Part shown: piece by piece, positions 1 through 64,000 of the stretch
Position numbering within the stretch: position 1 is the stretch's first letter
How the letters are laid out: each line of letters starts with the position of its first letter
From: a virus
IMG/VR virus record: IMGVR_UViG_3300028377_000005
Location: 32,001 to 96,000 of that record
Direction: 5' to 3' (one strand)
DNA: 64,000 nt
The notes under the pieces: generated by a model
Told to the model about the DNA's origin: nothing
The model's input: the letters and a program-made list of their open reading frames with translations, nothing else
The model's database searches: none
Made by a program: the position numbers and the translations under genes

Positions 1-2
1 AA

Positions 3-203
3 GTGTACCGAAGCAACGGTTACATTTACAACACGCAACAAAGGATCTCCCTTGTGGGGGCGATCTCCATTTTTTACGACGGCACTATTTACACGGGTTC
101 TTTCGACTCTTTTTCGATCACGCAATCCGAAGACAAGCCGTTCACGTTCGATTACAATTTCGCTTTCACCGTCCGTTTCGAACAATCCATGAAGAGCATT
201 TAA
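3..203 (+). CDS. C-terminal fragment of probable tail tube-initiator/baseplate-associated protein (5' truncated)
   Basis: Frame open from window edge; YTGSFDSFSITQSEDKPFTFDYNFAFTV pattern resembles tube-fold baseplate proteins; upstream of baseplate genes. Confidence 0.45.
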   Translation: MYRSNGYIYNTQQRISLVGAISIFYDGTIYTGSFDSFSITQSEDKPFTFDYNFAFTVRFEQSMKSI

Positions 204-619
204 TGCCCCTCCTCTTGTCCAAAGAGCATTACCGGCCCGGCGAACTTCTTGTGTATGGGTTTGCAACCTATGAGCATTGGGAAGGTGAGCTTGAGCCGTC
301 ATTCATGTTTCGCCTTGGTACCTATGAAAAGTCGGAAACCTTGTCCGACACGGGAAAGACCCGACACCTCATAGCCATGAAAGCTAGCATGTACTGCAAG
401 GCGTCCAGTTACGCCGGTAATCGGTTTTACGTACCTACGGGAGCGCTTAGTCAAGTGGGGTGTGAAAGTCTTTTAGGGGCCGTGTGCGGGCCTCTGAACT
501 GTGACGACCCTTACGAGATGAAAGCCTACCTCAAGCAAGTGATCAAAAAGTACCGTTCCCGCTTCCGAGACGATATTATGCAATTAGCCCTTTGCCTTGT
601 GAGTAGCGAGGACGAGTGA
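203..619 (+). CDS. Hypothetical protein, paralogue array member 1
   Basis: TAATG overlap with upstream stop; shares LGxxxG..DPYExxxYLKQV motif with following ORFs. Confidence 0.8.
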   Translation: MPLLLSKEHYRPGELLVYGFATYEHWEGELEPSFMFRLGTYEKSETLSDTGKTRHLIAMKASMYCKASSYAGNRFYVPTGALSQVGCESLLGAVCGPLNCDDPYEMKAYLKQVIKKYRSRFRDDIMQLALCLVSSEDE

Positions 620-620
620 T

Positions 621-1103
621 ATGCCTCTGATCCGCAAAAAAGAACGGTTTCGCAAAGGCGACTTGATCGTCTGGTATTCCATCGACTTTGAAGAGGTCGA
701 AGAAAGTATCGGTAGCCCTTTGCAGGTCTATCCGTTCTGTGAGGTGTCGGTCGGTATTTACCAAGGGGTTGTTCTGGGCAATCCACACCCATTTTGGGTG
801 GGCTTGGGGACTACAGAGGGGCTTACCTTTATCCGGGCGGACGAACGTGGTTCGTTATATTTCGAAGCAAAAGATTATGCCGGTGCTTTATTTTACCCCC
901 ACCCTGACCAAAGTAAGTGGTCGTTTTTAGAGGTCATTGATTCCGAACTGATCTTGGGCACCGTGTGTGGTACTTTAGAATGCTCAGATCCTTATGAGGT
1001 GCGGTCTTACCTCAAGCAAGTGATCCAACAGTACCGACCGTTTTTCATCGAAGAAATGACGCTGATGCTTCGGGATATTTGGGACGAGGACGAGGAGATC
1101 TGA
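621..1103 (+). CDS. Hypothetical protein, paralogue array member 2
   Basis: LGTVCGTLECSDPYEVRSYLKQVIQQYR closely matches member 1. Confidence 0.8.
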   Translation: MPLIRKKERFRKGDLIVWYSIDFEEVEESIGSPLQVYPFCEVSVGIYQGVVLGNPHPFWVGLGTTEGLTFIRADERGSLYFEAKDYAGALFYPHPDQSKWSFLEVIDSELILGTVCGTLECSDPYEVRSYLKQVIQQYRPFFIEEMTLMLRDIWDEDEEI

Positions 1104-1104
1104 T

Positions 1105-1533
1105 ATGTCAATACTCATCGACAAGTCGAAGGTCCAAGTAGATGATTTCCTCGTCGAAGTCTACATCATGTGTATCCCCAAAGAGGGTGATCCCGTCCCA
1201 CGTATCGTCGAACTCACCCTGTTGCAGTTTGTCGGCTTTGATGATTTCATAACGGATAAAGATCACGTCGTCACGAGGTTGGGTACGTTACATTTCACCC
1301 CATACCGAGGGGGTGGGTTCAGCGGCGTGCATTACGTTTCACATTCGGGCGTGTATAGGCACTATGCGACGGAAGAACGCATCATGGGTGTGATTCCGGG
1401 CGGTATAGATCATCTTGACACGTATACCGTTAAGCAGTACCTTCGCCGGGTTGCAAAAGGGTACCATTCTTACCTGTACGATCTTTCGATGAAAAAATGG
1501 TACGATCGCTATTGCGAGACTGAGGATCAATAA
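1105..1533 (+). CDS. Hypothetical protein, paralogue array member 3
   Basis: MGVIPGGIDHLDTYTVKQYLRRVAKGYHSYLYD is a diverged copy of the shared motif. Confidence 0.75.
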   Translation: MSILIDKSKVQVDDFLVEVYIMCIPKEGDPVPRIVELTLLQFVGFDDFITDKDHVVTRLGTLHFTPYRGGGFSGVHYVSHSGVYRHYATEERIMGVIPGGIDHLDTYTVKQYLRRVAKGYHSYLYDLSMKKWYDRYCETEDQ

Positions 1534-1977
1534 ATGCCTTTACTAGTGCAAGGGAAAATCAGACCCTGCGATTGGGTGGTTGAGGTGTTTCCCGTCCATT
1601 CAGGGAGGGAACTAGGCAACGGCATGATCCGGTTTACTTCCGATCATAGGGTCCAACTCCTTTTGACTTACATAACCCGTAAATGTATCCCCCGCAGTCC
1701 GAGCGAACGGGGCATGTTGGTAGGGGATCGAAAAGGGAGCATTGAAGTGATGCCTTGCAGTGGTGGGATACGGGGCTACGAGGCTAAGTCCTATGTGCGG
1801 GATGCTCAGTTGATAAACCCCAAGAATTGTTTGGGGAAAATGCTAGGTAAACCCCCTGCGGACCCTTACGAAATGTCGTGTTACCTGAAAAGGGTCGCTT
1901 CCTATTATCACAGCGTATTGTATGATATAGCTTCCAAAGATTGGTTTGACGACTTTCAAAAGCGGGAAGACGCATGA
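1534..1977 (+). CDS. Hypothetical protein, paralogue array member 4
   Basis: LGKMLGKPPADPYEMSCYLKRVASYYHSVLYD; abuts both neighbours. Confidence 0.75.
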   Translation: MPLLVQGKIRPCDWVVEVFPVHSGRELGNGMIRFTSDHRVQLLLTYITRKCIPRSPSERGMLVGDRKGSIEVMPCSGGIRGYEAKSYVRDAQLINPKNCLGKMLGKPPADPYEMSCYLKRVASYYHSVLYDIASKDWFDDFQKREDA

Positions 1978-2273
1978 GCTACGCCCTTTACATCGACGAC
2001 GAGCGCAGCCCTAAGACCGAGCGTGATTGGGTGGTGGTTCGTACCTATAATGCGTTTGTAACGACTATCGAGGAACGGGGGATGCCTGAACACATTTCCT
2101 TCGACCACGACCTCGGTGAAGACGAGCCAACTGGATACGACTGTGCTAAATGGCTGGTGGAGCAGGGTTACGTTCCGCAAAGCTATAATGTCCACAGTGC
2201 AAATCCAGTTGGTGCGGAAAACATTCGCGGGTTGTTGGATAATTGGATCCGTTTCAACCGGGAAAACGATTAA
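1974..2273 (+). CDS. Cyclic-phosphate-processing receiver (cREC-like) domain protein
   Basis: LYIDDER, ISFDHDLG, TGYDCAKWL and HSANPVG motifs typical of this stand-alone receiver-like family; ATGA overlap. Confidence 0.8.
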   Translation: MSYALYIDDERSPKTERDWVVVRTYNAFVTTIEERGMPEHISFDHDLGEDEPTGYDCAKWLVEQGYVPQSYNVHSANPVGAENIRGLLDNWIRFNREND

Positions 2274-2286
2274 CCAGTTAGCCGCC

Positions 2287-2457
2287 TTGCTCTTGATTGA
2301 ATCAATCGCCCTCGCCCTCCTTGGCCCCGCATCAACTGGCATTCTCATCGCAGGAAAAGCATGGCCTAACAGCACGTTTTCCAAGGTGCTGTTCTATTTT
2401 TTGGTGCTGTTTTTGGGGTGGGCGTCTTTCGAGCTTCACCTGATCTCGATCACATAA
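2287..2457 (+). CDS. Possible small membrane protein (start uncertain)
   Basis: Two hydrophobic segments in the 3' part of ORF 2116-2457 fill the gap after the cREC gene; no ATG. Confidence 0.3.
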   Translation: MLLIESIALALLGPASTGILIAGKAWPNSTFSKVLFYFLVLFLGWASFELHLISIT

Positions 2458-2519
2458 TGCGTCTATATGTTGCTCCGTATAGACGAACATGAACGGTTGA
2501 GTTTAGTGAGTGGAGCAGC

Positions 2520-5500
2520 ATGTTTCAAGGTACGTACAAGGCTAACAGGCGTCCAGTAGTTACTACTGCACCGGACTGTCTGGTCTATATCAACGGCGAA
2601 CTGAGCCTTCCTAGCGGTTCGAACCCCAACCGCCGTGTTGATCTACAACCCATGCTGGTTTCCGTAAGTGTCAACGTCGGCACGCAAGGCGGCTCCGGGT
2701 CTGCTTCCCTCGAACTCCATATCCCCGAACATTATCTGGACGATATTTACGTGGGCGGCAAGCTGACTCTGACGACCATGATGGAAGTCCAGATTTACAT
2801 GAAAGGCCACTTCACAGTTGGTGGTGCGCCACAGTTTTACCCTGTGTTCTGGGGTATCGTGACGTCGGTCAACGAATCTTACAGCGCCGGTGAACATACC
2901 GTATCCCTTTCGTGTAGCGATATTCTGTATTGGTGGGAGATCCAACAGATTGCGCACAACCCTTCTTGGATGGCGTCACGAGACGACCAGCAACAGCGAT
3001 TCAACTTGGAGGGTAGTGTCTTCACCCGGAAAAACCCTTTCGCGGTCCTGTATTCGCTTGCTCGGAACGTGTACGGCGATTCGATGAACATGCGGAACCT
3101 GAGCCTCACGGGGCAAGACGAACGTTCCGAACCTTCCCCCGAAGAAAACCGTCGCTTAATGGCGTATTGGTCTTTGCGTTGGGGCCGTATTGCTAACTCC
3201 CTTCGAATGTACGGTCCGACCGGCGAAGTTTTGCAGGGGGATGCTCTTGATTTCGCGATCAACCCTAGAAAGTTTCTGAAAGGCAAAAGGGGTCAAGCCG
3301 CCAAAAATGAAGGCACCTTTTTCGATGCTTTCAAACAAGGGGACATTGACTTCGCCAATATCACACCCTTTGCGTTGGTCTTTTCCAAGATGCAATCAAT
3401 GGAGATGACCAACTCGGAGTTCGAAACCAAGCTCAATGTAGCAAACCAAGTCAAGGAGGCCATCGGTTACGAGTTCTTCATGGACGTGACGGGTGAGTTG
3501 ATCTTCAAGCCTCCATTCTACAATATGGACGTGCGGCCCAATTATCCCGTATCGTGGATCCGTGACCTTGATGTGATCTCGTGGAACTTCGCGGAAAACC
3601 CCCCGGACGCCACATTTGTCGAAGCGACCGGTTTTCGTTTCCGGGGCCAGCAAGTGGGAATGGGCGACGAGATCCAACCCAAAGCTACGTATGTGGACTA
3701 CCGCCTCGTGCAAAAGTTCGGGTGGAAGCCCGGTAGCTTTTCATCTGAATTCGTTGGTGGGGATGCTTACGGCGGTCCCAAGGCTTTGTTCTACTACCTC
3801 GTGGATGTCCTCGACCGCCAGAACTCACGGGTCAACAATGGTACCGTGACGATCCCTTTACGCCCGGAGCTTCGGTTGGGATACCCGGTGTATGTCGAAG
3901 GCCGTGACGCCTATTACTACATCGAGTCCCTGACACATACCTTTTCTTACGGGTCCAGATGTACAACACAGGCCACTTTGATGGCCCGGCGTCAGAAGTT
4001 TTACGGGGATTTCGGTCGATGGGAAACGGAAAATCAAGAGCCGCAACCGGGCGATATTGCTGATCCGGGCACTGTCCCCCAGAACATGTACAAGCGTAAC
4101 ATTGATCCGGTGTCGGGTACGCCCGAAGGGGACCGCAACGTCATCCTGACCTATTTCCCGGAAAAGGCCCTTGACGAATACGGCAAAGTCGAGACGTTTG
4201 AGGATCAAGCAGCCAAAGCGGACGATACCGAGGTCTTGATGCGCAACCTCGTGAACCTCCGGTCACAGTTTGGCACCAACGGGCCGAACAAATACATGTA
4301 CATGGTTGATCCGAACCGTGACACACCCCACGATTCCGACGACAATGGCAAGCGTAATCGGGGACCCCTCATGCATATCGAAGCGGACCCCAAGATTGAC
4401 ATTGATGAGGAAGGCCGTAAAATAGAAGTGAACGCTACGACTTTCCCGGTGTCCGATGAACGTGGGTACGAGGTTGTGGGGACTTATGAATATGGTCGCC
4501 GCGTCTCACTTAATTCGAAAGGTTTCATTTTCGACAAGCAAGAGGATGATATCCGGGCGGAAGGGCTACTCAGTATGGAGCCTGATCACCAACGTGGAGG
4601 AACCACGACCCCCAACCAGTCTGAAGACCGTAGCAACCAAGCAGCTTCGGCACACAAGGTAGATCCGAGTAAAGACAAGAACTTTATGGTCGATCCCAAC
4701 AACTACGGGCGGATGCTTACGGAAGTGCGTCCTCCTAGTCTGGGGGCCGCAGACCTTGCGGGTATGGCCCAGACCGAGGCGGCCCGTCTTGCGGACGCTT
4801 TCAAGGGTTCGGTAGGTCCCGGTACACCTTCTGGGGATACAGGCACCTCTTCGAATTGGGAGGGCTATAACGGTGAACAGCCGGGAGTGACTCGAACCCC
4901 CACAACGGCCCAAAGTAAATGGGGCCGTACCTTTGCGTACAACAGTAACGTGGGGCGTTGGCGGGGGACAATCCGTTCGGTGCGTGAACGCTTGGGCTAT
5001 TCCGAAGAGACTTACCCAGATGAAGTGATCCTCGCCTTTATCCACACAGAAAGCGCCGGTGATGCGAGTGCCCGGCGTACAAATGTGGATAAAGATGGGA
5101 ACGAATCGTTGTCACAATTCGTGGGCTTGTTGCAGATCGGAAAAGATAACGCCGCCGATCATGGGCGTAAGAATACGGATTTCATGGGCAACCCGGAACT
5201 GTCAATCCAACATTTCCTAGAATATCAGGATGAATACAAAGATCGCCACAATGGTGATCCCAGAAAACAGGCCATCCTCTGGAAAGGCGGTCCGGGTACG
5301 CTGAAAGCCTACAACCGTCAAGAGGCGGCGGGGCAGACCGACCAACAGTTGGAGCATTGGTTGGCGAATTACCCTCCGGGTAAGACGAAGATCAATAAAG
5401 CGGGTGAGGAAGTAGCTGTCAATTGGGGCGTTGATGAGTACGCAAGCCGTGTAAAGGCGGCCAGCCGGGTGTGGAATACAGCACTTGAAAAAGAACCGGC

Positions 5501-6125
5501 AGGGCCTACCGAAGAAGAAACCGAAGATGCCAGTGCCGCAGGCGGATCAGCAGCGGATAGTGTGGCGGCACAGGCCGCAAACCTTATTGATGAGGCGAAC
5601 GATCCGGTGGCTTCCAAAAGAATTAACCGGGTGGGCCTCCCTTCGGAAGAGAATGAGGCCCGTGTACAGTTGGAACTGTTTGGACAACGACTCCAAGAAA
5701 ACAGGTCACAAGGGATCAATGCGCTTCCGTCCGACCTTAAACCACCTCGTGATCCCTCAGTGATTCCGGTCGTCACGACGTTCCTTCGGGACTTGTATCA
5801 GAGCGCATTTCAGAAAGGTAAGACCCGTGAGGCTGAGTTACGCGGTGAAACAAAGCAGGTTCCTCGGGTGCCCGATGCCGCGTCAATCCCGACGTCTACC
5901 CCCTCGGAAAAGGAATTTGTAGACTCGCCCCTCAGTCGTAAAGAGGTGAAGGACGCCTTGGACAGTGGTGAGACCGTGTCCAGCCTTTTCCGCGAGGATG
6001 GAGCCGTTGAGCAGCTCCGCGAAAAATTTAGGAATTCTAAGAACACCGCCGAACAATCGATCGAAGATGCTGGATCCGCACTTTCGAATCTTACTCCTAA
6101 CCCCACTACGGATGACGACGAATGA
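2520..6125 (+). CDS. Baseplate hub-like protein with lytic transglycosylase (SLT) domain
   Basis: N-terminal beta-rich hub-like region ending GTVTIPLRPELRLGYPV; C-terminal half has FIHTESAG and VGLLQIG SLT motifs; followed by spike gene. Confidence 0.75.
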   Translation: MFQGTYKANRRPVVTTAPDCLVYINGELSLPSGSNPNRRVDLQPMLVSVSVNVGTQGGSGSASLELHIPEHYLDDIYVGGKLTLTTMMEVQIYMKGHFTVGGAPQFYPVFWGIVTSVNESYSAGEHTVSLSCSDILYWWEIQQIAHNPSWMASRDDQQQRFNLEGSVFTRKNPFAVLYSLARNVYGDSMNMRNLSLTGQDERSEPSPEENRRLMAYWSLRWGRIANSLRMYGPTGEVLQGDALDFAINPRKFLKGKRGQAAKNEGTFFDAFKQGDIDFANITPFALVFSKMQSMEMTNSEFETKLNVANQVKEAIGYEFFMDVTGELIFKPPFYNMDVRPNYPVSWIRDLDVISWNFAENPPDATFVEATGFRFRGQQVGMGDEIQPKATYVDYRLVQKFGWKPGSFSSEFVGGDAYGGPKALFYYLVDVLDRQNSRVNNGTVTIPLRPELRLGYPVYVEGRDAYYYIESLTHTFSYGSRCTTQATLMARRQKFYGDFGRWETENQEPQPGDIADPGTVPQNMYKRNIDPVSGTPEGDRNVILTYFPEKALDEYGKVETFEDQAAKADDTEVLMRNLVNLRSQFGTNGPNKYMYMVDPNRDTPHDSDDNGKRNRGPLMHIEADPKIDIDEEGRKIEVNATTFPVSDERGYEVVGTYEYGRRVSLNSKGFIFDKQEDDIRAEGLLSMEPDHQRGGTTTPNQSEDRSNQAASAHKVDPSKDKNFMVDPNNYGRMLTEVRPPSLGAADLAGMAQTEAARLADAFKGSVGPGTPSGDTGTSSNWEGYNGEQPGVTRTPTTAQSKWGRTFAYNSNVGRWRGTIRSVRERLGYSEETYPDEVILAFIHTESAGDASARRTNVDKDGNESLSQFVGLLQIGKDNAADHGRKNTDFMGNPELSIQHFLEYQDEYKDRHNGDPRKQAILWKGGPGTLKAYNRQEAAGQTDQQLEHWLANYPPGKTKINKAGEEVAVNWGVDEYASRVKAASRVWNTALEKEPAGPTEEETEDASAAGGSAADSVAAQAANLIDEANDPVASKRINRVGLPSEENEARVQLELFGQRLQENRSQGINALPSDLKPPRDPSVIPVVTTFLRDLYQSAFQKGKTREAELRGETKQVPRVPDAASIPTSTPSEKEFVDSPLSRKEVKDALDSGETVSSLFREDGAVEQLREKFRNSKNTAEQSIEDAGSALSNLTPNPTTDDDE

Positions 6126-6313
6126 GCCTTTGGACTACAGACCCCAAGACTAAAAGCGCCCTCGAAGATATTGACCCAAACTCTTTCGACCCGGATGCGG
6201 TGACAAAAGCACTAGAGGACGGCGGTGCGGAGGAGCTTGAGCGCAAGATCAAGGCTGCGCAAGAGCCTTACCAACGTAAGCATAATCAATGGCCACACAA
6301 GCGGAGATATTGA
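6122..6313 (+). CDS. Small hypothetical protein
   Basis: ATGA overlap with hub gene; ends 3 nt before spike gene. Confidence 0.6.
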   Translation: MSLWTTDPKTKSALEDIDPNSFDPDAVTKALEDGGAEELERKIKAAQEPYQRKHNQWPHKRRY

Positions 6314-6316
6314 CCG

Positions 6317-8482
6317 ATGGCTAAACGTTTTGGACCACCAACACCTATTGGGGAAAGACCACTCCGAAGCAAAATGCTCGGACATAAAGGTCCTTTGCGT
6401 TTTGCCCTCCGCCTTGGTGAGATCCAGCGGGTGGACTATGAGCACATGGTCTGTGATATCCACTGGCTACAGGGTGCGACCCCTCCCGCAAAAGAGGTCC
6501 CGCTCACCAGCGGCTACTGGTCCAAGCGTGGTTTTCTCGGCGCGATGCCCGAAGAAGGTAGTGTCGTCGTGTGTGGTTTTTCTGCTGCCCATACTGATCA
6601 AGCAGTCAAGCCTTATATTCTGGCCTATTTGCCGAACGGCTACCTGACGGCTTTAGGTTTCGACCCCCTCGGTGTGGCTGAACGTAACGCTGAAGGGATC
6701 GACAAGCCTCTAGAAACGCTTCAGAGGGAATTACAGGGCCTCTATGGTCCGACCCGACACAAGATGCGTAAGCTGTATCCCGGAGACATTTACGGCGCTT
6801 CTGATAAGGGTGCGGAGCTTATTCTGGATCGGGATGCCCGACTACTTAACAGTGGTGGTGCTGAGTTGTGGTTGCGGACCGAAGACCAGTCTTTGATCAC
6901 AACGACTCTGGACGCCTATGCTACCACGGCTGCCGCCCGGCGTCGTTCGGGCCGTATCACTCGGAGCGCTCTTACGTTGCCTTCGGATATGACTTTTGGG
7001 GAAGACGGTCGTATCAAGCCGGGCACTCTACTGTTCGAACACCTCGTAGATGCTGGTTTGATTTTCGAGGATGGCGACATACCGCCAGACATTAACCGCC
7101 TCCCCTTCATCACCTTGGAAAGCGGGGAGCGCCTTGCCCTCGTGACGGAAAACCTTGCAGACGTGACGGACCCGGACGTTCAGGTGTATGCTGAAGATCG
7201 GGTGGAGATTCAAGAGTTTACCGACCAACGTCTACCGTTCCCGGACCACTACGGCTTTGATGGGGACTTGATTGGCGACAACCCCCAATGGAACCCGTTC
7301 ATCGAAAAGGTGAGCGGTACCGTGGTGGGGAACAACCCATATACAGCACGGGGCCGGTCTAACTATGGTAAGCTCCTGAAACCTGTTCTTTTCGATTCGC
7401 CTTCGTCCACGTCTGGACGTGTTCGTATGGAGCCGGTCAAGAACGAACAGGGTGAAAAAGAAAAGTCGCTAGTGGCGGCCCACCTATATCGGATGAACCG
7501 TCCCGATGGGCTTGGTGAACTGTTCCTTGCTCACGATAAAGAAGGGCATGTTTTCCTTTCGATCCCGGCTTCCACGTCGAAAAAATCCAACCTCGGTGCT
7601 GGTCGATCTATCGAAGCCGATGTGAAGGGGTCTATCAAAGCAGTGATCGGAGCGAACAAAAACGACCATACCTCGCTCGACATATTTGCCACCGGTGGAG
7701 CCAAGTGGACGCTTGGCTCCATTGACACCACGGGTCGATCCCTAGACCTCATTGCGAAAGGTGGCCTCGGCGTGAAGGTCACCGGTTCCGACCGGGATGG
7801 CTCGGCAATCACCGGTGAGCTTTCCGGGGACGTGGGCCTCGCCATTGAAGGTAGCTTCGGCCTTTCCACCACCGAAGACCATATCGAAGAGATCAACGGG
7901 AAAAAACAGGTGTCCTCCGAAGGTCGTGAGGCTAGCGTCGGTACCGGTGATGATGCTTTGACCGTCCTCAGTAACCAGAGCCACACGATCAAGGGGAATG
8001 TGTCCAATAGCATCGGCGAAGGGCGCACCACCACCATCGTCAAGCCCAGCACCACGAGTGCGAATGCTGAGGAACTCAAGATCCTTGCGGGCAACCGCCA
8101 GACGACATTTGGCGCTCCAGCTACGGACACCATTACGTATGCCTCAACCGGCACTAAGACCGTACAGGCGGGCGGCCCCCTTACGTGTTCATGGCAAAGC
8201 CCGACTACTGGAAACTTTACTTTCCAAGCCTCAAGCGGTACCTATTCGGTGACGTTGGGTGCGGGCACGATCTCTTTAACGGGAGCTAATGTAAATGTTT
8301 CCGCGTCCACAGCAATCAACATCCAAGCTCCCACCGTCAATGTGACAGGCAAGGTCGCGCTAGGTACGGCGGCAGCCGCTCTGGCAGTTGTGGGAGGCTC
8401 CCCCGGACCTAGCCCTTATATTGATCCACTCACAGGCTTACCGTTGACAGGGAACCCTCTGGTCAATGTACCTTCCGTTTGA
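6317..8482 (+). CDS. Baseplate central spike (Gp5/VgrG/GpV-like)
   Basis: N-terminal OB-fold-like LGEIQRVDYE...MPEEGSVVVCGF; C-terminal Gly/Thr/Ser-rich beta-helix-like repeats. Confidence 0.7.
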   Translation: MAKRFGPPTPIGERPLRSKMLGHKGPLRFALRLGEIQRVDYEHMVCDIHWLQGATPPAKEVPLTSGYWSKRGFLGAMPEEGSVVVCGFSAAHTDQAVKPYILAYLPNGYLTALGFDPLGVAERNAEGIDKPLETLQRELQGLYGPTRHKMRKLYPGDIYGASDKGAELILDRDARLLNSGGAELWLRTEDQSLITTTLDAYATTAAARRRSGRITRSALTLPSDMTFGEDGRIKPGTLLFEHLVDAGLIFEDGDIPPDINRLPFITLESGERLALVTENLADVTDPDVQVYAEDRVEIQEFTDQRLPFPDHYGFDGDLIGDNPQWNPFIEKVSGTVVGNNPYTARGRSNYGKLLKPVLFDSPSSTSGRVRMEPVKNEQGEKEKSLVAAHLYRMNRPDGLGELFLAHDKEGHVFLSIPASTSKKSNLGAGRSIEADVKGSIKAVIGANKNDHTSLDIFATGGAKWTLGSIDTTGRSLDLIAKGGLGVKVTGSDRDGSAITGELSGDVGLAIEGSFGLSTTEDHIEEINGKKQVSSEGREASVGTGDDALTVLSNQSHTIKGNVSNSIGEGRTTTIVKPSTTSANAEELKILAGNRQTTFGAPATDTITYASTGTKTVQAGGPLTCSWQSPTTGNFTFQASSGTYSVTLGAGTISLTGANVNVSASTAINIQAPTVNVTGKVALGTAAAALAVVGGSPGPSPYIDPLTGLPLTGNPLVNVPSV

Positions 8483-8508
8483 CGGTGAGGGTATTCTTGT
8501 GGTATACA
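8479..8508 (+). promoter_or_regulatory. Sigma70-like promoter
   Basis: TTGACG-N18-TATACA just upstream of GAGG RBS and ORF 8534. Confidence 0.45.
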
Positions 8509-8533
8509 CTACGTACCAACATACGAGGTAATT

Positions 8534-8941
8534 ATGAGTGAAGAAAACACGCCGGAAGACTCCTCCGAAGAGGCGGGTATCAAGACCTTGCCCCGGATGG
8601 AAGACGACGAAATTCGTGAGTTCGTGGACGCCCTTTTGTCCGGGAACCTTTTCACGAGCGAACAGGTCCAAAACGAAAGCGACATTCCGATGGTCTTTAT
8701 GCCCCTGATGCTTGGGGCCTCTGAGCATTTGGAACCGATTATCGACGATATCGGTTGCCTGTACGAGTACATGAGCAAAGCCGGACCCCGTGGCATTAAC
8801 GGTCAGCCGGTTTTCTATTCGTTCAATGTGCTCCACAAAGACGACTGGTCAATCGTTTTGGACACTTTGAAATACGAGGAAACGCGCCGTCAAACCATGC
8901 CGGTCATTCGTCGTAATAACGATGAGGAAGAAAGCACCTGA
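8534..8941 (+). CDS. Hypothetical protein
   Basis: GAGG RBS; 135-aa ORF coupled to next gene. Confidence 0.75.
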   Translation: MSEENTPEDSSEEAGIKTLPRMEDDEIREFVDALLSGNLFTSEQVQNESDIPMVFMPLMLGASEHLEPIIDDIGCLYEYMSKAGPRGINGQPVFYSFNVLHKDDWSIVLDTLKYEETRRQTMPVIRRNNDEEEST

Positions 8942-9528
8942 TGCCTGTTACCGCCCTACAGTTAGCTCCCGCAATACAAGCCCAGCTTAACTCCCAAGGC
9001 TTGGTTGGATCCTTTGTGACCAACCTCGCTTCGGGTGTGGGTATTGGTATTCAGAATTTCGTCCAGACCTTGGTCGTACAGGCTCAGGCTTTCGGGACTC
9101 TGGGTGCCGGTGAGGGTACAGGTAAATGGACACTGGACCCGCTATCGGGTATGCAGATCCTAGACACCAACATCATGGCATCGGCATTACCCGGAACGGA
9201 CAAGTCCAAGATAGCCAATGGTGTAGCGTTTGGTACGGCTCAGGTGATCAATAGCTCGGCGGTTGTTCAGACTGCGGTCGCTGGTGTTGCTGTAGGCAGT
9301 GAGACTGGCGCTGTGATTAACGCGGACCCTACGGCGGCCACGAGCTTTATCTATTCGGGCTTAACCTCTTACGGAATCGTAGGGCCTAAAGCGGCTAACC
9401 TTGCGTCGGGACTCGGCCAAGGTATTGCTATTTGGTTTGCTTCCGGGGTGGTTACAAACGCTGTCGTGGGTAGCCCGGTCTTCCCTTTCAACCCCACTAC
9501 CGGTTTGGGTACGGGTAAAATCACATGA
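8941..9528 (+). CDS. Gly/Ala-rich probable virion protein with internal duplication
   Basis: Repeated NLASG(V/L)GxGI motif; located in the baseplate module. Confidence 0.55.
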   Translation: MPVTALQLAPAIQAQLNSQGLVGSFVTNLASGVGIGIQNFVQTLVVQAQAFGTLGAGEGTGKWTLDPLSGMQILDTNIMASALPGTDKSKIANGVAFGTAQVINSSAVVQTAVAGVAVGSETGAVINADPTAATSFIYSGLTSYGIVGPKAANLASGLGQGIAIWFASGVVTNAVVGSPVFPFNPTTGLGTGKIT

Positions 9529-9962
9529 GCGAGATCAGTTTTGATGATCTTTTCACGGCTCCCGAACCCAAAGTTATGGGCGTCGTAGGTTCGCGAGAAT
9601 GGCCCGATCGTGATTTTGTATTTGACACGATCACGTCTTATCTGGAAAAATACCCTACGGTAGATACGATCGTCTCAGGCGGTCAGCCTCTGGGTGTTGA
9701 TGGTTGGGCAAAAGATTACGCCGAACAGCACGATATGGGTTATATCGAACACCCACCGGCGCACTGGCTGGATAAAGACGACCCACGGTATCGGCCTTTC
9801 GCCTACAGTAACTATTTCGAGCGCAACACTTTGATTGCCGATGATGCGGATGTGCTTTTGGCCTTTTGCTATCAAGGGTCAAACGGGACTATGGACACTT
9901 TCAAAAAGGCTCGGCGTCGGATCAAGAGGCGGGCCAACCTTTACACGGAAGACGATTTATGA
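9525..9962 (+). CDS. SLOG-superfamily (YspA/DUF2493-like) protein
   Basis: VVGSR, IVSGG..GVD, ERNTLIA and SNGT motifs. Confidence 0.8.
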   Translation: MSEISFDDLFTAPEPKVMGVVGSREWPDRDFVFDTITSYLEKYPTVDTIVSGGQPLGVDGWAKDYAEQHDMGYIEHPPAHWLDKDDPRYRPFAYSNYFERNTLIADDADVLLAFCYQGSNGTMDTFKKARRRIKRRANLYTEDDL

Positions 9963-10204
9963 AACAGACGCGAGCTTTGGTGACGTTCACGATTGACGAC
10001 TGTGTTGATCTACCCGATGAATACCTCGAAAAAGGGCAAGAGGATGTTTTGCGGGGCGCGGTACTTAACCATTTGGAATACCCTTATTTGGAAGTCGTTA
10101 GACGTGCTTCCCACGTATGCTTTGAAACCCCGGATGGCCGTACCCTCGGACTTAAAAACCGAGCGGACCTTCCCCAGACCCTAGACAAAGGAATGATCCT
10201 ATGA
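9959..10204 (+). CDS. Hypothetical protein
   Basis: ATG at 9959 overlaps upstream TGA; ATGA overlap downstream. Confidence 0.6.
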   Translation: MKQTRALVTFTIDDCVDLPDEYLEKGQEDVLRGAVLNHLEYPYLEVVRRASHVCFETPDGRTLGLKNRADLPQTLDKGMIL

Positions 10205-10509
10205 AAGAATTGACACAATCTGATTACGAAGAAATGGTAGGCAACAGTGAAGGAATCGTAGTGATCGATTTCTGGGCCGAATGGTGCGGACCTTGTAAGG
10301 TCGCCTTGCCTAAGCTCGAAGCCTTGTCGGAAGATTTTGGTGACGACGTGGCTTTTTACAAGGTCAACGTGGATGATGAAGGTGCGTTGGCTGCACAGTT
10401 CAGCGTCCGCAGCATCCCGACCTTTGTGGTGCTAGTGGATGGTGACGTGAACGAAACCATCATCGCCAATGTGGGTGAGCTTAAAGACCACCTTGAAAAT
10501 CTAGTATAG
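10201..10509 (+). CDS. trxA: Thioredoxin
   Basis: DFWAEWCGPCK active site, KVNVD, VRSIPT. Confidence 0.95.
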   Translation: MKELTQSDYEEMVGNSEGIVVIDFWAEWCGPCKVALPKLEALSEDFGDDVAFYKVNVDDEGALAAQFSVRSIPTFVVLVDGDVNETIIANVGELKDHLENLV

Positions 10510-10520
10510 GAGTAGTTGTT

Positions 10521-10853
10521 ATGTCAAAGTTAAAAGATCCGGTACGCCGTTTGCACAAAAGAACAGGTACTGATGCCGAGATATTTGAAAGAGAGGACCT
10601 CGTAGTTATATGCGGACATGTGAATGTAGCCGTTCGCAAAGCAGAGTATGATGAAGACGGCGAAGTTATTCAGTTAGAGGGTCCTGATCAATTCAACCGA
10701 ACAACGGTATTAGAGCCCTCAGTAGATCATGAGGGTCACATAAGAAAGGGTTTCCGGCTTTATAATGATAGGGGCCGCCTTACTATGATATGGAGAGGTA
10801 CTTACCTACATGTCCATGATGAGCACGGCCACATCCCCTACGACGATATTTAG
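10521..10853 (+). CDS. Hypothetical protein
   Basis: AGGAG RBS, 110-aa ORF. Confidence 0.65.
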   Translation: MSKLKDPVRRLHKRTGTDAEIFEREDLVVICGHVNVAVRKAEYDEDGEVIQLEGPDQFNRTTVLEPSVDHEGHIRKGFRLYNDRGRLTMIWRGTYLHVHDEHGHIPYDDI

Positions 10854-10873
10854 CCTGCTCGGTACTCCATTTG

Positions 10874-10906
10874 TGCCCTGCCCCTTACAGTAGAGGCAGG
10901 GCATTT
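10874..10906 (+). terminator. Hairpin, probable terminator
   Basis: TGCCCTGCC...GGCAGGGCA inverted repeat followed by TTT. Confidence 0.45.
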
Positions 10907-10927
10907 GCGTTTAGGTAGGTATTTAGT

Positions 10928-13900
10928 ATGAGTGTTCCCTTCGACGGCTTCGTTCTTCGCAAGCCTCGCATCGCAGCTTCCAACAGTCCGTTCACGGCGG
11001 AAGGCGACGTTTTTGTTCGCCAACAGGATCGCTCTACCTACCTCACCAATTTCGTGAACAATAGTAGTGCGCCTACGACCGAATATTTGGTGCAAGTCCA
11101 CGAAACCGCTGACTTGGTGGTGCCTTCTGAGATCACGGAGACCGCGAAGAAAGTAAGCGAATGGGTATACCAGTTTAACAGCGAAGGCCGGGCTATTGAG
11201 TCGGTTTCTAGTGTGACTCCTACCCCGGATTCGACCGATGCACAGTCCGGGTTGGTCAAGTACAGTAGTGATCCGGGCCAAGACGTCGTGGTCGTGTGGG
11301 AACCTGCCCGCCTCAAGATCAACTGGACCAAAAACGACGAGCGCACACGTTTCGGATTCGATGACCGTTTCCAACGATGGACCCCACTTCCGGGCGGTGC
11401 CCCCGAGAACCTCGGCACCCTACCTGACACTCCGAACGGACAGACGCCCCTAGCTCTGCCAGTGGTGGAGGGCGGCGAACCCCTTGTGGTGATCGGTACA
11501 CCCGACCAGAATACAGGCACAGTGGTACCGGTCCCGGAAGCGAACCGCCTGACTGACGGGCAATTTCAAGCGTACATCAACGGTACCTCCTCGGTCCCCA
11601 GCGGCGAAGCGGTCCTGAACGTGGACAACGGGACCGTCCTCTTTGCTAATGATCTGGTCAATACCTATCTGAGCCAACCGGTTTACTTTTACCGGAAAAA
11701 TTTCTTCGCTTACGACGCTTCGACCGGCCAGATCGGTCATGTGGGCGACGCACTTTACATGAACCCTATCCCGGACGCTACGGAGGTGCCCCGTATCCGG
11801 GTCAAGTATCGCACGTATCTCCGGGGTGAACAGTCGACTTCAACAACCACGCCGTCGACCGGTTACGACTTCGTGTGGAACCCCAACACGGGAGCAGTCC
11901 ATCTTGATAGCTCGGTGGAAGCTGACTTTGAGGGCGAGGCCATCTATTATGATGGGGTCTTTTCAAATGCTGATCCTATCGAAAGCTATGCCCACACGAA
12001 TCTAGGGTCGATCGAAGATGCGAACCCTTTTACCACGGCGGGCCTATCAGACATCGATTTCACTGCTTACGACCACGATAGCATCATCCTGTACGTCACG
12101 GAGACCGGTGAAGCTATTCGTGATCTTGAATTCGTAGAGGACACCGGCGACTTTACCGATTCGCTCAACTTGCCGTCTACCAAGGCACAGGTGGTCCGGT
12201 CGGGTACCGACGCGGGTAAGATCCAGTTGTCGCACACTTTCCGTAGGGAAAAGGCGGACAATAACTATTCGCTGTCCGTGGGAACAAGCGACTTCCCGGT
12301 GGAGAAAGGTATTACTTTTCGCATGGAACAGTCCCCGGTTGATCCGACAAACAACCGTGGCCTCCCGGACGGAAAAGGAGTGTCCCGTGTGGCCAATGAA
12401 ATCCTGTCTACAAGTCTACCGGCAGGTCCGTCTTTCCTCTTGAATCAGTTGCCCCTACAAGACGTGGCGGGCTATGACGACAATGTGTTTTACCAGCTAG
12501 AGCAGGGAGCCAAGCGTAAGATCCTGCAGCCGGGCCTCGATGTGATGTATGACTTCGACAACCGGCAGCTTCAGTGGGCGCAGCAGGCTTCCCATAGTTC
12601 GGTGATCCCAAGTAGCTCGTACTCGGTCCAATTACCGCACCAAATTATCCACAACGAAAACTATTCGTTTGAACTCAATGAGGGTGGGGGCTTTGTTCCG
12701 CTGGAACCAGACGATGACGTGCTCATCAATTTCGACACGGGCACCATCACATTCATTGAGGACGTCGGAGACGTACTTTTCGAAGACATTGGAGTCCTAA
12801 CCAACCCTGATACGCTCCAAGCCGCTACGGCCAATCTGAGCGGCCTTACAGTCCCTTCTGACTCTCTGCGAGCGCCCCTTCTCCTTGTCGGCGAAGATGC
12901 TTATCGCATCGTGTCTACAACAGCGAATACGGTCACGGTCGATCGGAACATTGACCTGTCGGGAAACATCACTGAATTCACGATCATAGAGGTGCCCGAA
13001 ATCGTGTTCCGCTATGCGATGCAATCGGTGGACCTCCGGGAACGTACCGTGTTTCCGTATGTCGTTTCAGATGTAGACACGCACGCCCCGGACGGTGAAG
13101 CCCTTGAATTCGTTTCGGACGGGTCGGTAGTGCCACATATACTCCTTGAGCCGGAAACCCTCGGAGCCCTTGGGAGTACGATCACCCTCCCAGCCTATTA
13201 TCAAGCCTCGGAAGCCAACTATCGGATTTTCCGCGAAGGCGTAGAGTTGTTTTTCACGACCTCATCCCCCAACACAGGGGAGTATTCGCTCAGTGGAAAC
13301 ACGCTGGTGTTCAACAGCACCGATGAAGCCGATAACGTGGGGACCGACATTATTCTGGACCCTGACCTCAGTAGCACGAGGAGTACGGGTCCTATCGAAG
13401 TGCTTGTTTCTTCGCGTGAACTTAATGTCCCTACGGACCTACAAGGGACCGACCTTGAAGTGCGTGCTCTGGTACCAGAAGATCAGTATACCCTCCAAGG
13501 TTTGGTGCTTTTCCTTGATAAGCCTTTCCGGTCGGGACAGCGGTTGTTCGTGCGGTATACGGATAGCGACGGCACCGAAATCGAAGAGGATGTTGGTTTC
13601 AGGGTCGTCGATACCCTCGGAAACGTGGGGTCCGGTGCCTCCGACACTTTCGGTGCCGGGCGTACCGTTGACCTCCAGCGTCCTACTCAGGTGCTTGTTA
13701 ATGGTGCGCGTAGTGCCCTCGAAATCAATACCACTACGAAAACTGTATCCCTAGATTCGGTGCGGAGAGGGCGACGGGTGCAGGTGTCTTACTATGCACT
13801 CGATGCTGATGGCGGGGAGACGACGGTATCACTTTTGGAACGTCCGATGGGGTCCCCTGTTCTATTTGAAGAGGGAAGTACCCAGACGTTCAGGGGTGAT

Positions 13901-16900
13901 CATACAGATGTGCTTGAAGCGGATGTGTTTTTGCAGGCGAACGACCAGAGCTTCACGGTATTGGCGGCGGCTTATAACTCCACGACAAATGAAACGACGG
14001 TAGAGGTTTCACCGGCGGCCACCGGAGCTTTGCGCAACCCGAACGTGCTGGTATCGACAACACCCATCACGAACACCGAAACGGTGATGGTAGAGGTTGA
14101 GGATAATAGCGCCGGGGAACAACAGCTTCGGTTGATTGGGAACTTTACGGACAAGATCAGTGAGTCTAAGATCATCTATTTGGACGACGACCCCTATTAC
14201 GTGCAGGGCGCGGAGTTCAACGAAAACAGTGGCTTCACGAGGGTCACTCTGGCGTCTGCCTTGATGCAAGAGTATACGGATCCTACGGTTGTGGTATCTA
14301 CCTACGAGGTCTATGCCCCCGAAACCCAGATCCTACATGCTTCGAAATTTGGTATCCCGGAACGCACTGTTCGTCTGGTACGCTTTGATAAAACAGGCAA
14401 CGGGTCTGTTTTGGAAAAGGATTTCGCATATACGTTCGAAGCGGGTGGGCGTATCATCCTCGAACCTACAGTTACGACCCCGCCAAATCCCGAAGAGGTG
14501 TGGTACCTCGCTTACACGGCATTGCGTGAAGTGGGGCCACGATCTATCGCCGGGCAAACGTTCTTGCCCCGGTTCAAAGCGTCGTACACAAGACGGGTTA
14601 ACGCCACGGAAGATAACGGTATCAAAGGGGCTATGCTCCGGGCGTCGTTCGATTTTTCGTCCCCCGACACGTTTTATTTCAGGGCCGTGCGTATGGAGGA
14701 GTACGCCTTTGAGGTGGCCGAAGAGATCAACTCCAAGGCCAGACAGAGCGCCCCTTCGGGAGGGCCTGTCTTGTCCACCGCGCAGAGTCAAGACCTGTTC
14801 AAGAAAGGTAATGAAGGCTTGATTTTCGAAGGTGGTAACTTGCGGGACCAAGACCGTGCAGGTCGGGTGTTCCTAGAATTCTACAACCAGATCATCCTCA
14901 AGTTCGAAGAGGTCTTGGAAGTTATCGACGGACGGGTGGTGGGTGACCGTGACAGTAAGTTTGTTTTCCGTTTGCGTAATGACAACACGCCGGGCGGTAT
15001 TGACCCTGTGACGGGAGAACTCATCCCGTTCTACGCCAACCCGCAAAGCCCCGGCACCAAGCCCACGCCCACAGAGATCGCCAACACTAAAAACCTTTCC
15101 AGCCAGATGGGTGCCGTCGAAAATTACATCGACGACCTTGTGATGGTGAGCAAGAAGCCTTTCAAGCTGGAGATCGGGTTGCCCCTCGATTTCAAGTTTC
15201 AGGGGACTTTCAGGCCGGTATGGAAGCCTTCGAAATTTAGCCGACTGTACCCGGAGCAAAAGCAAAGTTTCTCGATCACTGTCCCGCAAATAGACGGGGA
15301 CCAGGAGTATGAATTCCCAGATGATTTCTTACATATCTTGGCGGACCCCCAACAGGAAAGCATCCTTTCGCTTGAAAACGTCCGCAAACGTGCTGCCAAA
15401 GCCCGTGTGCGGGAAGGTGGAACTTTCTCAGCTTCCACAGGTGATGTGCGTATCCATGTGGCGATGGAGTACGATCCGGTTACTGGCGATTTCAGTAACA
15501 CAACCTACGATCCCACGGGACCCGTACCGGAACTGTATATCCCGGCCTTTGAAGTGGGCGACCACGTGAACCTTGGCCGGGTGACTTATTCGGTTTCAGG
15601 TGGTGTGATTGACCAGACGACTACCCTCTACGGACAGAACCTCATTGTTGCTGCGGTAGGTGCCGATTACATCGAAGTCAGCACGAACCCTGAAAATGGC
15701 AACTCAGATTTCAACGATCTGACGATGACCGACGCAACGACCTTGAGTCCTCAGAAAGGGGACACGATCTATACAGTGCCCCCGGTGGCGGATTCGGGGT
15801 TTGTACTCGGGGAAAGCACGCCGCCATACTATCGAACGCCCCTTGACATGTTCGTCAATTCATCGGAAGGCGAATTGATCAACACAACGCTCCCCGGCTT
15901 CATTGCGAAGCTGTTAGGCCAGTCCCCTATCAGTCCGGGTACATTCCTCGACATGACGGTGAATTTCCGCAATCAACGCACAGAACCGTTTAGATTCCCG
16001 GCACTTGACGGTGGTGTGGTAGACGACGATGGTGATCAGCCGCCGCCGTTTGTTACCCCATTCAAGGACAGTGAGATCCAACGTCTCAATGCGGAGTTAG
16101 TCGCCAACCAGACGGTCATAGACGACACCGATGGTGGCACAGTAATCGAAGGCACCCTTGTCGATGCTGTGACCCTTTCGGTATCTACCGACCTGACAGC
16201 AATCGCTAACCCACCGGACGAGTTCGATCTTGTGGTGGCGGATAGCATTACGGAATTAGGCGACTCAGTAGAGTTCGATGTTGGTAGCATTGATCCGTCC
16301 AATGTGCGTTTGGCGTCCTTTGTGACCCCGGATACCGTGAACTTCACGGTAGAGAAACTTTATGAGGGTACAGATGGCGAACGCGATACTGTAACTACGA
16401 GGTGGAATGACGGTACCAAAGACTTTACTGATTTCAGTGGTTTCGATACGATGACCCTCCACGTTTCAGATGGGGCCGGGGGCTATAGCGCATACGATGT
16501 GGATTCAGTGTTCGATGGGTATCTCATAACGTCAAACCCGATCGCTGAATCTGGACCCACCGACTATTATCTGTCCCTTTCAGATAGCGGCAGCATCCCG
16601 GCTACCATTGACCGGATCAACTCAACGGGCATTGATTTCAGCGATGCTACAGGTGATGTGACGGTAAGTGGTGGTGGTCCCAACAATGGGACCTCGTACA
16701 CAGCTAAAGGTGGTGGACCCGGATTTTTGCATATCGAAACGATCCCTTTAAGTATCGGGGATCAGGTCGTCATTGGTATTTCCAATGCTTCGGTCGTCGC
16801 TTCGGGTACGGGTTCGGTGGACGCCGCAGGTTCGGTGATGCAAACCGCCGATTCTGTCGCCAATATTGAGCCGGGCCAAACATTGATCGTGGGTTCGAGT

Positions 16901-17896
16901 ACAGTCAATGGTGGGCGCTACAAGGTATCTTCGGTTGATGATTCAGGTGCGGTCAACACGATCACAATCGAAGAGACGTTCTATTCGCCGCTGGGTGATT
17001 CGGGTCTCGCCAATTACCCAATGTCTTGGAGGGTAACAAGGCCGCGCCGCTTTGCCCCTGAAATCGACGCTTTGCGTGATGAGTTGGTGGAGCAACGTGT
17101 CACCTATACTTTGAATTCGGATGCGCCAGTGGACATCCAGCCGCTCTTGACGGCAACCTCTGGCAACCCGTCGACCACTTTGAAAGAGCGGTTGACGGAT
17201 TTGCGCGAAGTTCTTTTCGGGCCGCCCATCCTTTCAGTGACGGGTGGGGATGCTGTTGCTTCCGTTACGGGATTCGAAGGTGCTGATTTCGTAGCCGAAG
17301 ACATAAGGCAGGGTGATATTGTCGTGGTCGAAGAGGGGATCAACCGTGGTTTCTATACGGTAGCCTCGATAGACGACTCGGTGTCTCCGCAACAGTTGAT
17401 CGTGTTCGAAAACAACAGCTACACCACTTATGTCCTGTCGAATGAGGTCGGTGTAGACTTCGACATTTACCGAAGCGACGTGTTGCAGCCAAGGTCTAAC
17501 CAGTTGGTATTGTATGAATATTTCAATGTGTTTGAGGTCATCGAACGGATTGATGATGGGATCAGGATGTGTACCCATGACCCCCTCAACCTTTTAGGTG
17601 CGTTAGGTGCGTTAACCGAACGTCCGGGCGACCCTGCGGATTACACGCTGTTGGATCACCAATCAGAGGTGAACGACCGCTTTAGTTGGATTCGGGACGC
17701 CAGCCCTGACTTGCGACAAGAGATCGTCGCTCTCTTGAAAGGGGTGGAGGCGCTCTATGACATTCGGTATGCGTGGATTGATTTCCGCACGAACCTCGAA
17801 GATGGAACGTTAGCGAAAATCGAACGGTACAAAAGCAATTTAGCGAAACGCAAACGTAAGCGGAAGCGCGAACTCACCAAGTTACTGTCGAGTTGA
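10928..17896 (+). CDS. Very large virion structural protein (baseplate/tail associated), 2322 aa
   Basis: Long beta-rich acidic ORF inside the baseplate module; no enzymatic motifs recognised. Confidence 0.7.
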   Translation: MSVPFDGFVLRKPRIAASNSPFTAEGDVFVRQQDRSTYLTNFVNNSSAPTTEYLVQVHETADLVVPSEITETAKKVSEWVYQFNSEGRAIESVSSVTPTPDSTDAQSGLVKYSSDPGQDVVVVWEPARLKINWTKNDERTRFGFDDRFQRWTPLPGGAPENLGTLPDTPNGQTPLALPVVEGGEPLVVIGTPDQNTGTVVPVPEANRLTDGQFQAYINGTSSVPSGEAVLNVDNGTVLFANDLVNTYLSQPVYFYRKNFFAYDASTGQIGHVGDALYMNPIPDATEVPRIRVKYRTYLRGEQSTSTTTPSTGYDFVWNPNTGAVHLDSSVEADFEGEAIYYDGVFSNADPIESYAHTNLGSIEDANPFTTAGLSDIDFTAYDHDSIILYVTETGEAIRDLEFVEDTGDFTDSLNLPSTKAQVVRSGTDAGKIQLSHTFRREKADNNYSLSVGTSDFPVEKGITFRMEQSPVDPTNNRGLPDGKGVSRVANEILSTSLPAGPSFLLNQLPLQDVAGYDDNVFYQLEQGAKRKILQPGLDVMYDFDNRQLQWAQQASHSSVIPSSSYSVQLPHQIIHNENYSFELNEGGGFVPLEPDDDVLINFDTGTITFIEDVGDVLFEDIGVLTNPDTLQAATANLSGLTVPSDSLRAPLLLVGEDAYRIVSTTANTVTVDRNIDLSGNITEFTIIEVPEIVFRYAMQSVDLRERTVFPYVVSDVDTHAPDGEALEFVSDGSVVPHILLEPETLGALGSTITLPAYYQASEANYRIFREGVELFFTTSSPNTGEYSLSGNTLVFNSTDEADNVGTDIILDPDLSSTRSTGPIEVLVSSRELNVPTDLQGTDLEVRALVPEDQYTLQGLVLFLDKPFRSGQRLFVRYTDSDGTEIEEDVGFRVVDTLGNVGSGASDTFGAGRTVDLQRPTQVLVNGARSALEINTTTKTVSLDSVRRGRRVQVSYYALDADGGETTVSLLERPMGSPVLFEEGSTQTFRGDHTDVLEADVFLQANDQSFTVLAAAYNSTTNETTVEVSPAATGALRNPNVLVSTTPITNTETVMVEVEDNSAGEQQLRLIGNFTDKISESKIIYLDDDPYYVQGAEFNENSGFTRVTLASALMQEYTDPTVVVSTYEVYAPETQILHASKFGIPERTVRLVRFDKTGNGSVLEKDFAYTFEAGGRIILEPTVTTPPNPEEVWYLAYTALREVGPRSIAGQTFLPRFKASYTRRVNATEDNGIKGAMLRASFDFSSPDTFYFRAVRMEEYAFEVAEEINSKARQSAPSGGPVLSTAQSQDLFKKGNEGLIFEGGNLRDQDRAGRVFLEFYNQIILKFEEVLEVIDGRVVGDRDSKFVFRLRNDNTPGGIDPVTGELIPFYANPQSPGTKPTPTEIANTKNLSSQMGAVENYIDDLVMVSKKPFKLEIGLPLDFKFQGTFRPVWKPSKFSRLYPEQKQSFSITVPQIDGDQEYEFPDDFLHILADPQQESILSLENVRKRAAKARVREGGTFSASTGDVRIHVAMEYDPVTGDFSNTTYDPTGPVPELYIPAFEVGDHVNLGRVTYSVSGGVIDQTTTLYGQNLIVAAVGADYIEVSTNPENGNSDFNDLTMTDATTLSPQKGDTIYTVPPVADSGFVLGESTPPYYRTPLDMFVNSSEGELINTTLPGFIAKLLGQSPISPGTFLDMTVNFRNQRTEPFRFPALDGGVVDDDGDQPPPFVTPFKDSEIQRLNAELVANQTVIDDTDGGTVIEGTLVDAVTLSVSTDLTAIANPPDEFDLVVADSITELGDSVEFDVGSIDPSNVRLASFVTPDTVNFTVEKLYEGTDGERDTVTTRWNDGTKDFTDFSGFDTMTLHVSDGAGGYSAYDVDSVFDGYLITSNPIAESGPTDYYLSLSDSGSIPATIDRINSTGIDFSDATGDVTVSGGGPNNGTSYTAKGGGPGFLHIETIPLSIGDQVVIGISNASVVASGTGSVDAAGSVMQTADSVANIEPGQTLIVGSSTVNGGRYKVSSVDDSGAVNTITIEETFYSPLGDSGLANYPMSWRVTRPRRFAPEIDALRDELVEQRVTYTLNSDAPVDIQPLLTATSGNPSTTLKERLTDLREVLFGPPILSVTGGDAVASVTGFEGADFVAEDIRQGDIVVVEEGINRGFYTVASIDDSVSPQQLIVFENNSYTTYVLSNEVGVDFDIYRSDVLQPRSNQLVLYEYFNVFEVIERIDDGIRMCTHDPLNLLGALGALTERPGDPADYTLLDHQSEVNDRFSWIRDASPDLRQEIVALLKGVEALYDIRYAWIDFRTNLEDGTLAKIERYKSNLAKRKRKRKRELTKLLSS

Positions 17897-17898
17897 TT

Positions 17899-18054
17899 AT
17901 GTCTGACGAAAAGCCGAAATGGAAAAAGACTAAGTTGCGCCCTTACAAGGGGTTGGTAGATAAGCTCCAAGAGGTACGGGACAAACTGGTCGAAGAACGT
18001 GATCGTCTGGAAAGGGAAATACAGGAAAAGGAACAAAAACAGGATGATGCTTGA
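17899..18054 (+). CDS. Small coiled-coil protein (51 aa, not in ORF track)
   Basis: MSDEKPKWKKTKLRPYKGLVDKLQEVRDKLVEERDRLEREIQEKEQKQDDA; starts 2 nt after upstream stop. Confidence 0.6.
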   Translation: MSDEKPKWKKTKLRPYKGLVDKLQEVRDKLVEERDRLEREIQEKEQKQDDA

Positions 18055-18250
18055 GGTTTGGTACACATTAAACGAACGCCGGATGGACCTTGTGCTCAAG
18101 AAAGAAGCCACCGGGTTGACGGAAGAGGAGTCGCGAGAGCTTGAAAACCTTCACGAGGTGATCGACTTTTACACCGACTTTTACCAGAAGACCTATCGGC
18201 TTTTAGAATCTGACTTTGACCGACTCGTATCCAAATCGGGAACCAATTAA
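18044..18250 (+). CDS. Small hypothetical protein
   Basis: ATG at 18044 overlaps upstream stop; abuts next gene. Confidence 0.55.
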   Translation: MMLEVWYTLNERRMDLVLKKEATGLTEEESRELENLHEVIDFYTDFYQKTYRLLESDFDRLVSKSGTN

Positions 18251-20425
18251 ATGGCTGAGTGGAAGACATTTGACTTATCAGACGTCCTGCCGGGCGCTGA
18301 GAACCTTGAGGAACTTCAGACGGTAGTCGATGCGCTTGTCGCCGTTGGGGACGTGGCAGTCACCGTTTTGGAAGTCCTGAAAGCATTTTTGGTCGCTCTT
18401 CCGAACCCGGTCAGTGCATCCATTTCATTGCTACTGGCTGAAATTCAGACCATCCTCGATAACCTGCGGGAAACAGGGGCCTTCGGGTTGTTCTTGATCC
18501 CCACTACGCTGGAAGAAGTGCAAGCCTATAAGGGCGGGTATCCCAAGTTCAAGCAACTGTTTTTACAGAGCCTGTTTGACGTTGAAGATCCCAACCGTCC
18601 CCAGATCGGACCGGACGGACACCTTGGAGCATTCTTTTTGTTCGTCAATAAGGATTCGGTTGCTGACTTTTTGCGGCAGGTAATGTCCCTCGCAAACCTG
18701 TTCCGGCAGCCAGATTTACACGTCCAATATCCGCCGCCTATAAACGTAACTGTCGAACCCGCTGATGCTGATGGTGATACAGCGGGAAGTATCATCAACC
18801 TGTTCGAAGAGGATGACGACCTTACGTCGTTGGTCTTTTCATGGGAAGAGCCAAAGTTTTCCCAGAGCCTTTTTTACGATATTTTTGCGAGCAATAAATT
18901 TTACCTTGAACGCTCCAAATCCCGTGAAGGCACCCTCCTAACTCGCGATAAAACTCGGAAAGTACAAGAGAATCCGATCCAAAAGAAACGCAAAGAGGAC
19001 GGCCAAGACTCACAGATCAAGGAGCCGGTGCTTAATCGGTTGGGCGAACCGATTTATGTGTGGGAACCCGCTTTCCCAAACGACCCTTTTTTCAAGTTGG
19101 GTGACGATGACGTTAGTCAGAATTTCATTGCGGGCAGTTATTCGTATGTGATGCGGGACGTGGAAAAGGGGATCGAAAACGGGTATTACTATCGCATCCG
19201 GTCTGTGCCTTCGGATACAGGTTTAAGCTACGTCACAGGGCCAAACGGGGAAACAGTATATACCTTGGTGCGCAACGGTAAAGAGTGGTTAGGGTCACAG
19301 CCCTCCATGCCTGTGTTCGGGCACCTGCCGGATGTGGATACCAGTTTCGACATGCCTACGGCCCTCCTAAATGTTTATCGGGCCGCTTATCTATTGCGTT
19401 TTGATACAGACGCTACCGATCATTCAGATTCGAACCTTTTCATTGGTAGTAGTAGCATCGAACCCGGAATACCTACACGTATTCTTGACGCCGAAGCCGA
19501 GGGTGCTCGTGAACCCGAATTCGTGACTGCGTACAGCGACACACTTATCCAAGAGGACCGAGGCGATATCAATTTCGAAATTCTCGAAGGCGGTCTGTTC
19601 GAAGACGCTGCGGCTATCGAAGATTATGCCACCTCGCGGCGTTACGTATCTGTTGTCGGATCAATCACGTCTTCGGATACACTAGAAAAGGACCCCTTTG
19701 CGGGTGCTCGGGAGTTATTTGATGGTGTTTTTGGTATGTCTCCCCACCAACAATTCAGGATCTGGGTGGACAAGGTAGCCCTTGAACGGGTAGACGAGAT
19801 CTTACCCACCTTGACACAAAACGAAAGCCTGTACGAGATGGTGAAGAGTTTTTACGAGGATGCGGAAAGCTCCATCGTTGACCTCTTGACCTCAGACGGT
19901 TTCAACACGTCCAAAGATTTGATCACAGACGATACAGTCAGGACCAAGGTACATCTGCTGATTCAGACGGTAGATAAATACGTGGTTCTTGGGCAGCCGC
20001 CTAATTGGCAATCACTCCGTCTCTTTGAAGATCTCATCCCGGAAGGCGACCAGTTGCTTGACCGCCTATTTCGTATGATGAAGTCGTTTGAAAACGTGTT
20101 CGCCGACATAAACGCCGCGATTGAGAACACCATTGACGGCTTGCGGGCAAGGCTTGGAATCCTCAACGATATTGTGGATTTCCTTGACACGATCATTTCG
20201 TTTTACGCAAGTCTGGACGCTCTTGACTTTTCGGTGTCGGTGTTGTTCATCCCGCCGAATGTGGGAGGCACTCCGTACTTAGCGCGGGAGTTCATGGAAG
20301 CTGAATCGCCTCCCGATACTTCGCCAGATGATTTCTCTGCGGGTGTGGTCCTTGCGTTCGGTGGCGCTGGACGCGGCGATGTCGAAGCCTCTGAAAATGC
20401 CATCCGGTTCATTTTTGGCCTGTGA
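18251..20425 (+). CDS. Probable virion structural protein (724 aa)
   Basis: Position in baseplate module; FN3-like segment (PPPINVTV...LVFSW...YYYRIRS); helical termini. Confidence 0.55.
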   Translation: MAEWKTFDLSDVLPGAENLEELQTVVDALVAVGDVAVTVLEVLKAFLVALPNPVSASISLLLAEIQTILDNLRETGAFGLFLIPTTLEEVQAYKGGYPKFKQLFLQSLFDVEDPNRPQIGPDGHLGAFFLFVNKDSVADFLRQVMSLANLFRQPDLHVQYPPPINVTVEPADADGDTAGSIINLFEEDDDLTSLVFSWEEPKFSQSLFYDIFASNKFYLERSKSREGTLLTRDKTRKVQENPIQKKRKEDGQDSQIKEPVLNRLGEPIYVWEPAFPNDPFFKLGDDDVSQNFIAGSYSYVMRDVEKGIENGYYYRIRSVPSDTGLSYVTGPNGETVYTLVRNGKEWLGSQPSMPVFGHLPDVDTSFDMPTALLNVYRAAYLLRFDTDATDHSDSNLFIGSSSIEPGIPTRILDAEAEGAREPEFVTAYSDTLIQEDRGDINFEILEGGLFEDAAAIEDYATSRRYVSVVGSITSSDTLEKDPFAGARELFDGVFGMSPHQQFRIWVDKVALERVDEILPTLTQNESLYEMVKSFYEDAESSIVDLLTSDGFNTSKDLITDDTVRTKVHLLIQTVDKYVVLGQPPNWQSLRLFEDLIPEGDQLLDRLFRMMKSFENVFADINAAIENTIDGLRARLGILNDIVDFLDTIISFYASLDALDFSVSVLFIPPNVGGTPYLAREFMEAESPPDTSPDDFSAGVVLAFGGAGRGDVEASENAIRFIFGL

Positions 20426-20503
20426 TCTCTAATCTTGTTGGCCCTAATCTACTTGTAAGCCTACCTCAGTAGAGATTCTCTGTTTGTCTGGCAGGGTAAA
20501 GGT

Positions 20504-21121
20504 ATGGCTTACGATTTTCTAGGTACATTCAAACGGTCGCAGTTCGAACTGTTGGCTGATTACGCGGAAGCGTCCCTGCAGGACGTGGATCCCCGTATAA
20601 CGTACCTTAAAAGTGAGATTGAGCGGCTGGGGTGGATCGAATATGAATTCGATGAGGAGGGGCGTCGAATTGATTATAACATCCAACCGCTCAATAGTCA
20701 ACTGGCAAAGTACGCTCTAGCCTTCGAATATTATGGTGGATCTTTAACAGAGCTTCAGATTCGAAGCCGTGGTGATTGGATTTATATCACCAAGGGCGAG
20801 TTCAACTTAGACGATGCTGCGCCTTACGCTGGAGGTAAACCTTCGGAGGGTAATTACAGTGAAGGTTCGAGGCATTACGACGATACCGTGCCCGGCAATT
20901 ATGTGGCGGGCGTAAAGGATTGGATAACACCTAAGATCAAGCGTCAATTGGAAGACCTTGAATTCCGCATCAAGAGGACAATCGACCTTTCGGATCAGTA
21001 CATCGAAGAGGTGGTTTTGTTGGTGAAGCGTAGTACCGGCGCGGAGACGCTTGAGGACCTCCGCAAAGATATCGACTTTTTCATCACCAGCGAAGATTTT
21101 CACTCGGCCACGGACCGCTGA
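20504..21121 (+). CDS. Hypothetical (probable virion) protein
   Basis: 205-aa ORF directly upstream of the gp25-like gene. Confidence 0.6.
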   Translation: MAYDFLGTFKRSQFELLADYAEASLQDVDPRITYLKSEIERLGWIEYEFDEEGRRIDYNIQPLNSQLAKYALAFEYYGGSLTELQIRSRGDWIYITKGEFNLDDAAPYAGGKPSEGNYSEGSRHYDDTVPGNYVAGVKDWITPKIKRQLEDLEFRIKRTIDLSDQYIEEVVLLVKRSTGAETLEDLRKDIDFFITSEDFHSATDR

Positions 21122-21122
21122 T

Positions 21123-22205
21123 ATGTCCAAGGATCTCCGCCTAAAGCACAAATGCCCGCACCACGTGGTCGAAGAGTGGTTGTCTATCGAAGACGATCGG
21201 GAAACACTCCGTACCGTGCGTTACCCCTCCAGCCAACAAATAAAGGTCCTGTGGAACCGCATTGAAGTTCCTCGGGATGGTCTGGCTTCTTCCATCGAAG
21301 TTACAGGTCTGAAAGCGGAGCCTTTTGAGATCGAAACAGGTGATAACGATACCTTGGCTTTCAGTGTGGATGGTCAGTCAACCCAAACTATCACCCTCCC
21401 CAAGGGTCGCAAAATCAAAGCTGCTTACCTTGCCCGGACCATCAACGAGCAAGCCACGGGAATTACAGCGTCGGTAAAGAATGGCCGCCTTACGATCGAG
21501 CATAACAAGGGTGGCGCACAGTCGTCACTCAAGATGGAGGGTGGGAATGCTCACGCCACGTTAGGTTTCTCGGCACTCAGGTATTACCGTGGCCGTATTA
21601 TAGTGCCCGGTTGGGAGATCATCAAGGATAAAAACAACATGGACCCCCACGCTCGGGTGATTCGTTTCCACGAACCCTTGCGTACCGATGACGATATTTT
21701 TGAGGTGTCGTACCACACCGTCCGGGGTGTCTGTCGCCGGTGTATGGGTCTTGGGATAGAGAACGATTTCCGGCACGACCGGAAAGGCGATCCTATCTTT
21801 GTGGAAAACCAACGCCTCCTTTTGCAGGAGGTAGAAAAGATCGTATTCACGGTGAAAGGGTCCAACCTTTTTCACCGCTGGTACGGCACGTCTATTAGTG
21901 AGTTGATCGGCACCAAGATCGTAGGCGGCGGCCAGTATGTAGAGACACAGTTGGTCACAGAGGTTTCCGATGCGCTCGAACGGTACAAGCAAATCAAAGA
22001 GCAGCAATCGCGTTACCAGCCGGTGTCGCGAAAGGAGATGCTGCAGCGGATTGTTTCAATCGAAGTGAAGCAAGACAAATACGACGCCACGGTATTCGAT
22101 GTATCTATCGTGTTGGAAAGCCAGTCGGGTGAACTCGAACAGATCACGGATACCCTGCTTGTGGGCGATGCTAGTTTCGCGCAAGGCTTTCAGCGGGTAA
22201 AGTAA
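21123..22205 (+). CDS. Baseplate wedge gp25/GpW-like protein with N-terminal extension
   Basis: C-terminal LLQEVEKIVFTVKGSNLFHRWYGTSISELIG matches the gp25 pattern; CRRCMG motif; start reassigned to ATG 21123. Confidence 0.7.
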   Translation: MSKDLRLKHKCPHHVVEEWLSIEDDRETLRTVRYPSSQQIKVLWNRIEVPRDGLASSIEVTGLKAEPFEIETGDNDTLAFSVDGQSTQTITLPKGRKIKAAYLARTINEQATGITASVKNGRLTIEHNKGGAQSSLKMEGGNAHATLGFSALRYYRGRIIVPGWEIIKDKNNMDPHARVIRFHEPLRTDDDIFEVSYHTVRGVCRRCMGLGIENDFRHDRKGDPIFVENQRLLLQEVEKIVFTVKGSNLFHRWYGTSISELIGTKIVGGGQYVETQLVTEVSDALERYKQIKEQQSRYQPVSRKEMLQRIVSIEVKQDKYDATVFDVSIVLESQSGELEQITDTLLVGDASFAQGFQRVK

Positions 22206-22220
22206 AGGTGGTAGAGGATT

Positions 22221-25200
22221 ATGCCTGTAGAACCCCCAAAATTTGTAACGCCTAACGGACAGACAAAAACCACGACCCTAGACTTGGTAACGTCAGTACG
22301 TGATCAAGTGCTCACGGGTGAGTTGTCTTCGGATATTGTTGATGTTCAGGTGAAGGTCAACAACGAACCGTTCAAGAGCGACTCAAACCTCGTCTCGTTC
22401 GATCAGGATTCGTTTACGGTACCTAACCCTAATGTCTTCCCGGAAGGGCTACGCTTGGACTACGGGGCCAACAAGATCCAAATTCGCATCATTGATGTGA
22501 CGGGTGGTGTATCTACACCGGCTGTAGCTTCGATTAATGTGATACGGGATTCGGACCTCGATCTGGTGGTATCGCCTCCTTCGGGACTGAGGGTACGTCG
22601 CCGGTCAAATGAAGTCGAGATCGTGTGGGCACAAAACGACCTCCCCAATGTCATCGGCTACAATGTATACGGAGCGATTGATAGCGGAGGTGGTACCCAA
22701 GGTTACATCAAGCTCAATAAAAACCTCATCACCGAGGTGGCGTTCGAAGAAACTGAGCTTACGGGTGTCGCTGAAGACTCCACGTTCTATACGAGCGAAG
22801 GCGGCCAGTTGCGCATTCTCTTGGTGGAAGAGGATTTCAATGACAACCCGGTCAAGACGGTAGGGGAAAGCGTCGTCACCACAAGCCTCCGGGCGACCAA
22901 TGAGATCAAAGTCACGACCTCCCTTGATGGGGTGGAAACCCGTGACTACCTCCATTTCGTACACGACCGGGTGGCGACTGAAGATGATGGCGTCATTAAC
23001 AATGAGTTTTTCGCCGACGTCCCGAATGATGAACCTCTGTTTTATGTAATCACTACAGTTGCTTACGACCCGGACACAAATCGGCAGATCGAAAGTACAT
23101 ATAGCTCTGAGCTTGTGGGCTTGCCACTGGTAATCACTACGGGCCTCCAAGAGATTCCGTCCAAGTCTCAGAACGATATTGTCCGGGACTACCTGTCTTC
23201 GATCACCCGTACCGACAACCAAGTAAGCGCGATTCCCGGCTCGGTGGTTCGAGATGTGTTCATTGAACCGTTTGCGTCTGAAACCGAACGGCTCCATTTC
23301 ATCGCCGGGTTCATTCGTCGCTCCCAGAGTTTCTCGACCTTGTTGGCCATTGACGACCTCGATGGTGATGGTGAGTCAGATCCGGTAGCTCAAAACCCCT
23401 ATAAACAAGCCCTGAAATCGGCGCTTGGTATTGACCGTGATTCCGATGTTCAGGCGCTGATTGACGACTCCTTTGAAAAACTGGCGAGTAATGTCCAGAA
23501 AGCTCGTGGGGGCGCAGGTTTTGCGATTGGGCAAGCAATCTTTTACACGACGACGGAACCGACAACGGACCTTGTGGTGGAAGAGGGAACGATTATATCG
23601 ACCGAATCCAGCCAAGACAATCCTTCGGTATCGTTCACAACGACTTCCCGTGTTGTGCTTCCGTTCGATGTGAAGGATTCGTATTACAATTTGCGTAAGA
23701 AGCGCTGGGAGATCCAAGCCAACATCCGAGCAACTGAAGCGGGCGAAGACGGTAACGTAGTTGCCGGGGGAATCAACCGGGTACTTGGCGGTGCTTCCTC
23801 CATGCAAGTAGAGAACCTTGAAGCTACACGGTTCGGGCGGGACCGGGAAAGCAACGCCCGGCTTGCCGAACGTGCTATCCTTGCGTACTCCAGCGTGGAT
23901 GTTGGTACGGAAGGTGGCTATCTATCCACAGCCCTGAAACAACAGGGTGTGTTCCGGGCCAAGGTGGTCAAGTCCGAAAGCGAATTTATGATGCGAGACT
24001 ATGACGATCTCCGCGAAAAACATATCGGAGGCAAAGTAGACGTATGGTTGCAAGGTCTTGAAGAAGTGCAGGTTACTGACACCTTTGCTTTGCGTTTCAG
24101 GGTGGCTCGGAACATCCAGTTCATTCTGGACTCCAACCCCTCCGACCTCATTTTTGTAGCGGACGACCCCCGCCTGTCTCCCGATAATCCGATCACGGAA
24201 TTACTCGGAGCTACTAGCCAACAACAGGCCCAAGGGTTTGGTTTCCGTAACGTATCGACCGGTGAAGATTTCGATCTCACTAATTACACGATCTTAGATT
24301 ACAACCGAATCAAGTTGGATGCAAGCCTAACACAGCCTTCCGTCAGTACCAATGACATCGTGGCTGGTGATTTCCGATTCCAAGAAACGAGTCAATACGT
24401 CTTTAGTCGGCAGCCTGCGTTCGGGGTGGAAAGTATCTCGTCACTCAACACAGGTGCGGTCCTCGAAGAGGGTACAAACTACCAACTTTATCGGGTCGAA
24501 GACCCGTTGCTGGACGGCTATTCGACGCAAGCCCAAGATTACATCGAGATCACTCAGAGCGGGGGCGTGCCCTCCGGGAACACTTTCGTAGTCAATGATG
24601 AAAATCATGTCTTAGTGGGTGAAGCTCCTGAACCCCTTGAAAACTTGGGTGTTAATCCGATCAGTGTTCGTGTCTTTAGTTTGGACCGCCTCACAGAATA
24701 CGATGGCCCTAACTCAGCTTCACCTGATTTCTTGATCCAAGAGGGTGACGAAACGACACCCCTCGAAATTTTCCGGGTACCGTCCGGGTCAATCGGTAAC
24801 GGTGAAGAGGTGAGCGTCGATTACGAGCACGACGAAAACTTTGAAGTGGAGTACACGATCAACAACCTACTTGATCGTGTTCAGGGGGCTATCAACAAAC
24901 AGCGGCATATCACGGCGGACGTCTTAGTCAAGCAAGCCATTTCAAATGAAGTGGAACTTGAAATGACCGTCGTCTTGGAGCCGGGTTCCTCCAGAGCCCA
25001 AGTGGATGCGGACCTCCGAACCAACGTAAGTCAACTGCTCAACAGCAAAGCGATCGGCGAACCCGTTTACCAATCGGATGTGGTGCAAGCGATCGAAAAC
25101 ACGACCGGTGTTATATACGTGGTTATGCCTTTTGCCCGTATGGCTCTTGCCGATGGGTCGCTGATTATCCGGGAGCCGGTTAACAACGATGCCACGTTCC

Positions 25201-25646
25201 TAGAGCAGCAAGGCAACGCTAAGGTTTACGTCCTCAAAGACGGCCTCAATTACCCCACGGTGGCCGGTGGTGGAGATGTTTCCCAACACCACGGGGTCTT
25301 CGAAGATACGCAAATGATGGATCTCGTAAGCTCGTACAACGACCTATTTAATGAGGCAGGCAAAGCATTAGTCGTGGGGGCCGATGGTCTTAATATCGCC
25401 GGGTATAGCGACGACGCCACGTTGACGGCTGCGGGCTATGCTACAGCCACTGAGCGGGAAGCCCGGCGCAAAACACTGACAGCTAACCGCATCTTCTTCA
25501 GTGTGGATGGCAATGATTCCCCGGAAAACCACACGTATGCCGCCACTTACGCCGTGAACAGAGATAGTGGTTCCAAATCTATCATGGTCACTGACGTAAC
25601 CTATCTCGAACTCGGAAACTTTACGATCACATACCAGCAGAGTTAA
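22221..25646 (+). CDS. Baseplate J-like (gp6-like) wedge protein
   Basis: PGSVVRDVFIEP, AIGQAIFY...VEEGTIIST, AGEDGNV..G.I, GRDRESNARLAER and GGKVDVW motifs. Confidence 0.85.
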   Translation: MPVEPPKFVTPNGQTKTTTLDLVTSVRDQVLTGELSSDIVDVQVKVNNEPFKSDSNLVSFDQDSFTVPNPNVFPEGLRLDYGANKIQIRIIDVTGGVSTPAVASINVIRDSDLDLVVSPPSGLRVRRRSNEVEIVWAQNDLPNVIGYNVYGAIDSGGGTQGYIKLNKNLITEVAFEETELTGVAEDSTFYTSEGGQLRILLVEEDFNDNPVKTVGESVVTTSLRATNEIKVTTSLDGVETRDYLHFVHDRVATEDDGVINNEFFADVPNDEPLFYVITTVAYDPDTNRQIESTYSSELVGLPLVITTGLQEIPSKSQNDIVRDYLSSITRTDNQVSAIPGSVVRDVFIEPFASETERLHFIAGFIRRSQSFSTLLAIDDLDGDGESDPVAQNPYKQALKSALGIDRDSDVQALIDDSFEKLASNVQKARGGAGFAIGQAIFYTTTEPTTDLVVEEGTIISTESSQDNPSVSFTTTSRVVLPFDVKDSYYNLRKKRWEIQANIRATEAGEDGNVVAGGINRVLGGASSMQVENLEATRFGRDRESNARLAERAILAYSSVDVGTEGGYLSTALKQQGVFRAKVVKSESEFMMRDYDDLREKHIGGKVDVWLQGLEEVQVTDTFALRFRVARNIQFILDSNPSDLIFVADDPRLSPDNPITELLGATSQQQAQGFGFRNVSTGEDFDLTNYTILDYNRIKLDASLTQPSVSTNDIVAGDFRFQETSQYVFSRQPAFGVESISSLNTGAVLEEGTNYQLYRVEDPLLDGYSTQAQDYIEITQSGGVPSGNTFVVNDENHVLVGEAPEPLENLGVNPISVRVFSLDRLTEYDGPNSASPDFLIQEGDETTPLEIFRVPSGSIGNGEEVSVDYEHDENFEVEYTINNLLDRVQGAINKQRHITADVLVKQAISNEVELEMTVVLEPGSSRAQVDADLRTNVSQLLNSKAIGEPVYQSDVVQAIENTTGVIYVVMPFARMALADGSLIIREPVNNDATFLEQQGNAKVYVLKDGLNYPTVAGGGDVSQHHGVFEDTQMMDLVSSYNDLFNEAGKALVVGADGLNIAGYSDDATLTAAGYATATEREARRKTLTANRIFFSVDGNDSPENHTYAATYAVNRDSGSKSIMVTDVTYLELGNFTITYQQS

Positions 25647-25647
25647 G

Positions 25648-28326
25648 ATGGCCAACGGATTTAACAACGGAAAGCAAGACCCGTATCCTTTGGTAGAGGA
25701 GGGGAAAGGGTACCAGAAACTTCTCATATCGAGAAGTCAAGCGGTCCTCAACGCTTTAATCAACCTGCTGCCCTCCAACTATGAGTCTAGCGTCGTAGGC
25801 CCGAATTACACGGTCTACATGAAAGCAATGGCTACGGAGTTGGCACGCATTACGATCATCCTAGAGCGCCTCGGCACAGACGTGTCTTTTGATGAGGTGC
25901 GATCTGAGTTTCTCTGGGAGACGGTCGGGTACCTTGTTTTCCTGAACCAACAGTTGCCAGACCTCGAATTCGACGACGAGAGCTTTCGGGATTTCCTCAA
26001 AGCGGTCATCGAAATTTACTTTGAAGGGTCAACACCTGCGGCAATTCGCAAAGGCGTCGAGCTATTCACTTCCGAAGAATTCACCATTCGTGAGAACTTC
26101 GAAGATGCACGCCAAGAGGGCAGCCCGCTTGATGTTAGTGATCAGTTTGGGTTTTCGCTGGACTTTGACCTCCAAGCGAAGTTCCCGAAAGACGTTTTCC
26201 GTTTCGACAAGAACCTCCGGTTGTTGATCGAGATCATCCGCCCGGCGCATACACTTTACCGCCTCCGCTTTATGTTCGGTGAGGACGCGGATCTCCTGAA
26301 CAATGTGACCGACGAAATGCGGATGCACCTCCGCAACTATTACTATGACGATGCTCGTGGGTATTGCGCGGGTATGGCGGGTTTCGATAGTACATCCGGG
26401 TATATCGAATTAGGTAGCCTCAGTGTACTCAAAGACGACGCCACAGACAAGCCCTTGGCTTCCGTTTCGGAAGGCGCAACCCTCTTGATTGAAACCTGCC
26501 TTAACAGTGGGCGTTACACCGTCGTTGGGCACCCTACCTCCAATTCGATCAAGGTCTTTCCGAAATTCGAAGGGGCGGAGGACCCGGTATCTTACCACGT
26601 CGAAGTGGACCGCCTCGGACGCAAAAAAGAGCTACTGGTCGAAGAAGATGTGTCCAGCCAGTTCTACGATACATCCCGGCTTACCGTAGATGGAGGTGGG
26701 CCTTATACCGTCACCGAAATGACGGACACCACACTAACCGCCTCGTCCAACGGTAGCGACGTAGAGTACGTCTGGGACCTTGATGGGGATAACGTATATG
26801 ATGATGCGTCGGGAGCCTCTGTGACGTACACAGCGCCTTCTGGACCCGCTGAGATAACGGTATGGGTAAAGGGGACCGACCAGCGGGGACGTAAGGCCAA
26901 AGATAGTGCCGTTATTGTAGTACTCGATCAGCATCAAGTTCAGATGCTCGGCACAGGTACGTTGACGATCAACGATGTTACGTGGTCCACGTCAGCTTCG
27001 GCCTTGATGAACGGTTCAGGTACCCTTGCCCCTTCGCCTACGGTAGAACACCTCGCCTCTGTTTCAATGGAAGGTGATTCTCTCATGGAAGTGATCCTCG
27101 GGCGCAACCCAGAGGACCCTTGCGCTATCTCAATGTATGGCTTGGCTTTCGTGGAAGTTGAAGCGTTTTTGGATCACAAAGGAGACGCTGATTTAACAGG
27201 AACGGCCTCCTTGGGTTCAACCCCCGTCATGGAAATGTTCAGTGCTGTAGATATGGTGGGGGCAGCTATTACGGATATAGGTGTCACCCAAGTGTTAAGG
27301 GTCTCGGCGGCTATGACGGGATCCGCTACCACCGTAACCAGCCCAACAGCCATCGCCTCGGCAACGGTAACTATGGCGGGGTCTGCCACGACCTCGGTGG
27401 AAAGCGAAGAAATTTCCACAGCATCCGTCTCTATGGTGGGATCCGCATCTATAACAACAGGTGCTCAGGCGTCTACGCCAATAACCACCTCCATGACGGG
27501 GACCGCAACGATTTCCGTCGATTCGACTGTAACACAAGACGTTTCCGTTTCTATGACGGGCACAGCAACGACAACAATCGATTCAACCTACACAATGGAT
27601 CCAACCTCCATTGCCGGGTTGGTTTATTGGATCGACCCCAGCGACAAAGATACCATATACCAAGATCAAGGGGGTACGGTAGCTGTAACTACAGATGGAG
27701 ATCCCGTAGAGCGGATCGAAGATAAGTCGGGTAATGCTAACCACTTTACGAACGAATCCGTAGTACCTTATTGGTCAGAAACAGGGCTCAATAGCATTGG
27801 TAGTTTGGGGTGGGATGCCACTACCCGATACCTGTATGCTAACAGTGTAACGCAAGTGGATACAGGCGCTCCCATTTCAACCTTTGCTGTAGCCATCACA
27901 AATGTTGAGGATGAAAACTACATCCTCAACCACAGCTATTCAGACGGATCCCCGGAAAGCCAGCGCCTTTTGCAATTGGGAGCGAGTTCCGGGGACTGGA
28001 ACCTAACAGGTTTCGACTCGCTAGGCACAGGGCACACGGCCACGATTTCGGGACAAGTCGGAAAAGCCTACGTTGTGAACATTGAATGGGATACTTCCAA
28101 CAATCTGTATGCCCGTACCAGACTCGGCACCGGGTCTAACCTCGGTAATGCCGACGCATCACCTACCTCAAACACGTACATCGAGCTGGGTATGGCCCGT
28201 GATGGAACCAACACAAGGGTGGGATATTTCGATGGACTATCTGGGGAGATCATTTGCTATGCAAGTTCCCTATCAACCTTAGATGAAACCCGATTGCGCC
28301 AGTACCTGTCCGATAAATGGCTCTGA
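25648..28326 (+). CDS. Baseplate I-like wedge protein fused to PKD-like domain, repeat stalk and C-terminal LamG-like domain
   Basis: GSTPAAIRKGV and IIRPAHT (gpI-like); YVWDLDGD (PKD-like); 20-aa repeats; GLVYWIDPSD...GEIICY..LS terminal domain. Confidence 0.7.
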   Translation: MANGFNNGKQDPYPLVEEGKGYQKLLISRSQAVLNALINLLPSNYESSVVGPNYTVYMKAMATELARITIILERLGTDVSFDEVRSEFLWETVGYLVFLNQQLPDLEFDDESFRDFLKAVIEIYFEGSTPAAIRKGVELFTSEEFTIRENFEDARQEGSPLDVSDQFGFSLDFDLQAKFPKDVFRFDKNLRLLIEIIRPAHTLYRLRFMFGEDADLLNNVTDEMRMHLRNYYYDDARGYCAGMAGFDSTSGYIELGSLSVLKDDATDKPLASVSEGATLLIETCLNSGRYTVVGHPTSNSIKVFPKFEGAEDPVSYHVEVDRLGRKKELLVEEDVSSQFYDTSRLTVDGGGPYTVTEMTDTTLTASSNGSDVEYVWDLDGDNVYDDASGASVTYTAPSGPAEITVWVKGTDQRGRKAKDSAVIVVLDQHQVQMLGTGTLTINDVTWSTSASALMNGSGTLAPSPTVEHLASVSMEGDSLMEVILGRNPEDPCAISMYGLAFVEVEAFLDHKGDADLTGTASLGSTPVMEMFSAVDMVGAAITDIGVTQVLRVSAAMTGSATTVTSPTAIASATVTMAGSATTSVESEEISTASVSMVGSASITTGAQASTPITTSMTGTATISVDSTVTQDVSVSMTGTATTTIDSTYTMDPTSIAGLVYWIDPSDKDTIYQDQGGTVAVTTDGDPVERIEDKSGNANHFTNESVVPYWSETGLNSIGSLGWDATTRYLYANSVTQVDTGAPISTFAVAITNVEDENYILNHSYSDGSPESQRLLQLGASSGDWNLTGFDSLGTGHTATISGQVGKAYVVNIEWDTSNNLYARTRLGTGSNLGNADASPTSNTYIELGMARDGTNTRVGYFDGLSGEIICYASSLSTLDETRLRQYLSDKWL
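26932..27600 (+). repeat. About 11 degenerate 20-aa repeats (xSxxMxGxAT...) within ORF 25648
   Basis: e.g. VSAAMTGSATTVTSPTAIAS / ATVTMAGSATTSVESEEIST / ASVSMVGSASITTGAQASTP / ITTSMTGTATISVDSTVTQD. Confidence 0.75.
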
Positions 28327-28385
28327 TCGGTTTTCTGTTTGTAACCTCGAAGTAATGGAAACCGGAACTTTCAAGGAGAATAGTT

Positions 28386-28778
28386 ATGTCCCAAATGACC
28401 AATTATTTGGAAAATGCACTGGTCAATCACGTGCTTCGCAACACGGCATTGACTTCGCCCACAACCGTGTACCTAGCACTTTACGATGCTTCCCCTACCG
28501 ATACAGGTACGGGTGGTACTGAGATCACAGGTACGGGCTATAGTAGGCAGAGCGTAACGTTTACGGCACCTACTAACGGATCCACTTCAAACTCCAGCAC
28601 ACTTAGTTTCACGAACGGTAGCGGCGGTAACTGGACGATTGCCGCTGTTGGTATTATGGATGCCAGTAGTGGTGGTAACATGCTCTTTCACGGCACCCTA
28701 ACCGGAGGCAGTAAAACCGTTGCAGACGGTGATACCATCACGTTCAACGCTGGTGATCTCGACATCACGCTTGCTTAA
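28386..28778 (+). CDS. Small tail-fibre-associated structural protein
   Basis: AAGGAG RBS; YLENALVNHVL...VYLALY...GTEITGTGYSRQ...DASSGGNML...KTVADGDTITF pattern common in phage fibre modules. Confidence 0.75.
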   Translation: MSQMTNYLENALVNHVLRNTALTSPTTVYLALYDASPTDTGTGGTEITGTGYSRQSVTFTAPTNGSTSNSSTLSFTNGSGGNWTIAAVGIMDASSGGNMLFHGTLTGGSKTVADGDTITFNAGDLDITLA

Positions 28779-29365
28779 TTGAGCGTTTCGGGCTTGATGG
28801 GTTCTTGGCGGTTCACTTCGTCCATCACGTAATCGCCCCACATGAGGACCACTTTGTTACGGTCCGTATCGTGGGATACCAGAGCAACTTCGGTTTCCGC
28901 ATCCACCGTCGTAACCAACACTGACCTCCCATTATAGGGTGGCGGATCTCCCGGAAGAAGGGGCACGGTCGCAATTGTGATCGCGTCCCTTTTTTCTATG
29001 GTGCTCAGGTCGACGGGTGGTTCTTCGAACCCTACGTACATGAAATCGTCATGCTGCCGGATCACGGGAAGCATCATGCCCGGCTCATATCCCGGAACCG
29101 CAAGTGCCGTCAAAAAATTGACTTCCAGCATCGAGTTTTTGAGAAGGCCAATGTCCCGGAGCATTAGGAACATTTGCTGGTAGCGGTGGATATGGGTGGT
29201 GAACCCTTCCATAAAAACGGCCCTATCCACCTTGAGGGTTTTATCGTCCTCGGCGATAGGGCCGGTCAAAAGTTCGTCTACTTGGTTTTCGAACTCGTCT
29301 TGGAGTTCAGTGAACAGACCACCTAGACGGTCGGATGGAAAAAAGATCGCACTATCGTCAGACAT
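28775..29365 (-). CDS. Hypothetical protein
   Basis: 196-aa ORF, GGGAG RBS. Confidence 0.7.
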   Translation of the reverse strand: MSDDSAIFFPSDRLGGLFTELQDEFENQVDELLTGPIAEDDKTLKVDRAVFMEGFTTHIHRYQQMFLMLRDIGLLKNSMLEVNFLTALAVPGYEPGMMLPVIRQHDDFMYVGFEEPPVDLSTIEKRDAITIATVPLLPGDPPPYNGRSVLVTTVDAETEVALVSHDTDRNKVVLMWGDYVMDEVNRQEPIKPETLN

Positions 29366-29428
29366 ACAGACTCCCTGTAATTCAGATGGGCAGCCGATCG
29401 TGTACGTCTTAGTAGTACGTCGTGTCAG

Positions 29429-30709
29429 TTATTCTGACTGCTCTTTTGCTTTTTGTTTCGCGTCGAGGATTTCACCCTTGATGCCACTGTACAACTCATG
29501 TTGCCACATGACGTCGAAGAGGATCACACTTTCACTGTTATAACAATTCATTATCAATGCAAAGTCCGCTCTAGTATACTGATCTTTAGCGTACAAAGCA
29601 AGGGCCTTTTGTTCCTCTGAAGGGTCCACGGGATGTACCTCTTCGAGGCATTCGGCCAACATGTCACGCACCTCATCCGCACGGGAACGACATTTCGCAA
29701 GCCAATCTAGGTATTGCGTGTGGTACTTTTTGTAGTACTCCAGCGTTTCCTCAGACGTCGAACCCTCGTCGATCAAGTAGGTCTTGAGGGCTTCCCATTT
29801 TTCGAACTCAGGCTTGCCGAAACATATTTTGGTGACAGTTTTAATCGAACAACTGTACCGGAGCGCGAACTCCCACCGCCACCGTTCTGTTTTAGCCTTG
29901 ACCCGGTGAACGATACGCCCGTCCTTTTCGAAGCAGATCACACCCCCTTCCGGCAACCAATCAGCATCCTCTAGGCCCAACACTGTTTCCACCGCCTCCG
30001 CCAGTGTTGTATTCTTGGCAAGGTATTCCACCGGCTTACAGTTGTTATCCTCGGCCCACTCCATCACGCGGTCGTTGGTCCAATACGTGTGGGTGTCCAA
30101 GTCAAACACCGAAAGCACAATCAGATCTTCTCGGTCCCCATATTTAGTGACGCCCGATTCGCATTCCGGGTGCAGAGCTTCACAAACGATGGTTTTACCG
30201 CGAATCACCTCGGGATCGAGCAACGCGGGGTACTGGTCCTCAGCGATGCGTCGAATAGCCCCGACATAATCGAAATCCGCGCCGTGGACATTGATATCCA
30301 CACCTTCGAGCATACTACGGGTCGATACGTAAACCTCACCGTCGTACTCGAAGATTTGCGCCATGTAACCGTCGTCTTTGAACGGCAAACTTACGCGCAG
30401 CGCTTCATCTTGCGCAAGGGCATGGGTTACCTCGTCGACCTTACCCTTTTCGCCGTGGTTGTAAATCTTGAGCAAGGGCAACGACACCACCTCATAAGGA
30501 TCACGTCGGTAAACGATGCCCTTGGCGTAAAGCTGGTGCTCCCATTCCGGCGTGAACAGGATGCTGGAAGCATTCGCAATCACAAGCCCATTGTCGTGAT
30601 CTCGCTGGTTAAGCATTTCATCGCCGTCGATAAGCGACAAGACCTCCTCCGGGTTGTCCCGGAGCTTACCCAAGAGGTAATCGATATGTACGTTCGTTAC
30701 AGCTTTCAT
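29429..30709 (-). CDS. T4 Rnl1-like RNA ligase
   Basis: KIYNHGE, motif I KDDG, STR, EGGVI, RVKAKT; start set at ATG 30709 (ATGA overlap). Confidence 0.85.
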   Translation of the reverse strand: MKAVTNVHIDYLLGKLRDNPEEVLSLIDGDEMLNQRDHDNGLVIANASSILFTPEWEHQLYAKGIVYRRDPYEVVSLPLLKIYNHGEKGKVDEVTHALAQDEALRVSLPFKDDGYMAQIFEYDGEVYVSTRSMLEGVDINVHGADFDYVGAIRRIAEDQYPALLDPEVIRGKTIVCEALHPECESGVTKYGDREDLIVLSVFDLDTHTYWTNDRVMEWAEDNNCKPVEYLAKNTTLAEAVETVLGLEDADWLPEGGVICFEKDGRIVHRVKAKTERWRWEFALRYSCSIKTVTKICFGKPEFEKWEALKTYLIDEGSTSEETLEYYKKYHTQYLDWLAKCRSRADEVRDMLAECLEEVHPVDPSEEQKALALYAKDQYTRADFALIMNCYNSESVILFDVMWQHELYSGIKGEILDAKQKAKEQSE

Positions 30710-30969
30710 GCTATTTTCTCCGCCACCCATATCAAGGGGTGGTAAATCCACAACACAGTATCATTGATGCGGTCGAATATGCCCTCTCTCAAATCCCACA
30801 TGTGGTAGATTGCACCCACGAAAATGAGGGGCAACGTGACCGGCAGCACTAACAGGCAATAGGCCGCCAGTGCAAGGAGCCCAATCACATAAACAAAGGG
30901 CGTAAGCGTAAGCAGCACAACCGCCAGTGCCTTTTTCCAGAGGGGTGAACGATTAATGGCTATCCGCAT
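30706..30969 (-). CDS. Small membrane protein
   Basis: Long hydrophobic stretch; overlaps both neighbours. Confidence 0.6.
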   Translation of the reverse strand: MRIAINRSPLWKKALAVVLLTLTPFVYVIGLLALAAYCLLVLPVTLPLIFVGAIYHMWDLREGIFDRINDTVLWIYHPLIWVAEKIA

Positions 30970-31660
30970 AGTATACCTCTTTCGCTTCCACCTGTACCAC
31001 TTCCCGCTCAGGCCACCTCAGAGCCGCCAAGGTGTTTCCCTTGACGCAAGACGTATCCACGCAACAGTAGTGCTCATGAACGGTCGGGTCGTCCATCCAG
31101 TAGTGTCCAAAGACAACAAACTCGGGGCCTTCGTAATCCCTCCACCATTCGATTCGGGAATTATCCGGGCCGCCACGGAGGCCGTACATACGCAATTTGG
31201 CCTTGCCATTGAACGCATGGACAGCAACGGCTTCACCACCGTCCAGTTCGATCTTGGTAGGCACTTCCTCTAAGAGGAATTCACCTAGCTCGGTTCTGGG
31301 GCTATCGAACGGCCACCCTTGCTCAAGCTCGGAAACCGTTTTCTGTAACCCGTGTGCGATGGAAACGGGGTTGCCTTTCATCCATCGGAACAGCTTGTTG
31401 TCGTGGTTGCCTTGCACCCACAGGGCTTTGCCCGCTATCCAATGGAAATAGGCAAACTGCAGGGCGAGGCTGTTATAATACCCACGATCTGTGATATCCC
31501 CCACCAGCACAAGCATCCGCCCTTCGGGGTGTTCGTACAGGCCATCTTCACCCATAACGTAACCGAGCTTTTCAACGAGTGCGATTAGTTCGTAGTAACA
31601 CCCGTGGACGTCGCCTACGGCGTCGAAGTGGGTAACGTGTTTTGCGTCGAGTGTCGTCAT
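30953..31660 (-). CDS. Calcineurin-like metallophosphoesterase, Pnkp/PrpE phosphatase type
   Basis: GDVHG, GDITDRG, GNHD, FGH, DTSCVKGNTLAALRWPERE. Confidence 0.9.
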   Translation of the reverse strand: MTTLDAKHVTHFDAVGDVHGCYYELIALVEKLGYVMGEDGLYEHPEGRMLVLVGDITDRGYYNSLALQFAYFHWIAGKALWVQGNHDNKLFRWMKGNPVSIAHGLQKTVSELEQGWPFDSPRTELGEFLLEEVPTKIELDGGEAVAVHAFNGKAKLRMYGLRGGPDNSRIEWWRDYEGPEFVVFGHYWMDDPTVHEHYCCVDTSCVKGNTLAALRWPEREVVQVEAKEVYYADSH

Positions 31661-31743
31661 GGTTGCACACTATTCCATTTATAGTTCGTATCAAGTGATA
31701 TCCTTAGACGTATGCTTATACCCTACTTATCGGATGTAGTCAA

Positions 31744-32127
31744 ATGAAAGACCTTAAAGATCGTCTCATCAAGCTCGGCAAGGTGCGTAAGGATTTGCGC
31801 CCCCACCTTCGGCCTGTTTTGGCGGAGTTAAAAAAGCAAGCTGCGTCGGTGCGGGTGCCGGTCACTATGTCTCAGACCTTCCGTCAGATGGAGTGGGAAT
31901 ACATGCACGAGCTTGGGCAGGTGATCATGGCCGAGTTCAACAAACAGGTATCCCGTGAGTCGCAACTCCACAACATCGAGCCTGCTATGGATTCCCGGTT
32001 CGGAAATGGTTTCGAGATCACCTACACAACACCTTCGGGTGGTAAGCATTCCACGAAAGTGAAATACGGTTCGAAAGACACTCTGAAAGATTTCGTAGGC
32101 TATCTCGTTGATGAGTTTGGTGACTGA
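31744..32127 (+). CDS. Hypothetical protein with shared N-terminal leader
   Basis: N-terminus MKDLKDRLIKLGKVRKDLRPHLRPVL nearly identical to next ORF. Confidence 0.75.
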   Translation: MKDLKDRLIKLGKVRKDLRPHLRPVLAELKKQAASVRVPVTMSQTFRQMEWEYMHELGQVIMAEFNKQVSRESQLHNIEPAMDSRFGNGFEITYTTPSGGKHSTKVKYGSKDTLKDFVGYLVDEFGD

Positions 32128-32162
32128 TTTTACCCTTTTAAGCCGCAACATAGGAAACCCAA

Positions 32163-32510
32163 ATGAGCAACCTAAAAGACCAACTGATTAAACTAGGCGC
32201 TAAGAACAAGAGCCTTCGTCCACATATACGTCCTGTGCTAAAGCAGATCACAGGTAAGGAAGCCGCAGGGTACAGTGTCACCGACTTTGACGACGTGCCC
32301 GGCCAACTGGCCCACGCCTTTCAGAAAGCCGAGTACGCTAAAGCCAACCTTGAGGGCGAACTAAATAAGCTGATCAAAGGTATGGAAGCTGGCGAAGATC
32401 CTCGCCGCCTCAGCCGCCGTGTTCAGCAAGCTAAAGGCCAGTCGGGTGATCTAAAGGCCGCCGCTACTTCCCTTCACAGTATGCTTGAAGACCTACAGCG
32501 AAGCCTGTAA
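32163..32510 (+). CDS. Hypothetical helical protein with shared N-terminal leader
   Basis: N-terminus MSNLKDQLIKLGAKNKSLRPHIRPVL. Confidence 0.75.
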   Translation: MSNLKDQLIKLGAKNKSLRPHIRPVLKQITGKEAAGYSVTDFDDVPGQLAHAFQKAEYAKANLEGELNKLIKGMEAGEDPRRLSRRVQQAKGQSGDLKAAATSLHSMLEDLQRSL

Positions 32511-32541
32511 CCTGATGATCTTTTGCGCGGGAAACTGACTC

Positions 32542-33549
32542 ATGGCTGAAACCAAATACAAAAATAAGCGGGAGACCGATGAGGGTACCACTGTGTATGA
32601 GTACTCCGACAAACAGGTCCAACACCGCAACCGTGAGAAAGCCAAGAAAGTCGAGCAATTAAGCAAGAAGATTGACGACCTCCGCAAACAGGTCAAAAAA
32701 GATCTCGCCAGCGACGACAGCGTAACGAAGCTCAAGGCCCTTGCTGTAGCCTTGATGGACCAGACCTATGAGCGTATCGGAAACGAAAATTCAGCCGAAG
32801 AGCGCGGGCATCACGGGGTCACGGTGTGGCGCAAAAAACACGTCAAGTTCAACGGCAATAAGGCCACGATCAAATACACCGGTAAGTCAGGTGTAGATCA
32901 CACCAAAACCGTGGACGACCCGAAAGTGGTCAAGGTCCTGAAAGAATTTACGAAAGACAAGAGCGGTGACGATTTCGTTTTCGACTGTGGGGATGAAGAC
33001 GACACTTGCGTTCGCGCAAAAGACGTCAACGATTACCTATCCAAGTTCGATACCACTGCGAAAGATATCCGGGGATACCACGCCAACCGCCTGATGCAAG
33101 AGACACTCAAAGATCTCCGCAAAAAGGGCAAGAAGTTACCCGATGATAAGAAAAAACGGGAAGAGTTGCTTAAAGAGGAATTCGATAAAGCACTGGAGAT
33201 CGTCGCCGGTGAAGTGGGCCACGAGGCCGCTACATTGAAAAGCAACTACCTTGTACCTGCCCTTGAGGACACGTACATGGATGGAGGCAAAGTGATCGAC
33301 AAGCTAGATAAAAAGAAATCCGCCGCTATGAAAACAGCGCGCAACTTAACCCTAGCCCGTTACGTAGCACAGCGCTATATGCGCAAATCCCGCACATCAA
33401 CACGTAACCTTAACGAACTCTTGGACGCCAATCAGGTGTACATGGGGCCGTTGGACGAGGGGATGGTCGAAGCGATGGATGCAGCGGGTGTCGACGAAAG
33501 CATTTTGTCGCTGATGCGTGATAGGATCAACGACCGGAACGGCAATTAA
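32542..33549 (+). CDS. DNA topoisomerase IB (poxvirus/bacterial type)
   Basis: Catalytic pentad R (RIGN), K (GKSG), R (KDIRGYHAN), H and Y nine residues apart (GHEAATLKSNY). Confidence 0.9.
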   Translation: MAETKYKNKRETDEGTTVYEYSDKQVQHRNREKAKKVEQLSKKIDDLRKQVKKDLASDDSVTKLKALAVALMDQTYERIGNENSAEERGHHGVTVWRKKHVKFNGNKATIKYTGKSGVDHTKTVDDPKVVKVLKEFTKDKSGDDFVFDCGDEDDTCVRAKDVNDYLSKFDTTAKDIRGYHANRLMQETLKDLRKKGKKLPDDKKKREELLKEEFDKALEIVAGEVGHEAATLKSNYLVPALEDTYMDGGKVIDKLDKKKSAAMKTARNLTLARYVAQRYMRKSRTSTRNLNELLDANQVYMGPLDEGMVEAMDAAGVDESILSLMRDRINDRNGN

Positions 33550-33558
33550 GATCCGTTT

Positions 33559-33681
33559 TCATCCCCTACAGAAAGGGGGGTTGCCGCATCCGGGTCCGGG
33601 ACATGAACAAGGACCAGAACCCGCCTGAATCAACTGGCTGAGTTTGCCTAATCGCTTGAGCTTCGGCGGCGTGTATTTCAT
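33559..33681 (-). CDS. RiPP-precursor-like peptide, 40 aa (not in ORF track)
   Basis: MKYTPPKLKRLGKLSQLIQAGSGPCSCPGPGCGNPPFCRG; YxxPxLxxxG leader; start overlaps upstream stop (TAATG). Confidence 0.7.
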   Translation of the reverse strand: MKYTPPKLKRLGKLSQLIQAGSGPCSCPGPGCGNPPFCRG

Positions 33682-33941
33682 TAGTGGTCCTTTTCGAAAA
33701 CGAAATGCTGGTCGCTATCGTAAGGATCATCGAACTCCTTATAGACTTGCAGCCGTGTCGCATTCAGGATGCGCTTGACTTCGGCGATTTCCTCAGCCGT
33801 TACAACGATCCGATTGGAGACATGGACCTTCAGTTGGTGTCCCGTCTCTTTACCCAAATGCTCGATCTTGATACGGTTGTCAAACAGGTTTTCGAGTTCG
33901 CCTTGAATCCGCTCGAATGCTTCGTCCCGTGATTCAGTCAT
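33681..33941 (-). CDS. Hypothetical protein
   Basis: 86 aa, coupled to both neighbours, AGGA RBS. Confidence 0.7.
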   Translation of the reverse strand: MTESRDEAFERIQGELENLFDNRIKIEHLGKETGHQLKVHVSNRIVVTAEEIAEVKRILNATRLQVYKEFDDPYDSDQHFVFEKDH

Positions 33942-34470
33942 TGTCCTGCTCCTTGTAGTTGTAAACGACGGTTCGATCCATCCCTGCTACTTCTTCCAGC
34001 ACTAACTTACGCGGCCCTACCTCTTCCCCGTAAACCAAAAGCGTGTTGCGCCTGTTCGGCACATGATGCTTTAGTTCCCGCCAACTGACGTGGATCCAAA
34101 AGTCTATCGGACCACACGCTGACATGTCTGTATTACAGCCCAGATACACTACGGTTGGTGCGTCCTTTACAAGCCCCACCAGACTTCGGAGGTACTGCTG
34201 TGGCCACGATAGGAAAACCACGCCTTCGGTGATAGGCTCCAGATCATGAAAATAGGCTTGCCGGTACTCCAACCGTTTCGGGTGCTTCCGAACAGGTCCA
34301 TCTGTATCTATCGGTGCCGGGTTCCGGTCGATAGCAATGACTTTGGACGCACCCATGTCCCGTAACTGGTATGCCAAGTCGCAAGAGCCAGCCCCCAAGT
34401 CGTAGACAACTTGGTCCTGTACTACATCCCGGAGGACGGCCTCTTGCGCTTCTGTTAGATGACCTTGCAT
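33934..34470 (-). CDS. Class I SAM-dependent methyltransferase
   Basis: VVYDLGAGS motif I, VIAID motif II, FLSWP. Confidence 0.75.
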   Translation of the reverse strand: MQGHLTEAQEAVLRDVVQDQVVYDLGAGSCDLAYQLRDMGASKVIAIDRNPAPIDTDGPVRKHPKRLEYRQAYFHDLEPITEGVVFLSWPQQYLRSLVGLVKDAPTVVYLGCNTDMSACGPIDFWIHVSWRELKHHVPNRRNTLLVYGEEVGPRKLVLEEVAGMDRTVVYNYKEQDND

Positions 34471-34471
34471 G

Positions 34472-35329
34472 TCAGTCCGCTACGGTAGTCCATTCGCTGT
34501 AATAGTCGACGGCTTCGCGAGCCTTACCCCGGATTTCGTCGGCGTCCCATTCCTGTGCCTCTTTGTTTCCCCCGGCCAAATTGTGTACCAGACGGCCCGG
34601 CGATAGTGGTGAAGCATCTTCACCCGCCGACGCCAAAACGGCCACTAGGATATGGGTGCATTCGCTGTTAGCGATACGGTTGTACTCGGGAGGCTCGTCC
34701 TGAACATCGGGGTCGTCGAGGTAAGCGTCCCTCGTGTAGACGACCGCTGAGAGCGACGTGGCAGGTTCCGCAAGTTCCCGACGTAGGAACAAACGCACCT
34801 TCCCCCTGTAACGCCTTACGACGTAATCCTCGGGGTTCTGTGTGTGTTTTCCGACACCAGCACTGACTGCTTCCAGCACTTCCGGCTCAGGGTCGCTGAG
34901 ATTGATAAGGGCTTGCCCCGGAACGCGCTGGTCTTCGAAATCGGTCTGGTTGATACCACGAGCCAAGGCTGCCATGAACCGGTTGGAGTTCGTGACCTTG
35001 GAGCCAATCGTCTCATCGTCGAAAGCCGTGACGATTTCAGCGAGTTCGATCTTGCGGGTGTCGAGTATTTGGATGTCCTGCGTCATAATGTCGTCCTTCA
35101 TATCGAAAATATCTTCCATCAAAACAAGCCAATTGATATCCGGCCAGCCTTTCAGCAACAAGTAAGCGCGGCCCACTTCCCAATCATTCATGCGGTCAGT
35201 GGTGCCACCATCTTGGTAGTAAAAGTACAGGGCCAGATAATGGAGCCACCCTTTGGGCATGTGCGTGGCTCTGCCTTTTTCAAAGGCCCACGCCAAGATC
35301 GCTGCAGAGATGTTTTCCCAGCCGTTCAT
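34472..35329 (-). CDS. Hypothetical protein, C-terminal region DUF3228-like
   Basis: VVYTRDAY...ILVAVLA...PLSPGRLVHNLAGG...EAVDYY resembles DUF3228 by recall; possible internal start at MTQDIQ. Confidence 0.45.
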   Translation of the reverse strand: MNGWENISAAILAWAFEKGRATHMPKGWLHYLALYFYYQDGGTTDRMNDWEVGRAYLLLKGWPDINWLVLMEDIFDMKDDIMTQDIQILDTRKIELAEIVTAFDDETIGSKVTNSNRFMAALARGINQTDFEDQRVPGQALINLSDPEPEVLEAVSAGVGKHTQNPEDYVVRRYRGKVRLFLRRELAEPATSLSAVVYTRDAYLDDPDVQDEPPEYNRIANSECTHILVAVLASAGEDASPLSPGRLVHNLAGGNKEAQEWDADEIRGKAREAVDYYSEWTTVAD

Positions 35330-35637
35330 TCGTTGTCTTCGTCTAGTATGATTTGCCGGAAATCTTCATCGGTCTTATACATGTGAAGGAACCATTTGAA
35401 TTTTTCGCGTGCTTCGTAAGTGCCGGGCAATGCTTGCGTGAAAATCAGGTAATTCCAGTAACTGCCCCACACGAGTAAAACGCTAGCCCAAAAGTACATA
35501 GACCAGTCACCCCCTACCCACAAATCGTGAAGGGGTATAGCTATCATGGCCGCACCGGTGGCCAAGGCAATAGCCTCAAGCAGATAGGTGGCCCGATATA
35601 TGCGACGGTTTTCGATGTATGTGCGGCATTTTTTCAT
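35326..35637 (-). CDS. Membrane protein (2 TM)
   Basis: ATG 35637 overlaps the kinase stop; two hydrophobic segments. Confidence 0.65.
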   Translation of the reverse strand: MKKCRTYIENRRIYRATYLLEAIALATGAAMIAIPLHDLWVGGDWSMYFWASVLLVWGSYWNYLIFTQALPGTYEAREKFKWFLHMYKTDEDFRQIILDEDNE

Positions 35638-36152
35638 CGCAAGATCGTGACGTCGCCGCTTTCGGAATCGTATTCGAAAACGCCCGTCCACTTTTCGGTA
35701 TCGTCGAGGACATTTTGCCGCGCATGGGCGAACCGTGAGGAGTGCTTTTCGATAACCCATTCCGGCACTTTACGGTCCCGGCTGGCGTTCCGCTCTTTAC
35801 ACAGTTCTTCGTCCGCTTTGATTAGGATGGCGTAGGAAGGCAACCCCTTAACCACCGGGCCGTAGTATGCCTTGCGGTTCTGACGCTTGAGGTTGGTCGC
35901 ATCCAGAATGGTCCGTTGTCGGTACTCCGACCGGATCTTTACGATGTCGTAAATCATCTGGAACACGATACCCGTAACCCTTTGTTCCGTTGGGTCGCCA
36001 CTCAAGACGCCCCGGTAATGGTCGGATGATACGATTTCGGTCGGACCATTAGCCAGTTCGCGAGCCAAGGTACTCTTGCCGCTGCCGGATGAACCAATCA
36101 TCACAATGACACAGGGGTCAGCCGTGTATTTTTTCAATTCGCGCAAGTTCAT
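35634..36152 (-). CDS. Polynucleotide kinase (Pnkp kinase / AAA_33 type)
   Basis: GSSGSGKST P-loop, SSDHYR, LDATN, ERNASRDRKVP lid; AGGAGG RBS before ATG 36152. Confidence 0.88.
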   Translation of the reverse strand: MNLRELKKYTADPCVIVMIGSSGSGKSTLARELANGPTEIVSSDHYRGVLSGDPTEQRVTGIVFQMIYDIVKIRSEYRQRTILDATNLKRQNRKAYYGPVVKGLPSYAILIKADEELCKERNASRDRKVPEWVIEKHSSRFAHARQNVLDDTEKWTGVFEYDSESGDVTILR

Positions 36153-36169
36153 GTCTGCCTCCTGTACAT

Positions 36170-36198
36170 TCCATACCATAGCTATCCTGTGCCGTCAA
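36170..36198 (-). promoter_or_regulatory. Sigma70-like promoter
   Basis: TTGACG-N17-TATGGA upstream of the kinase. Confidence 0.5.
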
Positions 36199-36211
36199 TT
36201 GTTACGTATCG

Positions 36212-36544
36212 TTATTCTTCGGTGTCCCAGCTATCGTCGACGAGGCTCCACGGCTCGGGAGGCTCATCGCCGTCTTTGATGAGTACCAGCGTCGAGCACA
36301 GGTACGTGAGGATGTAGGGCGCACAGTCACCCGGCTCTTGTTCGGGGTTGCCCCCGTCGTCGAAACAGACGTAGCACTCTTGGCACTGTAGCGTTTCGTT
36401 TAGCCACGTCCTGACGACGATACCCGTTTCGCCACTACCTCCATGATACACTCGGTCCCCTACCTTATGCAAGGGGTGGCCAGTAGCTTCGCAGTCTTGG
36501 ACGCAACGGGGATCAAACTTTTCCGGGTTTCGGATGGTGCTCAT
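36212..36544 (-). CDS. Hypothetical Cys-rich SH3-like protein
   Basis: KVGDRVYH...TGIVV pattern; several CxxC pairs. Confidence 0.6.
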   Translation of the reverse strand: MSTIRNPEKFDPRCVQDCEATGHPLHKVGDRVYHGGSGETGIVVRTWLNETLQCQECYVCFDDGGNPEQEPGDCAPYILTYLCSTLVLIKDGDEPPEPWSLVDDSWDTEE

Positions 36545-36590
36545 TGGTCACCGTATGAAAAGGGTGTAACATAGCCTTGTCCGTGTGGTT

Positions 36591-36860
36591 TTAGCTGTTT
36601 TTGCCGTACTGTTCTTTGCACCCCTTAACCCAGATGGTAAAGGATACGCTTTCGATGACTTCACGGGACCAATTCACTTCGATTGCAACCTCTGAGAGGT
36701 CGAAGTCTTCGGCTAATACGGACAGATCCAAAGTGGACCAATCCGGGGCTTCAATTTCGGCTTCGCCCCATTCGTAGACACTGACATTAGCTTTCGGGTG
36801 TACCCCTTGCGCTACCGTCTTGAGCCGGGCGACCTCTTTTTCGATTATCACGGCTGTCAT
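36591..36860 (-). CDS. Hypothetical protein
   Basis: 89-aa ORF in co-oriented run. Confidence 0.6.
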   Translation of the reverse strand: MTAVIIEKEVARLKTVAQGVHPKANVSVYEWGEAEIEAPDWSTLDLSVLAEDFDLSEVAIEVNWSREVIESVSFTIWVKGCKEQYGKNS

Positions 36861-36863
36861 AGC

Positions 36864-37163
36864 TCAAATCCCGTATACCCATTGACGATCCGACATGTCT
36901 ATCTCGACGATTTCCCCGTCGACCCGGATGAAAGCCCGAACTACCTCGGGACCCTCTACCAGAAACGCCTTAACACTCATCCCTTCTAAAATAGTAGTGA
37001 GGGATTCGGTATTGACGGCGTGTAGGTCGTCACCGCACAACATGATGCCCGCTGCCTTTTCCGTAGTGGGATCCACCAGTTCTTCGCCCACCAATTCTTC
37101 ATAAAGCGGGACTTCAAAAACGGTAGCGGCTCTGAGTTCCAAATAACATTTGTCGGCGGCCAT
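36864..37163 (-). CDS. Hypothetical protein
   Basis: Start at ATG 37163 with AGGA upstream. Confidence 0.6.
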   Translation of the reverse strand: MAADKCYLELRAATVFEVPLYEELVGEELVDPTTEKAAGIMLCGDDLHAVNTESLTTILEGMSVKAFLVEGPEVVRAFIRVDGEIVEIDMSDRQWVYGI

Positions 37164-37220
37164 TGTGTAAATCCTAGTTAGGGCGCAGGGGGCTCTCACA
37201 CCCCCGCTACGCCGTTTATA

Positions 37221-37838
37221 TTAGATGCGGAACATTCCCTTCGGACCGTGGCCCAGCTTACCAGCATAGGCGCTCTTGAGGGCTTCCCACGCTTCCGACT
37301 TCTGGCTGACCGGGACTTTCCAGACCTTGTTCTCTTTGTCCCAGCGGCGGCCCGTGACGCTCTTGATAGCCTCGATGAAATCGGTATCGAAGGGCGTGTC
37401 CAACAGGACCATACCGTCTTCGACCGTGATTTCGACTTCAGCCAGACGCCCACCGATCTTATCGGAAAGCGTTTCGTAACCCATCGCCTTCATGGCTTCG
37501 AGGCACATGGTCGTGTCTTCGAGGTGCGTGCCTTCGTGCGCCCAGAATGCGACGGCATGGTTGAGGACGTTGACCGCTTTGCGGCTATCGTCTTTCAGGA
37601 CGGCGTTCATGGCCTTGTCCGCCAGCGCCGTGTCCGACAGGTTCTGCAGGATGGCCGTGACCTTCTGGGCCGTTTCATCGTCGATTTCGTAGGCGTCTTC
37701 GTAGCCGTACTTGCCCCGGCACACCGGGCCGATGCCGAACTCGACGCTCGTGCCGTCGACCAGCGGGCGGTTGCAGCATGAGCAGTGGGTGGGGTTGAGT
37801 TTGTATGCTGCCGATTGGGTGTAGTCGCCGTTCGTCAT
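37221..37838 (-). CDS. DUF6011-like zinc finger plus HARP-like domain protein
   Basis: CSCCNRPLVDGTSVEFGIGPVC; C-terminal PFDTDFIEAIKSVTGRRWDKENKVWKVP; GGAG RBS before ATG 37838. Confidence 0.7.
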   Translation of the reverse strand: MTNGDYTQSAAYKLNPTHCSCCNRPLVDGTSVEFGIGPVCRGKYGYEDAYEIDDETAQKVTAILQNLSDTALADKAMNAVLKDDSRKAVNVLNHAVAFWAHEGTHLEDTTMCLEAMKAMGYETLSDKIGGRLAEVEITVEDGMVLLDTPFDTDFIEAIKSVTGRRWDKENKVWKVPVSQKSEAWEALKSAYAGKLGHGPKGMFRI

Positions 37839-37886
37839 TGTTGTCTCCGTCGTCGTCGTGAATAGTTCTAGTTGCGTTCCCATCTT

Positions 37887-37921
37887 CACTAACCTATACC
37901 CTAGTACCGGAGATCCGTCAA
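37887..37921 (-). promoter_or_regulatory. Sigma70-like early promoter with ACTAGGGTATAGGTTAGTG element
   Basis: TTGACG-N17-TATAGG; -10 region 18/19 identical to that at 46583-46601. Confidence 0.65.
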
Positions 37922-37928
37922 AAGTTTC

Positions 37929-38258
37929 TTAAAGAAAATCGAGTCGTTTCATTGTGCTTCGAATGAAGTTCGGGAGCGGATCCACTTTACACTTGTGGCT
38001 GATGACTATCTCTTTGCGGTCGTATCCGCGCACCCACATAACCCCGTCACGTTTGGGGTCCAAGAGTACCTCCAGCGTAAAGCGGTAAGTGTCGTAGGGA
38101 AACAAAACCCGCAACGCCTGACATTTTTTCGTCGTGTTCCATTCCACGAAAATGTTTCGTTCCTCTTCCATGTCCCGACTGAAAAAGTAATCGTCCTTGA
38201 CTTCACGGACCGTTTCTACCGTGGATTTGATGACGTCGTATTTCATGATGCGCTTCAT
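37929..38258 (-). CDS. Hypothetical protein
   Basis: GAGG RBS before ATG 38258. Confidence 0.6.
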   Translation of the reverse strand: MKRIMKYDVIKSTVETVREVKDDYFFSRDMEEERNIFVEWNTTKKCQALRVLFPYDTYRFTLEVLLDPKRDGVMWVRGYDRKEIVISHKCKVDPLPNFIRSTMKRLDFL

Positions 38259-38265
38259 GTATCCC

Positions 38266-38520
38266 TCAGTCGGCGAAATATTCGATGACGTACTCGACCA
38301 AATAATGGAAATCGTCTTCGTGCAACACGATTGAACGGGGGTTGCAATAGTGTTTGATGGACGCCTCGACCCACTCACGGTTGGGAAGGTACGTGATGTT
38401 GCACCCGTCCACGAACTGTTCGATGACTTTTTCGCCGAGGTCCACGAGTTCTAGCTCATCCCGCTTTTCCTCGTACTTGCCCACCGGCTTTCTGTGGGAG
38501 GCGTATTCGACAGTGTTCAT
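38266..38520 (-). CDS. Hypothetical protein
   Basis: GAGGAAGG upstream; follows a promoter. Confidence 0.65.
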   Translation of the reverse strand: MNTVEYASHRKPVGKYEEKRDELELVDLGEKVIEQFVDGCNITYLPNREWVEASIKHYCNPRSIVLHEDDFHYLVEYVIEYFAD

Positions 38521-38556
38521 AACCCTTCCTCGGCACTCAGGTAACTAATCTACTCC

Positions 38557-38585
38557 TTTATACCTTAGTGTCGAGGGTGTGTCAA
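38557..38585 (-). promoter_or_regulatory. Sigma70-like early promoter
   Basis: TTGACA-N17-TATAAA with ACTAAGG before the -10. Confidence 0.7.
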
Positions 38586-38616
38586 AAGAAAAGGCGACCC
38601 GGTGAGGGCCGCCTTT
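38584..38616 (-). terminator. Intrinsic terminator after the 2H gene
   Basis: AAAGGCG...CGCCTTT hairpin followed by a T-rich run on the - strand. Confidence 0.6.
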
Positions 38617-38628
38617 GGGGGTGTGCTT

Positions 38629-39186
38629 TTACCTCCACGGTAAATTGCTGCGGTCGGGAGGGCCGATGGGTATGGGTATTTTTTCGTCTTTACCGCGAAC
38701 CAAATAGATAGTGTCGCAGCACCACCCATCAAAGTCTGTGATGCCAGAGGTTTCCCAGCTTTGGGGGAAACCGTCCCTTTTGGCGTAGTAACCTAGCGTC
38801 ATGTGGGGTGTGTAGCCGTACCGCTGCGGAGGCAGCATGTCGACTTTAGATAGGATATCGAGGTAAGTAGCTCGCCAGATATCTAGCCCGGCCCCGTTGA
38901 TCAGGAGCCAATGTACGTACATGTCGGGTGCGTTGAAAAACCCCGTGCCTTCAACCCAAAGCTCGATGGGGTCCATAAGAGAAGCGGTCCTTTTACAGAC
39001 CTGTAACAGTTGCTCCGCTTGTTCATCATCGGTTTGTCCGAGACGAACAAGGGTCATGTGCAAGCCGTTGTTAATCACGTCGTCTTGGGCGTGGTCGTGG
39101 GCGTGGTCCAACACCACCTTGGGTGGGTAGATCGCCAGCATCGTCATCTGATTGGTGATCGTCGGCGCATTGGCTTCAAAGTCCAT
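38629..39186 (-). CDS. 2H phosphoesterase (LigT / 2'-5' RNA ligase superfamily)
   Basis: Two HxT motifs: LHMTL and YTPHMTL. Confidence 0.85.
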   Translation of the reverse strand: MDFEANAPTITNQMTMLAIYPPKVVLDHAHDHAQDDVINNGLHMTLVRLGQTDDEQAEQLLQVCKRTASLMDPIELWVEGTGFFNAPDMYVHWLLINGAGLDIWRATYLDILSKVDMLPPQRYGYTPHMTLGYYAKRDGFPQSWETSGITDFDGWCCDTIYLVRGKDEKIPIPIGPPDRSNLPWR

Positions 39187-39271
39187 GCCGATCTCACCTG
39201 TTTAGGTTAGTGGGTTTACTCCCTTCCCCTTGAATATCGGAACAATATCCATCCCCACCTATGCCGTGTAA

Positions 39272-39640
39272 TTAGGCATTGCCACAGAGGTTTTGTGTGA
39301 TCTCCAGTTTGCGTACCAGTTCGCGCTTTTTCACGATCTCTTCCGCAAGATATTTCTGAAAGACCTCTACCGCCTCTTCCATTTCCCTGAATTTTTTATT
39401 TGGGGGCGGGTGGTCTAACATCAACCCGTCGCCCATGATGTACATGAACTGCCACCACCGGTGATCATCAATCACATTGACACGCCCCGTCAAATGTAAG
39501 GCGCATATCTTTTCGTCGCCCTTAAAGAGGGTGCCTGTGATCGACACACCGGTAGAAAAGGTAGCGGGTTCCCATTCCATCTCGGGCATTAACGTTTGCG
39601 CCTTCTCTAGGCTTATATCTACTGCTGTCTGTTCAGGCAT
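39272..39640 (-). CDS. Hypothetical protein
   Basis: ATG 39640 overlaps the end of infA. Confidence 0.6.
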
Positions 39641-39851
39641 GACGGTAAACGATCCTTCCCTTGGTGAGGTCATAGGGGCTCATTTCCACGTCCACCTCGT
39701 CGCCGGGGAGGATGCGGATATTGTGCTTGCGAATTTTACCCGAAATGTGGCACAGAATCTCGTGCTCGTTTTCAAGCTCGACCCGGAACAGCGCATTGGG
39801 AAGGGCTTCCGTAACTTCACCCGTTTGTTCAATCATGTCTTCTTTGCTCAT
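39633..39851 (-). CDS. infA: Translation initiation factor IF-1
   Basis: [24 protein letters not shown]...[32 protein letters not shown]. Confidence 0.97.
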
Positions 39852-39856
39852 GCTAC

Positions 39857-40465
39857 TTACTCTCCGTTTTCAAATGGTTTCGACGGTGTGATCTCGATCT
39901 GTCCTTGGTACCTACTACGAAACTCCGCCGATCCGTAGGGTACAATGTCACCTTGGCATGTGGCAAAAGCTACTTGCCCGATCTCCATTTCGGGATAAAT
40001 CCGAATGGGATGAGCGCATCTGATCTCTAACGTCCACGTTCCATTAAAACCGACGTCTCCCCACCCACCACAGATATGGGATTCAAGTCCCAGCCGGGCG
40101 GTTGACGATCTGCCTTCGTACAACGGAACATGCTCTTTGCAAAAAGTACGCTCCAAGGTCCGTCCAAGATACAAGAAGCCCGGCTTTAACACAAGGCCCT
40201 CTGTAGGGATACGTATCTTTTCCGCTTCGTTATCTTCACGAAGATCCAATTCGGGGCGCGGGAAACCTAAATTTTCAGCCCAAGAAGGGGCGGCTTTCCA
40301 CAGGATCCGGTGATACCATTTACAGCGGGCGACCCGGTAAACCATAAGCTCTGGGGCCAGACGCACGTTATAGCTGTTCGGATTGAGGAGCTTCGGATCA
40401 AAAGGTTCGATCTCGATGTTACCTCTATGGATGTGATCTACTATGGCTGACTTGGTTAAAAACAT
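39857..40465 (-). CDS. dcd: dCTP deaminase
   Basis: [37 protein letters not shown]. Confidence 0.9.
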
Positions 40466-40512
40466 GCGTCGCTAATCCTTTAGTAACGGCTTTAGGTAGA
40501 TATAATACGCGG

Positions 40513-41286
40513 TCAGGTACTTGGCGTGGCGACAGCGAACGCGCAGTCTGGCCAGTTATTTTTGATGGTGGGTAGGGACTCCCTCGGAAGACCATCTAAC
40601 AGCACCATGTGGCTCTGCGATACGTAGACCGACGAACACCCTTCCGAAAGTGCCCACTCTTCGATAGTTTCCACTTGCGACGCTTCGCACTGTAGGAGCA
40701 CACGACAGTGAGACAATTGCGGTTCGGTCATGCGGTCAAACTCTTCCCAATCCCGGAAATCACCATCGAGCGGGGCGTCCGACATGCCCTCCTCAACCGC
40801 TTCGAAAGTGTAATCGCATTCGAAATCCGGCCAGAATTTATCACTCCATGCCTGAACGGCTTTCACGATTTCATCTGGAGTCAGAGACGGGCACTCCCAA
40901 ATCACTGTGGGATTGCTGAATGGATCGGCCACCTCTTCGATGGGGCATCCGAAATCCAACTCGCTCAGGCCGAAATCCCCAGCCACTTTCCATTTTTCCG
41001 ACACCAATCGAGGGGTCACAAGAGTCATGAGGTACACCTGTGATGGCTGACCCCCTACCGGAATCTCTAACTGTACGTCCGCGTACTGGCCTTGCCTCCC
41101 GTTGTCGTAATCAAAGACACGGACCGACGCAGGCATATTTTCAAACCAATGCTTCATGCCCTCGTAATAAATGCGAAGGCATCGGTTATGGTACTCGGTC
41201 TCCGGGTTACTTTCCCGGAGATTCGTCTCGTACCAACGCTTCAGTCGATTATAGGACTGGAAGGGAAGTTGCATTACCTGATTCAT
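40513..41286 (-). CDS. Hypothetical protein
   Basis: 257-aa ORF, no motif recognised. Confidence 0.7.
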   Translation of the reverse strand: MNQVMQLPFQSYNRLKRWYETNLRESNPETEYHNRCLRIYYEGMKHWFENMPASVRVFDYDNGRQGQYADVQLEIPVGGQPSQVYLMTLVTPRLVSEKWKVAGDFGLSELDFGCPIEEVADPFSNPTVIWECPSLTPDEIVKAVQAWSDKFWPDFECDYTFEAVEEGMSDAPLDGDFRDWEEFDRMTEPQLSHCRVLLQCEASQVETIEEWALSEGCSSVYVSQSHMVLLDGLPRESLPTIKNNWPDCAFAVATPST

Positions 41287-41369
41287 CTAATCACCCAAGC
41301 CCAAGCAAAAGGAGGACCTATTACCATCTCGTATAGGGAGTAATATCAAATAGCTATTGAAACGTCAAA

Positions 41370-42296
41370 ATGGATAACCTACAGCCAAGGGATCAAGCCT
41401 TGTTTCTACAAGACATCAGTCAAACGCCTGCTTTCGGAAAAGGCGTCCGCGTTTTCGAAGTGTACCCGGAAACGATCAACGACCTCTACCACAAGGGGTA
41501 TGTCGACCTTGATGAGGATACCCCCGTGTATCCCAACCAGCCTCTTATTCTTAGAGCGGGTCAACAGTCGGCACTGGCGTATGTAAGTCGGTCCGGCGAT
41601 CAAATTCTTTGCGTCGACCCTGAAGTATCTTATTTCAAGATCAAGGGACGCAACAAAGAACAAACCCTGCTCCTCAATCTGTTCCAAGATCCCGATATCC
41701 GACTCGTGGTTGTTACTGGAGCTGCCGGAACAGGTAAGACCGTTTGTATCGGAGGGTATGCCCTTCACCAACTTTTCCGAGTAGGGGATTACCGAAAACT
41801 CACCATGTCAAAGCCCCTTGAGATCGTAACCCGGTCGAAATATTGGGGAACTGTACCCGGAGGGGAAAATGAAAAGTTCGCCCCGTTCCTTAAAAGCTAT
41901 TCGATCCTATTTGAAGGGTTGATCGGGGAACGCGGAAAAGCGTATGTCGAAACTGCCATGCAACAGGGGACCATCGACTTCATGCCTGTAGAATTGATGC
42001 GTGGCGTCAGCCTCAAGAACTCTATCGTGTGGTACGACGAAGCCCAGAACCTCAACCACCACGAAATGGAAACGCTGGGTTCCCGTATTGATGATGTGGG
42101 TGGTTCGAAACTCATTTTGAGCGGCGACCTCAACCAGCAGGATGGTCGGATCACTGAAAGCCAAACCGGCCTTTACCGACTCCTAAGCAGCTCCCACTTC
42201 TTGAACTCCCCACACACGGCTCACGTTCATCTGGTACAGAACGAACGTGGTGTGATCTCCCAACTATTTTTCGACGTTTTCAATACCAGCGACTAA
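41370..42296 (+). CDS. phoH: PhoH-family ATPase
   Basis: GAAGTGKT, MRGVSL, DEAQN, LSGDLNQQD, ERG. Confidence 0.92.
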   Translation: MDNLQPRDQALFLQDISQTPAFGKGVRVFEVYPETINDLYHKGYVDLDEDTPVYPNQPLILRAGQQSALAYVSRSGDQILCVDPEVSYFKIKGRNKEQTLLLNLFQDPDIRLVVVTGAAGTGKTVCIGGYALHQLFRVGDYRKLTMSKPLEIVTRSKYWGTVPGGENEKFAPFLKSYSILFEGLIGERGKAYVETAMQQGTIDFMPVELMRGVSLKNSIVWYDEAQNLNHHEMETLGSRIDDVGGSKLILSGDLNQQDGRITESQTGLYRLLSSSHFLNSPHTAHVHLVQNERGVISQLFFDVFNTSD

Positions 42297-42303
42297 TCTA
42301 TGG

Positions 42304-42332
42304 TAGGCCCCCGGCTTCGGGTTGGGGGCCTA
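42304..42332. terminator. GC-rich hairpin between convergent genes
   Basis: TAGGCCCCCGGC...GTTGGGGGCCTA. Confidence 0.55.
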
Positions 42333-43607
42333 CTCATCTCCCCTGCTGTACTTCCAGATAGTATCCGGCAATTTCAACGTAATCGTGGCTCGGCAAGAGC
42401 ACGTGACCAGCGGCTGTGACCTTTTCGGTGAACCTACGAAGATGCTTACGCCCACCTTGATAGGCCCTTCATAGGCGAACACAGACGAAGCGTTATTGTC
42501 CCGAGGGGTGAGCGTTTTGATATCTAGCTCTTCGGGGAACACGTCAGTCCGCGCATAGTCCGGCGTCCCTAAGAAAGTGATGCCTTCCCGCCCGTAAAGA
42601 CCTTCGAACTCTTCGAGCGATATATCATAGGCATAGGCGTTTGATTGCCTGTAGAGCGTGTCGTGGATACCCCACAAGAGGTCGGTAGCCAGTGTAGCTA
42701 CCGATAGCCCTTCGAACGGATCGTCAAGCAGAGCACGGTCCTCACGCATCGAGAAAAGCGCCGACGTCTTGAACGTAGTTTTTCGTTGGTCTTTTTTCCT
42801 AGCTTTTGGCTGCAAGTCTTTAGGGTGTCGCCACGTACTACCCGCCGTATTACTTGACGTATACGTAGTATCTCCGCGTGTCGAATACCACCACTTGTTA
42901 CCCCCGTAGTCATCGGTGAATGTAGTAGCTCCGCCCCACCTGCCTTCGTAATAAGAGATGTATTTTTGGGTGTTGATATGCCGGTCTTCCGTAAGGAAAT
43001 CGTAGCGACCCTCCATGTCTAGCGATATTTGCGCATTGAGCCAAGATCGCACCTTACCGACGAGACCTTTCTTGAACCCGTAAACTTCATCTGAAAGGGT
43101 CTTTTTGAACGCGGGTGCCGCAAAGAGCAGGGTGAGGTTGGAGCGGACCGTCTGAGACGTCGCATGTAGTTCTTCAAGGGCGGCGTCTAGCTTGGTCTGG
43201 ATGTAAAACTCAGCGAACGGGTCACGTTCGATAAGCGGCTCGACCATGCTTCGCATCTGTGCGGCTACGAGGTCCCGGACCTTAGACCCTTTACGGTTAA
43301 GCAGGATCCAGTCTCTGGCCATCGTGTGTATAAGGGATGCGCTATCACGGTCGAGGTTGGGAAGTCCCTTACGGAGCGCCTCGTGGAATTGTGGGAGGCT
43401 TTTGTAATCGGGTAGTTTGTAATCGGCCCAATGACCGAAAGCGACCTTGAAAGCATAAGCAAAGTCACCGTCCTGTTGGCGGAGTTCGTATCGGTAGTGT
43501 GCTTGGACACGATCACGTGAAGCCCAGCGGGCCGCCCGTCTTTCGATCGTAGGCTTGACGCTGGGCATTTCACCCTGTATGCGGTCCCGATTTTCCAGCC
43601 GTTTCAT
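42330..43607 (-). CDS. Hypothetical protein
   Basis: About 425 aa; start set to ATG 43607, downstream of the hairpin. Confidence 0.7.
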   Translation of the reverse strand: MKRLENRDRIQGEMPSVKPTIERRAARWASRDRVQAHYRYELRQQDGDFAYAFKVAFGHWADYKLPDYKSLPQFHEALRKGLPNLDRDSASLIHTMARDWILLNRKGSKVRDLVAAQMRSMVEPLIERDPFAEFYIQTKLDAALEELHATSQTVRSNLTLLFAAPAFKKTLSDEVYGFKKGLVGKVRSWLNAQISLDMEGRYDFLTEDRHINTQKYISYYEGRWGGATTFTDDYGGNKWWYSTRGDTTYTSSNTAGSTWRHPKDLQPKARKKDQRKTTFKTSALFSMREDRALLDDPFEGLSVATLATDLLWGIHDTLYRQSNAYAYDISLEEFEGLYGREGITFLGTPDYARTDVFPEELDIKTLTPRDNNASSVFAYEGPIKVGVSIFVGSPKRSQPLVTCSCRATITLKLPDTIWKYSRGDE

Positions 43608-43638
43608 GCGCTTCGCCTTCCGAGGGGTTTCGTAATAC

Positions 43639-43673
43639 CAAAAAGGGGACCCCAATCTATGGGATCCCCTTTC
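43639..43673 (-). terminator. Intrinsic terminator after the AAA ATPase gene
   Basis: AAAGGGGA.CCCA...TGGG.TCCCCTTT hairpin with T run on the - strand. Confidence 0.6.
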
Positions 43674-43692
43674 CAACTTCGGGGTCGTCCCC

Positions 43693-45369
43693 TTAGTTCA
43701 GGTTGTCGGCGTCGGCGTCTTTTTTGCCGAACAGGTTGTTGAGTCGGTTACCCGAACCTCCCTCACCTTCGGCATAAATCACATCGGCCTCTACGACGTC
43801 CTCACCGGAAGCGTAACGGGCACGCACACCTTCGCGACGGTTCGCATCCCAGCCTACCCAATCGAGTAGCTCTTGGATTTCCTCTTGCATCGTCAGCACA
43901 AGCGGAGGCTTGGTGCGGATGACGTCGAGGATGATTTCGGTCGTGACCTCTTTTTCGTCGGACATGAACGCCTTACGGATAGCATCACATGCCACCTGTT
44001 CGATTTCACGGCCCGTAAGCTGGTCGGACGTGTCCGCCATTTCGGCGAAGTCCAGATCGTCCATGTCGCCCATCGAATCGTTCCAGTATTTTTCGAACTG
44101 GATACGAAAGCAATCTTCGCGGGCTTGACGTGCCGGAAGCCCCACGAAATATTTCTCTTCGAAACGACTGATAAGCTCGGGCGGCAAGTTGCCGATACCG
44201 TTAGCCGTGGCGATGATGAAAATGTCCTCGTCGTGGTCTTGGAACCACGAAAGGAACGTACCAATCACGCGGGCCGTTGTACCGGAGTCGCTGTATGACG
44301 AGGACTGGATACCCGCCAGACCCTTTTCGATTTCGTCGATGAACACGACGCACGGGGCCACAGCTTCGATGTAGTTGAGCGCTGCCCGCATGTTGCGCTC
44401 TGAATCACCAACCCGGCTGCTGAAAAGGTTGGAAGGATCGAACTTCACGAACGTCACACCCATTTCGTTGGCCAGCGCCTTTGCGATAAGGGACTTACCG
44501 CAACCGGGAACGCCAACCTGTAGAAGGCCGCGAGACACGGGGACACCGTACTCTTTGCCTTCGGGGGTCCATGCCGAACGGACTTCGTAGAGGCGCTCTT
44601 TGAGCTTGTCCAGACCGGCGATATCGTTGAAGTCGATATCGGTTTCGAGCAACTCCAGAAGGCTGGTTTTCTGGATGATACCCTTGCGGTAGTTTTGCAT
44701 GTCCTCAAGGGTCACACTCAAGTCTTGCGCCGCTGCGTAATGGATGATGGTTTCCTTGATTTGGAAAACCGTCAGTCCACGGCACGCTTCCACAAAGGTC
44801 TGCGGAATGTCGTCGCCTTCACGATCGGAGGGCAGTGTGAAACTCTGGTCGTAGCTCTGGATCACCGCTTCGACCGATTGCAACACCTTCAGAATCAATT
44901 CGTCCGAGGGTGCATCGAAATCGTGGACAACCGCATAGGGTTCGAGTGCGTGCGGAACCTTGCCCGTCTGACTCACCAGAACCACGGTTCGGGTTGCCCG
45001 ATCGTTGTGCGACGAAGACACGGCGATGTTCTTGAGCCGACGCTGAACCTGTTGGTCTTGCATGAACCGATCGGCGTCCAACATGACGTAGTACAGGCTG
45101 TTCTCGTCCGGTGCCTGCGGCGTCTTGTACATGTTGATGAGCGCCTGATGGACATTGACCGTATCCTTGTCCGTGGGGTGGTTCAAGGCGTTCCACTCGT
45201 CGATATAGCGGCCCGATTCCATCATGCCGAACGTGACGTTCCAGACGAACATCTCGTCCTTTTTGCCGATGGATTTGTGCAACTCTTCGATCAAGCGGTC
45301 TTCCTCGTGAGTTTTAATGACGAGGAGACGCGGTAGGGACCGAAGATACCCTTCCAATTCGTTATTCAT
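43693..45369 (-). CDS. Ycf46-like AAA+ ATPase
   Basis: Inactive N-terminal domain (IKTHEEDR), GVPGCGKSL, VGDSERN, FIDEIEKG, IATAN..LPPELISRF. Confidence 0.88.
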   Translation of the reverse strand: MNNELEGYLRSLPRLLVIKTHEEDRLIEELHKSIGKKDEMFVWNVTFGMMESGRYIDEWNALNHPTDKDTVNVHQALINMYKTPQAPDENSLYYVMLDADRFMQDQQVQRRLKNIAVSSSHNDRATRTVVLVSQTGKVPHALEPYAVVHDFDAPSDELILKVLQSVEAVIQSYDQSFTLPSDREGDDIPQTFVEACRGLTVFQIKETIIHYAAAQDLSVTLEDMQNYRKGIIQKTSLLELLETDIDFNDIAGLDKLKERLYEVRSAWTPEGKEYGVPVSRGLLQVGVPGCGKSLIAKALANEMGVTFVKFDPSNLFSSRVGDSERNMRAALNYIEAVAPCVVFIDEIEKGLAGIQSSSYSDSGTTARVIGTFLSWFQDHDEDIFIIATANGIGNLPPELISRFEEKYFVGLPARQAREDCFRIQFEKYWNDSMGDMDDLDFAEMADTSDQLTGREIEQVACDAIRKAFMSDEKEVTTEIILDVIRTKPPLVLTMQEEIQELLDWVGWDANRREGVRARYASGEDVVEADVIYAEGEGGSGNRLNNLFGKKDADADNLN

Positions 45370-45415
45370 TTACTTTCCTTAATGCGTGTCGTAGTGGCTT
45401 CTTGGTACGTATCGT

Positions 45416-45443
45416 ATTGTACTGGATTGGGAGGGCGTGTCAA
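45416..45443 (-). promoter_or_regulatory. Sigma70-like promoter
   Basis: TTGACA-N16-TACAAT upstream of the AAA ATPase. Confidence 0.65.
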
Positions 45444-45447
45444 CCGC

Positions 45448-45933
45448 CTATTTCAAGGGCGTCTTACCCATGAGTTCATAGGTTTCTTTGTCACTCATGT
45501 TTTCGCGCTTTTCCCATTCGGCAGGCTTTTCCTCGACGTAGGGTACACGGCTTACTGGAATTTGTTTCTGTACCGTTTCGCAGTCGAGGATAAGGGCCAG
45601 TATTTCATCCCCTTCAGGTCCACAGATAAGCATGTTGCTTTCGGTACCACACCCACCACACAGAACCCGAAGATCCTTTCCGGCAGACAAGACGTGGTGC
45701 GCCCAAATGCTGTTCTCTTTACTGTCTTTACTGATAGGGGTTTCCCGGAAATCCACGTCGGCGTCAGTGAAAACAAGCTCTTTCGGGATCCCCAGAGAAA
45801 TACCTACAGCGAGGTCGTATTGAGGGTCCGCGATGTATAGGACAGGTTTCCCGCAATCACACACGTATTCTTTGCAATCGTATTTTTCGTCTGTGAGCGT
45901 TTCGTTGACCAGAAGGTCTTGTGGGGTAAGCAT
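45448..45933 (-). CDS. Putative zinc-binding protein, paralogue A
   Basis: CDCGKPVLYIADPQYDL.VG.S..IP.EL.FT...W..HVL...CGGC; GAGGTG RBS. Confidence 0.7.
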   Translation of the reverse strand: MLTPQDLLVNETLTDEKYDCKEYVCDCGKPVLYIADPQYDLAVGISLGIPKELVFTDADVDFRETPISKDSKENSIWAHHVLSAGKDLRVLCGGCGTESNMLICGPEGDEILALILDCETVQKQIPVSRVPYVEEKPAEWEKRENMSDKETYELMGKTPLK

Positions 45934-45955
45934 CGTATCACCTCGTAGGGGATAT

Positions 45956-45985
45956 AAAAATAGGGGCAACGTTGCCGTGCCCCTA
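45956..45985 (-). terminator. Intrinsic terminator
   Basis: TAGGGGCA...TGCCCCTA followed by TTTTT on the - strand. Confidence 0.6.
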
Positions 45986-46014
45986 CCTTACCCCTAACGT
46001 CCGCCCCGTGTCAA
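45985..46014 (-). promoter_or_regulatory. Sigma70-like promoter
   Basis: TTGACA-N18-TAAGGT. Confidence 0.5.
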
Positions 46015-46020
46015 AGATAA

Positions 46021-46530
46021 TCAATCTTCCAAGTTCCATTCCGTTTTGGGATGGGCTAGGAATCCGATACGGTCTTTCGGGATGGGTTTGTCGACGTGCT
46101 CATGCTTGACAGTCAGGACCAAGAGGCCGCCGTCTTTGCAGATAACGTATTGGTTTTCGTGGTCGCATTCGGGACAGGCAAACGAATAGATGTTGCCCGT
46201 AGCCAGTACGTGTCGCGACCAGAAACCTACCTCGCCCTTGCGAATTTCACCCTTGAGTTCGGTGAAAATCAACTCGATAGGAATCGAAGTTGATAACCCC
46301 ACTTCGAGATCGTATTCCGGCTCAATGATGTTGAGAATGGGGGCTTCGCAGTCCGAGTTTTCACACGGAACAGTGAGACAGAGATAGTCGGATTGCGTAA
46401 ATGGGCCGTTCGAGGTAATAGCAACCTTTGCGGTCCCAAAACGCCCTGCGGAAGAGACGATAGGTCCATCGTCTTGGTTTTCCGTCTGTTTGGTCTGGGC
46501 GTTCTCGATGAGACGCTTGAAACGGCTCAT
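46021..46530 (-). CDS. Putative zinc-binding protein, paralogue B
   Basis: CENSDCEAPILNIIEPEYDLEVGLSTSIPIELIFT...WSRHVL...CPEC aligns with ORF 45448. Confidence 0.7.
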   Translation of the reverse strand: MSRFKRLIENAQTKQTENQDDGPIVSSAGRFGTAKVAITSNGPFTQSDYLCLTVPCENSDCEAPILNIIEPEYDLEVGLSTSIPIELIFTELKGEIRKGEVGFWSRHVLATGNIYSFACPECDHENQYVICKDGGLLVLTVKHEHVDKPIPKDRIGFLAHPKTEWNLED

Positions 46531-46566
46531 AATAAACCTCGTGCGAATATGTTCTAGTATTTAATT

Positions 46567-46624
46567 TTGACAACCCCGAACCACTAGGGTATATGTTAGT
46601 GGTTCGGGGTTTCGATCCAACCCC
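46567..46624 (+). promoter_or_regulatory. Sigma70-like promoter embedded in a 15-bp perfect inverted repeat, antisense orientation
   Basis: TTGACA(46567)-N17-TATATG; arms 46572-46586 and 46597-46611. Confidence 0.55.
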
Positions 46625-46646
46625 TAAAGGCTAGACCCGGTTCGAT

Positions 46647-47033
46647 TTAGAACGATGCTCGCGAACGAATCACGATATCGCCTTCATCGATGACGTCGCC
46701 GAACCCTTCGATGTAGGTTCCAGCGGACGCTTCGAAAGTCTCGTCGACCTGATGGCCTTCGAGCATCATGGTATCGAGCGCGAGGTTCTTGTTGTACACC
46801 TGAAAGAGGCGGTTCTGGACGAAGTTTTTCGCGTTGCGATCATCTTCGTCGAAGTGAACTTCTTGCGTATCGGTGTTGACACCCGCGCCAGTGTACATGA
46901 AGTTCTGGCCTTCAGCACCTTTCACGCGGAACCAAGCGCCTTCCTTGCGGAAGTTGGCTTCCAGATCGTTGAGCGACTGCTCAACAAGTTCTTCACGACC
47001 CATCTTTGTTTCAATAGTAATGCGTCTCGACAT
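46647..47033 (-). CDS. DUF1257/Ycf35-like protein
   Basis: MSRRITIETKM...LVEQSLNDL N-terminus and Y......L...GH pattern; near a Ycf46-like ATPase. Confidence 0.6.
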   Translation of the reverse strand: MSRRITIETKMGREELVEQSLNDLEANFRKEGAWFRVKGAEGQNFMYTGAGVNTDTQEVHFDEDDRNAKNFVQNRLFQVYNKNLALDTMMLEGHQVDETFEASAGTYIEGFGDVIDEGDIVIRSRASF

Positions 47034-47138
47034 GTCGATTACCTCTAGTTGGGTAAAAGGGCTTGTAGCCCGTTAACTACGGGCTTACTCATGTAAGCCC
47101 TATTCCCTGCAGGGGAACTCTGTGAATTTTGCGATGAA

Positions 47139-47342
47139 TCAGTCGATGCCGATGTGGCCAGTCTCGTGGACCGGCGCGCAATCGCCATCCGGCAATTCTT
47201 CATCGTCCGTGATGGTACCCATCTTGCGGGCCGCCACGTAGATGTTTTGGCACAGGTGCTGACCGCGATCAACCACCTGCTGAATGACAGACCCGTCCTT
47301 TTTGATGACGGTGATGTACTCCATGTCCCCATTGTTCGCCAT
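47139..47342 (-). CDS. DUF2997-like small protein
   Basis: ITVIKKDGSV..V....C........G pattern; AGGAG RBS; context with DUF1257/Ycf46. Confidence 0.6.
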   Translation of the reverse strand: MANNGDMEYITVIKKDGSVIQQVVDRGQHLCQNIYVAARKMGTITDDEELPDGDCAPVHETGHIGID

Positions 47343-47391
47343 GCGAATTCTCCTAGTCGTTCGTGTAATTAAACCGTTTTAAGGGACCCTA

Positions 47392-47420
47392 ACGATACCG
47401 TACCGTTTAGGGTGTGTCAA
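47392..47420 (-). promoter_or_regulatory. Sigma70-like promoter
   Basis: TTGACA-N17-TATCGT. Confidence 0.6.
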
Positions 47421-48277
47421 TCCTTTTCTTCGGATTCGCTACGACCTTTATACTTATCGCTACGACCCTTGTCAACCTTCTCTGTTTTATCTACCAGCTT
47501 ACCGTCCGACGCCCGCACGACTAAAGTCTCCTTTCCCTCTGAGGGAATGGACCATGCGTCTTTATTGGGCTGCTGGGCCTTTTGGGAAGGTTTCATAACC
47601 TCCTCCTTGGGCTTCAGAAGGATACCGCCTTCCGGTACTTCGGTATTGTATCCAGAACGTGTTGAATCCGCAAGCTCTTTCTTACCCTCTTTAGCGGGTG
47701 GCGTAGGTTGATCTCTTTTCGCCACCTGTACTGGTTGCTGAGGTGTGTCCGGTTCGGGTTCTGATACTTGCGGTTCCGGCTGTGGTTCTGGCTCCTGCTC
47801 CTGTACAACATTTTCCGGGGGTTTCGTATTCGCTACGTCCTTTCCTTTTGCTGTTGCTAGCCGGTTGACCGAATCGTCTATTTTACCGCTATCATGGTTT
47901 TCTGACGCCGGGTTTGCCCGATGTATGATCGGTTCCTTTTGTTTCGGCTCAGGTTCCTTTTTGCCTTGGAACTGTTGCGGCTCCTCAAAACTATCCCACG
48001 ATTGCAAGCGGACTTGCTGTTTTTCGTAAGATTCAAAGGCTTGATCTGCCAGCGGCTTGTATTCGGGGTCCTCTGGATTCACAAAATCCGGGGTCTGCAG
48101 CGCTTTGACTTGACGGTCCATCCGCTGTTGCCATTGCAAATCATTCATTCGGCTGCGCTTGCAAGACGGATTGAGGCACCTTTTACAGTACGCCTCCATG
48201 AAATCACCAAAGCTGGCTTCCACACCCGTATCATCCATGCACTGATCAATATAGTCGTCAAGCGGGTTCATCATCAC
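47417..48277 (-). CDS. Hypothetical protein, Cys-containing N-domain and disordered Pro/Glu/Gln-rich tail
   Basis: YCKRCLNPSCKRS; EPEPQPEPQ low complexity. Confidence 0.7.
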   Translation of the reverse strand: MMMNPLDDYIDQCMDDTGVEASFGDFMEAYCKRCLNPSCKRSRMNDLQWQQRMDRQVKALQTPDFVNPEDPEYKPLADQAFESYEKQQVRLQSWDSFEEPQQFQGKKEPEPKQKEPIIHRANPASENHDSGKIDDSVNRLATAKGKDVANTKPPENVVQEQEPEPQPEPQVSEPEPDTPQQPVQVAKRDQPTPPAKEGKKELADSTRSGYNTEVPEGGILLKPKEEVMKPSQKAQQPNKDAWSIPSEGKETLVVRASDGKLVDKTEKVDKGRSDKYKGRSESEEKD

Positions 48278-48328
48278 CTGCTGTGTTATGTCCAGTCTCG
48301 TCGCATATAGACCACTTTTACAAGGGAA

Positions 48329-51300
48329 TTACCGGACTTCTTCGCCGTACAGGCCGAAGAAACGGGCCAGCGTTTCGAACTCTTTAGGCTCAATGAGGTG
48401 CTTATCCTCTTCCGAAATGATCACTTCCCCTTGCCAATCCAGTAAGCAAAGAGCGTAACTCCCCTTACCCTCGGCGCGGAAAAAATCGAAAATCTGATAG
48501 AGATAGCGCATCATTGTTCGGATATGGATCGGGTCGTTGCCATTATAAAGCCCCGGCCCATTCGCCAGTTGGTACGTGAAAATAGGACCATTCGCCCCTG
48601 TGCGCCCTTTCGATGAGCGAGCCTCTTTGATCGACATATAAAACTCCCTGATATTGCTGTACGTGATTTCAGGCTCCGGGTCCGTTTCCACGTCCTCGGT
48701 TTCCGAAGGTTCTTCGGTAATATCTTCCGGCTCGGGGTCAGGTTCGGGTTCCGGCTCGGGGTCGCCTTCGATCACGGTTTCGTTACCGTCGTCGTCAATG
48801 TACCACATGCCCGGTTGCATTTCGATATGATTCCACAAGTAGCGCGGAACCTTATCCTCAGCCTTACCCGTCTCCGGGTTAAGCGAATGCATAGCGTACC
48901 AGTTGTATGCTACGTTGAAATTCTGTCCAACTTCAACGTCACAAGACAGCGGGACCGGCCACTTCATCTTGTCCCCAAGCTCGGTCATGATATCCGTAAT
49001 CGCCGGGAACAGCTTGTCCATGTACTCGTTGCGAATCTCGAAAACAAGCTCGTCGTGAACAGTAATGATCAGACGGCAATCGTCAAGGTGGCCCTCACTT
49101 TTCAGATATTGGTATACGCGGCCCATGCAATACTTGGTAAGGTCGCCGGTGGCCGTTCCCTGAATGATACTGTTGATCGCGTTACGCTCGGCCTTAGAGC
49201 TAATCCACCCTTCGCTGTGGTCAATATCTCCTAGCCGCATCATACGACCCACACCGGTGGCTACCTCTTTGTTTGCCTTGCACCGTTTGATTACTTCGCC
49301 GAACCATGTGTTAAGACGAGGCAAGCCAGACAGGACTTTGTTCCGAATGAACGTACCTTCTTCACGGCTCACACCGGTTGATCTGGCAACCGCCGATCCC
49401 GAACCACCGTAAAGGATAGCGAAGTTTGCGCCTTTCGCTTTCTGGCGGTACTGCTTGAAGTCAGGCTTGTTGGTTACGTCGTCACCGAAAACAATCTTGG
49501 TGGTAAGCGTGTGGAGGTCACCAATCTTGTCCGACCCGCAATTAGTGCAAGTGCCGGGAGGCTTGTTTGGGATCTCATATTTCTTGAAGCCCAACGGGTT
49601 ATCCGGCGTCAAATCTACGGGTTCACCGAACTCGGTATCGCATTTACTGCACCGATAAAATTCTTCGATCCACTTCGGCTCTTGCGAAATGGATGCAGCG
49701 ACTCTTAGCTCGACACCGGACTGGTCAATAGCGGCAATGGAGAAGCCTTCACGGGCGATAATTGCTGGCCGGGCGGAGGCGTCAAGGGATAGGATCTTGA
49801 CGTTGATTTCGCCGTCTTCAGGCTCTTCTCCGTGCTGGCATTCCTCTACGAACGGGCACCCTTCGCATGTGGACCGGACGCAATACTCTTGATCTTCGAG
49901 CGGGTCACGAACGAAATGGTTGTTGTACAGTCGGATCAAGAAATCATTTTCGACGAACTCCACGAAGTTCTCATACAGGGTAGGATCTTCCTCCCCATCA
50001 CCTTCCGGGCGGCGGATGATCTTTTTGCCGCTGAACTTACCGACATTGTAACCCGCAGGCATCGACTGGACGTTGATACCACTGTAACCTTGATCGGGCT
50101 TACCTTTCGATGCCGCATAACGTCCCGTATCGACGCGGTTAGGTAAGAACGAGAATCGGATCGTGTTGTCGTTTAGGACATGGTTAGGGTACGGACGAGT
50201 GCCGTCTGGTTTGATATACCCGTCTGTGTTGTATTGCAACGGGCGCAGGTACGTGCCGTCGACTTTCTGTAGCTTGCGGAAAGCTGTGATCTTCTTGATG
50301 AACGGCAGTTTATCACCCACCTTCTCCGCCAGTTTCGTGATCACGTCGTCAGAGGTTTTGACCTGTGGGTTGTCCTCGTTGTCGGTCATCGCCAGCTTGG
50401 TTTTGATATAGCCCCGCTCCTTTAGGAACGCGAGCGCTTCACCTAGCTTTTTGGGGCTGGACACGTCGTCTTCGTGGAAATACTCCATCCCCCTTTCCCG
50501 AATACCCGACGCAATATCGTTTTTCGCTTGGGTGATCATCTGGTCGACTTCGAACCGTACCCGGTCGAGATAGTCGAGGTCCACTTTAGGCCGGTTGCGC
50601 TCCATCCATCGCAACGCGGGTACGTTGATCTTTTCGATGTAATAGACGAACGGTTGGCTATCGTAAATCGACTTTTCACCGGGACTTACCGGTACACAGC
50701 CGAACACCGTTTCACCTTGTTCACCACGGCCTACCGGTTTGTACGAATGTTCGCGGTAAAACTGAAACAAGAGGTACGTGCTGATTGCATCCGATCCCGC
50801 ATATAGCACCACTGGTTCCCACGATGGGTCCAAGGTCGAAAAGTCACGGTCCTTGATGTGCTCGGGGAAAAGCTCCTTGAGGCCGATCATTTCCATGTCA
50901 AGGAAACGTTTCGACAGGTGCTTGAGTCCGTGGCGCTTGTCCGATGAATCCCGCAGGTAATCTAGGATCAAGGTGTCTTCGAACTCTTTGAAAGAGTCGA
51001 TCTCAATGCCTTCGCCGTACAGGAATTCGTGGTCGAAAGCCGCGTTGTGGTAAATCGTAATGCAATTGGAACAGAGACGGGCAATCTCTTCCACAACCTC
51101 AGCCGGATCCAGATTGTAAGCAGCTCCGTCGCCTTTGTGTCTGACAGGCACGTAGACGCCTTCTTCACCGTCATAGCTTAGGCAATACCCGACTATCTTA
51201 TGGACCGTCTCACCGTTGTCCCTGACCCGGTTGTCGAGGCCCTCCGTCTCCAAGTCAAGAGCACAATGGCCAGCTTCGATAGCCCGGTCAATGATAGACC

Positions 51301-51427
51301 GCAACTGTTCGATCGTACTGACCAGTGTAAACGTTTTATCTTCCATCCAAGGTTTCGGATCCACTTCGACTACGTTTTTGTAGCCGAACAGTGATTCAAA
51401 ACCTAATTCTTCGTCAGCCATTAGCAT
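48329..51427 (-). CDS. polA: DNA polymerase family A with 3'-5' exonuclease domain
   Basis: DLETEG, YHNAAFD, YAGSDA exo motifs; DTGR; motif A DQSGVELR; motif B RQKAKGANFAILYG; motif C VHDEL. Confidence 0.95.
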   Translation of the reverse strand: MLMADEELGFESLFGYKNVVEVDPKPWMEDKTFTLVSTIEQLRSIIDRAIEAGHCALDLETEGLDNRVRDNGETVHKIVGYCLSYDGEEGVYVPVRHKGDGAAYNLDPAEVVEEIARLCSNCITIYHNAAFDHEFLYGEGIEIDSFKEFEDTLILDYLRDSSDKRHGLKHLSKRFLDMEMIGLKELFPEHIKDRDFSTLDPSWEPVVLYAGSDAISTYLLFQFYREHSYKPVGRGEQGETVFGCVPVSPGEKSIYDSQPFVYYIEKINVPALRWMERNRPKVDLDYLDRVRFEVDQMITQAKNDIASGIRERGMEYFHEDDVSSPKKLGEALAFLKERGYIKTKLAMTDNEDNPQVKTSDDVITKLAEKVGDKLPFIKKITAFRKLQKVDGTYLRPLQYNTDGYIKPDGTRPYPNHVLNDNTIRFSFLPNRVDTGRYAASKGKPDQGYSGINVQSMPAGYNVGKFSGKKIIRRPEGDGEEDPTLYENFVEFVENDFLIRLYNNHFVRDPLEDQEYCVRSTCEGCPFVEECQHGEEPEDGEINVKILSLDASARPAIIAREGFSIAAIDQSGVELRVAASISQEPKWIEEFYRCSKCDTEFGEPVDLTPDNPLGFKKYEIPNKPPGTCTNCGSDKIGDLHTLTTKIVFGDDVTNKPDFKQYRQKAKGANFAILYGGSGSAVARSTGVSREEGTFIRNKVLSGLPRLNTWFGEVIKRCKANKEVATGVGRMMRLGDIDHSEGWISSKAERNAINSIIQGTATGDLTKYCMGRVYQYLKSEGHLDDCRLIITVHDELVFEIRNEYMDKLFPAITDIMTELGDKMKWPVPLSCDVEVGQNFNVAYNWYAMHSLNPETGKAEDKVPRYLWNHIEMQPGMWYIDDDGNETVIEGDPEPEPEPDPEPEDITEEPSETEDVETDPEPEITYSNIREFYMSIKEARSSKGRTGANGPIFTYQLANGPGLYNGNDPIHIRTMMRYLYQIFDFFRAEGKGSYALCLLDWQGEVIISEEDKHLIEPKEFETLARFFGLYGEEVR

Positions 51428-51863
51428 TCTCCGGTTGTACTAGTATCACGTAAAACCCGAGCCGCCATAGATCATAGAGACGAGTTACTATCGGCCTTAC
51501 ACGGTCGTTGTCCACATTTGCGTCGTAACAAGGGGGTGGGGTTTGGTGCGCCTCGCATACTCCTTTTTCGAAGCTGGGGCAGCTATCTTTATAATGACAC
51601 GTCTTGATCTCAAGAGCGAGCTTCATAAAGCAAGCGTCCGCGTCTAGTCCAACTTCATCGAGAAAAGGCCGGGTATACCGGTGCTTTAGTTCGAAGTAGG
51701 CTTGGCTAGATATGGGGCTAATCAAGTCCCTGATACTTTCTAATTCTTCGGCGGTACGTAAAGGCTCCCAATCGTCTTCCCACGTACCATCGTCGTTAAC
51801 GGTGATAGCGAAGATCGAAAGGGTGCCCCACGTATCGTCATGAATTTGAAACTGACTGGGCAT
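51414..51863 (-). CDS. Hypothetical Cys-rich protein
   Basis: Overlaps polA start; C-x4-C-x6-C-x7-C cluster. Confidence 0.65.
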   Translation of the reverse strand: MPSQFQIHDDTWGTLSIFAITVNDDGTWEDDWEPLRTAEELESIRDLISPISSQAYFELKHRYTRPFLDEVGLDADACFMKLALEIKTCHYKDSCPSFEKGVCEAHQTPPPCYDANVDNDRVRPIVTRLYDLWRLGFYVILVQPENANG

Positions 51864-52251
51864 CCGTTACCATAAGTAGGTATCGACCCTTAGCGAGATC
51901 CTCTTCCGTTTCGAGGATGCTTTGTAGGGCCTCGTGGCTATCTGTATGCACAAGCCACCATGCGTTCGCACCTAAGCGAACGGTGCATACCAAATCGAAA
52001 CCGAAGGCTTCGCTCTGTTCTATGAACGTTTCGGGTTGTTCTTTTGCTTCAATGAGATCTACCGCATTTGCCACGGCGGTGCTGGAAACCTTTCCCAGAC
52101 CGGGGTGGAAGAAAATACGTACATCCACGGGCACCTCACCGGCGCGCTCTTTATTGACGGGGTAATTATTTGCCCAATCAAAAAGGTGTTCAAGCAGCGC
52201 ATCCGATGTTAGATCTCTTCGGTAAATCCGTGGGGATCGTAATAGAATCAT
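51838..52251 (-). CDS. Hypothetical protein
   Basis: 137-aa ORF in the replication operon. Confidence 0.6.
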   Translation of the reverse strand: MILLRSPRIYRRDLTSDALLEHLFDWANNYPVNKERAGEVPVDVRIFFHPGLGKVSSTAVANAVDLIEAKEQPETFIEQSEAFGFDLVCTVRLGANAWWLVHTDSHEALQSILETEEDLAKGRYLLMVTDAQSVSNS

Positions 52252-52300
52252 AGTGGTTCATCGTTTGTAGTGTCATAATCATCACTCTTTCAAGGCGAGA

Positions 52301-52900
52301 TCACGTTTCCCATTTCTTAACACGATCATACACCTTTCGGAGTACTTTGACAACCCGATCATCTTCGACATTTCCGTGCTGGACGTCGTAACGCAGGTTA
52401 TCGAGTACGAAAAATATTTTGGTTGCTTGTTTCCACGTGATCTTACCGTGGAACTCCCGTATGGACCGAGCTATCTTAGTCTCGGCCCGGTCGATATTAT
52501 CTAGGAGGGTGGGGGCCGTCTGTTGCTTTCGTAACAACGCCCCCATTTCACGTCGGGTCTTTTTATCGGAAGGATCGAACGAGGGTGTGGGGACATCCGT
52601 CACGCCGAACGAGCGTTCGATAAACGAAAGCGCCTTACCAAACGACAACCCTTCCGCATCACGTACCCACTCTACAACATCCCGATCTTTGTGGCAGGCA
52701 AAGCAATAGGTCGAATCGGATTCGGGATACATCCGGGCTGAGTAACTGTTGTCTTGTCCATCACCGTGGAGGGGGCACGGGAATTGGAACTCCCGTTCAC
52801 GAGTGCGGATACGGACCCCGTAGTAATCGAGGACGTCTTGCATCTCCACTTGGCCCTTGATGTTCTCGACGCGCTCTTTGTTGTAGGCATCCCAATCCAT
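52301..52900 (-). CDS. Stand-alone primase CHC2 zinc-finger protein
   Basis: CPLH...SAR.Y....YCFAC...DVVEWV...EGLSF..AL; no TOPRIM domain. Confidence 0.8.
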   Translation of the reverse strand: MDWDAYNKERVENIKGQVEMQDVLDYYGVRIRTREREFQFPCPLHGDGQDNSYSARMYPESDSTYCFACHKDRDVVEWVRDAEGLSFGKALSFIERSFGVTDVPTPSFDPSDKKTRREMGALLRKQQTAPTLLDNIDRAETKIARSIREFHGKITWKQATKIFFVLDNLRYDVQHGNVEDDRVVKVLRKVYDRVKKWET

Positions 52901-54429
52901 TATTCTTCACCCTCTTCGCTTGTTGCTTCTTGGCCCATCATGTCCTCTTCGATGATACGTTGCATGTCCTCTTGACTGTTGGCGTTCAACATGCGGTGAT
53001 CTGAAGCGGTCGAAAAGTCGTTGTAGAGGTAGCGCGTTTCCCAATCCACATTGGCTGTGAAAGGTAGAAAATGCGGGTTGTCTCGGTTCTTCAGGCAACC
53101 GAACTTCATCGAACGGTTGGCCCGCAAATCGTTGTTGAGGAAAGACGTTGTAATCACGTCAGACGAACGCTCCGCTTCGTTTGAGTCAGCGAGCGCCTGC
53201 ATCTTGTATACACCGTCGTTCTTTTCAGCTTCGAGCTTACCACTACGGTTGATCTGAAGCAGGCCGAGGATCGGTATACGCTCGCCGCCGTTAAACGACA
53301 GAGCCAAACGCTTGGTATCCCGGACGATACTGTTGAGGTCCGTGTAATAATTACGGGTCGACTTTTCAGGACGCATCAACGCAAAGTGATCCACGATGCA
53401 CATGTGCAAAGGCGTCTGTTGGTGCGTGATCTCCATGTCTTGGCGAAGGCGGGGGACCGTCACTTCTTCATCCGGGCTGCGAACGATAAAGGACCCGTAA
53501 CTTTTGCCCCGGTTCTCTTCAACATCGTCAATAACGTGGCGGTAAAACTCTTTTTGCTCTTCACTGATCGGGTTGCCTTCTACATCTTCACCGTCACGAA
53601 TAAGGCGGTAAGATAGGCGAGGCCAACCTTGCCCTTGGAATTTCGGGTGGTTGGAGTGCATCACGTAAATGATGCGTCGGATCTGATCTACCGGCATCTC
53701 CAGTGACAGGTAATATACGTTGTGTTGCAATAGGAACACAGCGCGATACGCCCAATTCAATGCAAAGCCGGTTTTGAACTCACCGGTGAAGCCCGCGTGG
53801 GTCCACATCTCCCCGGACTTGATACCACGACACACCTGATCAATGTCCCGAAGTCCCGTAATAACACCCCATGATTTTTTCCGAGCGGCACATACCCGAT
53901 CGAACTCTTCGCGCACCTCTTGCGAATCATAAGTAATGTTGGACTTTGTGCGTTGGCCACGGTCGGAAGCTAGGAGGTCGTCGGCGTTTTTCATGATGTA
54001 CTTCATGGCCCCTCTGTGGCCTTTGTACGTCACGGTTTCACGCCCCTCCTTGATTGTCAGTCCGTCAAACAGGATCTGCGCCGACGTTTTCAAAACGACG
54101 TGCATTTCCTGATCTTTTTGGAGCTTGACTTCCTCTTCAATCAGGTTTTCGAAGTCGCTATTTTCATAGACCCGCGTAAATGATGCGATCTCATCTAGGC
54201 GGTCAACGGTCGACAGTTCCCCGTGGCGCTCTAGGAAATCCCGGATGGTATCCGTCGTCGGACACGCGGAATAGTTGAGCGCATAGTTCTGGATGTAGTT
54301 CCAGATTTCCCGATCTTCCTCGTCGGCGAGCGACAAGCTGGATTGGGATAGATAGATGTAATTCTTCAGGAGAGAGTCTTGGGAGACCTGACCATCGGCG
54401 TCAATGACCGATCTTAAAATTTTCTTCAT
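52900..54429 (-). CDS. dnaB: DnaB-like replicative helicase
   Basis: TGLRDID, AGFTGEFKT, LSLEM, IVDH, LLQINR, AERSSD, LKNR. Confidence 0.88.
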   Translation of the reverse strand: MKKILRSVIDADGQVSQDSLLKNYIYLSQSSLSLADEEDREIWNYIQNYALNYSACPTTDTIRDFLERHGELSTVDRLDEIASFTRVYENSDFENLIEEEVKLQKDQEMHVVLKTSAQILFDGLTIKEGRETVTYKGHRGAMKYIMKNADDLLASDRGQRTKSNITYDSQEVREEFDRVCAARKKSWGVITGLRDIDQVCRGIKSGEMWTHAGFTGEFKTGFALNWAYRAVFLLQHNVYYLSLEMPVDQIRRIIYVMHSNHPKFQGQGWPRLSYRLIRDGEDVEGNPISEEQKEFYRHVIDDVEENRGKSYGSFIVRSPDEEVTVPRLRQDMEITHQQTPLHMCIVDHFALMRPEKSTRNYYTDLNSIVRDTKRLALSFNGGERIPILGLLQINRSGKLEAEKNDGVYKMQALADSNEAERSSDVITTSFLNNDLRANRSMKFGCLKNRDNPHFLPFTANVDWETRYLYNDFSTASDHRMLNANSQEDMQRIIEEDMMGQEATSEEGEE

Positions 54430-54465
54430 GGTCGTACCGTGTGTCGTGGGTGGCGGTAATTAGTC

Positions 54466-55194
54466 TTAGAGCAAGTCACTGAGATTCACGTCAGCTTTCT
54501 TCCGCTTGACCTTTTTCCCGCTTGCATCTTTTGTTTCAGTCTCCCGCATAACGATCCCTTCGTGGAGGCTTTTCGTCTGGATGGAGGGCTTGATCTTTTT
54601 CTGTTGGAAATTCTCAACGATGTATTCTTCGACTTCCGGCGACCAGCACAGGTGCCCTTTGGTGAAGGGGTGTGCGTGCGGGTTGACAACCCATGTAGGC
54701 TTACCTTCGAACGTGCGGACCCGGAGGGCTTCGAGGATAACGCCCGGCAATGCACGGTTGGGATAAGACACGACGCAAAGGAAAATGATCAAGAGATCGG
54801 GGTCCTCTACAAGATCACGCAGTGACGTGAAATCTACCGTCTCAGCGGTGCCTTCCTCTTGGGAGTGCGAACGTTCCTTGGAAAGCCAAGCGTCAAGCAT
54901 CTGGCTATCATTCGTGACCCGGCTAAAGTAATTTAACCCTTGGTCGATCAAGGAGTATCGAACGTGTGGCAAAAAGTCCCGTCGTGTTGAAGTCACGAAC
55001 AGGTTCTTTTCGACGCACTTTTTGTAGGGGCTGTCGTCGATATCTGGCGCATCGAAAATCTCTTTGCCTAGCTTGCTTCGGTACAGTGATCTAAGCGTAC
55101 ACCGGCACCGGACCCTAGAGTCGGGATCTTCAGGTACGGGCAAATACCCCGCCCCACCGCAAATGGTGCATGTTCGCTGTTCTTTACTCATCAT
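54466..55194 (-). CDS. Probable helicase-loader (DnaC/DnaI-like) with zinc-binding N-terminus and degenerate ATPase
   Basis: CTICGGAGY...CRC; LVEDPDLLIIFL...R...GKPTWV; directly upstream of dnaB; no Walker A. Confidence 0.5.
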   Translation of the reverse strand: MMSKEQRTCTICGGAGYLPVPEDPDSRVRCRCTLRSLYRSKLGKEIFDAPDIDDSPYKKCVEKNLFVTSTRRDFLPHVRYSLIDQGLNYFSRVTNDSQMLDAWLSKERSHSQEEGTAETVDFTSLRDLVEDPDLLIIFLCVVSYPNRALPGVILEALRVRTFEGKPTWVVNPHAHPFTKGHLCWSPEVEEYIVENFQQKKIKPSIQTKSLHEGIVMRETETKDASGKKVKRKKADVNLSDLL

Positions 55195-56875
55195 GGAGTT
55201 CCCTTGCGCTTTTGTATAACTGAGCGAAAATGTCCCCGGTATCACTACCCGATCTAAAGATCTCCTCGCCAGCGTCCTCGTTGCCGAGAATACGTTCGCC
55301 GAGGGCACCTTCGATAAAGCCCATTTTCTTATTGAGTGTTGATGTCACGTGTTGATCGATAGTTTGCTCGCCCCACGGCCCTTCGGACAGGAGGTGGATT
55401 GAGTATACGCTCTGGTGGGGTGATCCAATACGAATCATTCGTCCTACTAACTGCAGATAATCACCGGCTGACCACGGCAGATCAAAGAATACCATAACGC
55501 GGGCCTGTTGCAAGTTCATTGCTTCAGCACCGGCCATTGTCAAGAAGATTGTATTGGTCCCTTCCGTTTCAGTAAAGGCGATCCTGCCCGCATCGCGTTC
55601 GTCACTGTCCTCAGAACCCGTCACACGTGCAAAGCCTTTTTCGATGTCACGCTTAGGTACGTATTCTTTGCCGTCCTTTTCAACGGCATAGGTGTAACCT
55701 TTCTGCTCAAGGAGGTATTGCAAGCGATCGACCATTTGCCGGAACCGGCTGAATACGATCACCTTTTCCCCGGCTAGGTCCTCTTCCAAGAGGTCCATGA
55801 GCATATCGACTTTTCTGGCTTCACCTTCGTTGCCGATAAGGAAAGGGTCGTTAGCGATCTGTTGGCAATAGATCAACTGTGTGAGCTTGGTGGTTTCCTT
55901 TTCTTCCTCATCGTCCGTGCCTTCATTGACCGTCAGAAGCCCCTGAAGCGCCTCGTTGTAGTACTCCCACTGTACCCCGGACATGGGGATATTGATCTCT
56001 TTGGTGGTGAGTACGGGAAGCTCCTTGGCGACGTGGTGCTTGGCACGCCCAAGGTAATAAGGGTCGATCTTGTTCTTGAAAAGCTCGATGTGATCTTTAC
56101 TGTGCCCCACCACCACTTTGACTTTGCGGCCCCCGCCGATAGGCTGGAACCGTGTAACACAATAGTTGCTCAAAAAAGCGGTCTTGGTTCGGAAAACATC
56201 AGGGTTGATCACCTTGAAAATGCCATATCCCTCGACCAAGTTGTTCTTGATCAGGGTAGCTGTAAGCCCGTAGGTACGGGCGCTTTTTTCGGACAGTTGC
56301 TTACAAACTTTGTGCGTTTTGGATTTGGTGCTTTTGAATGCCGTAGCCTCGTCACCTACCATAACCACACGCACGTCATCTCGGTCGAGATAGTCACGCA
56401 TTTCATCGCGCCAATCCCTACGGAGACGCGGGTAATTCATGATGAGGACACGTGGCCTTTCGGGATCCCACGTGGTGAAGTAGTCCTCGTAAACAGCAGC
56501 ACGCTCCGCAGGCCCTCCCGCTGCGATCACCCAATCCACATTACGTGTGAATTTGTCGATCTCACCGCCCCATTGCCGCATTGCGGAGGTGGTAGTGAGG
56601 ACGATAGGACGGAGATCAGGCTCCTTTTCCCAAAGATAACACATCGTAGCGATCGCTTCAAGCGTCTTACCCAAACCGGTATCGTCACCACAGATGAAAC
56701 TTTTCATCATCAACATGTGGTAGACCATCTGGATCTGGTAAGGCCGCAACTGAAGCGGTACCTCTTCCCCATTTGGTTTTTCAATGGTTTCCCGCAAAAA
56801 CTTGCAGGGTTTCAGCTTGATATTTTCGGAAGCGCGTATCTTGAGGAGTTTTTCGTAAACCGGGTTCTCTTTCAT
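55184..56875 (-). CDS. SNF2-family helicase
   Basis: LRPYQ, GDDTGLGKT, DEAT, LTAT, KVIVFSRF, AMNLQ, QLVGRMIRIG. Confidence 0.92.
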   Translation of the reverse strand: MKENPVYEKLLKIRASENIKLKPCKFLRETIEKPNGEEVPLQLRPYQIQMVYHMLMMKSFICGDDTGLGKTLEAIATMCYLWEKEPDLRPIVLTTTSAMRQWGGEIDKFTRNVDWVIAAGGPAERAAVYEDYFTTWDPERPRVLIMNYPRLRRDWRDEMRDYLDRDDVRVVMVGDEATAFKSTKSKTHKVCKQLSEKSARTYGLTATLIKNNLVEGYGIFKVINPDVFRTKTAFLSNYCVTRFQPIGGGRKVKVVVGHSKDHIELFKNKIDPYYLGRAKHHVAKELPVLTTKEINIPMSGVQWEYYNEALQGLLTVNEGTDDEEEKETTKLTQLIYCQQIANDPFLIGNEGEARKVDMLMDLLEEDLAGEKVIVFSRFRQMVDRLQYLLEQKGYTYAVEKDGKEYVPKRDIEKGFARVTGSEDSDERDAGRIAFTETEGTNTIFLTMAGAEAMNLQQARVMVFFDLPWSAGDYLQLVGRMIRIGSPHQSVYSIHLLSEGPWGEQTIDQHVTSTLNKKMGFIEGALGERILGNEDAGEEIFRSGSDTGDIFAQLYKSARELHDE

Positions 56876-56900
56876 GTACCGTCGTAGTCAGGGGTATAGA

Positions 56901-57167
56901 TCAATCAAACAAAGTTTCGTACAAAAAGTCGATTAAGGAGCGGCGGGTTTCGCCAGCGGGAGGACGCATAAGGAGCATGGCTACCTTTTTGCGCTCTACA
57001 CCACGGTTGCGAGCGACTTCAGTGAGCTTGGCTTTGATCTCACGCTTGAGGCGGGGCTGAAACTCATCAATAGCCCAATCACGTAGGTCCTCATAAGCGT
57101 CGCGTGCGGCACCTGTATCGGGTTCGTTTCGGATGATCGCATCTTTCTTTTCGTCACTCATACCCAC
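56901..57167 (-). CDS. Hypothetical protein
   Basis: GAGG RBS; short helical ORF. Confidence 0.6.
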   Translation of the reverse strand: MGMSDEKKDAIIRNEPDTGAARDAYEDLRDWAIDEFQPRLKREIKAKLTEVARNRGVERKKVAMLLMRPPAGETRRSLIDFLYETLFD

Positions 57168-57168
57168 C

Positions 57169-57795
57169 TCAATTGAAACTCAGGGAGACACCTAAAGCCG
57201 GTACGACGTCCGCCGCCATATAGCCAAGGCCCACGCCCACGAAAACATCTGCGTTGTTGGTCAGGTCCATACCGAGGCTTAACCCGAACGTCTTGAGGCC
57301 CGCATGAAACTGAAGGTGCCAATCCCACAAGTGGAAAGGTTCCAGTAAAAGCATCGGATCCATCATATCTGTCACATCGCCTTTACCGATGTAGGTCGGG
57401 AGCCACGCGGCCCCTAATTTAACCCGCAAGCGAAAGCCCCAATCATCGGTTTCTTTTTCTTGCCGATTGACGACCACTTCGTGTTCGCCTTTCATTTGGA
57501 GCTGCCACGTACACCATTGAAGATCGAATGCGCTTTCGTCTTGGGTAAATACTTGACCGTCATCCGTGATCGTGATCTGAATAGGCTCCCAATTTAGCTC
57601 GATCTCATCGTTTTCAGCGGCGTCGATCATGCAGTTATGCAAATCCAAAACGTCCGCGTACTCTTTAGCTTGCTCTTCCGGGATGCATTTGTACCCGTCC
57701 GGGCAGGATGCCCATGCTTTTGACATCTCTAAAGCGGTGATCCCGATCACTACCAATACAAGGAACCCGAGTTTTAGGTACGTGCTGTTGATCAT
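57169..57795 (-). CDS. Secreted protein with possible C-terminal outer-membrane beta-barrel
   Basis: Signal peptide ending AWA; alternating hydrophobic strands ending LGVSLSFN. Confidence 0.55.
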   Translation of the reverse strand: MINSTYLKLGFLVLVVIGITALEMSKAWASCPDGYKCIPEEQAKEYADVLDLHNCMIDAAENDEIELNWEPIQITITDDGQVFTQDESAFDLQWCTWQLQMKGEHEVVVNRQEKETDDWGFRLRVKLGAAWLPTYIGKGDVTDMMDPMLLLEPFHLWDWHLQFHAGLKTFGLSLGMDLTNNADVFVGVGLGYMAADVVPALGVSLSFN

Positions 57796-57834
57796 ATCTC
57801 TATCTCCACGCCGCCGTGTAAAAGGGGGTCCGCA

Positions 57835-58353
57835 TTAGCTCCGAAGGTAATCAATGGTGTCTTGGTCAACCTTTTTTGGTCCCTCTTTGACAACCACTTC
57901 AAAGTTTTTCGGGGTGATTTCGATCACCTGTTCCACATCTGTATCTTCGACACCGGTAGGTAGCTTGATGGACTTTTCACCAGTGGACGTCTTGACCCGG
58001 ATCTTTTTCTTGTCCCGGAAAGGATTCGACGAGCGGTCTAGGAGTTCAACTTCCTGTTGGACCCAACCAGTTTCGTCGGCTTCACCTTTCTTGATAGGCT
58101 TCCCGTCCTTGTCAACACGACCTTTAGGTACCTTGTTGGCAACCTTGATCTCACTGTCGTCTTCGGGGCCGTCTGTACCAAATAGCTTACCAAGCACGCC
58201 GCCCACATTAAACCTATCCCCTACGCCGAACATAAGCATAAGCACCGCAACTAACACGACACCGATCGATATGATAAGGGCTACCGGATAACGAAGCAGC
58301 CAAGTATAAGCCGTTTTGAAAGCCGCTTTTGTTTTTTGCCAGATGGAATCCAT
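57835..58353 (-). CDS. Single-TM membrane protein
   Basis: N-terminal TM VALIISIGVVLVAVLMLMF followed by charged domain. Confidence 0.7.
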   Translation of the reverse strand: MDSIWQKTKAAFKTAYTWLLRYPVALIISIGVVLVAVLMLMFGVGDRFNVGGVLGKLFGTDGPEDDSEIKVANKVPKGRVDKDGKPIKKGEADETGWVQQEVELLDRSSNPFRDKKKIRVKTSTGEKSIKLPTGVEDTDVEQVIEITPKNFEVVVKEGPKKVDQDTIDYLRS

Positions 58354-58445
58354 GTTGGCCTCTTTGGTTCGCGATTGTTACAAACCGCGATCTATAAACA
58401 GATACTCGATCCGAGATCTCCCGTCAAGGAGAGCGAGAAATAACA

Positions 58446-58490
58446 CCCTGACCGATACGTGATCAAGCGCATCGGTCAGGGCTTTTTGTT
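58446..58490. terminator. Probable bidirectional terminator
   Basis: CCCTGACCGAT...ATCGGTCAGGG with T-rich flanks on both strands. Confidence 0.6.
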
Positions 58491-58786
58491 TACTCTTCGG
58501 GCAGCGCTTTAGTTTCGGCCTTGGCGTCTTTCTTGCTTTTGAAAAAGTCAGCCACGGGACCGGTAAATTTCTTACCGCCGTTGTAGGCAAGAAGTCCCCA
58601 GAATGCGTCCATAAGGTATGGGGGCATGGTTGACGCCGTTGCCCACATATAAACCATCATCCCGAAAACGATCCAGTTCATCGATCGTCCAAGGGATAGG
58701 TGGCCGTCTTCAAGCAAAACAGACCCGAACTTGATCTCCTTGAAACGATCTAGCCAGTCCTTAAAAATGTTCTTGTCTTTTTCCAT
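58490..58786 (-). CDS. Holin-like small membrane protein
   Basis: 98 aa, two hydrophobic segments after LSLGR, basic C-terminus. Confidence 0.5.
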   Translation of the reverse strand: MEKDKNIFKDWLDRFKEIKFGSVLLEDGHLSLGRSMNWIVFGMMVYMWATASTMPPYLMDAFWGLLAYNGGKKFTGPVADFFKSKKDAKAETKALPEE

Positions 58787-58797
58787 TGCGTCACCTG

Positions 58798-59925
58798 TTA
58801 AGTTATGTAGGGTAAGTGCAGGGTAAAGGTCGTTCCTTGACCGGGTTCACTATCGACCTCGATGCTCCCCCCTGCATCCATTACGAATTGATAAATAAAA
58901 TACCCACCAAGTCCGGTGCCCGTGTCTCGTTCTCGCGTCGTAAAGTAAGGTGCAAATACGTTTTGGGTGGCCTCTTCGTCCATCCCGCAACCATTATCTT
59001 CGAACTCCATAACCACGCAGTGATGGTGGTGTGTTTTTTCACATGCTCGGGTTCTGATTTCCATCCGGGCATCGGTGGCCAAGTGATCTGTGGCGCGGAT
59101 AGCATTGTCAAACAGGTTAGTGAGCGTCTGGTAAAACCGGGATTTACTCAACCGGACTACTTTGCCTACACCGTATTCGATATCAGCCTCGAAATGGCCG
59201 ATGTACCTCTTGCCGGGTTCGATGTAGAACATCGTGCGGCAATAATGCTCAATGCTGTGGCCTAGATCGATCCGGTCATGCTGTTCGTTGAGTTCACGAA
59301 TAGGTTCGGTCATATTGTTCAGGATCTCTGAGACGCGCCCTAACGTGTCCATGACCTTATCTGCCACTGCACCTTGTTCCCCTTGCTGAAGCACCTCTGT
59401 ATATCCCCTAGCGATTGCTAATGGTGTTTTGAGTTCGTGGGAGATACCGAAGAGCATGATCTGTAAGCGTTCGGCCCATTTGCGTTCTTCACGGGCCACG
59501 AGGACTTCCTCATTCACCTGAAGGCTTTCAAGAAGGACGAGGCAATAGCCCTCTTTCGGATGCTTGTAGATGCGGAGCATTGTGGGGTCTGCGAGGCCCT
59601 GTAATTGGATACCATGAGCCGCAAAAGGTTGGAGCGTGGTTTCCACTTCAAGGATATGTTTGAAGGTGCCGCGATCTTCAGGGACAAGGAACGCCGCGAA
59701 GTCCATACCCACATTTTTTTCAAGGCCACCTTTGAAAAAAATGTGGGCTGTCTTGTTGAAGTGCTGGATCTTGCCGTTCATGTCAGTGACAACGGCAAGA
59801 TTGATGTTGTTGCGGTAACTTGGGAGGGAAGTAAGGCCCGACGTTAGACGTTTAGCTCGCTTTATCAGCCACCATTTCCGAAAGGAACTGAGCCAGTTTT
59901 GCAGATGAGAAATGATCTTTTTCAT
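58798..59925 (-). CDS. Sensor histidine kinase (PAS-HisKA-HATPase)
   Basis: PAS-like VTDMNGKIQHFNKTA; H-box SHELKTPL; N-box NLFDNA; G1 DNGCGM; F-box FAPYFTT; G2 GTGLG. Confidence 0.93.
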   Translation of the reverse strand: MKKIISHLQNWLSSFRKWWLIKRAKRLTSGLTSLPSYRNNINLAVVTDMNGKIQHFNKTAHIFFKGGLEKNVGMDFAAFLVPEDRGTFKHILEVETTLQPFAAHGIQLQGLADPTMLRIYKHPKEGYCLVLLESLQVNEEVLVAREERKWAERLQIMLFGISHELKTPLAIARGYTEVLQQGEQGAVADKVMDTLGRVSEILNNMTEPIRELNEQHDRIDLGHSIEHYCRTMFYIEPGKRYIGHFEADIEYGVGKVVRLSKSRFYQTLTNLFDNAIRATDHLATDARMEIRTRACEKTHHHHCVVMEFEDNGCGMDEEATQNVFAPYFTTRERDTGTGLGGYFIYQFVMDAGGSIEVDSEPGQGTTFTLHLPYIT

Positions 59926-60238
59926 AGACTTGCTCCCCCGTGTCTTGTGCGGCAATGAATTCCGGGCTTTGTTGGTGGCAGCCAGTCAAGAAAATGACAG
60001 GAGGGTAATAGTCGTGGTTGTGCAACCACTGGTAGAAGTCAAGCCCTCCCTCCCCATTGATGATCAGATCAATGATAACAGCGTCGGGTTCACCGTGTTC
60101 GATCATATAGGCTTTGGCGCGGTTGATAGCATGTGCTTTTTCCGTGCAAATTTCTACGTCGAAACGGGCCGACAATGTGACCTTGAGCATGGTCGCCATT
60201 TCACTGTCGTCTTCAATCACGAGCACTTTGGGCTTCAT
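59852..60238 (-). CDS. Single-domain response regulator (receiver)
   Basis: VLVIEDD, IIDL (phospho-Asp), GLDF, PVIFLTG, EK; GGAG RBS. Confidence 0.9.
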   Translation of the reverse strand: MKPKVLVIEDDSEMATMLKVTLSARFDVEICTEKAHAINRAKAYMIEHGEPDAVIIDLIINGEGGLDFYQWLHNHDYYPPVIFLTGCHQQSPEFIAAQDTGEQVYEKDHFSSAKLAQFLSEMVADKAS

Positions 60239-60254
60239 AAACTACTCCGGTACG

Positions 60255-60704
60255 TTAATCGGTAGAAGGCTTGCCTACTACTTGAGAATCGGGATCTCCG
60301 TTCGCTTTTTCTATCTTCAGGTCCGTGTTGGCAATGTACAGAGATACGGCCCCGGCTGCTAATGAAATCAGCAGAGGCCAAACCCACTTGAGCATCTTCA
60401 CTGAGCCTTGGATCTCTTTGATGGAGTCCCGGTTTTCTTGGCTGTTTTTGCCTGCTTTTTCGATCGTGGTATTTTGATTTCTGAGAGTCTCTTCCACACG
60501 GGAAAGTGTACTACTTACCTCCCCCACATCCGAAGAAATGTTCCCGAGCGCCTTTTCTTGCTTCTCCATGTCACTGTGGACTTGGGAGATAAACTTGAAT
60601 AGCTGATCGTCACGTGTTTTGCGTACCGATTTTTCGGCAATCAAACGCTCTTCCATCCGGGTCAGACGTTCTTTTACTCCATCAATTTTGTCGTCATCTG
60701 CCAT
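60255..60704 (-). CDS. Coiled-coil protein with C-terminal TM (typical of lysis-adjacent genes)
   Basis: Heptad-rich region then WVWPLLISLAAGAVSLYIA. Confidence 0.65.
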   Translation of the reverse strand: MADDDKIDGVKERLTRMEERLIAEKSVRKTRDDQLFKFISQVHSDMEKQEKALGNISSDVGEVSSTLSRVEETLRNQNTTIEKAGKNSQENRDSIKEIQGSVKMLKWVWPLLISLAAGAVSLYIANTDLKIEKANGDPDSQVVGKPSTD

Positions 60705-60716
60705 AGCGCCCCCGGC

Positions 60717-60887
60717 TTATTCTCTGAGACGTTGCGTTAATTTACGAAGCTGTTCCCGTAACTCTTTGCTTTGGTCATCCGTTAAATTAGGCCCTGCCAA
60801 CTGACTCCGCACTTGGTCCATCCGTTTACGAATCGACTGGCGCTGTTTTTCAGTTGACAGGTCACTTAGTTTAATTTTCCGAATCAT
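60717..60887 (-). CDS. Small helical protein (56 aa, not in ORF track)
   Basis: MIRKIKLSDLSTEKQRQSIRKRMDQVRSQLAGPNLTDDQSKELREQLRKLTQRLRE; GAGG RBS. Confidence 0.6.
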   Translation of the reverse strand: MIRKIKLSDLSTEKQRQSIRKRMDQVRSQLAGPNLTDDQSKELREQLRKLTQRLRE

Positions 60888-60895
60888 TACTTACC

Positions 60896-63800
60896 TCAGC
60901 AATGGTCGTCAGTGGGGGGAGCAATTGGTCCCGAAGGGTCACGTCCTCGGAGGGCTTCAACGTCACCCTTTACATTGCGCATTCGCTTCTGTAACGGGCG
61001 GCCTTCGATTCGATAACGATCGGCGGCGCAATACCCTTCACCTGCTCCCATCGGATGCATCTGAATCAAGAGGTCTACAAACTCTTTAGTGTAATCTCCG
61101 GTCAAGTCCAATTCTTCACCAAGCGTCATGCCGGTCAGAACAAGCATCTGGACTTCATCGCCGAAGCTCGCTTTCAGATCATCGTCAGTAACGACTTCGC
61201 TTTTGTTGCGCACCAAGAAAGCTACACCAAACAGGACGGCCCCATGCATCTTGAGGTTTTTAGCATCCGGGTTGTTCAGGTACGGGAGGTCTTTGTAAGT
61301 ACGTCCACCCGACATAACAACCGCACCACCGGGTTTACTACCGCTTGCTGTCATAACGGTACCACCACGCAATGTGCGGTAAAGCTCATGGGTGTGTTCG
61401 TATTGCAAACCGCTGGTTCCGTCGCTGAATACCATCGCACCACTAAGGGTCGTTTTGCTGAGGCGGCGATCACTATGGTAATCACCAAGAGTTTCCATTG
61501 ACACGTCCGGTGTCCAGAACCGCTTGTAATCGCCCTGAACGCCTTCGCCGATGAACTGGTAGTCACTAACCATCAACCCGAGAGGCAAGCGCTCAGTGAC
61601 GCCCCCAAGGGTTTCAGATAGTGAGGGAGCTACCGTCTCCCCCGATTGCGTGTAGGGGTGTGCCCTAGACAGAACCTTACGGTCGTCGTCGGTTAGCGCC
61701 TCAAAAGGATAACCCGACAAGTCAAGGTACCCAATGTCTGTATACGACCCCGGAACCACGGGACCACTGACGACGCCTGTTCCTAGAGTTGTAGCGAAGG
61801 GCAAAGCTGCTAGGATCTCTAGCGTGCCGGGGTTAGACACACGCACGTCTTCTTCGACATCGAAAGACGTCAAGAGGTCAAGCACATTGGCTTGGCTTTC
61901 GGTGTTACGCTTCGGGGTGTAATCCACGTAATCCACCGAAGACGTGTCCGTTGTCGCTGTCGGCATCGTACCATAGATCGAACCTTGATACGGCACCCGC
62001 GTATTAATCAGAAAGAACTCATCGCCAGTTTCCGCTGGCCCGTTCACGAACATTTGGAAACTGTTCGAAAGCGCCGTGGAGGTAATGGTTCGTTTGTGAA
62101 TGCGCATCAGGTCCGCTTTCCAATCATCGAAAAGGAACGCGGCAAACTCAAACACTAGGGGTTGCCCCTCTAGGTCATCGCTTAAATAGTTCTGGTCAAG
62201 AGCGTCTTCTGGGATCACGAACGTGTTGTCATCCGTGATAATCAAAGAACGACGCTCCGCATCCGTCCGCAAAATGTTTGGGCGGTCTACACCCGAGGCA
62301 ACACGATGTTGCGGACCGGAAAAGATACTGCTGCCCGGCGAAATATTGTAGTAATCATCTTGCGTATGTGCTGCGAACAGGCGAGCAACACCGAAATGAG
62401 CCGGAAGTTCAATCCCCCGGACACCACCTTTGTTATAGTAACGGCAAACAAGAGCGCTTTGACCTCCGGGACCGCTACCAACTCCCGCCAAATCGAGGTA
62501 GCTTCCGAAGTCTGTATCCGTCATATTGACAGGATCGTATACGGCCACCATTTTCTGGGACAAAAAGTTAGCCGTATTGAGGTCGGGACTACCCGATAGG
62601 AACGTACAGTTTAGCCCGTAAGCCGGTTCTGTCGAAGTTGCAGGCACTGACGCCTTGGACTTGACAAAAGGAATGTCAATCCGTCCTAGCGAGGGTCGAA
62701 GCTCTTTGGGAACCACAACACTAGCATCGGAATCACCCGGTACTAGATTGAATTCACCTGTGGGGTCCGTATAGGAGATAGCACTCGGGTTGCTTTGGAG
62801 GTCGAGACGTGCCGATACATTGCGCACAGGCTGGTAAAGGACCGTTTTAGACCCTCTATCCACATAGGCTTCTGCCCATACGGATTCAGGGCCTTTCGCA
62901 ACATCTTGGGGATCCCGAACCTGCAGTTCTTTGTTCTGTTTGTGCGGGTAAGCCGTCAAAGATACAACAGGGCTTTTCTTTACCGTGGCTGCAGGGGAAT
63001 CAGCAACATTTTGGTAGTCGTTTTCCCGGAGGTAATTAGCCCCAACGCCCGGATTTAGTTCAACATGCAATGCTTCATCCGGGACACGGCTGAGGCCGCG
63101 AGCCGGGTGGTACAGAAGATCATACGACACATTAAGCGACGACTCGACCGCCGTGGCTGTTGCATTGGTGAGGACAATTGCCATGTCCTCATCATTCTCG
63201 TGGCATTCCGTAAGGCGGAGCGACCATGTACGGTTGTCCGTGTTGGCCGAGAAACCTGTTGTTCCTCCATCTGCGGCAACCACCTCAAGGTTGCCACTAC
63301 CATCGACTCCGGTGATTCGGAACGCACCGTGGTTTTCAGGGTGCGTTGAAGTTGCCGTAGACCCTGCTGTGATCAGGATCCACGCACCGGCATTGAGCAA
63401 CGCTGTTTCATCCGCCGCCGTAAAAGTGGTCCCTGAGATTTGAACTACATCAGGAGTGCCGGGTACAAAAGTAAGATCATTTTGGCCTTCTGAAGAAACC
63501 GAAAGACCATCGACCTTCGATCCGAGGACCATAAACCAAGGATCGGCGTCCGTGGATTCCAGTGTCAAGGGAGCGTCTTTGCCTGCCGCACCATCAGCCG
63601 GGTCGGTGTCGCCAAACCAAATACGCACAGGGCTGTGACTAGATCCGTCGTACTCAAACGGATGTACGAAACGCACTTTACGGTTGTTGGGTGCCGACAA
63701 CGGGAACGTAGCGCGGTACTGATCAAGGTCGAGAAGGACTACATCATTTTGGCCCCAATTCTCAGCGCTTGAGGAGTTATAGCGATGAATAGTGGCATTG

Positions 63801-64000
63801 GGGTTTAGCGTCAGATCAGACGAATCTTCCGACGAACCCGAAGTACCCAACACCATCAGGTTATTGGGCTGCAGGGTACTGGCGTCACTGAACACTTTGC
63901 GCTTCCCATCGGGAGCGTCAGCTTTGATTGTATAGTCTGGCGCTACCGAACCCGCCCCGAAATAGTCGATCTGGAAATGTTTACGGCCTTTCACATTAGC
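60896..64000 (-). CDS. Large probable virion structural protein (5' truncated)
   Basis: Frame open to window edge, >1030 aa, beta-rich acidic composition like ORF 10928. Confidence 0.65.
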   Translation of the reverse strand, partial: ANVKGRKHFQIDYFGAGSVAPDYTIKADAPDGKRKVFSDASTLQPNNLMVLGTSGSSEDSSDLTLNPNATIHRYNSSSAENWGQNDVVLLDLDQYRATFPLSAPNNRKVRFVHPFEYDGSSHSPVRIWFGDTDPADGAAGKDAPLTLESTDADPWFMVLGSKVDGLSVSSEGQNDLTFVPGTPDVVQISGTTFTAADETALLNAGAWILITAGSTATSTHPENHGAFRITGVDGSGNLEVVAADGGTTGFSANTDNRTWSLRLTECHENDEDMAIVLTNATATAVESSLNVSYDLLYHPARGLSRVPDEALHVELNPGVGANYLRENDYQNVADSPAATVKKSPVVSLTAYPHKQNKELQVRDPQDVAKGPESVWAEAYVDRGSKTVLYQPVRNVSARLDLQSNPSAISYTDPTGEFNLVPGDSDASVVVPKELRPSLGRIDIPFVKSKASVPATSTEPAYGLNCTFLSGSPDLNTANFLSQKMVAVYDPVNMTDTDFGSYLDLAGVGSGPGGQSALVCRYYNKGGVRGIELPAHFGVARLFAAHTQDDYYNISPGSSIFSGPQHRVASGVDRPNILRTDAERRSLIITDDNTFVIPEDALDQNYLSDDLEGQPLVFEFAAFLFDDWKADLMRIHKRTITSTALSNSFQMFVNGPAETGDEFFLINTRVPYQGSIYGTMPTATTDTSSVDYVDYTPKRNTESQANVLDLLTSFDVEEDVRVSNPGTLEILAALPFATTLGTGVVSGPVVPGSYTDIGYLDLSGYPFEALTDDDRKVLSRAHPYTQSGETVAPSLSETLGGVTERLPLGLMVSDYQFIGEGVQGDYKRFWTPDVSMETLGDYHSDRRLSKTTLSGAMVFSDGTSGLQYEHTHELYRTLRGGTVMTASGSKPGGAVVMSGGRTYKDLPYLNNPDAKNLKMHGAVLFGVAFLVRNKSEVVTDDDLKASFGDEVQMLVLTGMTLGEELDLTGDYTKEFVDLLIQMHPMGAGEGYCAADRYRIEGRPLQKRMRNVKGDVEALRGRDPSGPIAPPTDDHC

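Follow-up and report, generated by a model that had tools for sequence, protein, structure and literature searches.

The peptide gene and its position

The window analyzed in this study is a stretch of 64,000 nucleotides that corresponds to bases 32001-96000 of an IMG/VR record of 115,647 bp (IMGVR_UViG_3300028377_000005), of which the G+C content is 51.6%. The completeness of this record was estimated as 25% by CheckV, which implies that the whole phage has a genome of about 460 kb, that is, it is a jumbo phage. We found no tRNA genes in the record that might serve as a clue to the host.

A gene of 40 codons is located at 33559-33681 on the minus strand (stop codon included), and its translation is exactly that written down in an earlier reading of the window made from the letters alone (the sequence-only reading). 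The product, P0001, consists of a leader-like part (residues 1-19, 33625-33681, minus strand) and a core-like part (residues 20-40, 33562-33624, minus strand). The ATG of the gene has one base in common with the TAA of an 86-codon ORF (33681-33941, minus strand), giving the TAATG overlap on which the claim of translational coupling was based. In addition, an AAGGA Shine-Dalgarno sequence can be read at 33688-33692 (minus strand), 6 nt 5' of the ATG. The peptide gene closes a row of genes on the minus strand, with 9 nt between its stop codon and the end of the convergent gene of topoisomerase IB (32542-33549, plus strand; Topoisom_I, E 1e-31). Far upstream, the minus strand has a strong terminator-like hairpin (38616-38590) and, after it, a site resembling a promoter (38574-38547). 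These two signals suggest a single long minus-strand transcription unit, of which the peptide gene would be the last member.

Two other readings of the region were rejected. A noncoding RNA or a terminator was set aside, as no Rfam family matched and the terminator-like stems were only weak. A lipoprotein, a spanin or a secreted peptide was dismissed by eye because a hydrophobic signal segment and a lipobox are absent.

Genes adjacent to the peptide gene

The 86-codon ORF matched no family, and it is missing in the related phage described below, in which two other genes are inserted elsewhere in the row. For these two reasons we rejected the possibility that the ORF is a hidden RRE. As to the proposed coupling within an operon, the start/stop overlap is real, but the ORF to which the peptide gene is coupled is absent in the relative.

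The conserved upstream neighbor of the peptide gene encodes a small class I SAM methyltransferase (33934-34470, minus strand), which showed weak methyltransferase matches in Pfam and NCBIfam. Its AF2 model (pLDDT 86) was nearest to small RNA methyltransferases and PrmA (PH1948, TrmK, METTL5 and RsmD). The next gene (34472-35086, minus strand) encodes a protein of about 204 aa, counted from a conserved Met. It had been called DUF3228-like, and the fold was confirmed by an AF2 model (pLDDT 94) with which Foldseek retrieved 4fbd and 2pd0 at probability 1.0. These two structures are apicomplexan proteins to which no function is assigned. At least 115 metagenome clusters are homologous to the DUF3228-fold protein, none of them named and many of them on contigs of 100-460 kb, and it appears to be a widespread protein of jumbo phages. 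We also considered the DUF3228-fold protein or the methyltransferase as the enzyme that modifies the peptide, and rejected this candidate, since the predicted folds gave no support to it.

In the relative, an extra protein of 175 aa (L003:2205-2732, plus strand) ends with EWTIVAD, and the DUF3228-fold protein just upstream (L003:1630-2226, plus strand) carries EWTTVAD. The rest of the two proteins could not be aligned.

The third gene of the proposed operon encodes a P-loop kinase (35634-36179, minus strand) that resembles polynucleotide kinases (AAA_33, E 2.8e-23; phrog_505 polynucleotide kinase, E 3.5e-15). The idea that the kinase, DUF3228 and methyltransferase genes form a RiPP cluster was not supported. 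The kinase is polynucleotide-kinase-like, the methyltransferase is closest to small RNA methyltransferases, and the region contains an RNA ligase and phosphoesterases. From the genes it contains, the neighborhood of the peptide looks like one of RNA repair and nucleotide metabolism, not of RiPP genes.

The RNA-repair-like genes form a dispersed set (29429-31660, 33934-34470, 35634-36179 and 38629-39186, all on the minus strand), which comprises an Rnl1-type RNA ligase, a calcineurin-like metallophosphoesterase, the polynucleotide-kinase-like kinase, the RNA-methyltransferase-like enzyme and a LigT/2H phosphoesterase. Genes of a dCTP deaminase and PhoH are close to them. The identity to the relative is 80% for the calcineurin-like phosphoesterase and 86% for the kinase. 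On the plus strand, two otherwise unrelated small proteins (31744-32127 and 32163-32510) have in common an N-terminus of about 35 residues, LKDxLIKLG...LRPHxRPVL, of which the LIKLGK faintly echoes the LKRLGK of the peptide. In the relative, the homologue of the second of these proteins is split into ORFs of 42 aa and 71 aa.

Conservation of the peptide gene

The sequence-only reading had named lack of conservation as a result that would speak against the peptide. The same gene was found at the same place in a second phage lineage (IMGVR_UViG_3300039190_000120), where it encodes a peptide of 39 aa (P0002), and DNA identical to that of this lineage occurs in two further samples, so that it is represented in three metagenomes altogether. 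The gene of P0002 is flanked by the methyltransferase gene, the end of which is overlapped by its start by 11 nt, and by the convergent topoisomerase IB gene, in the same arrangement as in the window. These are the two independent peptide sequences on which the following comparison is based (n=2); a third phage lineage is known from proteins alone (P0005 and P0120-P0122). The identities of these proteins, 88% for DUF3228 and 59-63% for the methyltransferase, mark them as belonging to closer or sister lineages.

P0001 and P0002 are identical at 31 of 39 residues (about 79-82%). This value is higher than those of the adjacent topoisomerase IB (63%) and methyltransferase (56%). The nucleotide differences between the two genes fall on codon positions 1, 2 and 3 in the numbers 8, 7 and 22, and the values of pS and pN were 0.85 (saturated) and 0.16, respectively. 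All five other frames of the peptide gene contain stops. Furthermore, the similarity between the two peptides starts exactly at Met1, and the in-frame residues upstream of it differ. Taken together, the coding-type substitutions, the closed frames, the boundary at Met1 and the conservation above that of the flanking genes lead us to conclude, from the comparison of the two lineages, that the ORF is a real gene under purifying selection.

We therefore give almost no weight to the view that no gene is present and that an ORF has merely arisen by chance between two convergent genes. It is true that the ORF is short, lies below the usual cut-offs of gene calling and is missing from protein databases. 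However, the bias of the differences toward third codon positions (22 of 37), the closure of the other frames, and the presence of a ribosome-binding site and a start/stop overlap are at odds with this view, which on such a pattern is already contradicted.

The leader-like part was identical at 17 of 19 residues, and Y3, P6, L8 and G12, the four residues whose loss in homologues had been named as a refutation, are invariant in both lineages. In the core, the four Cys and the blocks GSGPC, CPG, GCGN and PFC are invariant. Thus leader and core are conserved to about the same extent.

The leader-like part and the lasso register

The RRE recognizes precursors of lasso peptides through a leader motif, Y/W(-17)xxP(-14)x[LVIAFY](-12) (PMC13381572, PMC10368454). 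When cleavage is assumed to occur after residue 19, the residues Y3, P6, L8, G12 and I18 of the phage peptide take the positions -17, -14, -12, -8 and -2 of a lasso leader. Y3, P6 and L8 thus form the motif. At -2, where Thr is usual and Ile or Val is rare, both lineages have Ile18; Y, P, L and I at -17, -14, -12 and -2 are common to the two. The observation that the leader fits the lasso register at these positions was therefore borne out. The Ile in place of the penultimate Thr, which had been listed as a difference from lasso leaders, is indeed present, and it is moreover a published natural variant that was validated experimentally in BsfA (PMC10368454). The net charge of the leader-like part is about +5.

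We then asked how much weight the motif can bear. The loose form of the motif is within chance, since 1-4 small ORFs per shuffled genome have it. A stricter form was found at one place in the genome and in none of 20 shuffles, a count to be read with the reservation that this form was defined after the peptide had been seen. No curated model of lasso leaders or precursors matched either peptide above its cut-off. NF033521 (lasso_leader_L3) gave 12.8-13.7 bits with the leader of the relative, which is under the cut-off of 19 bits, and this leader was the only six-frame match in that record; the same model did not match P0001, and the lasso model PF19397 was silent on both phage peptides. The nearest named cluster in the ESM Atlas was a lasso leader family with a score of 0.77, which we regard as a lead only.

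A profile of the peptide was also searched against 1.84 billion proteins, and the sole match was P0003 (E 4e-4), a metagenome protein of 199 aa. P0003 consists of four tandem units, each of which has a lasso-type YEPPxLxxLGxxxxLT leader followed by SDxRLKxDI. The latter motif corresponds to the beginning of the Peptidase_S74 intramolecular chaperone (E 4.7e-8). The matches of P0003, NF033521 and the ESM Atlas cluster are weak independent support for a lasso-type leader.

The core-like part

The core of P0001 is rich in Gly and Pro, and has Cys25, Cys27, Cys32 and Cys38. Neither phage core contains Asp or Glu, so the four-Cys core lacking an acidic residue that had been described in the window is a feature of both lineages. 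At core positions 7-9, where a lasso core has the Asp or Glu that accepts the ring, the phage core has S-C-P, or C-P-G in an alternative register. Since there is no Asp or Glu in either core, a macrolactam ring cannot form. In addition, the core of the relative begins with Met, an unusual first residue for a lasso core.

Comparison with class I lasso precursors

We compared the phage peptides with HumA, the precursor of the class I lasso peptide humidimycin (sequence from PMC7168211), which was chosen as comparator after the likeness had been noticed. In BLASTP, P0002 matched HumA with E 1e-8 (15 of 37 residues identical), and P0001 with E 4e-6. The alignment is collinear from the leader Tyr to the last Cys of the core. 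When the composition was preserved and the sequences were shuffled, the score was reached by 0 of 20,000 shuffles for P0002 and by 1 of 20,000 for P0001, and it also lay beyond the shuffles when leader and core were shuffled separately. The alignment of the leader alone was reached by 0 of 20,000 shuffles for both peptides. In contrast, the alignment of the core alone was not significant, being reached by 17% of the shuffles for P0001 and 1.1% for P0002. These alignments indicate that the likeness to HumA stems mainly from the leader. Judged by them, the closest known sequences are the class I precursors, that is, the four-Cys lasso precursors of the siamycin/humidimycin type (humidimycin HumA, aborycin, MS-271/siamycin, specialicin, arcumycin and sviceucin). 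Among 46 published lasso precursors inspected by eye, a leader starting with YEPP was found in the class I group and in two others.

The phage peptides resemble class I precursors in several respects. The leaders are of the type YEPPxLxx[IL]Gx[FL]xxL[TI]x, with a span of 17 residues from Tyr to the cleavage site. The phage core has 20-21 residues and four Cys, and its GCG (positions 12-14) and last Cys (position 19) are at the same positions as in class I. The differences are, however, considerable. The class I core has Cys1, Cys7, Cys13 and Cys19 and an isopeptide bond between Cys1 and Asp9, whereas the Cys of the phage core are at 6, 8, 13 and 19. In place of Cys1 there is Ala or Met, an additional Cys gives rise to a CxC, and Asp9 or any other acidic residue that could close the ring is lacking. 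The leaders of class I are acidic, whereas the phage leader is strongly basic. The genes of B1, B2, C and the disulfide oxidoreductase are absent near the phage peptide. Moreover, class I has been reported only from Streptomyces (PMC7168211), whereas the peptide gene lies in a phage of 52% G+C.

Comparison with other lasso-like systems

Lasso precursors with Ile at -2 are known: BsfA of Bradymonas and precursors of Acidobacteriaceae and Sphingomonadales (PMC10368454). Their leaders resemble that of the phage peptide in having Y(-17), P(-14) and L(-12), and also in their natural Ile(-2), a residue of importance in processing by B1 and B2. In contrast to the phage core, which has no acid, their cores begin with Gly1 and cyclize onto Asp8 (PMC10368454). 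Their clusters contain B1, B2, C and an HprK-like kinase, and the polynucleotide-kinase-like kinase of the phage is not of that type.

In the linear polyphosphorylated peptides (LPP) of Bacillota, a discrete RRE recognizes a lasso-like YxxPx[VL] leader, and the product stays linear because no cyclase acts on it (PMC13381572). Unlike the phage leader, the LPP leader runs on as VLxHQxIxFETxxS (PMC13381572). The genes that make up the LPP clusters (RRE, SipW-like peptidase, kinase, NTP transferase and exporter) have no counterpart beside the phage peptide.

Searches for maturation enzymes

The sequence-only reading had stated that no gene of an RRE, peptidase, cyclase or radical SAM enzyme is in the window, and this statement holds for the whole 115-kb record and for its relatives. 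We searched three records, which are fragments (115 kb, 96 kb and 35 kb) totaling about 247 kb, for PqqD, the Streptomyces-type lasso RRE, lasso B2, Transglut_core3, Asn_synthase, Radical_SAM, YcaO and MbnB/DUF692. PqqD (PF05402), NF033530, NF033537, PF13471 and PF00733 were absent from the record and both relatives. Radical SAM (PF04055), YcaO (PF02624) and MbnB/DUF692 (PF05114) were absent from all three records, in which models of thioether RiPP precursors had no match either. Furthermore, a search of 32 other large phages that have the topoisomerase IB, DUF3228 or methyltransferase gene in common with the window gave no PqqD match at the cut-off; 8 of these phages are at least 90% complete.

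Searches for further homologues

A word-based homologue search with the peptide gave no match, and tblastn against GenBank phages gave none for the peptide or for its DUF3228 neighbor. When collections of viruses, metagenomes and species genomes were scanned with patterns, no lineage beyond the second emerged; 17 other matches of these scans were rejected as chance matches with internal stops. No bacterial relative with this layout of leader plus core was found by pattern scans in 185,579 species genomes. When the profile was run against 401 genomes sampled from a single bacterial phylum, centered on a Solirubrobacterales MAG, the only matches were of low complexity.

We also looked for the peptide beside the homologues of its neighbors. 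It was not found around topoisomerase IB in 28 records of other large phages, nor at 18 loci with DUF3228 homologues or 11 loci with methyltransferase homologues, and the weak matches seen there were rejected as antisense or low-complexity frames. Thus the search of the leader and its neighbors across phages, which had been proposed as a check, yielded one further lineage with the same synteny, but nothing beside the neighbor-gene homologues of distant phages.

Short ORFs with basic lasso-type leaders were noticed in bacterial MAGs of Solirubrobacterales and Rokuibacteriota (L071:5272-5346, plus strand; L065:1124-1198, minus strand). An example of such a leader is K-Y-R-K-P-V-L-R-R-L-G, and the stop follows a few codons past it.

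Interpretation of the peptide

The best-supported reading, which we consider possible rather than probable, is that the peptide is an orphan, ring-less precursor of the lasso type that docks on an RRE of the host. In an infected cell, Tyr3, Pro6 and Leu8 would hold the leader as an additional beta-strand on a PqqD-like RRE (the lasso B1 domain), and the B2 leader peptidase would accept Ile18 in its -2 pocket. Most likely, these partner enzymes would be supplied by the host. Because a carboxylate acceptor is absent, the cyclase would be unable to close the macrolactam ring. Two outcomes can then be imagined. One is the release of a linear peptide of 20-21 residues with four Cys, bridged by disulfides or binding a metal. 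The other is a dead-end complex that would occupy the lasso enzymes of the host.

This proposal, which we draw from sequence comparison, is strengthened by the status of the ORF as a gene, the register of the leader, the match to HumA and the shuffles, the matches of P0003, NF033521 and the ESM Atlas, and the absence of a maturase on the phage DNA searched. It is weakened by the number of sequences (two), the models below cut-off, the non-significant core alignment, the 25% coverage of the genome, the lack of a bacterial relative, the basic leader and the Met at core position 1.

A bolder form of the proposal is that jumbo phages carry a disabled lasso precursor as a counter-measure. In this case, the leader would capture the host RRE together with B2 and C, the acid-less core could not be cyclized, and the pathway would be shut down or redirected. 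We regard this form as unlikely. A metagenome study found a correlation, and only a correlation, between host lasso families and interactions with phages (PMC11118758), which provides a motive for such a decoy but is no proof of it.

The most serious alternative is that the peptide is a small phage protein that acts unmodified. That is, a basic amphipathic N-terminus and a Gly/Pro-rich knuckle of four Cys, held by a metal or by disulfides, would act on a host target, and the likeness to lasso precursors would be convergent or due to chance. We think this rather unlikely, although several results would suit it: a maturase was not found on the phage DNA searched, the curated lasso models were below cut-off or silent, the loose motif is common by chance, and the neighborhood is one of RNA repair and nucleotide metabolism. 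The equal conservation of leader and core also suits it, as opposed to the usual conserved leader and variable core. What argues against it is the full-length collinear match to class I precursors, far above composition-matched shuffles, and the exact lasso register of four key residues. In addition, we know of no familiar zinc-binding site with the spacing CxC-x4-C-x5-C.

It is also conceivable, but distinctly improbable in our estimation, that the peptide is a RiPP precursor belonging to a different class or a new one (for example, thioether, thiazoline or Cys-derived), and that the phage itself encodes the maturing enzymes in the part of its genome (roughly 75%) outside the record. Its bipartite build of leader and core and its invariant Cys are compatible with this, as is the completeness of the record, which is only 25%, and RREs are often too diverged to be detected by the Pfam model of PqqD. 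However, PqqD, radical SAM, YcaO and MNIO were absent from the three fragments (about 247 kb), and PqqD was absent from the 32 other large phages with neighbor genes. Precursors usually adjoin their enzymes, and the neighbors here are unrelated to such a function.

That the peptide is a substrate of the adjacent methyltransferase, as had also been suggested, seems very improbable. The order of methyltransferase and peptide with overlapping stop and start is the sole linkage kept in both lineages, and a micro-ORF containing GPCDCPG precedes one distant methyltransferase homologue. Against this, the enzyme resembles small RNA methyltransferases most closely in fold, a peptide of this kind is missing at ten other methyltransferase loci, an unrelated ORF lies between both genes in the window, and the surrounding genes point to RNA repair.

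We found no description of phage-borne orphan precursors of the lasso type in the literature. Lasso peptides and other RRE-dependent RiPPs are usually regarded as bacterial products of self-contained clusters. If our favored reading of a host-docking precursor is true, viruses would tap or block RiPP pathways with a 40-codon gene alone, and if the peptide is processed, a natural linear product of lasso machinery with four Cys would result. Because standard gene callers miss the gene and protein databases do not contain it, similar genes may be widely overlooked.

The micro-ORF mentioned above (L084:3899-3994, plus strand) has no ATG and ends 1 nt before the distant methyltransferase homologue. 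Its GPCDCPG is the sole other occurrence of GPC.CPG in all the loci compared (1.77 million residues in six-frame translation). The micro-ORF has no leader, and it may be a remnant or a product of chance.
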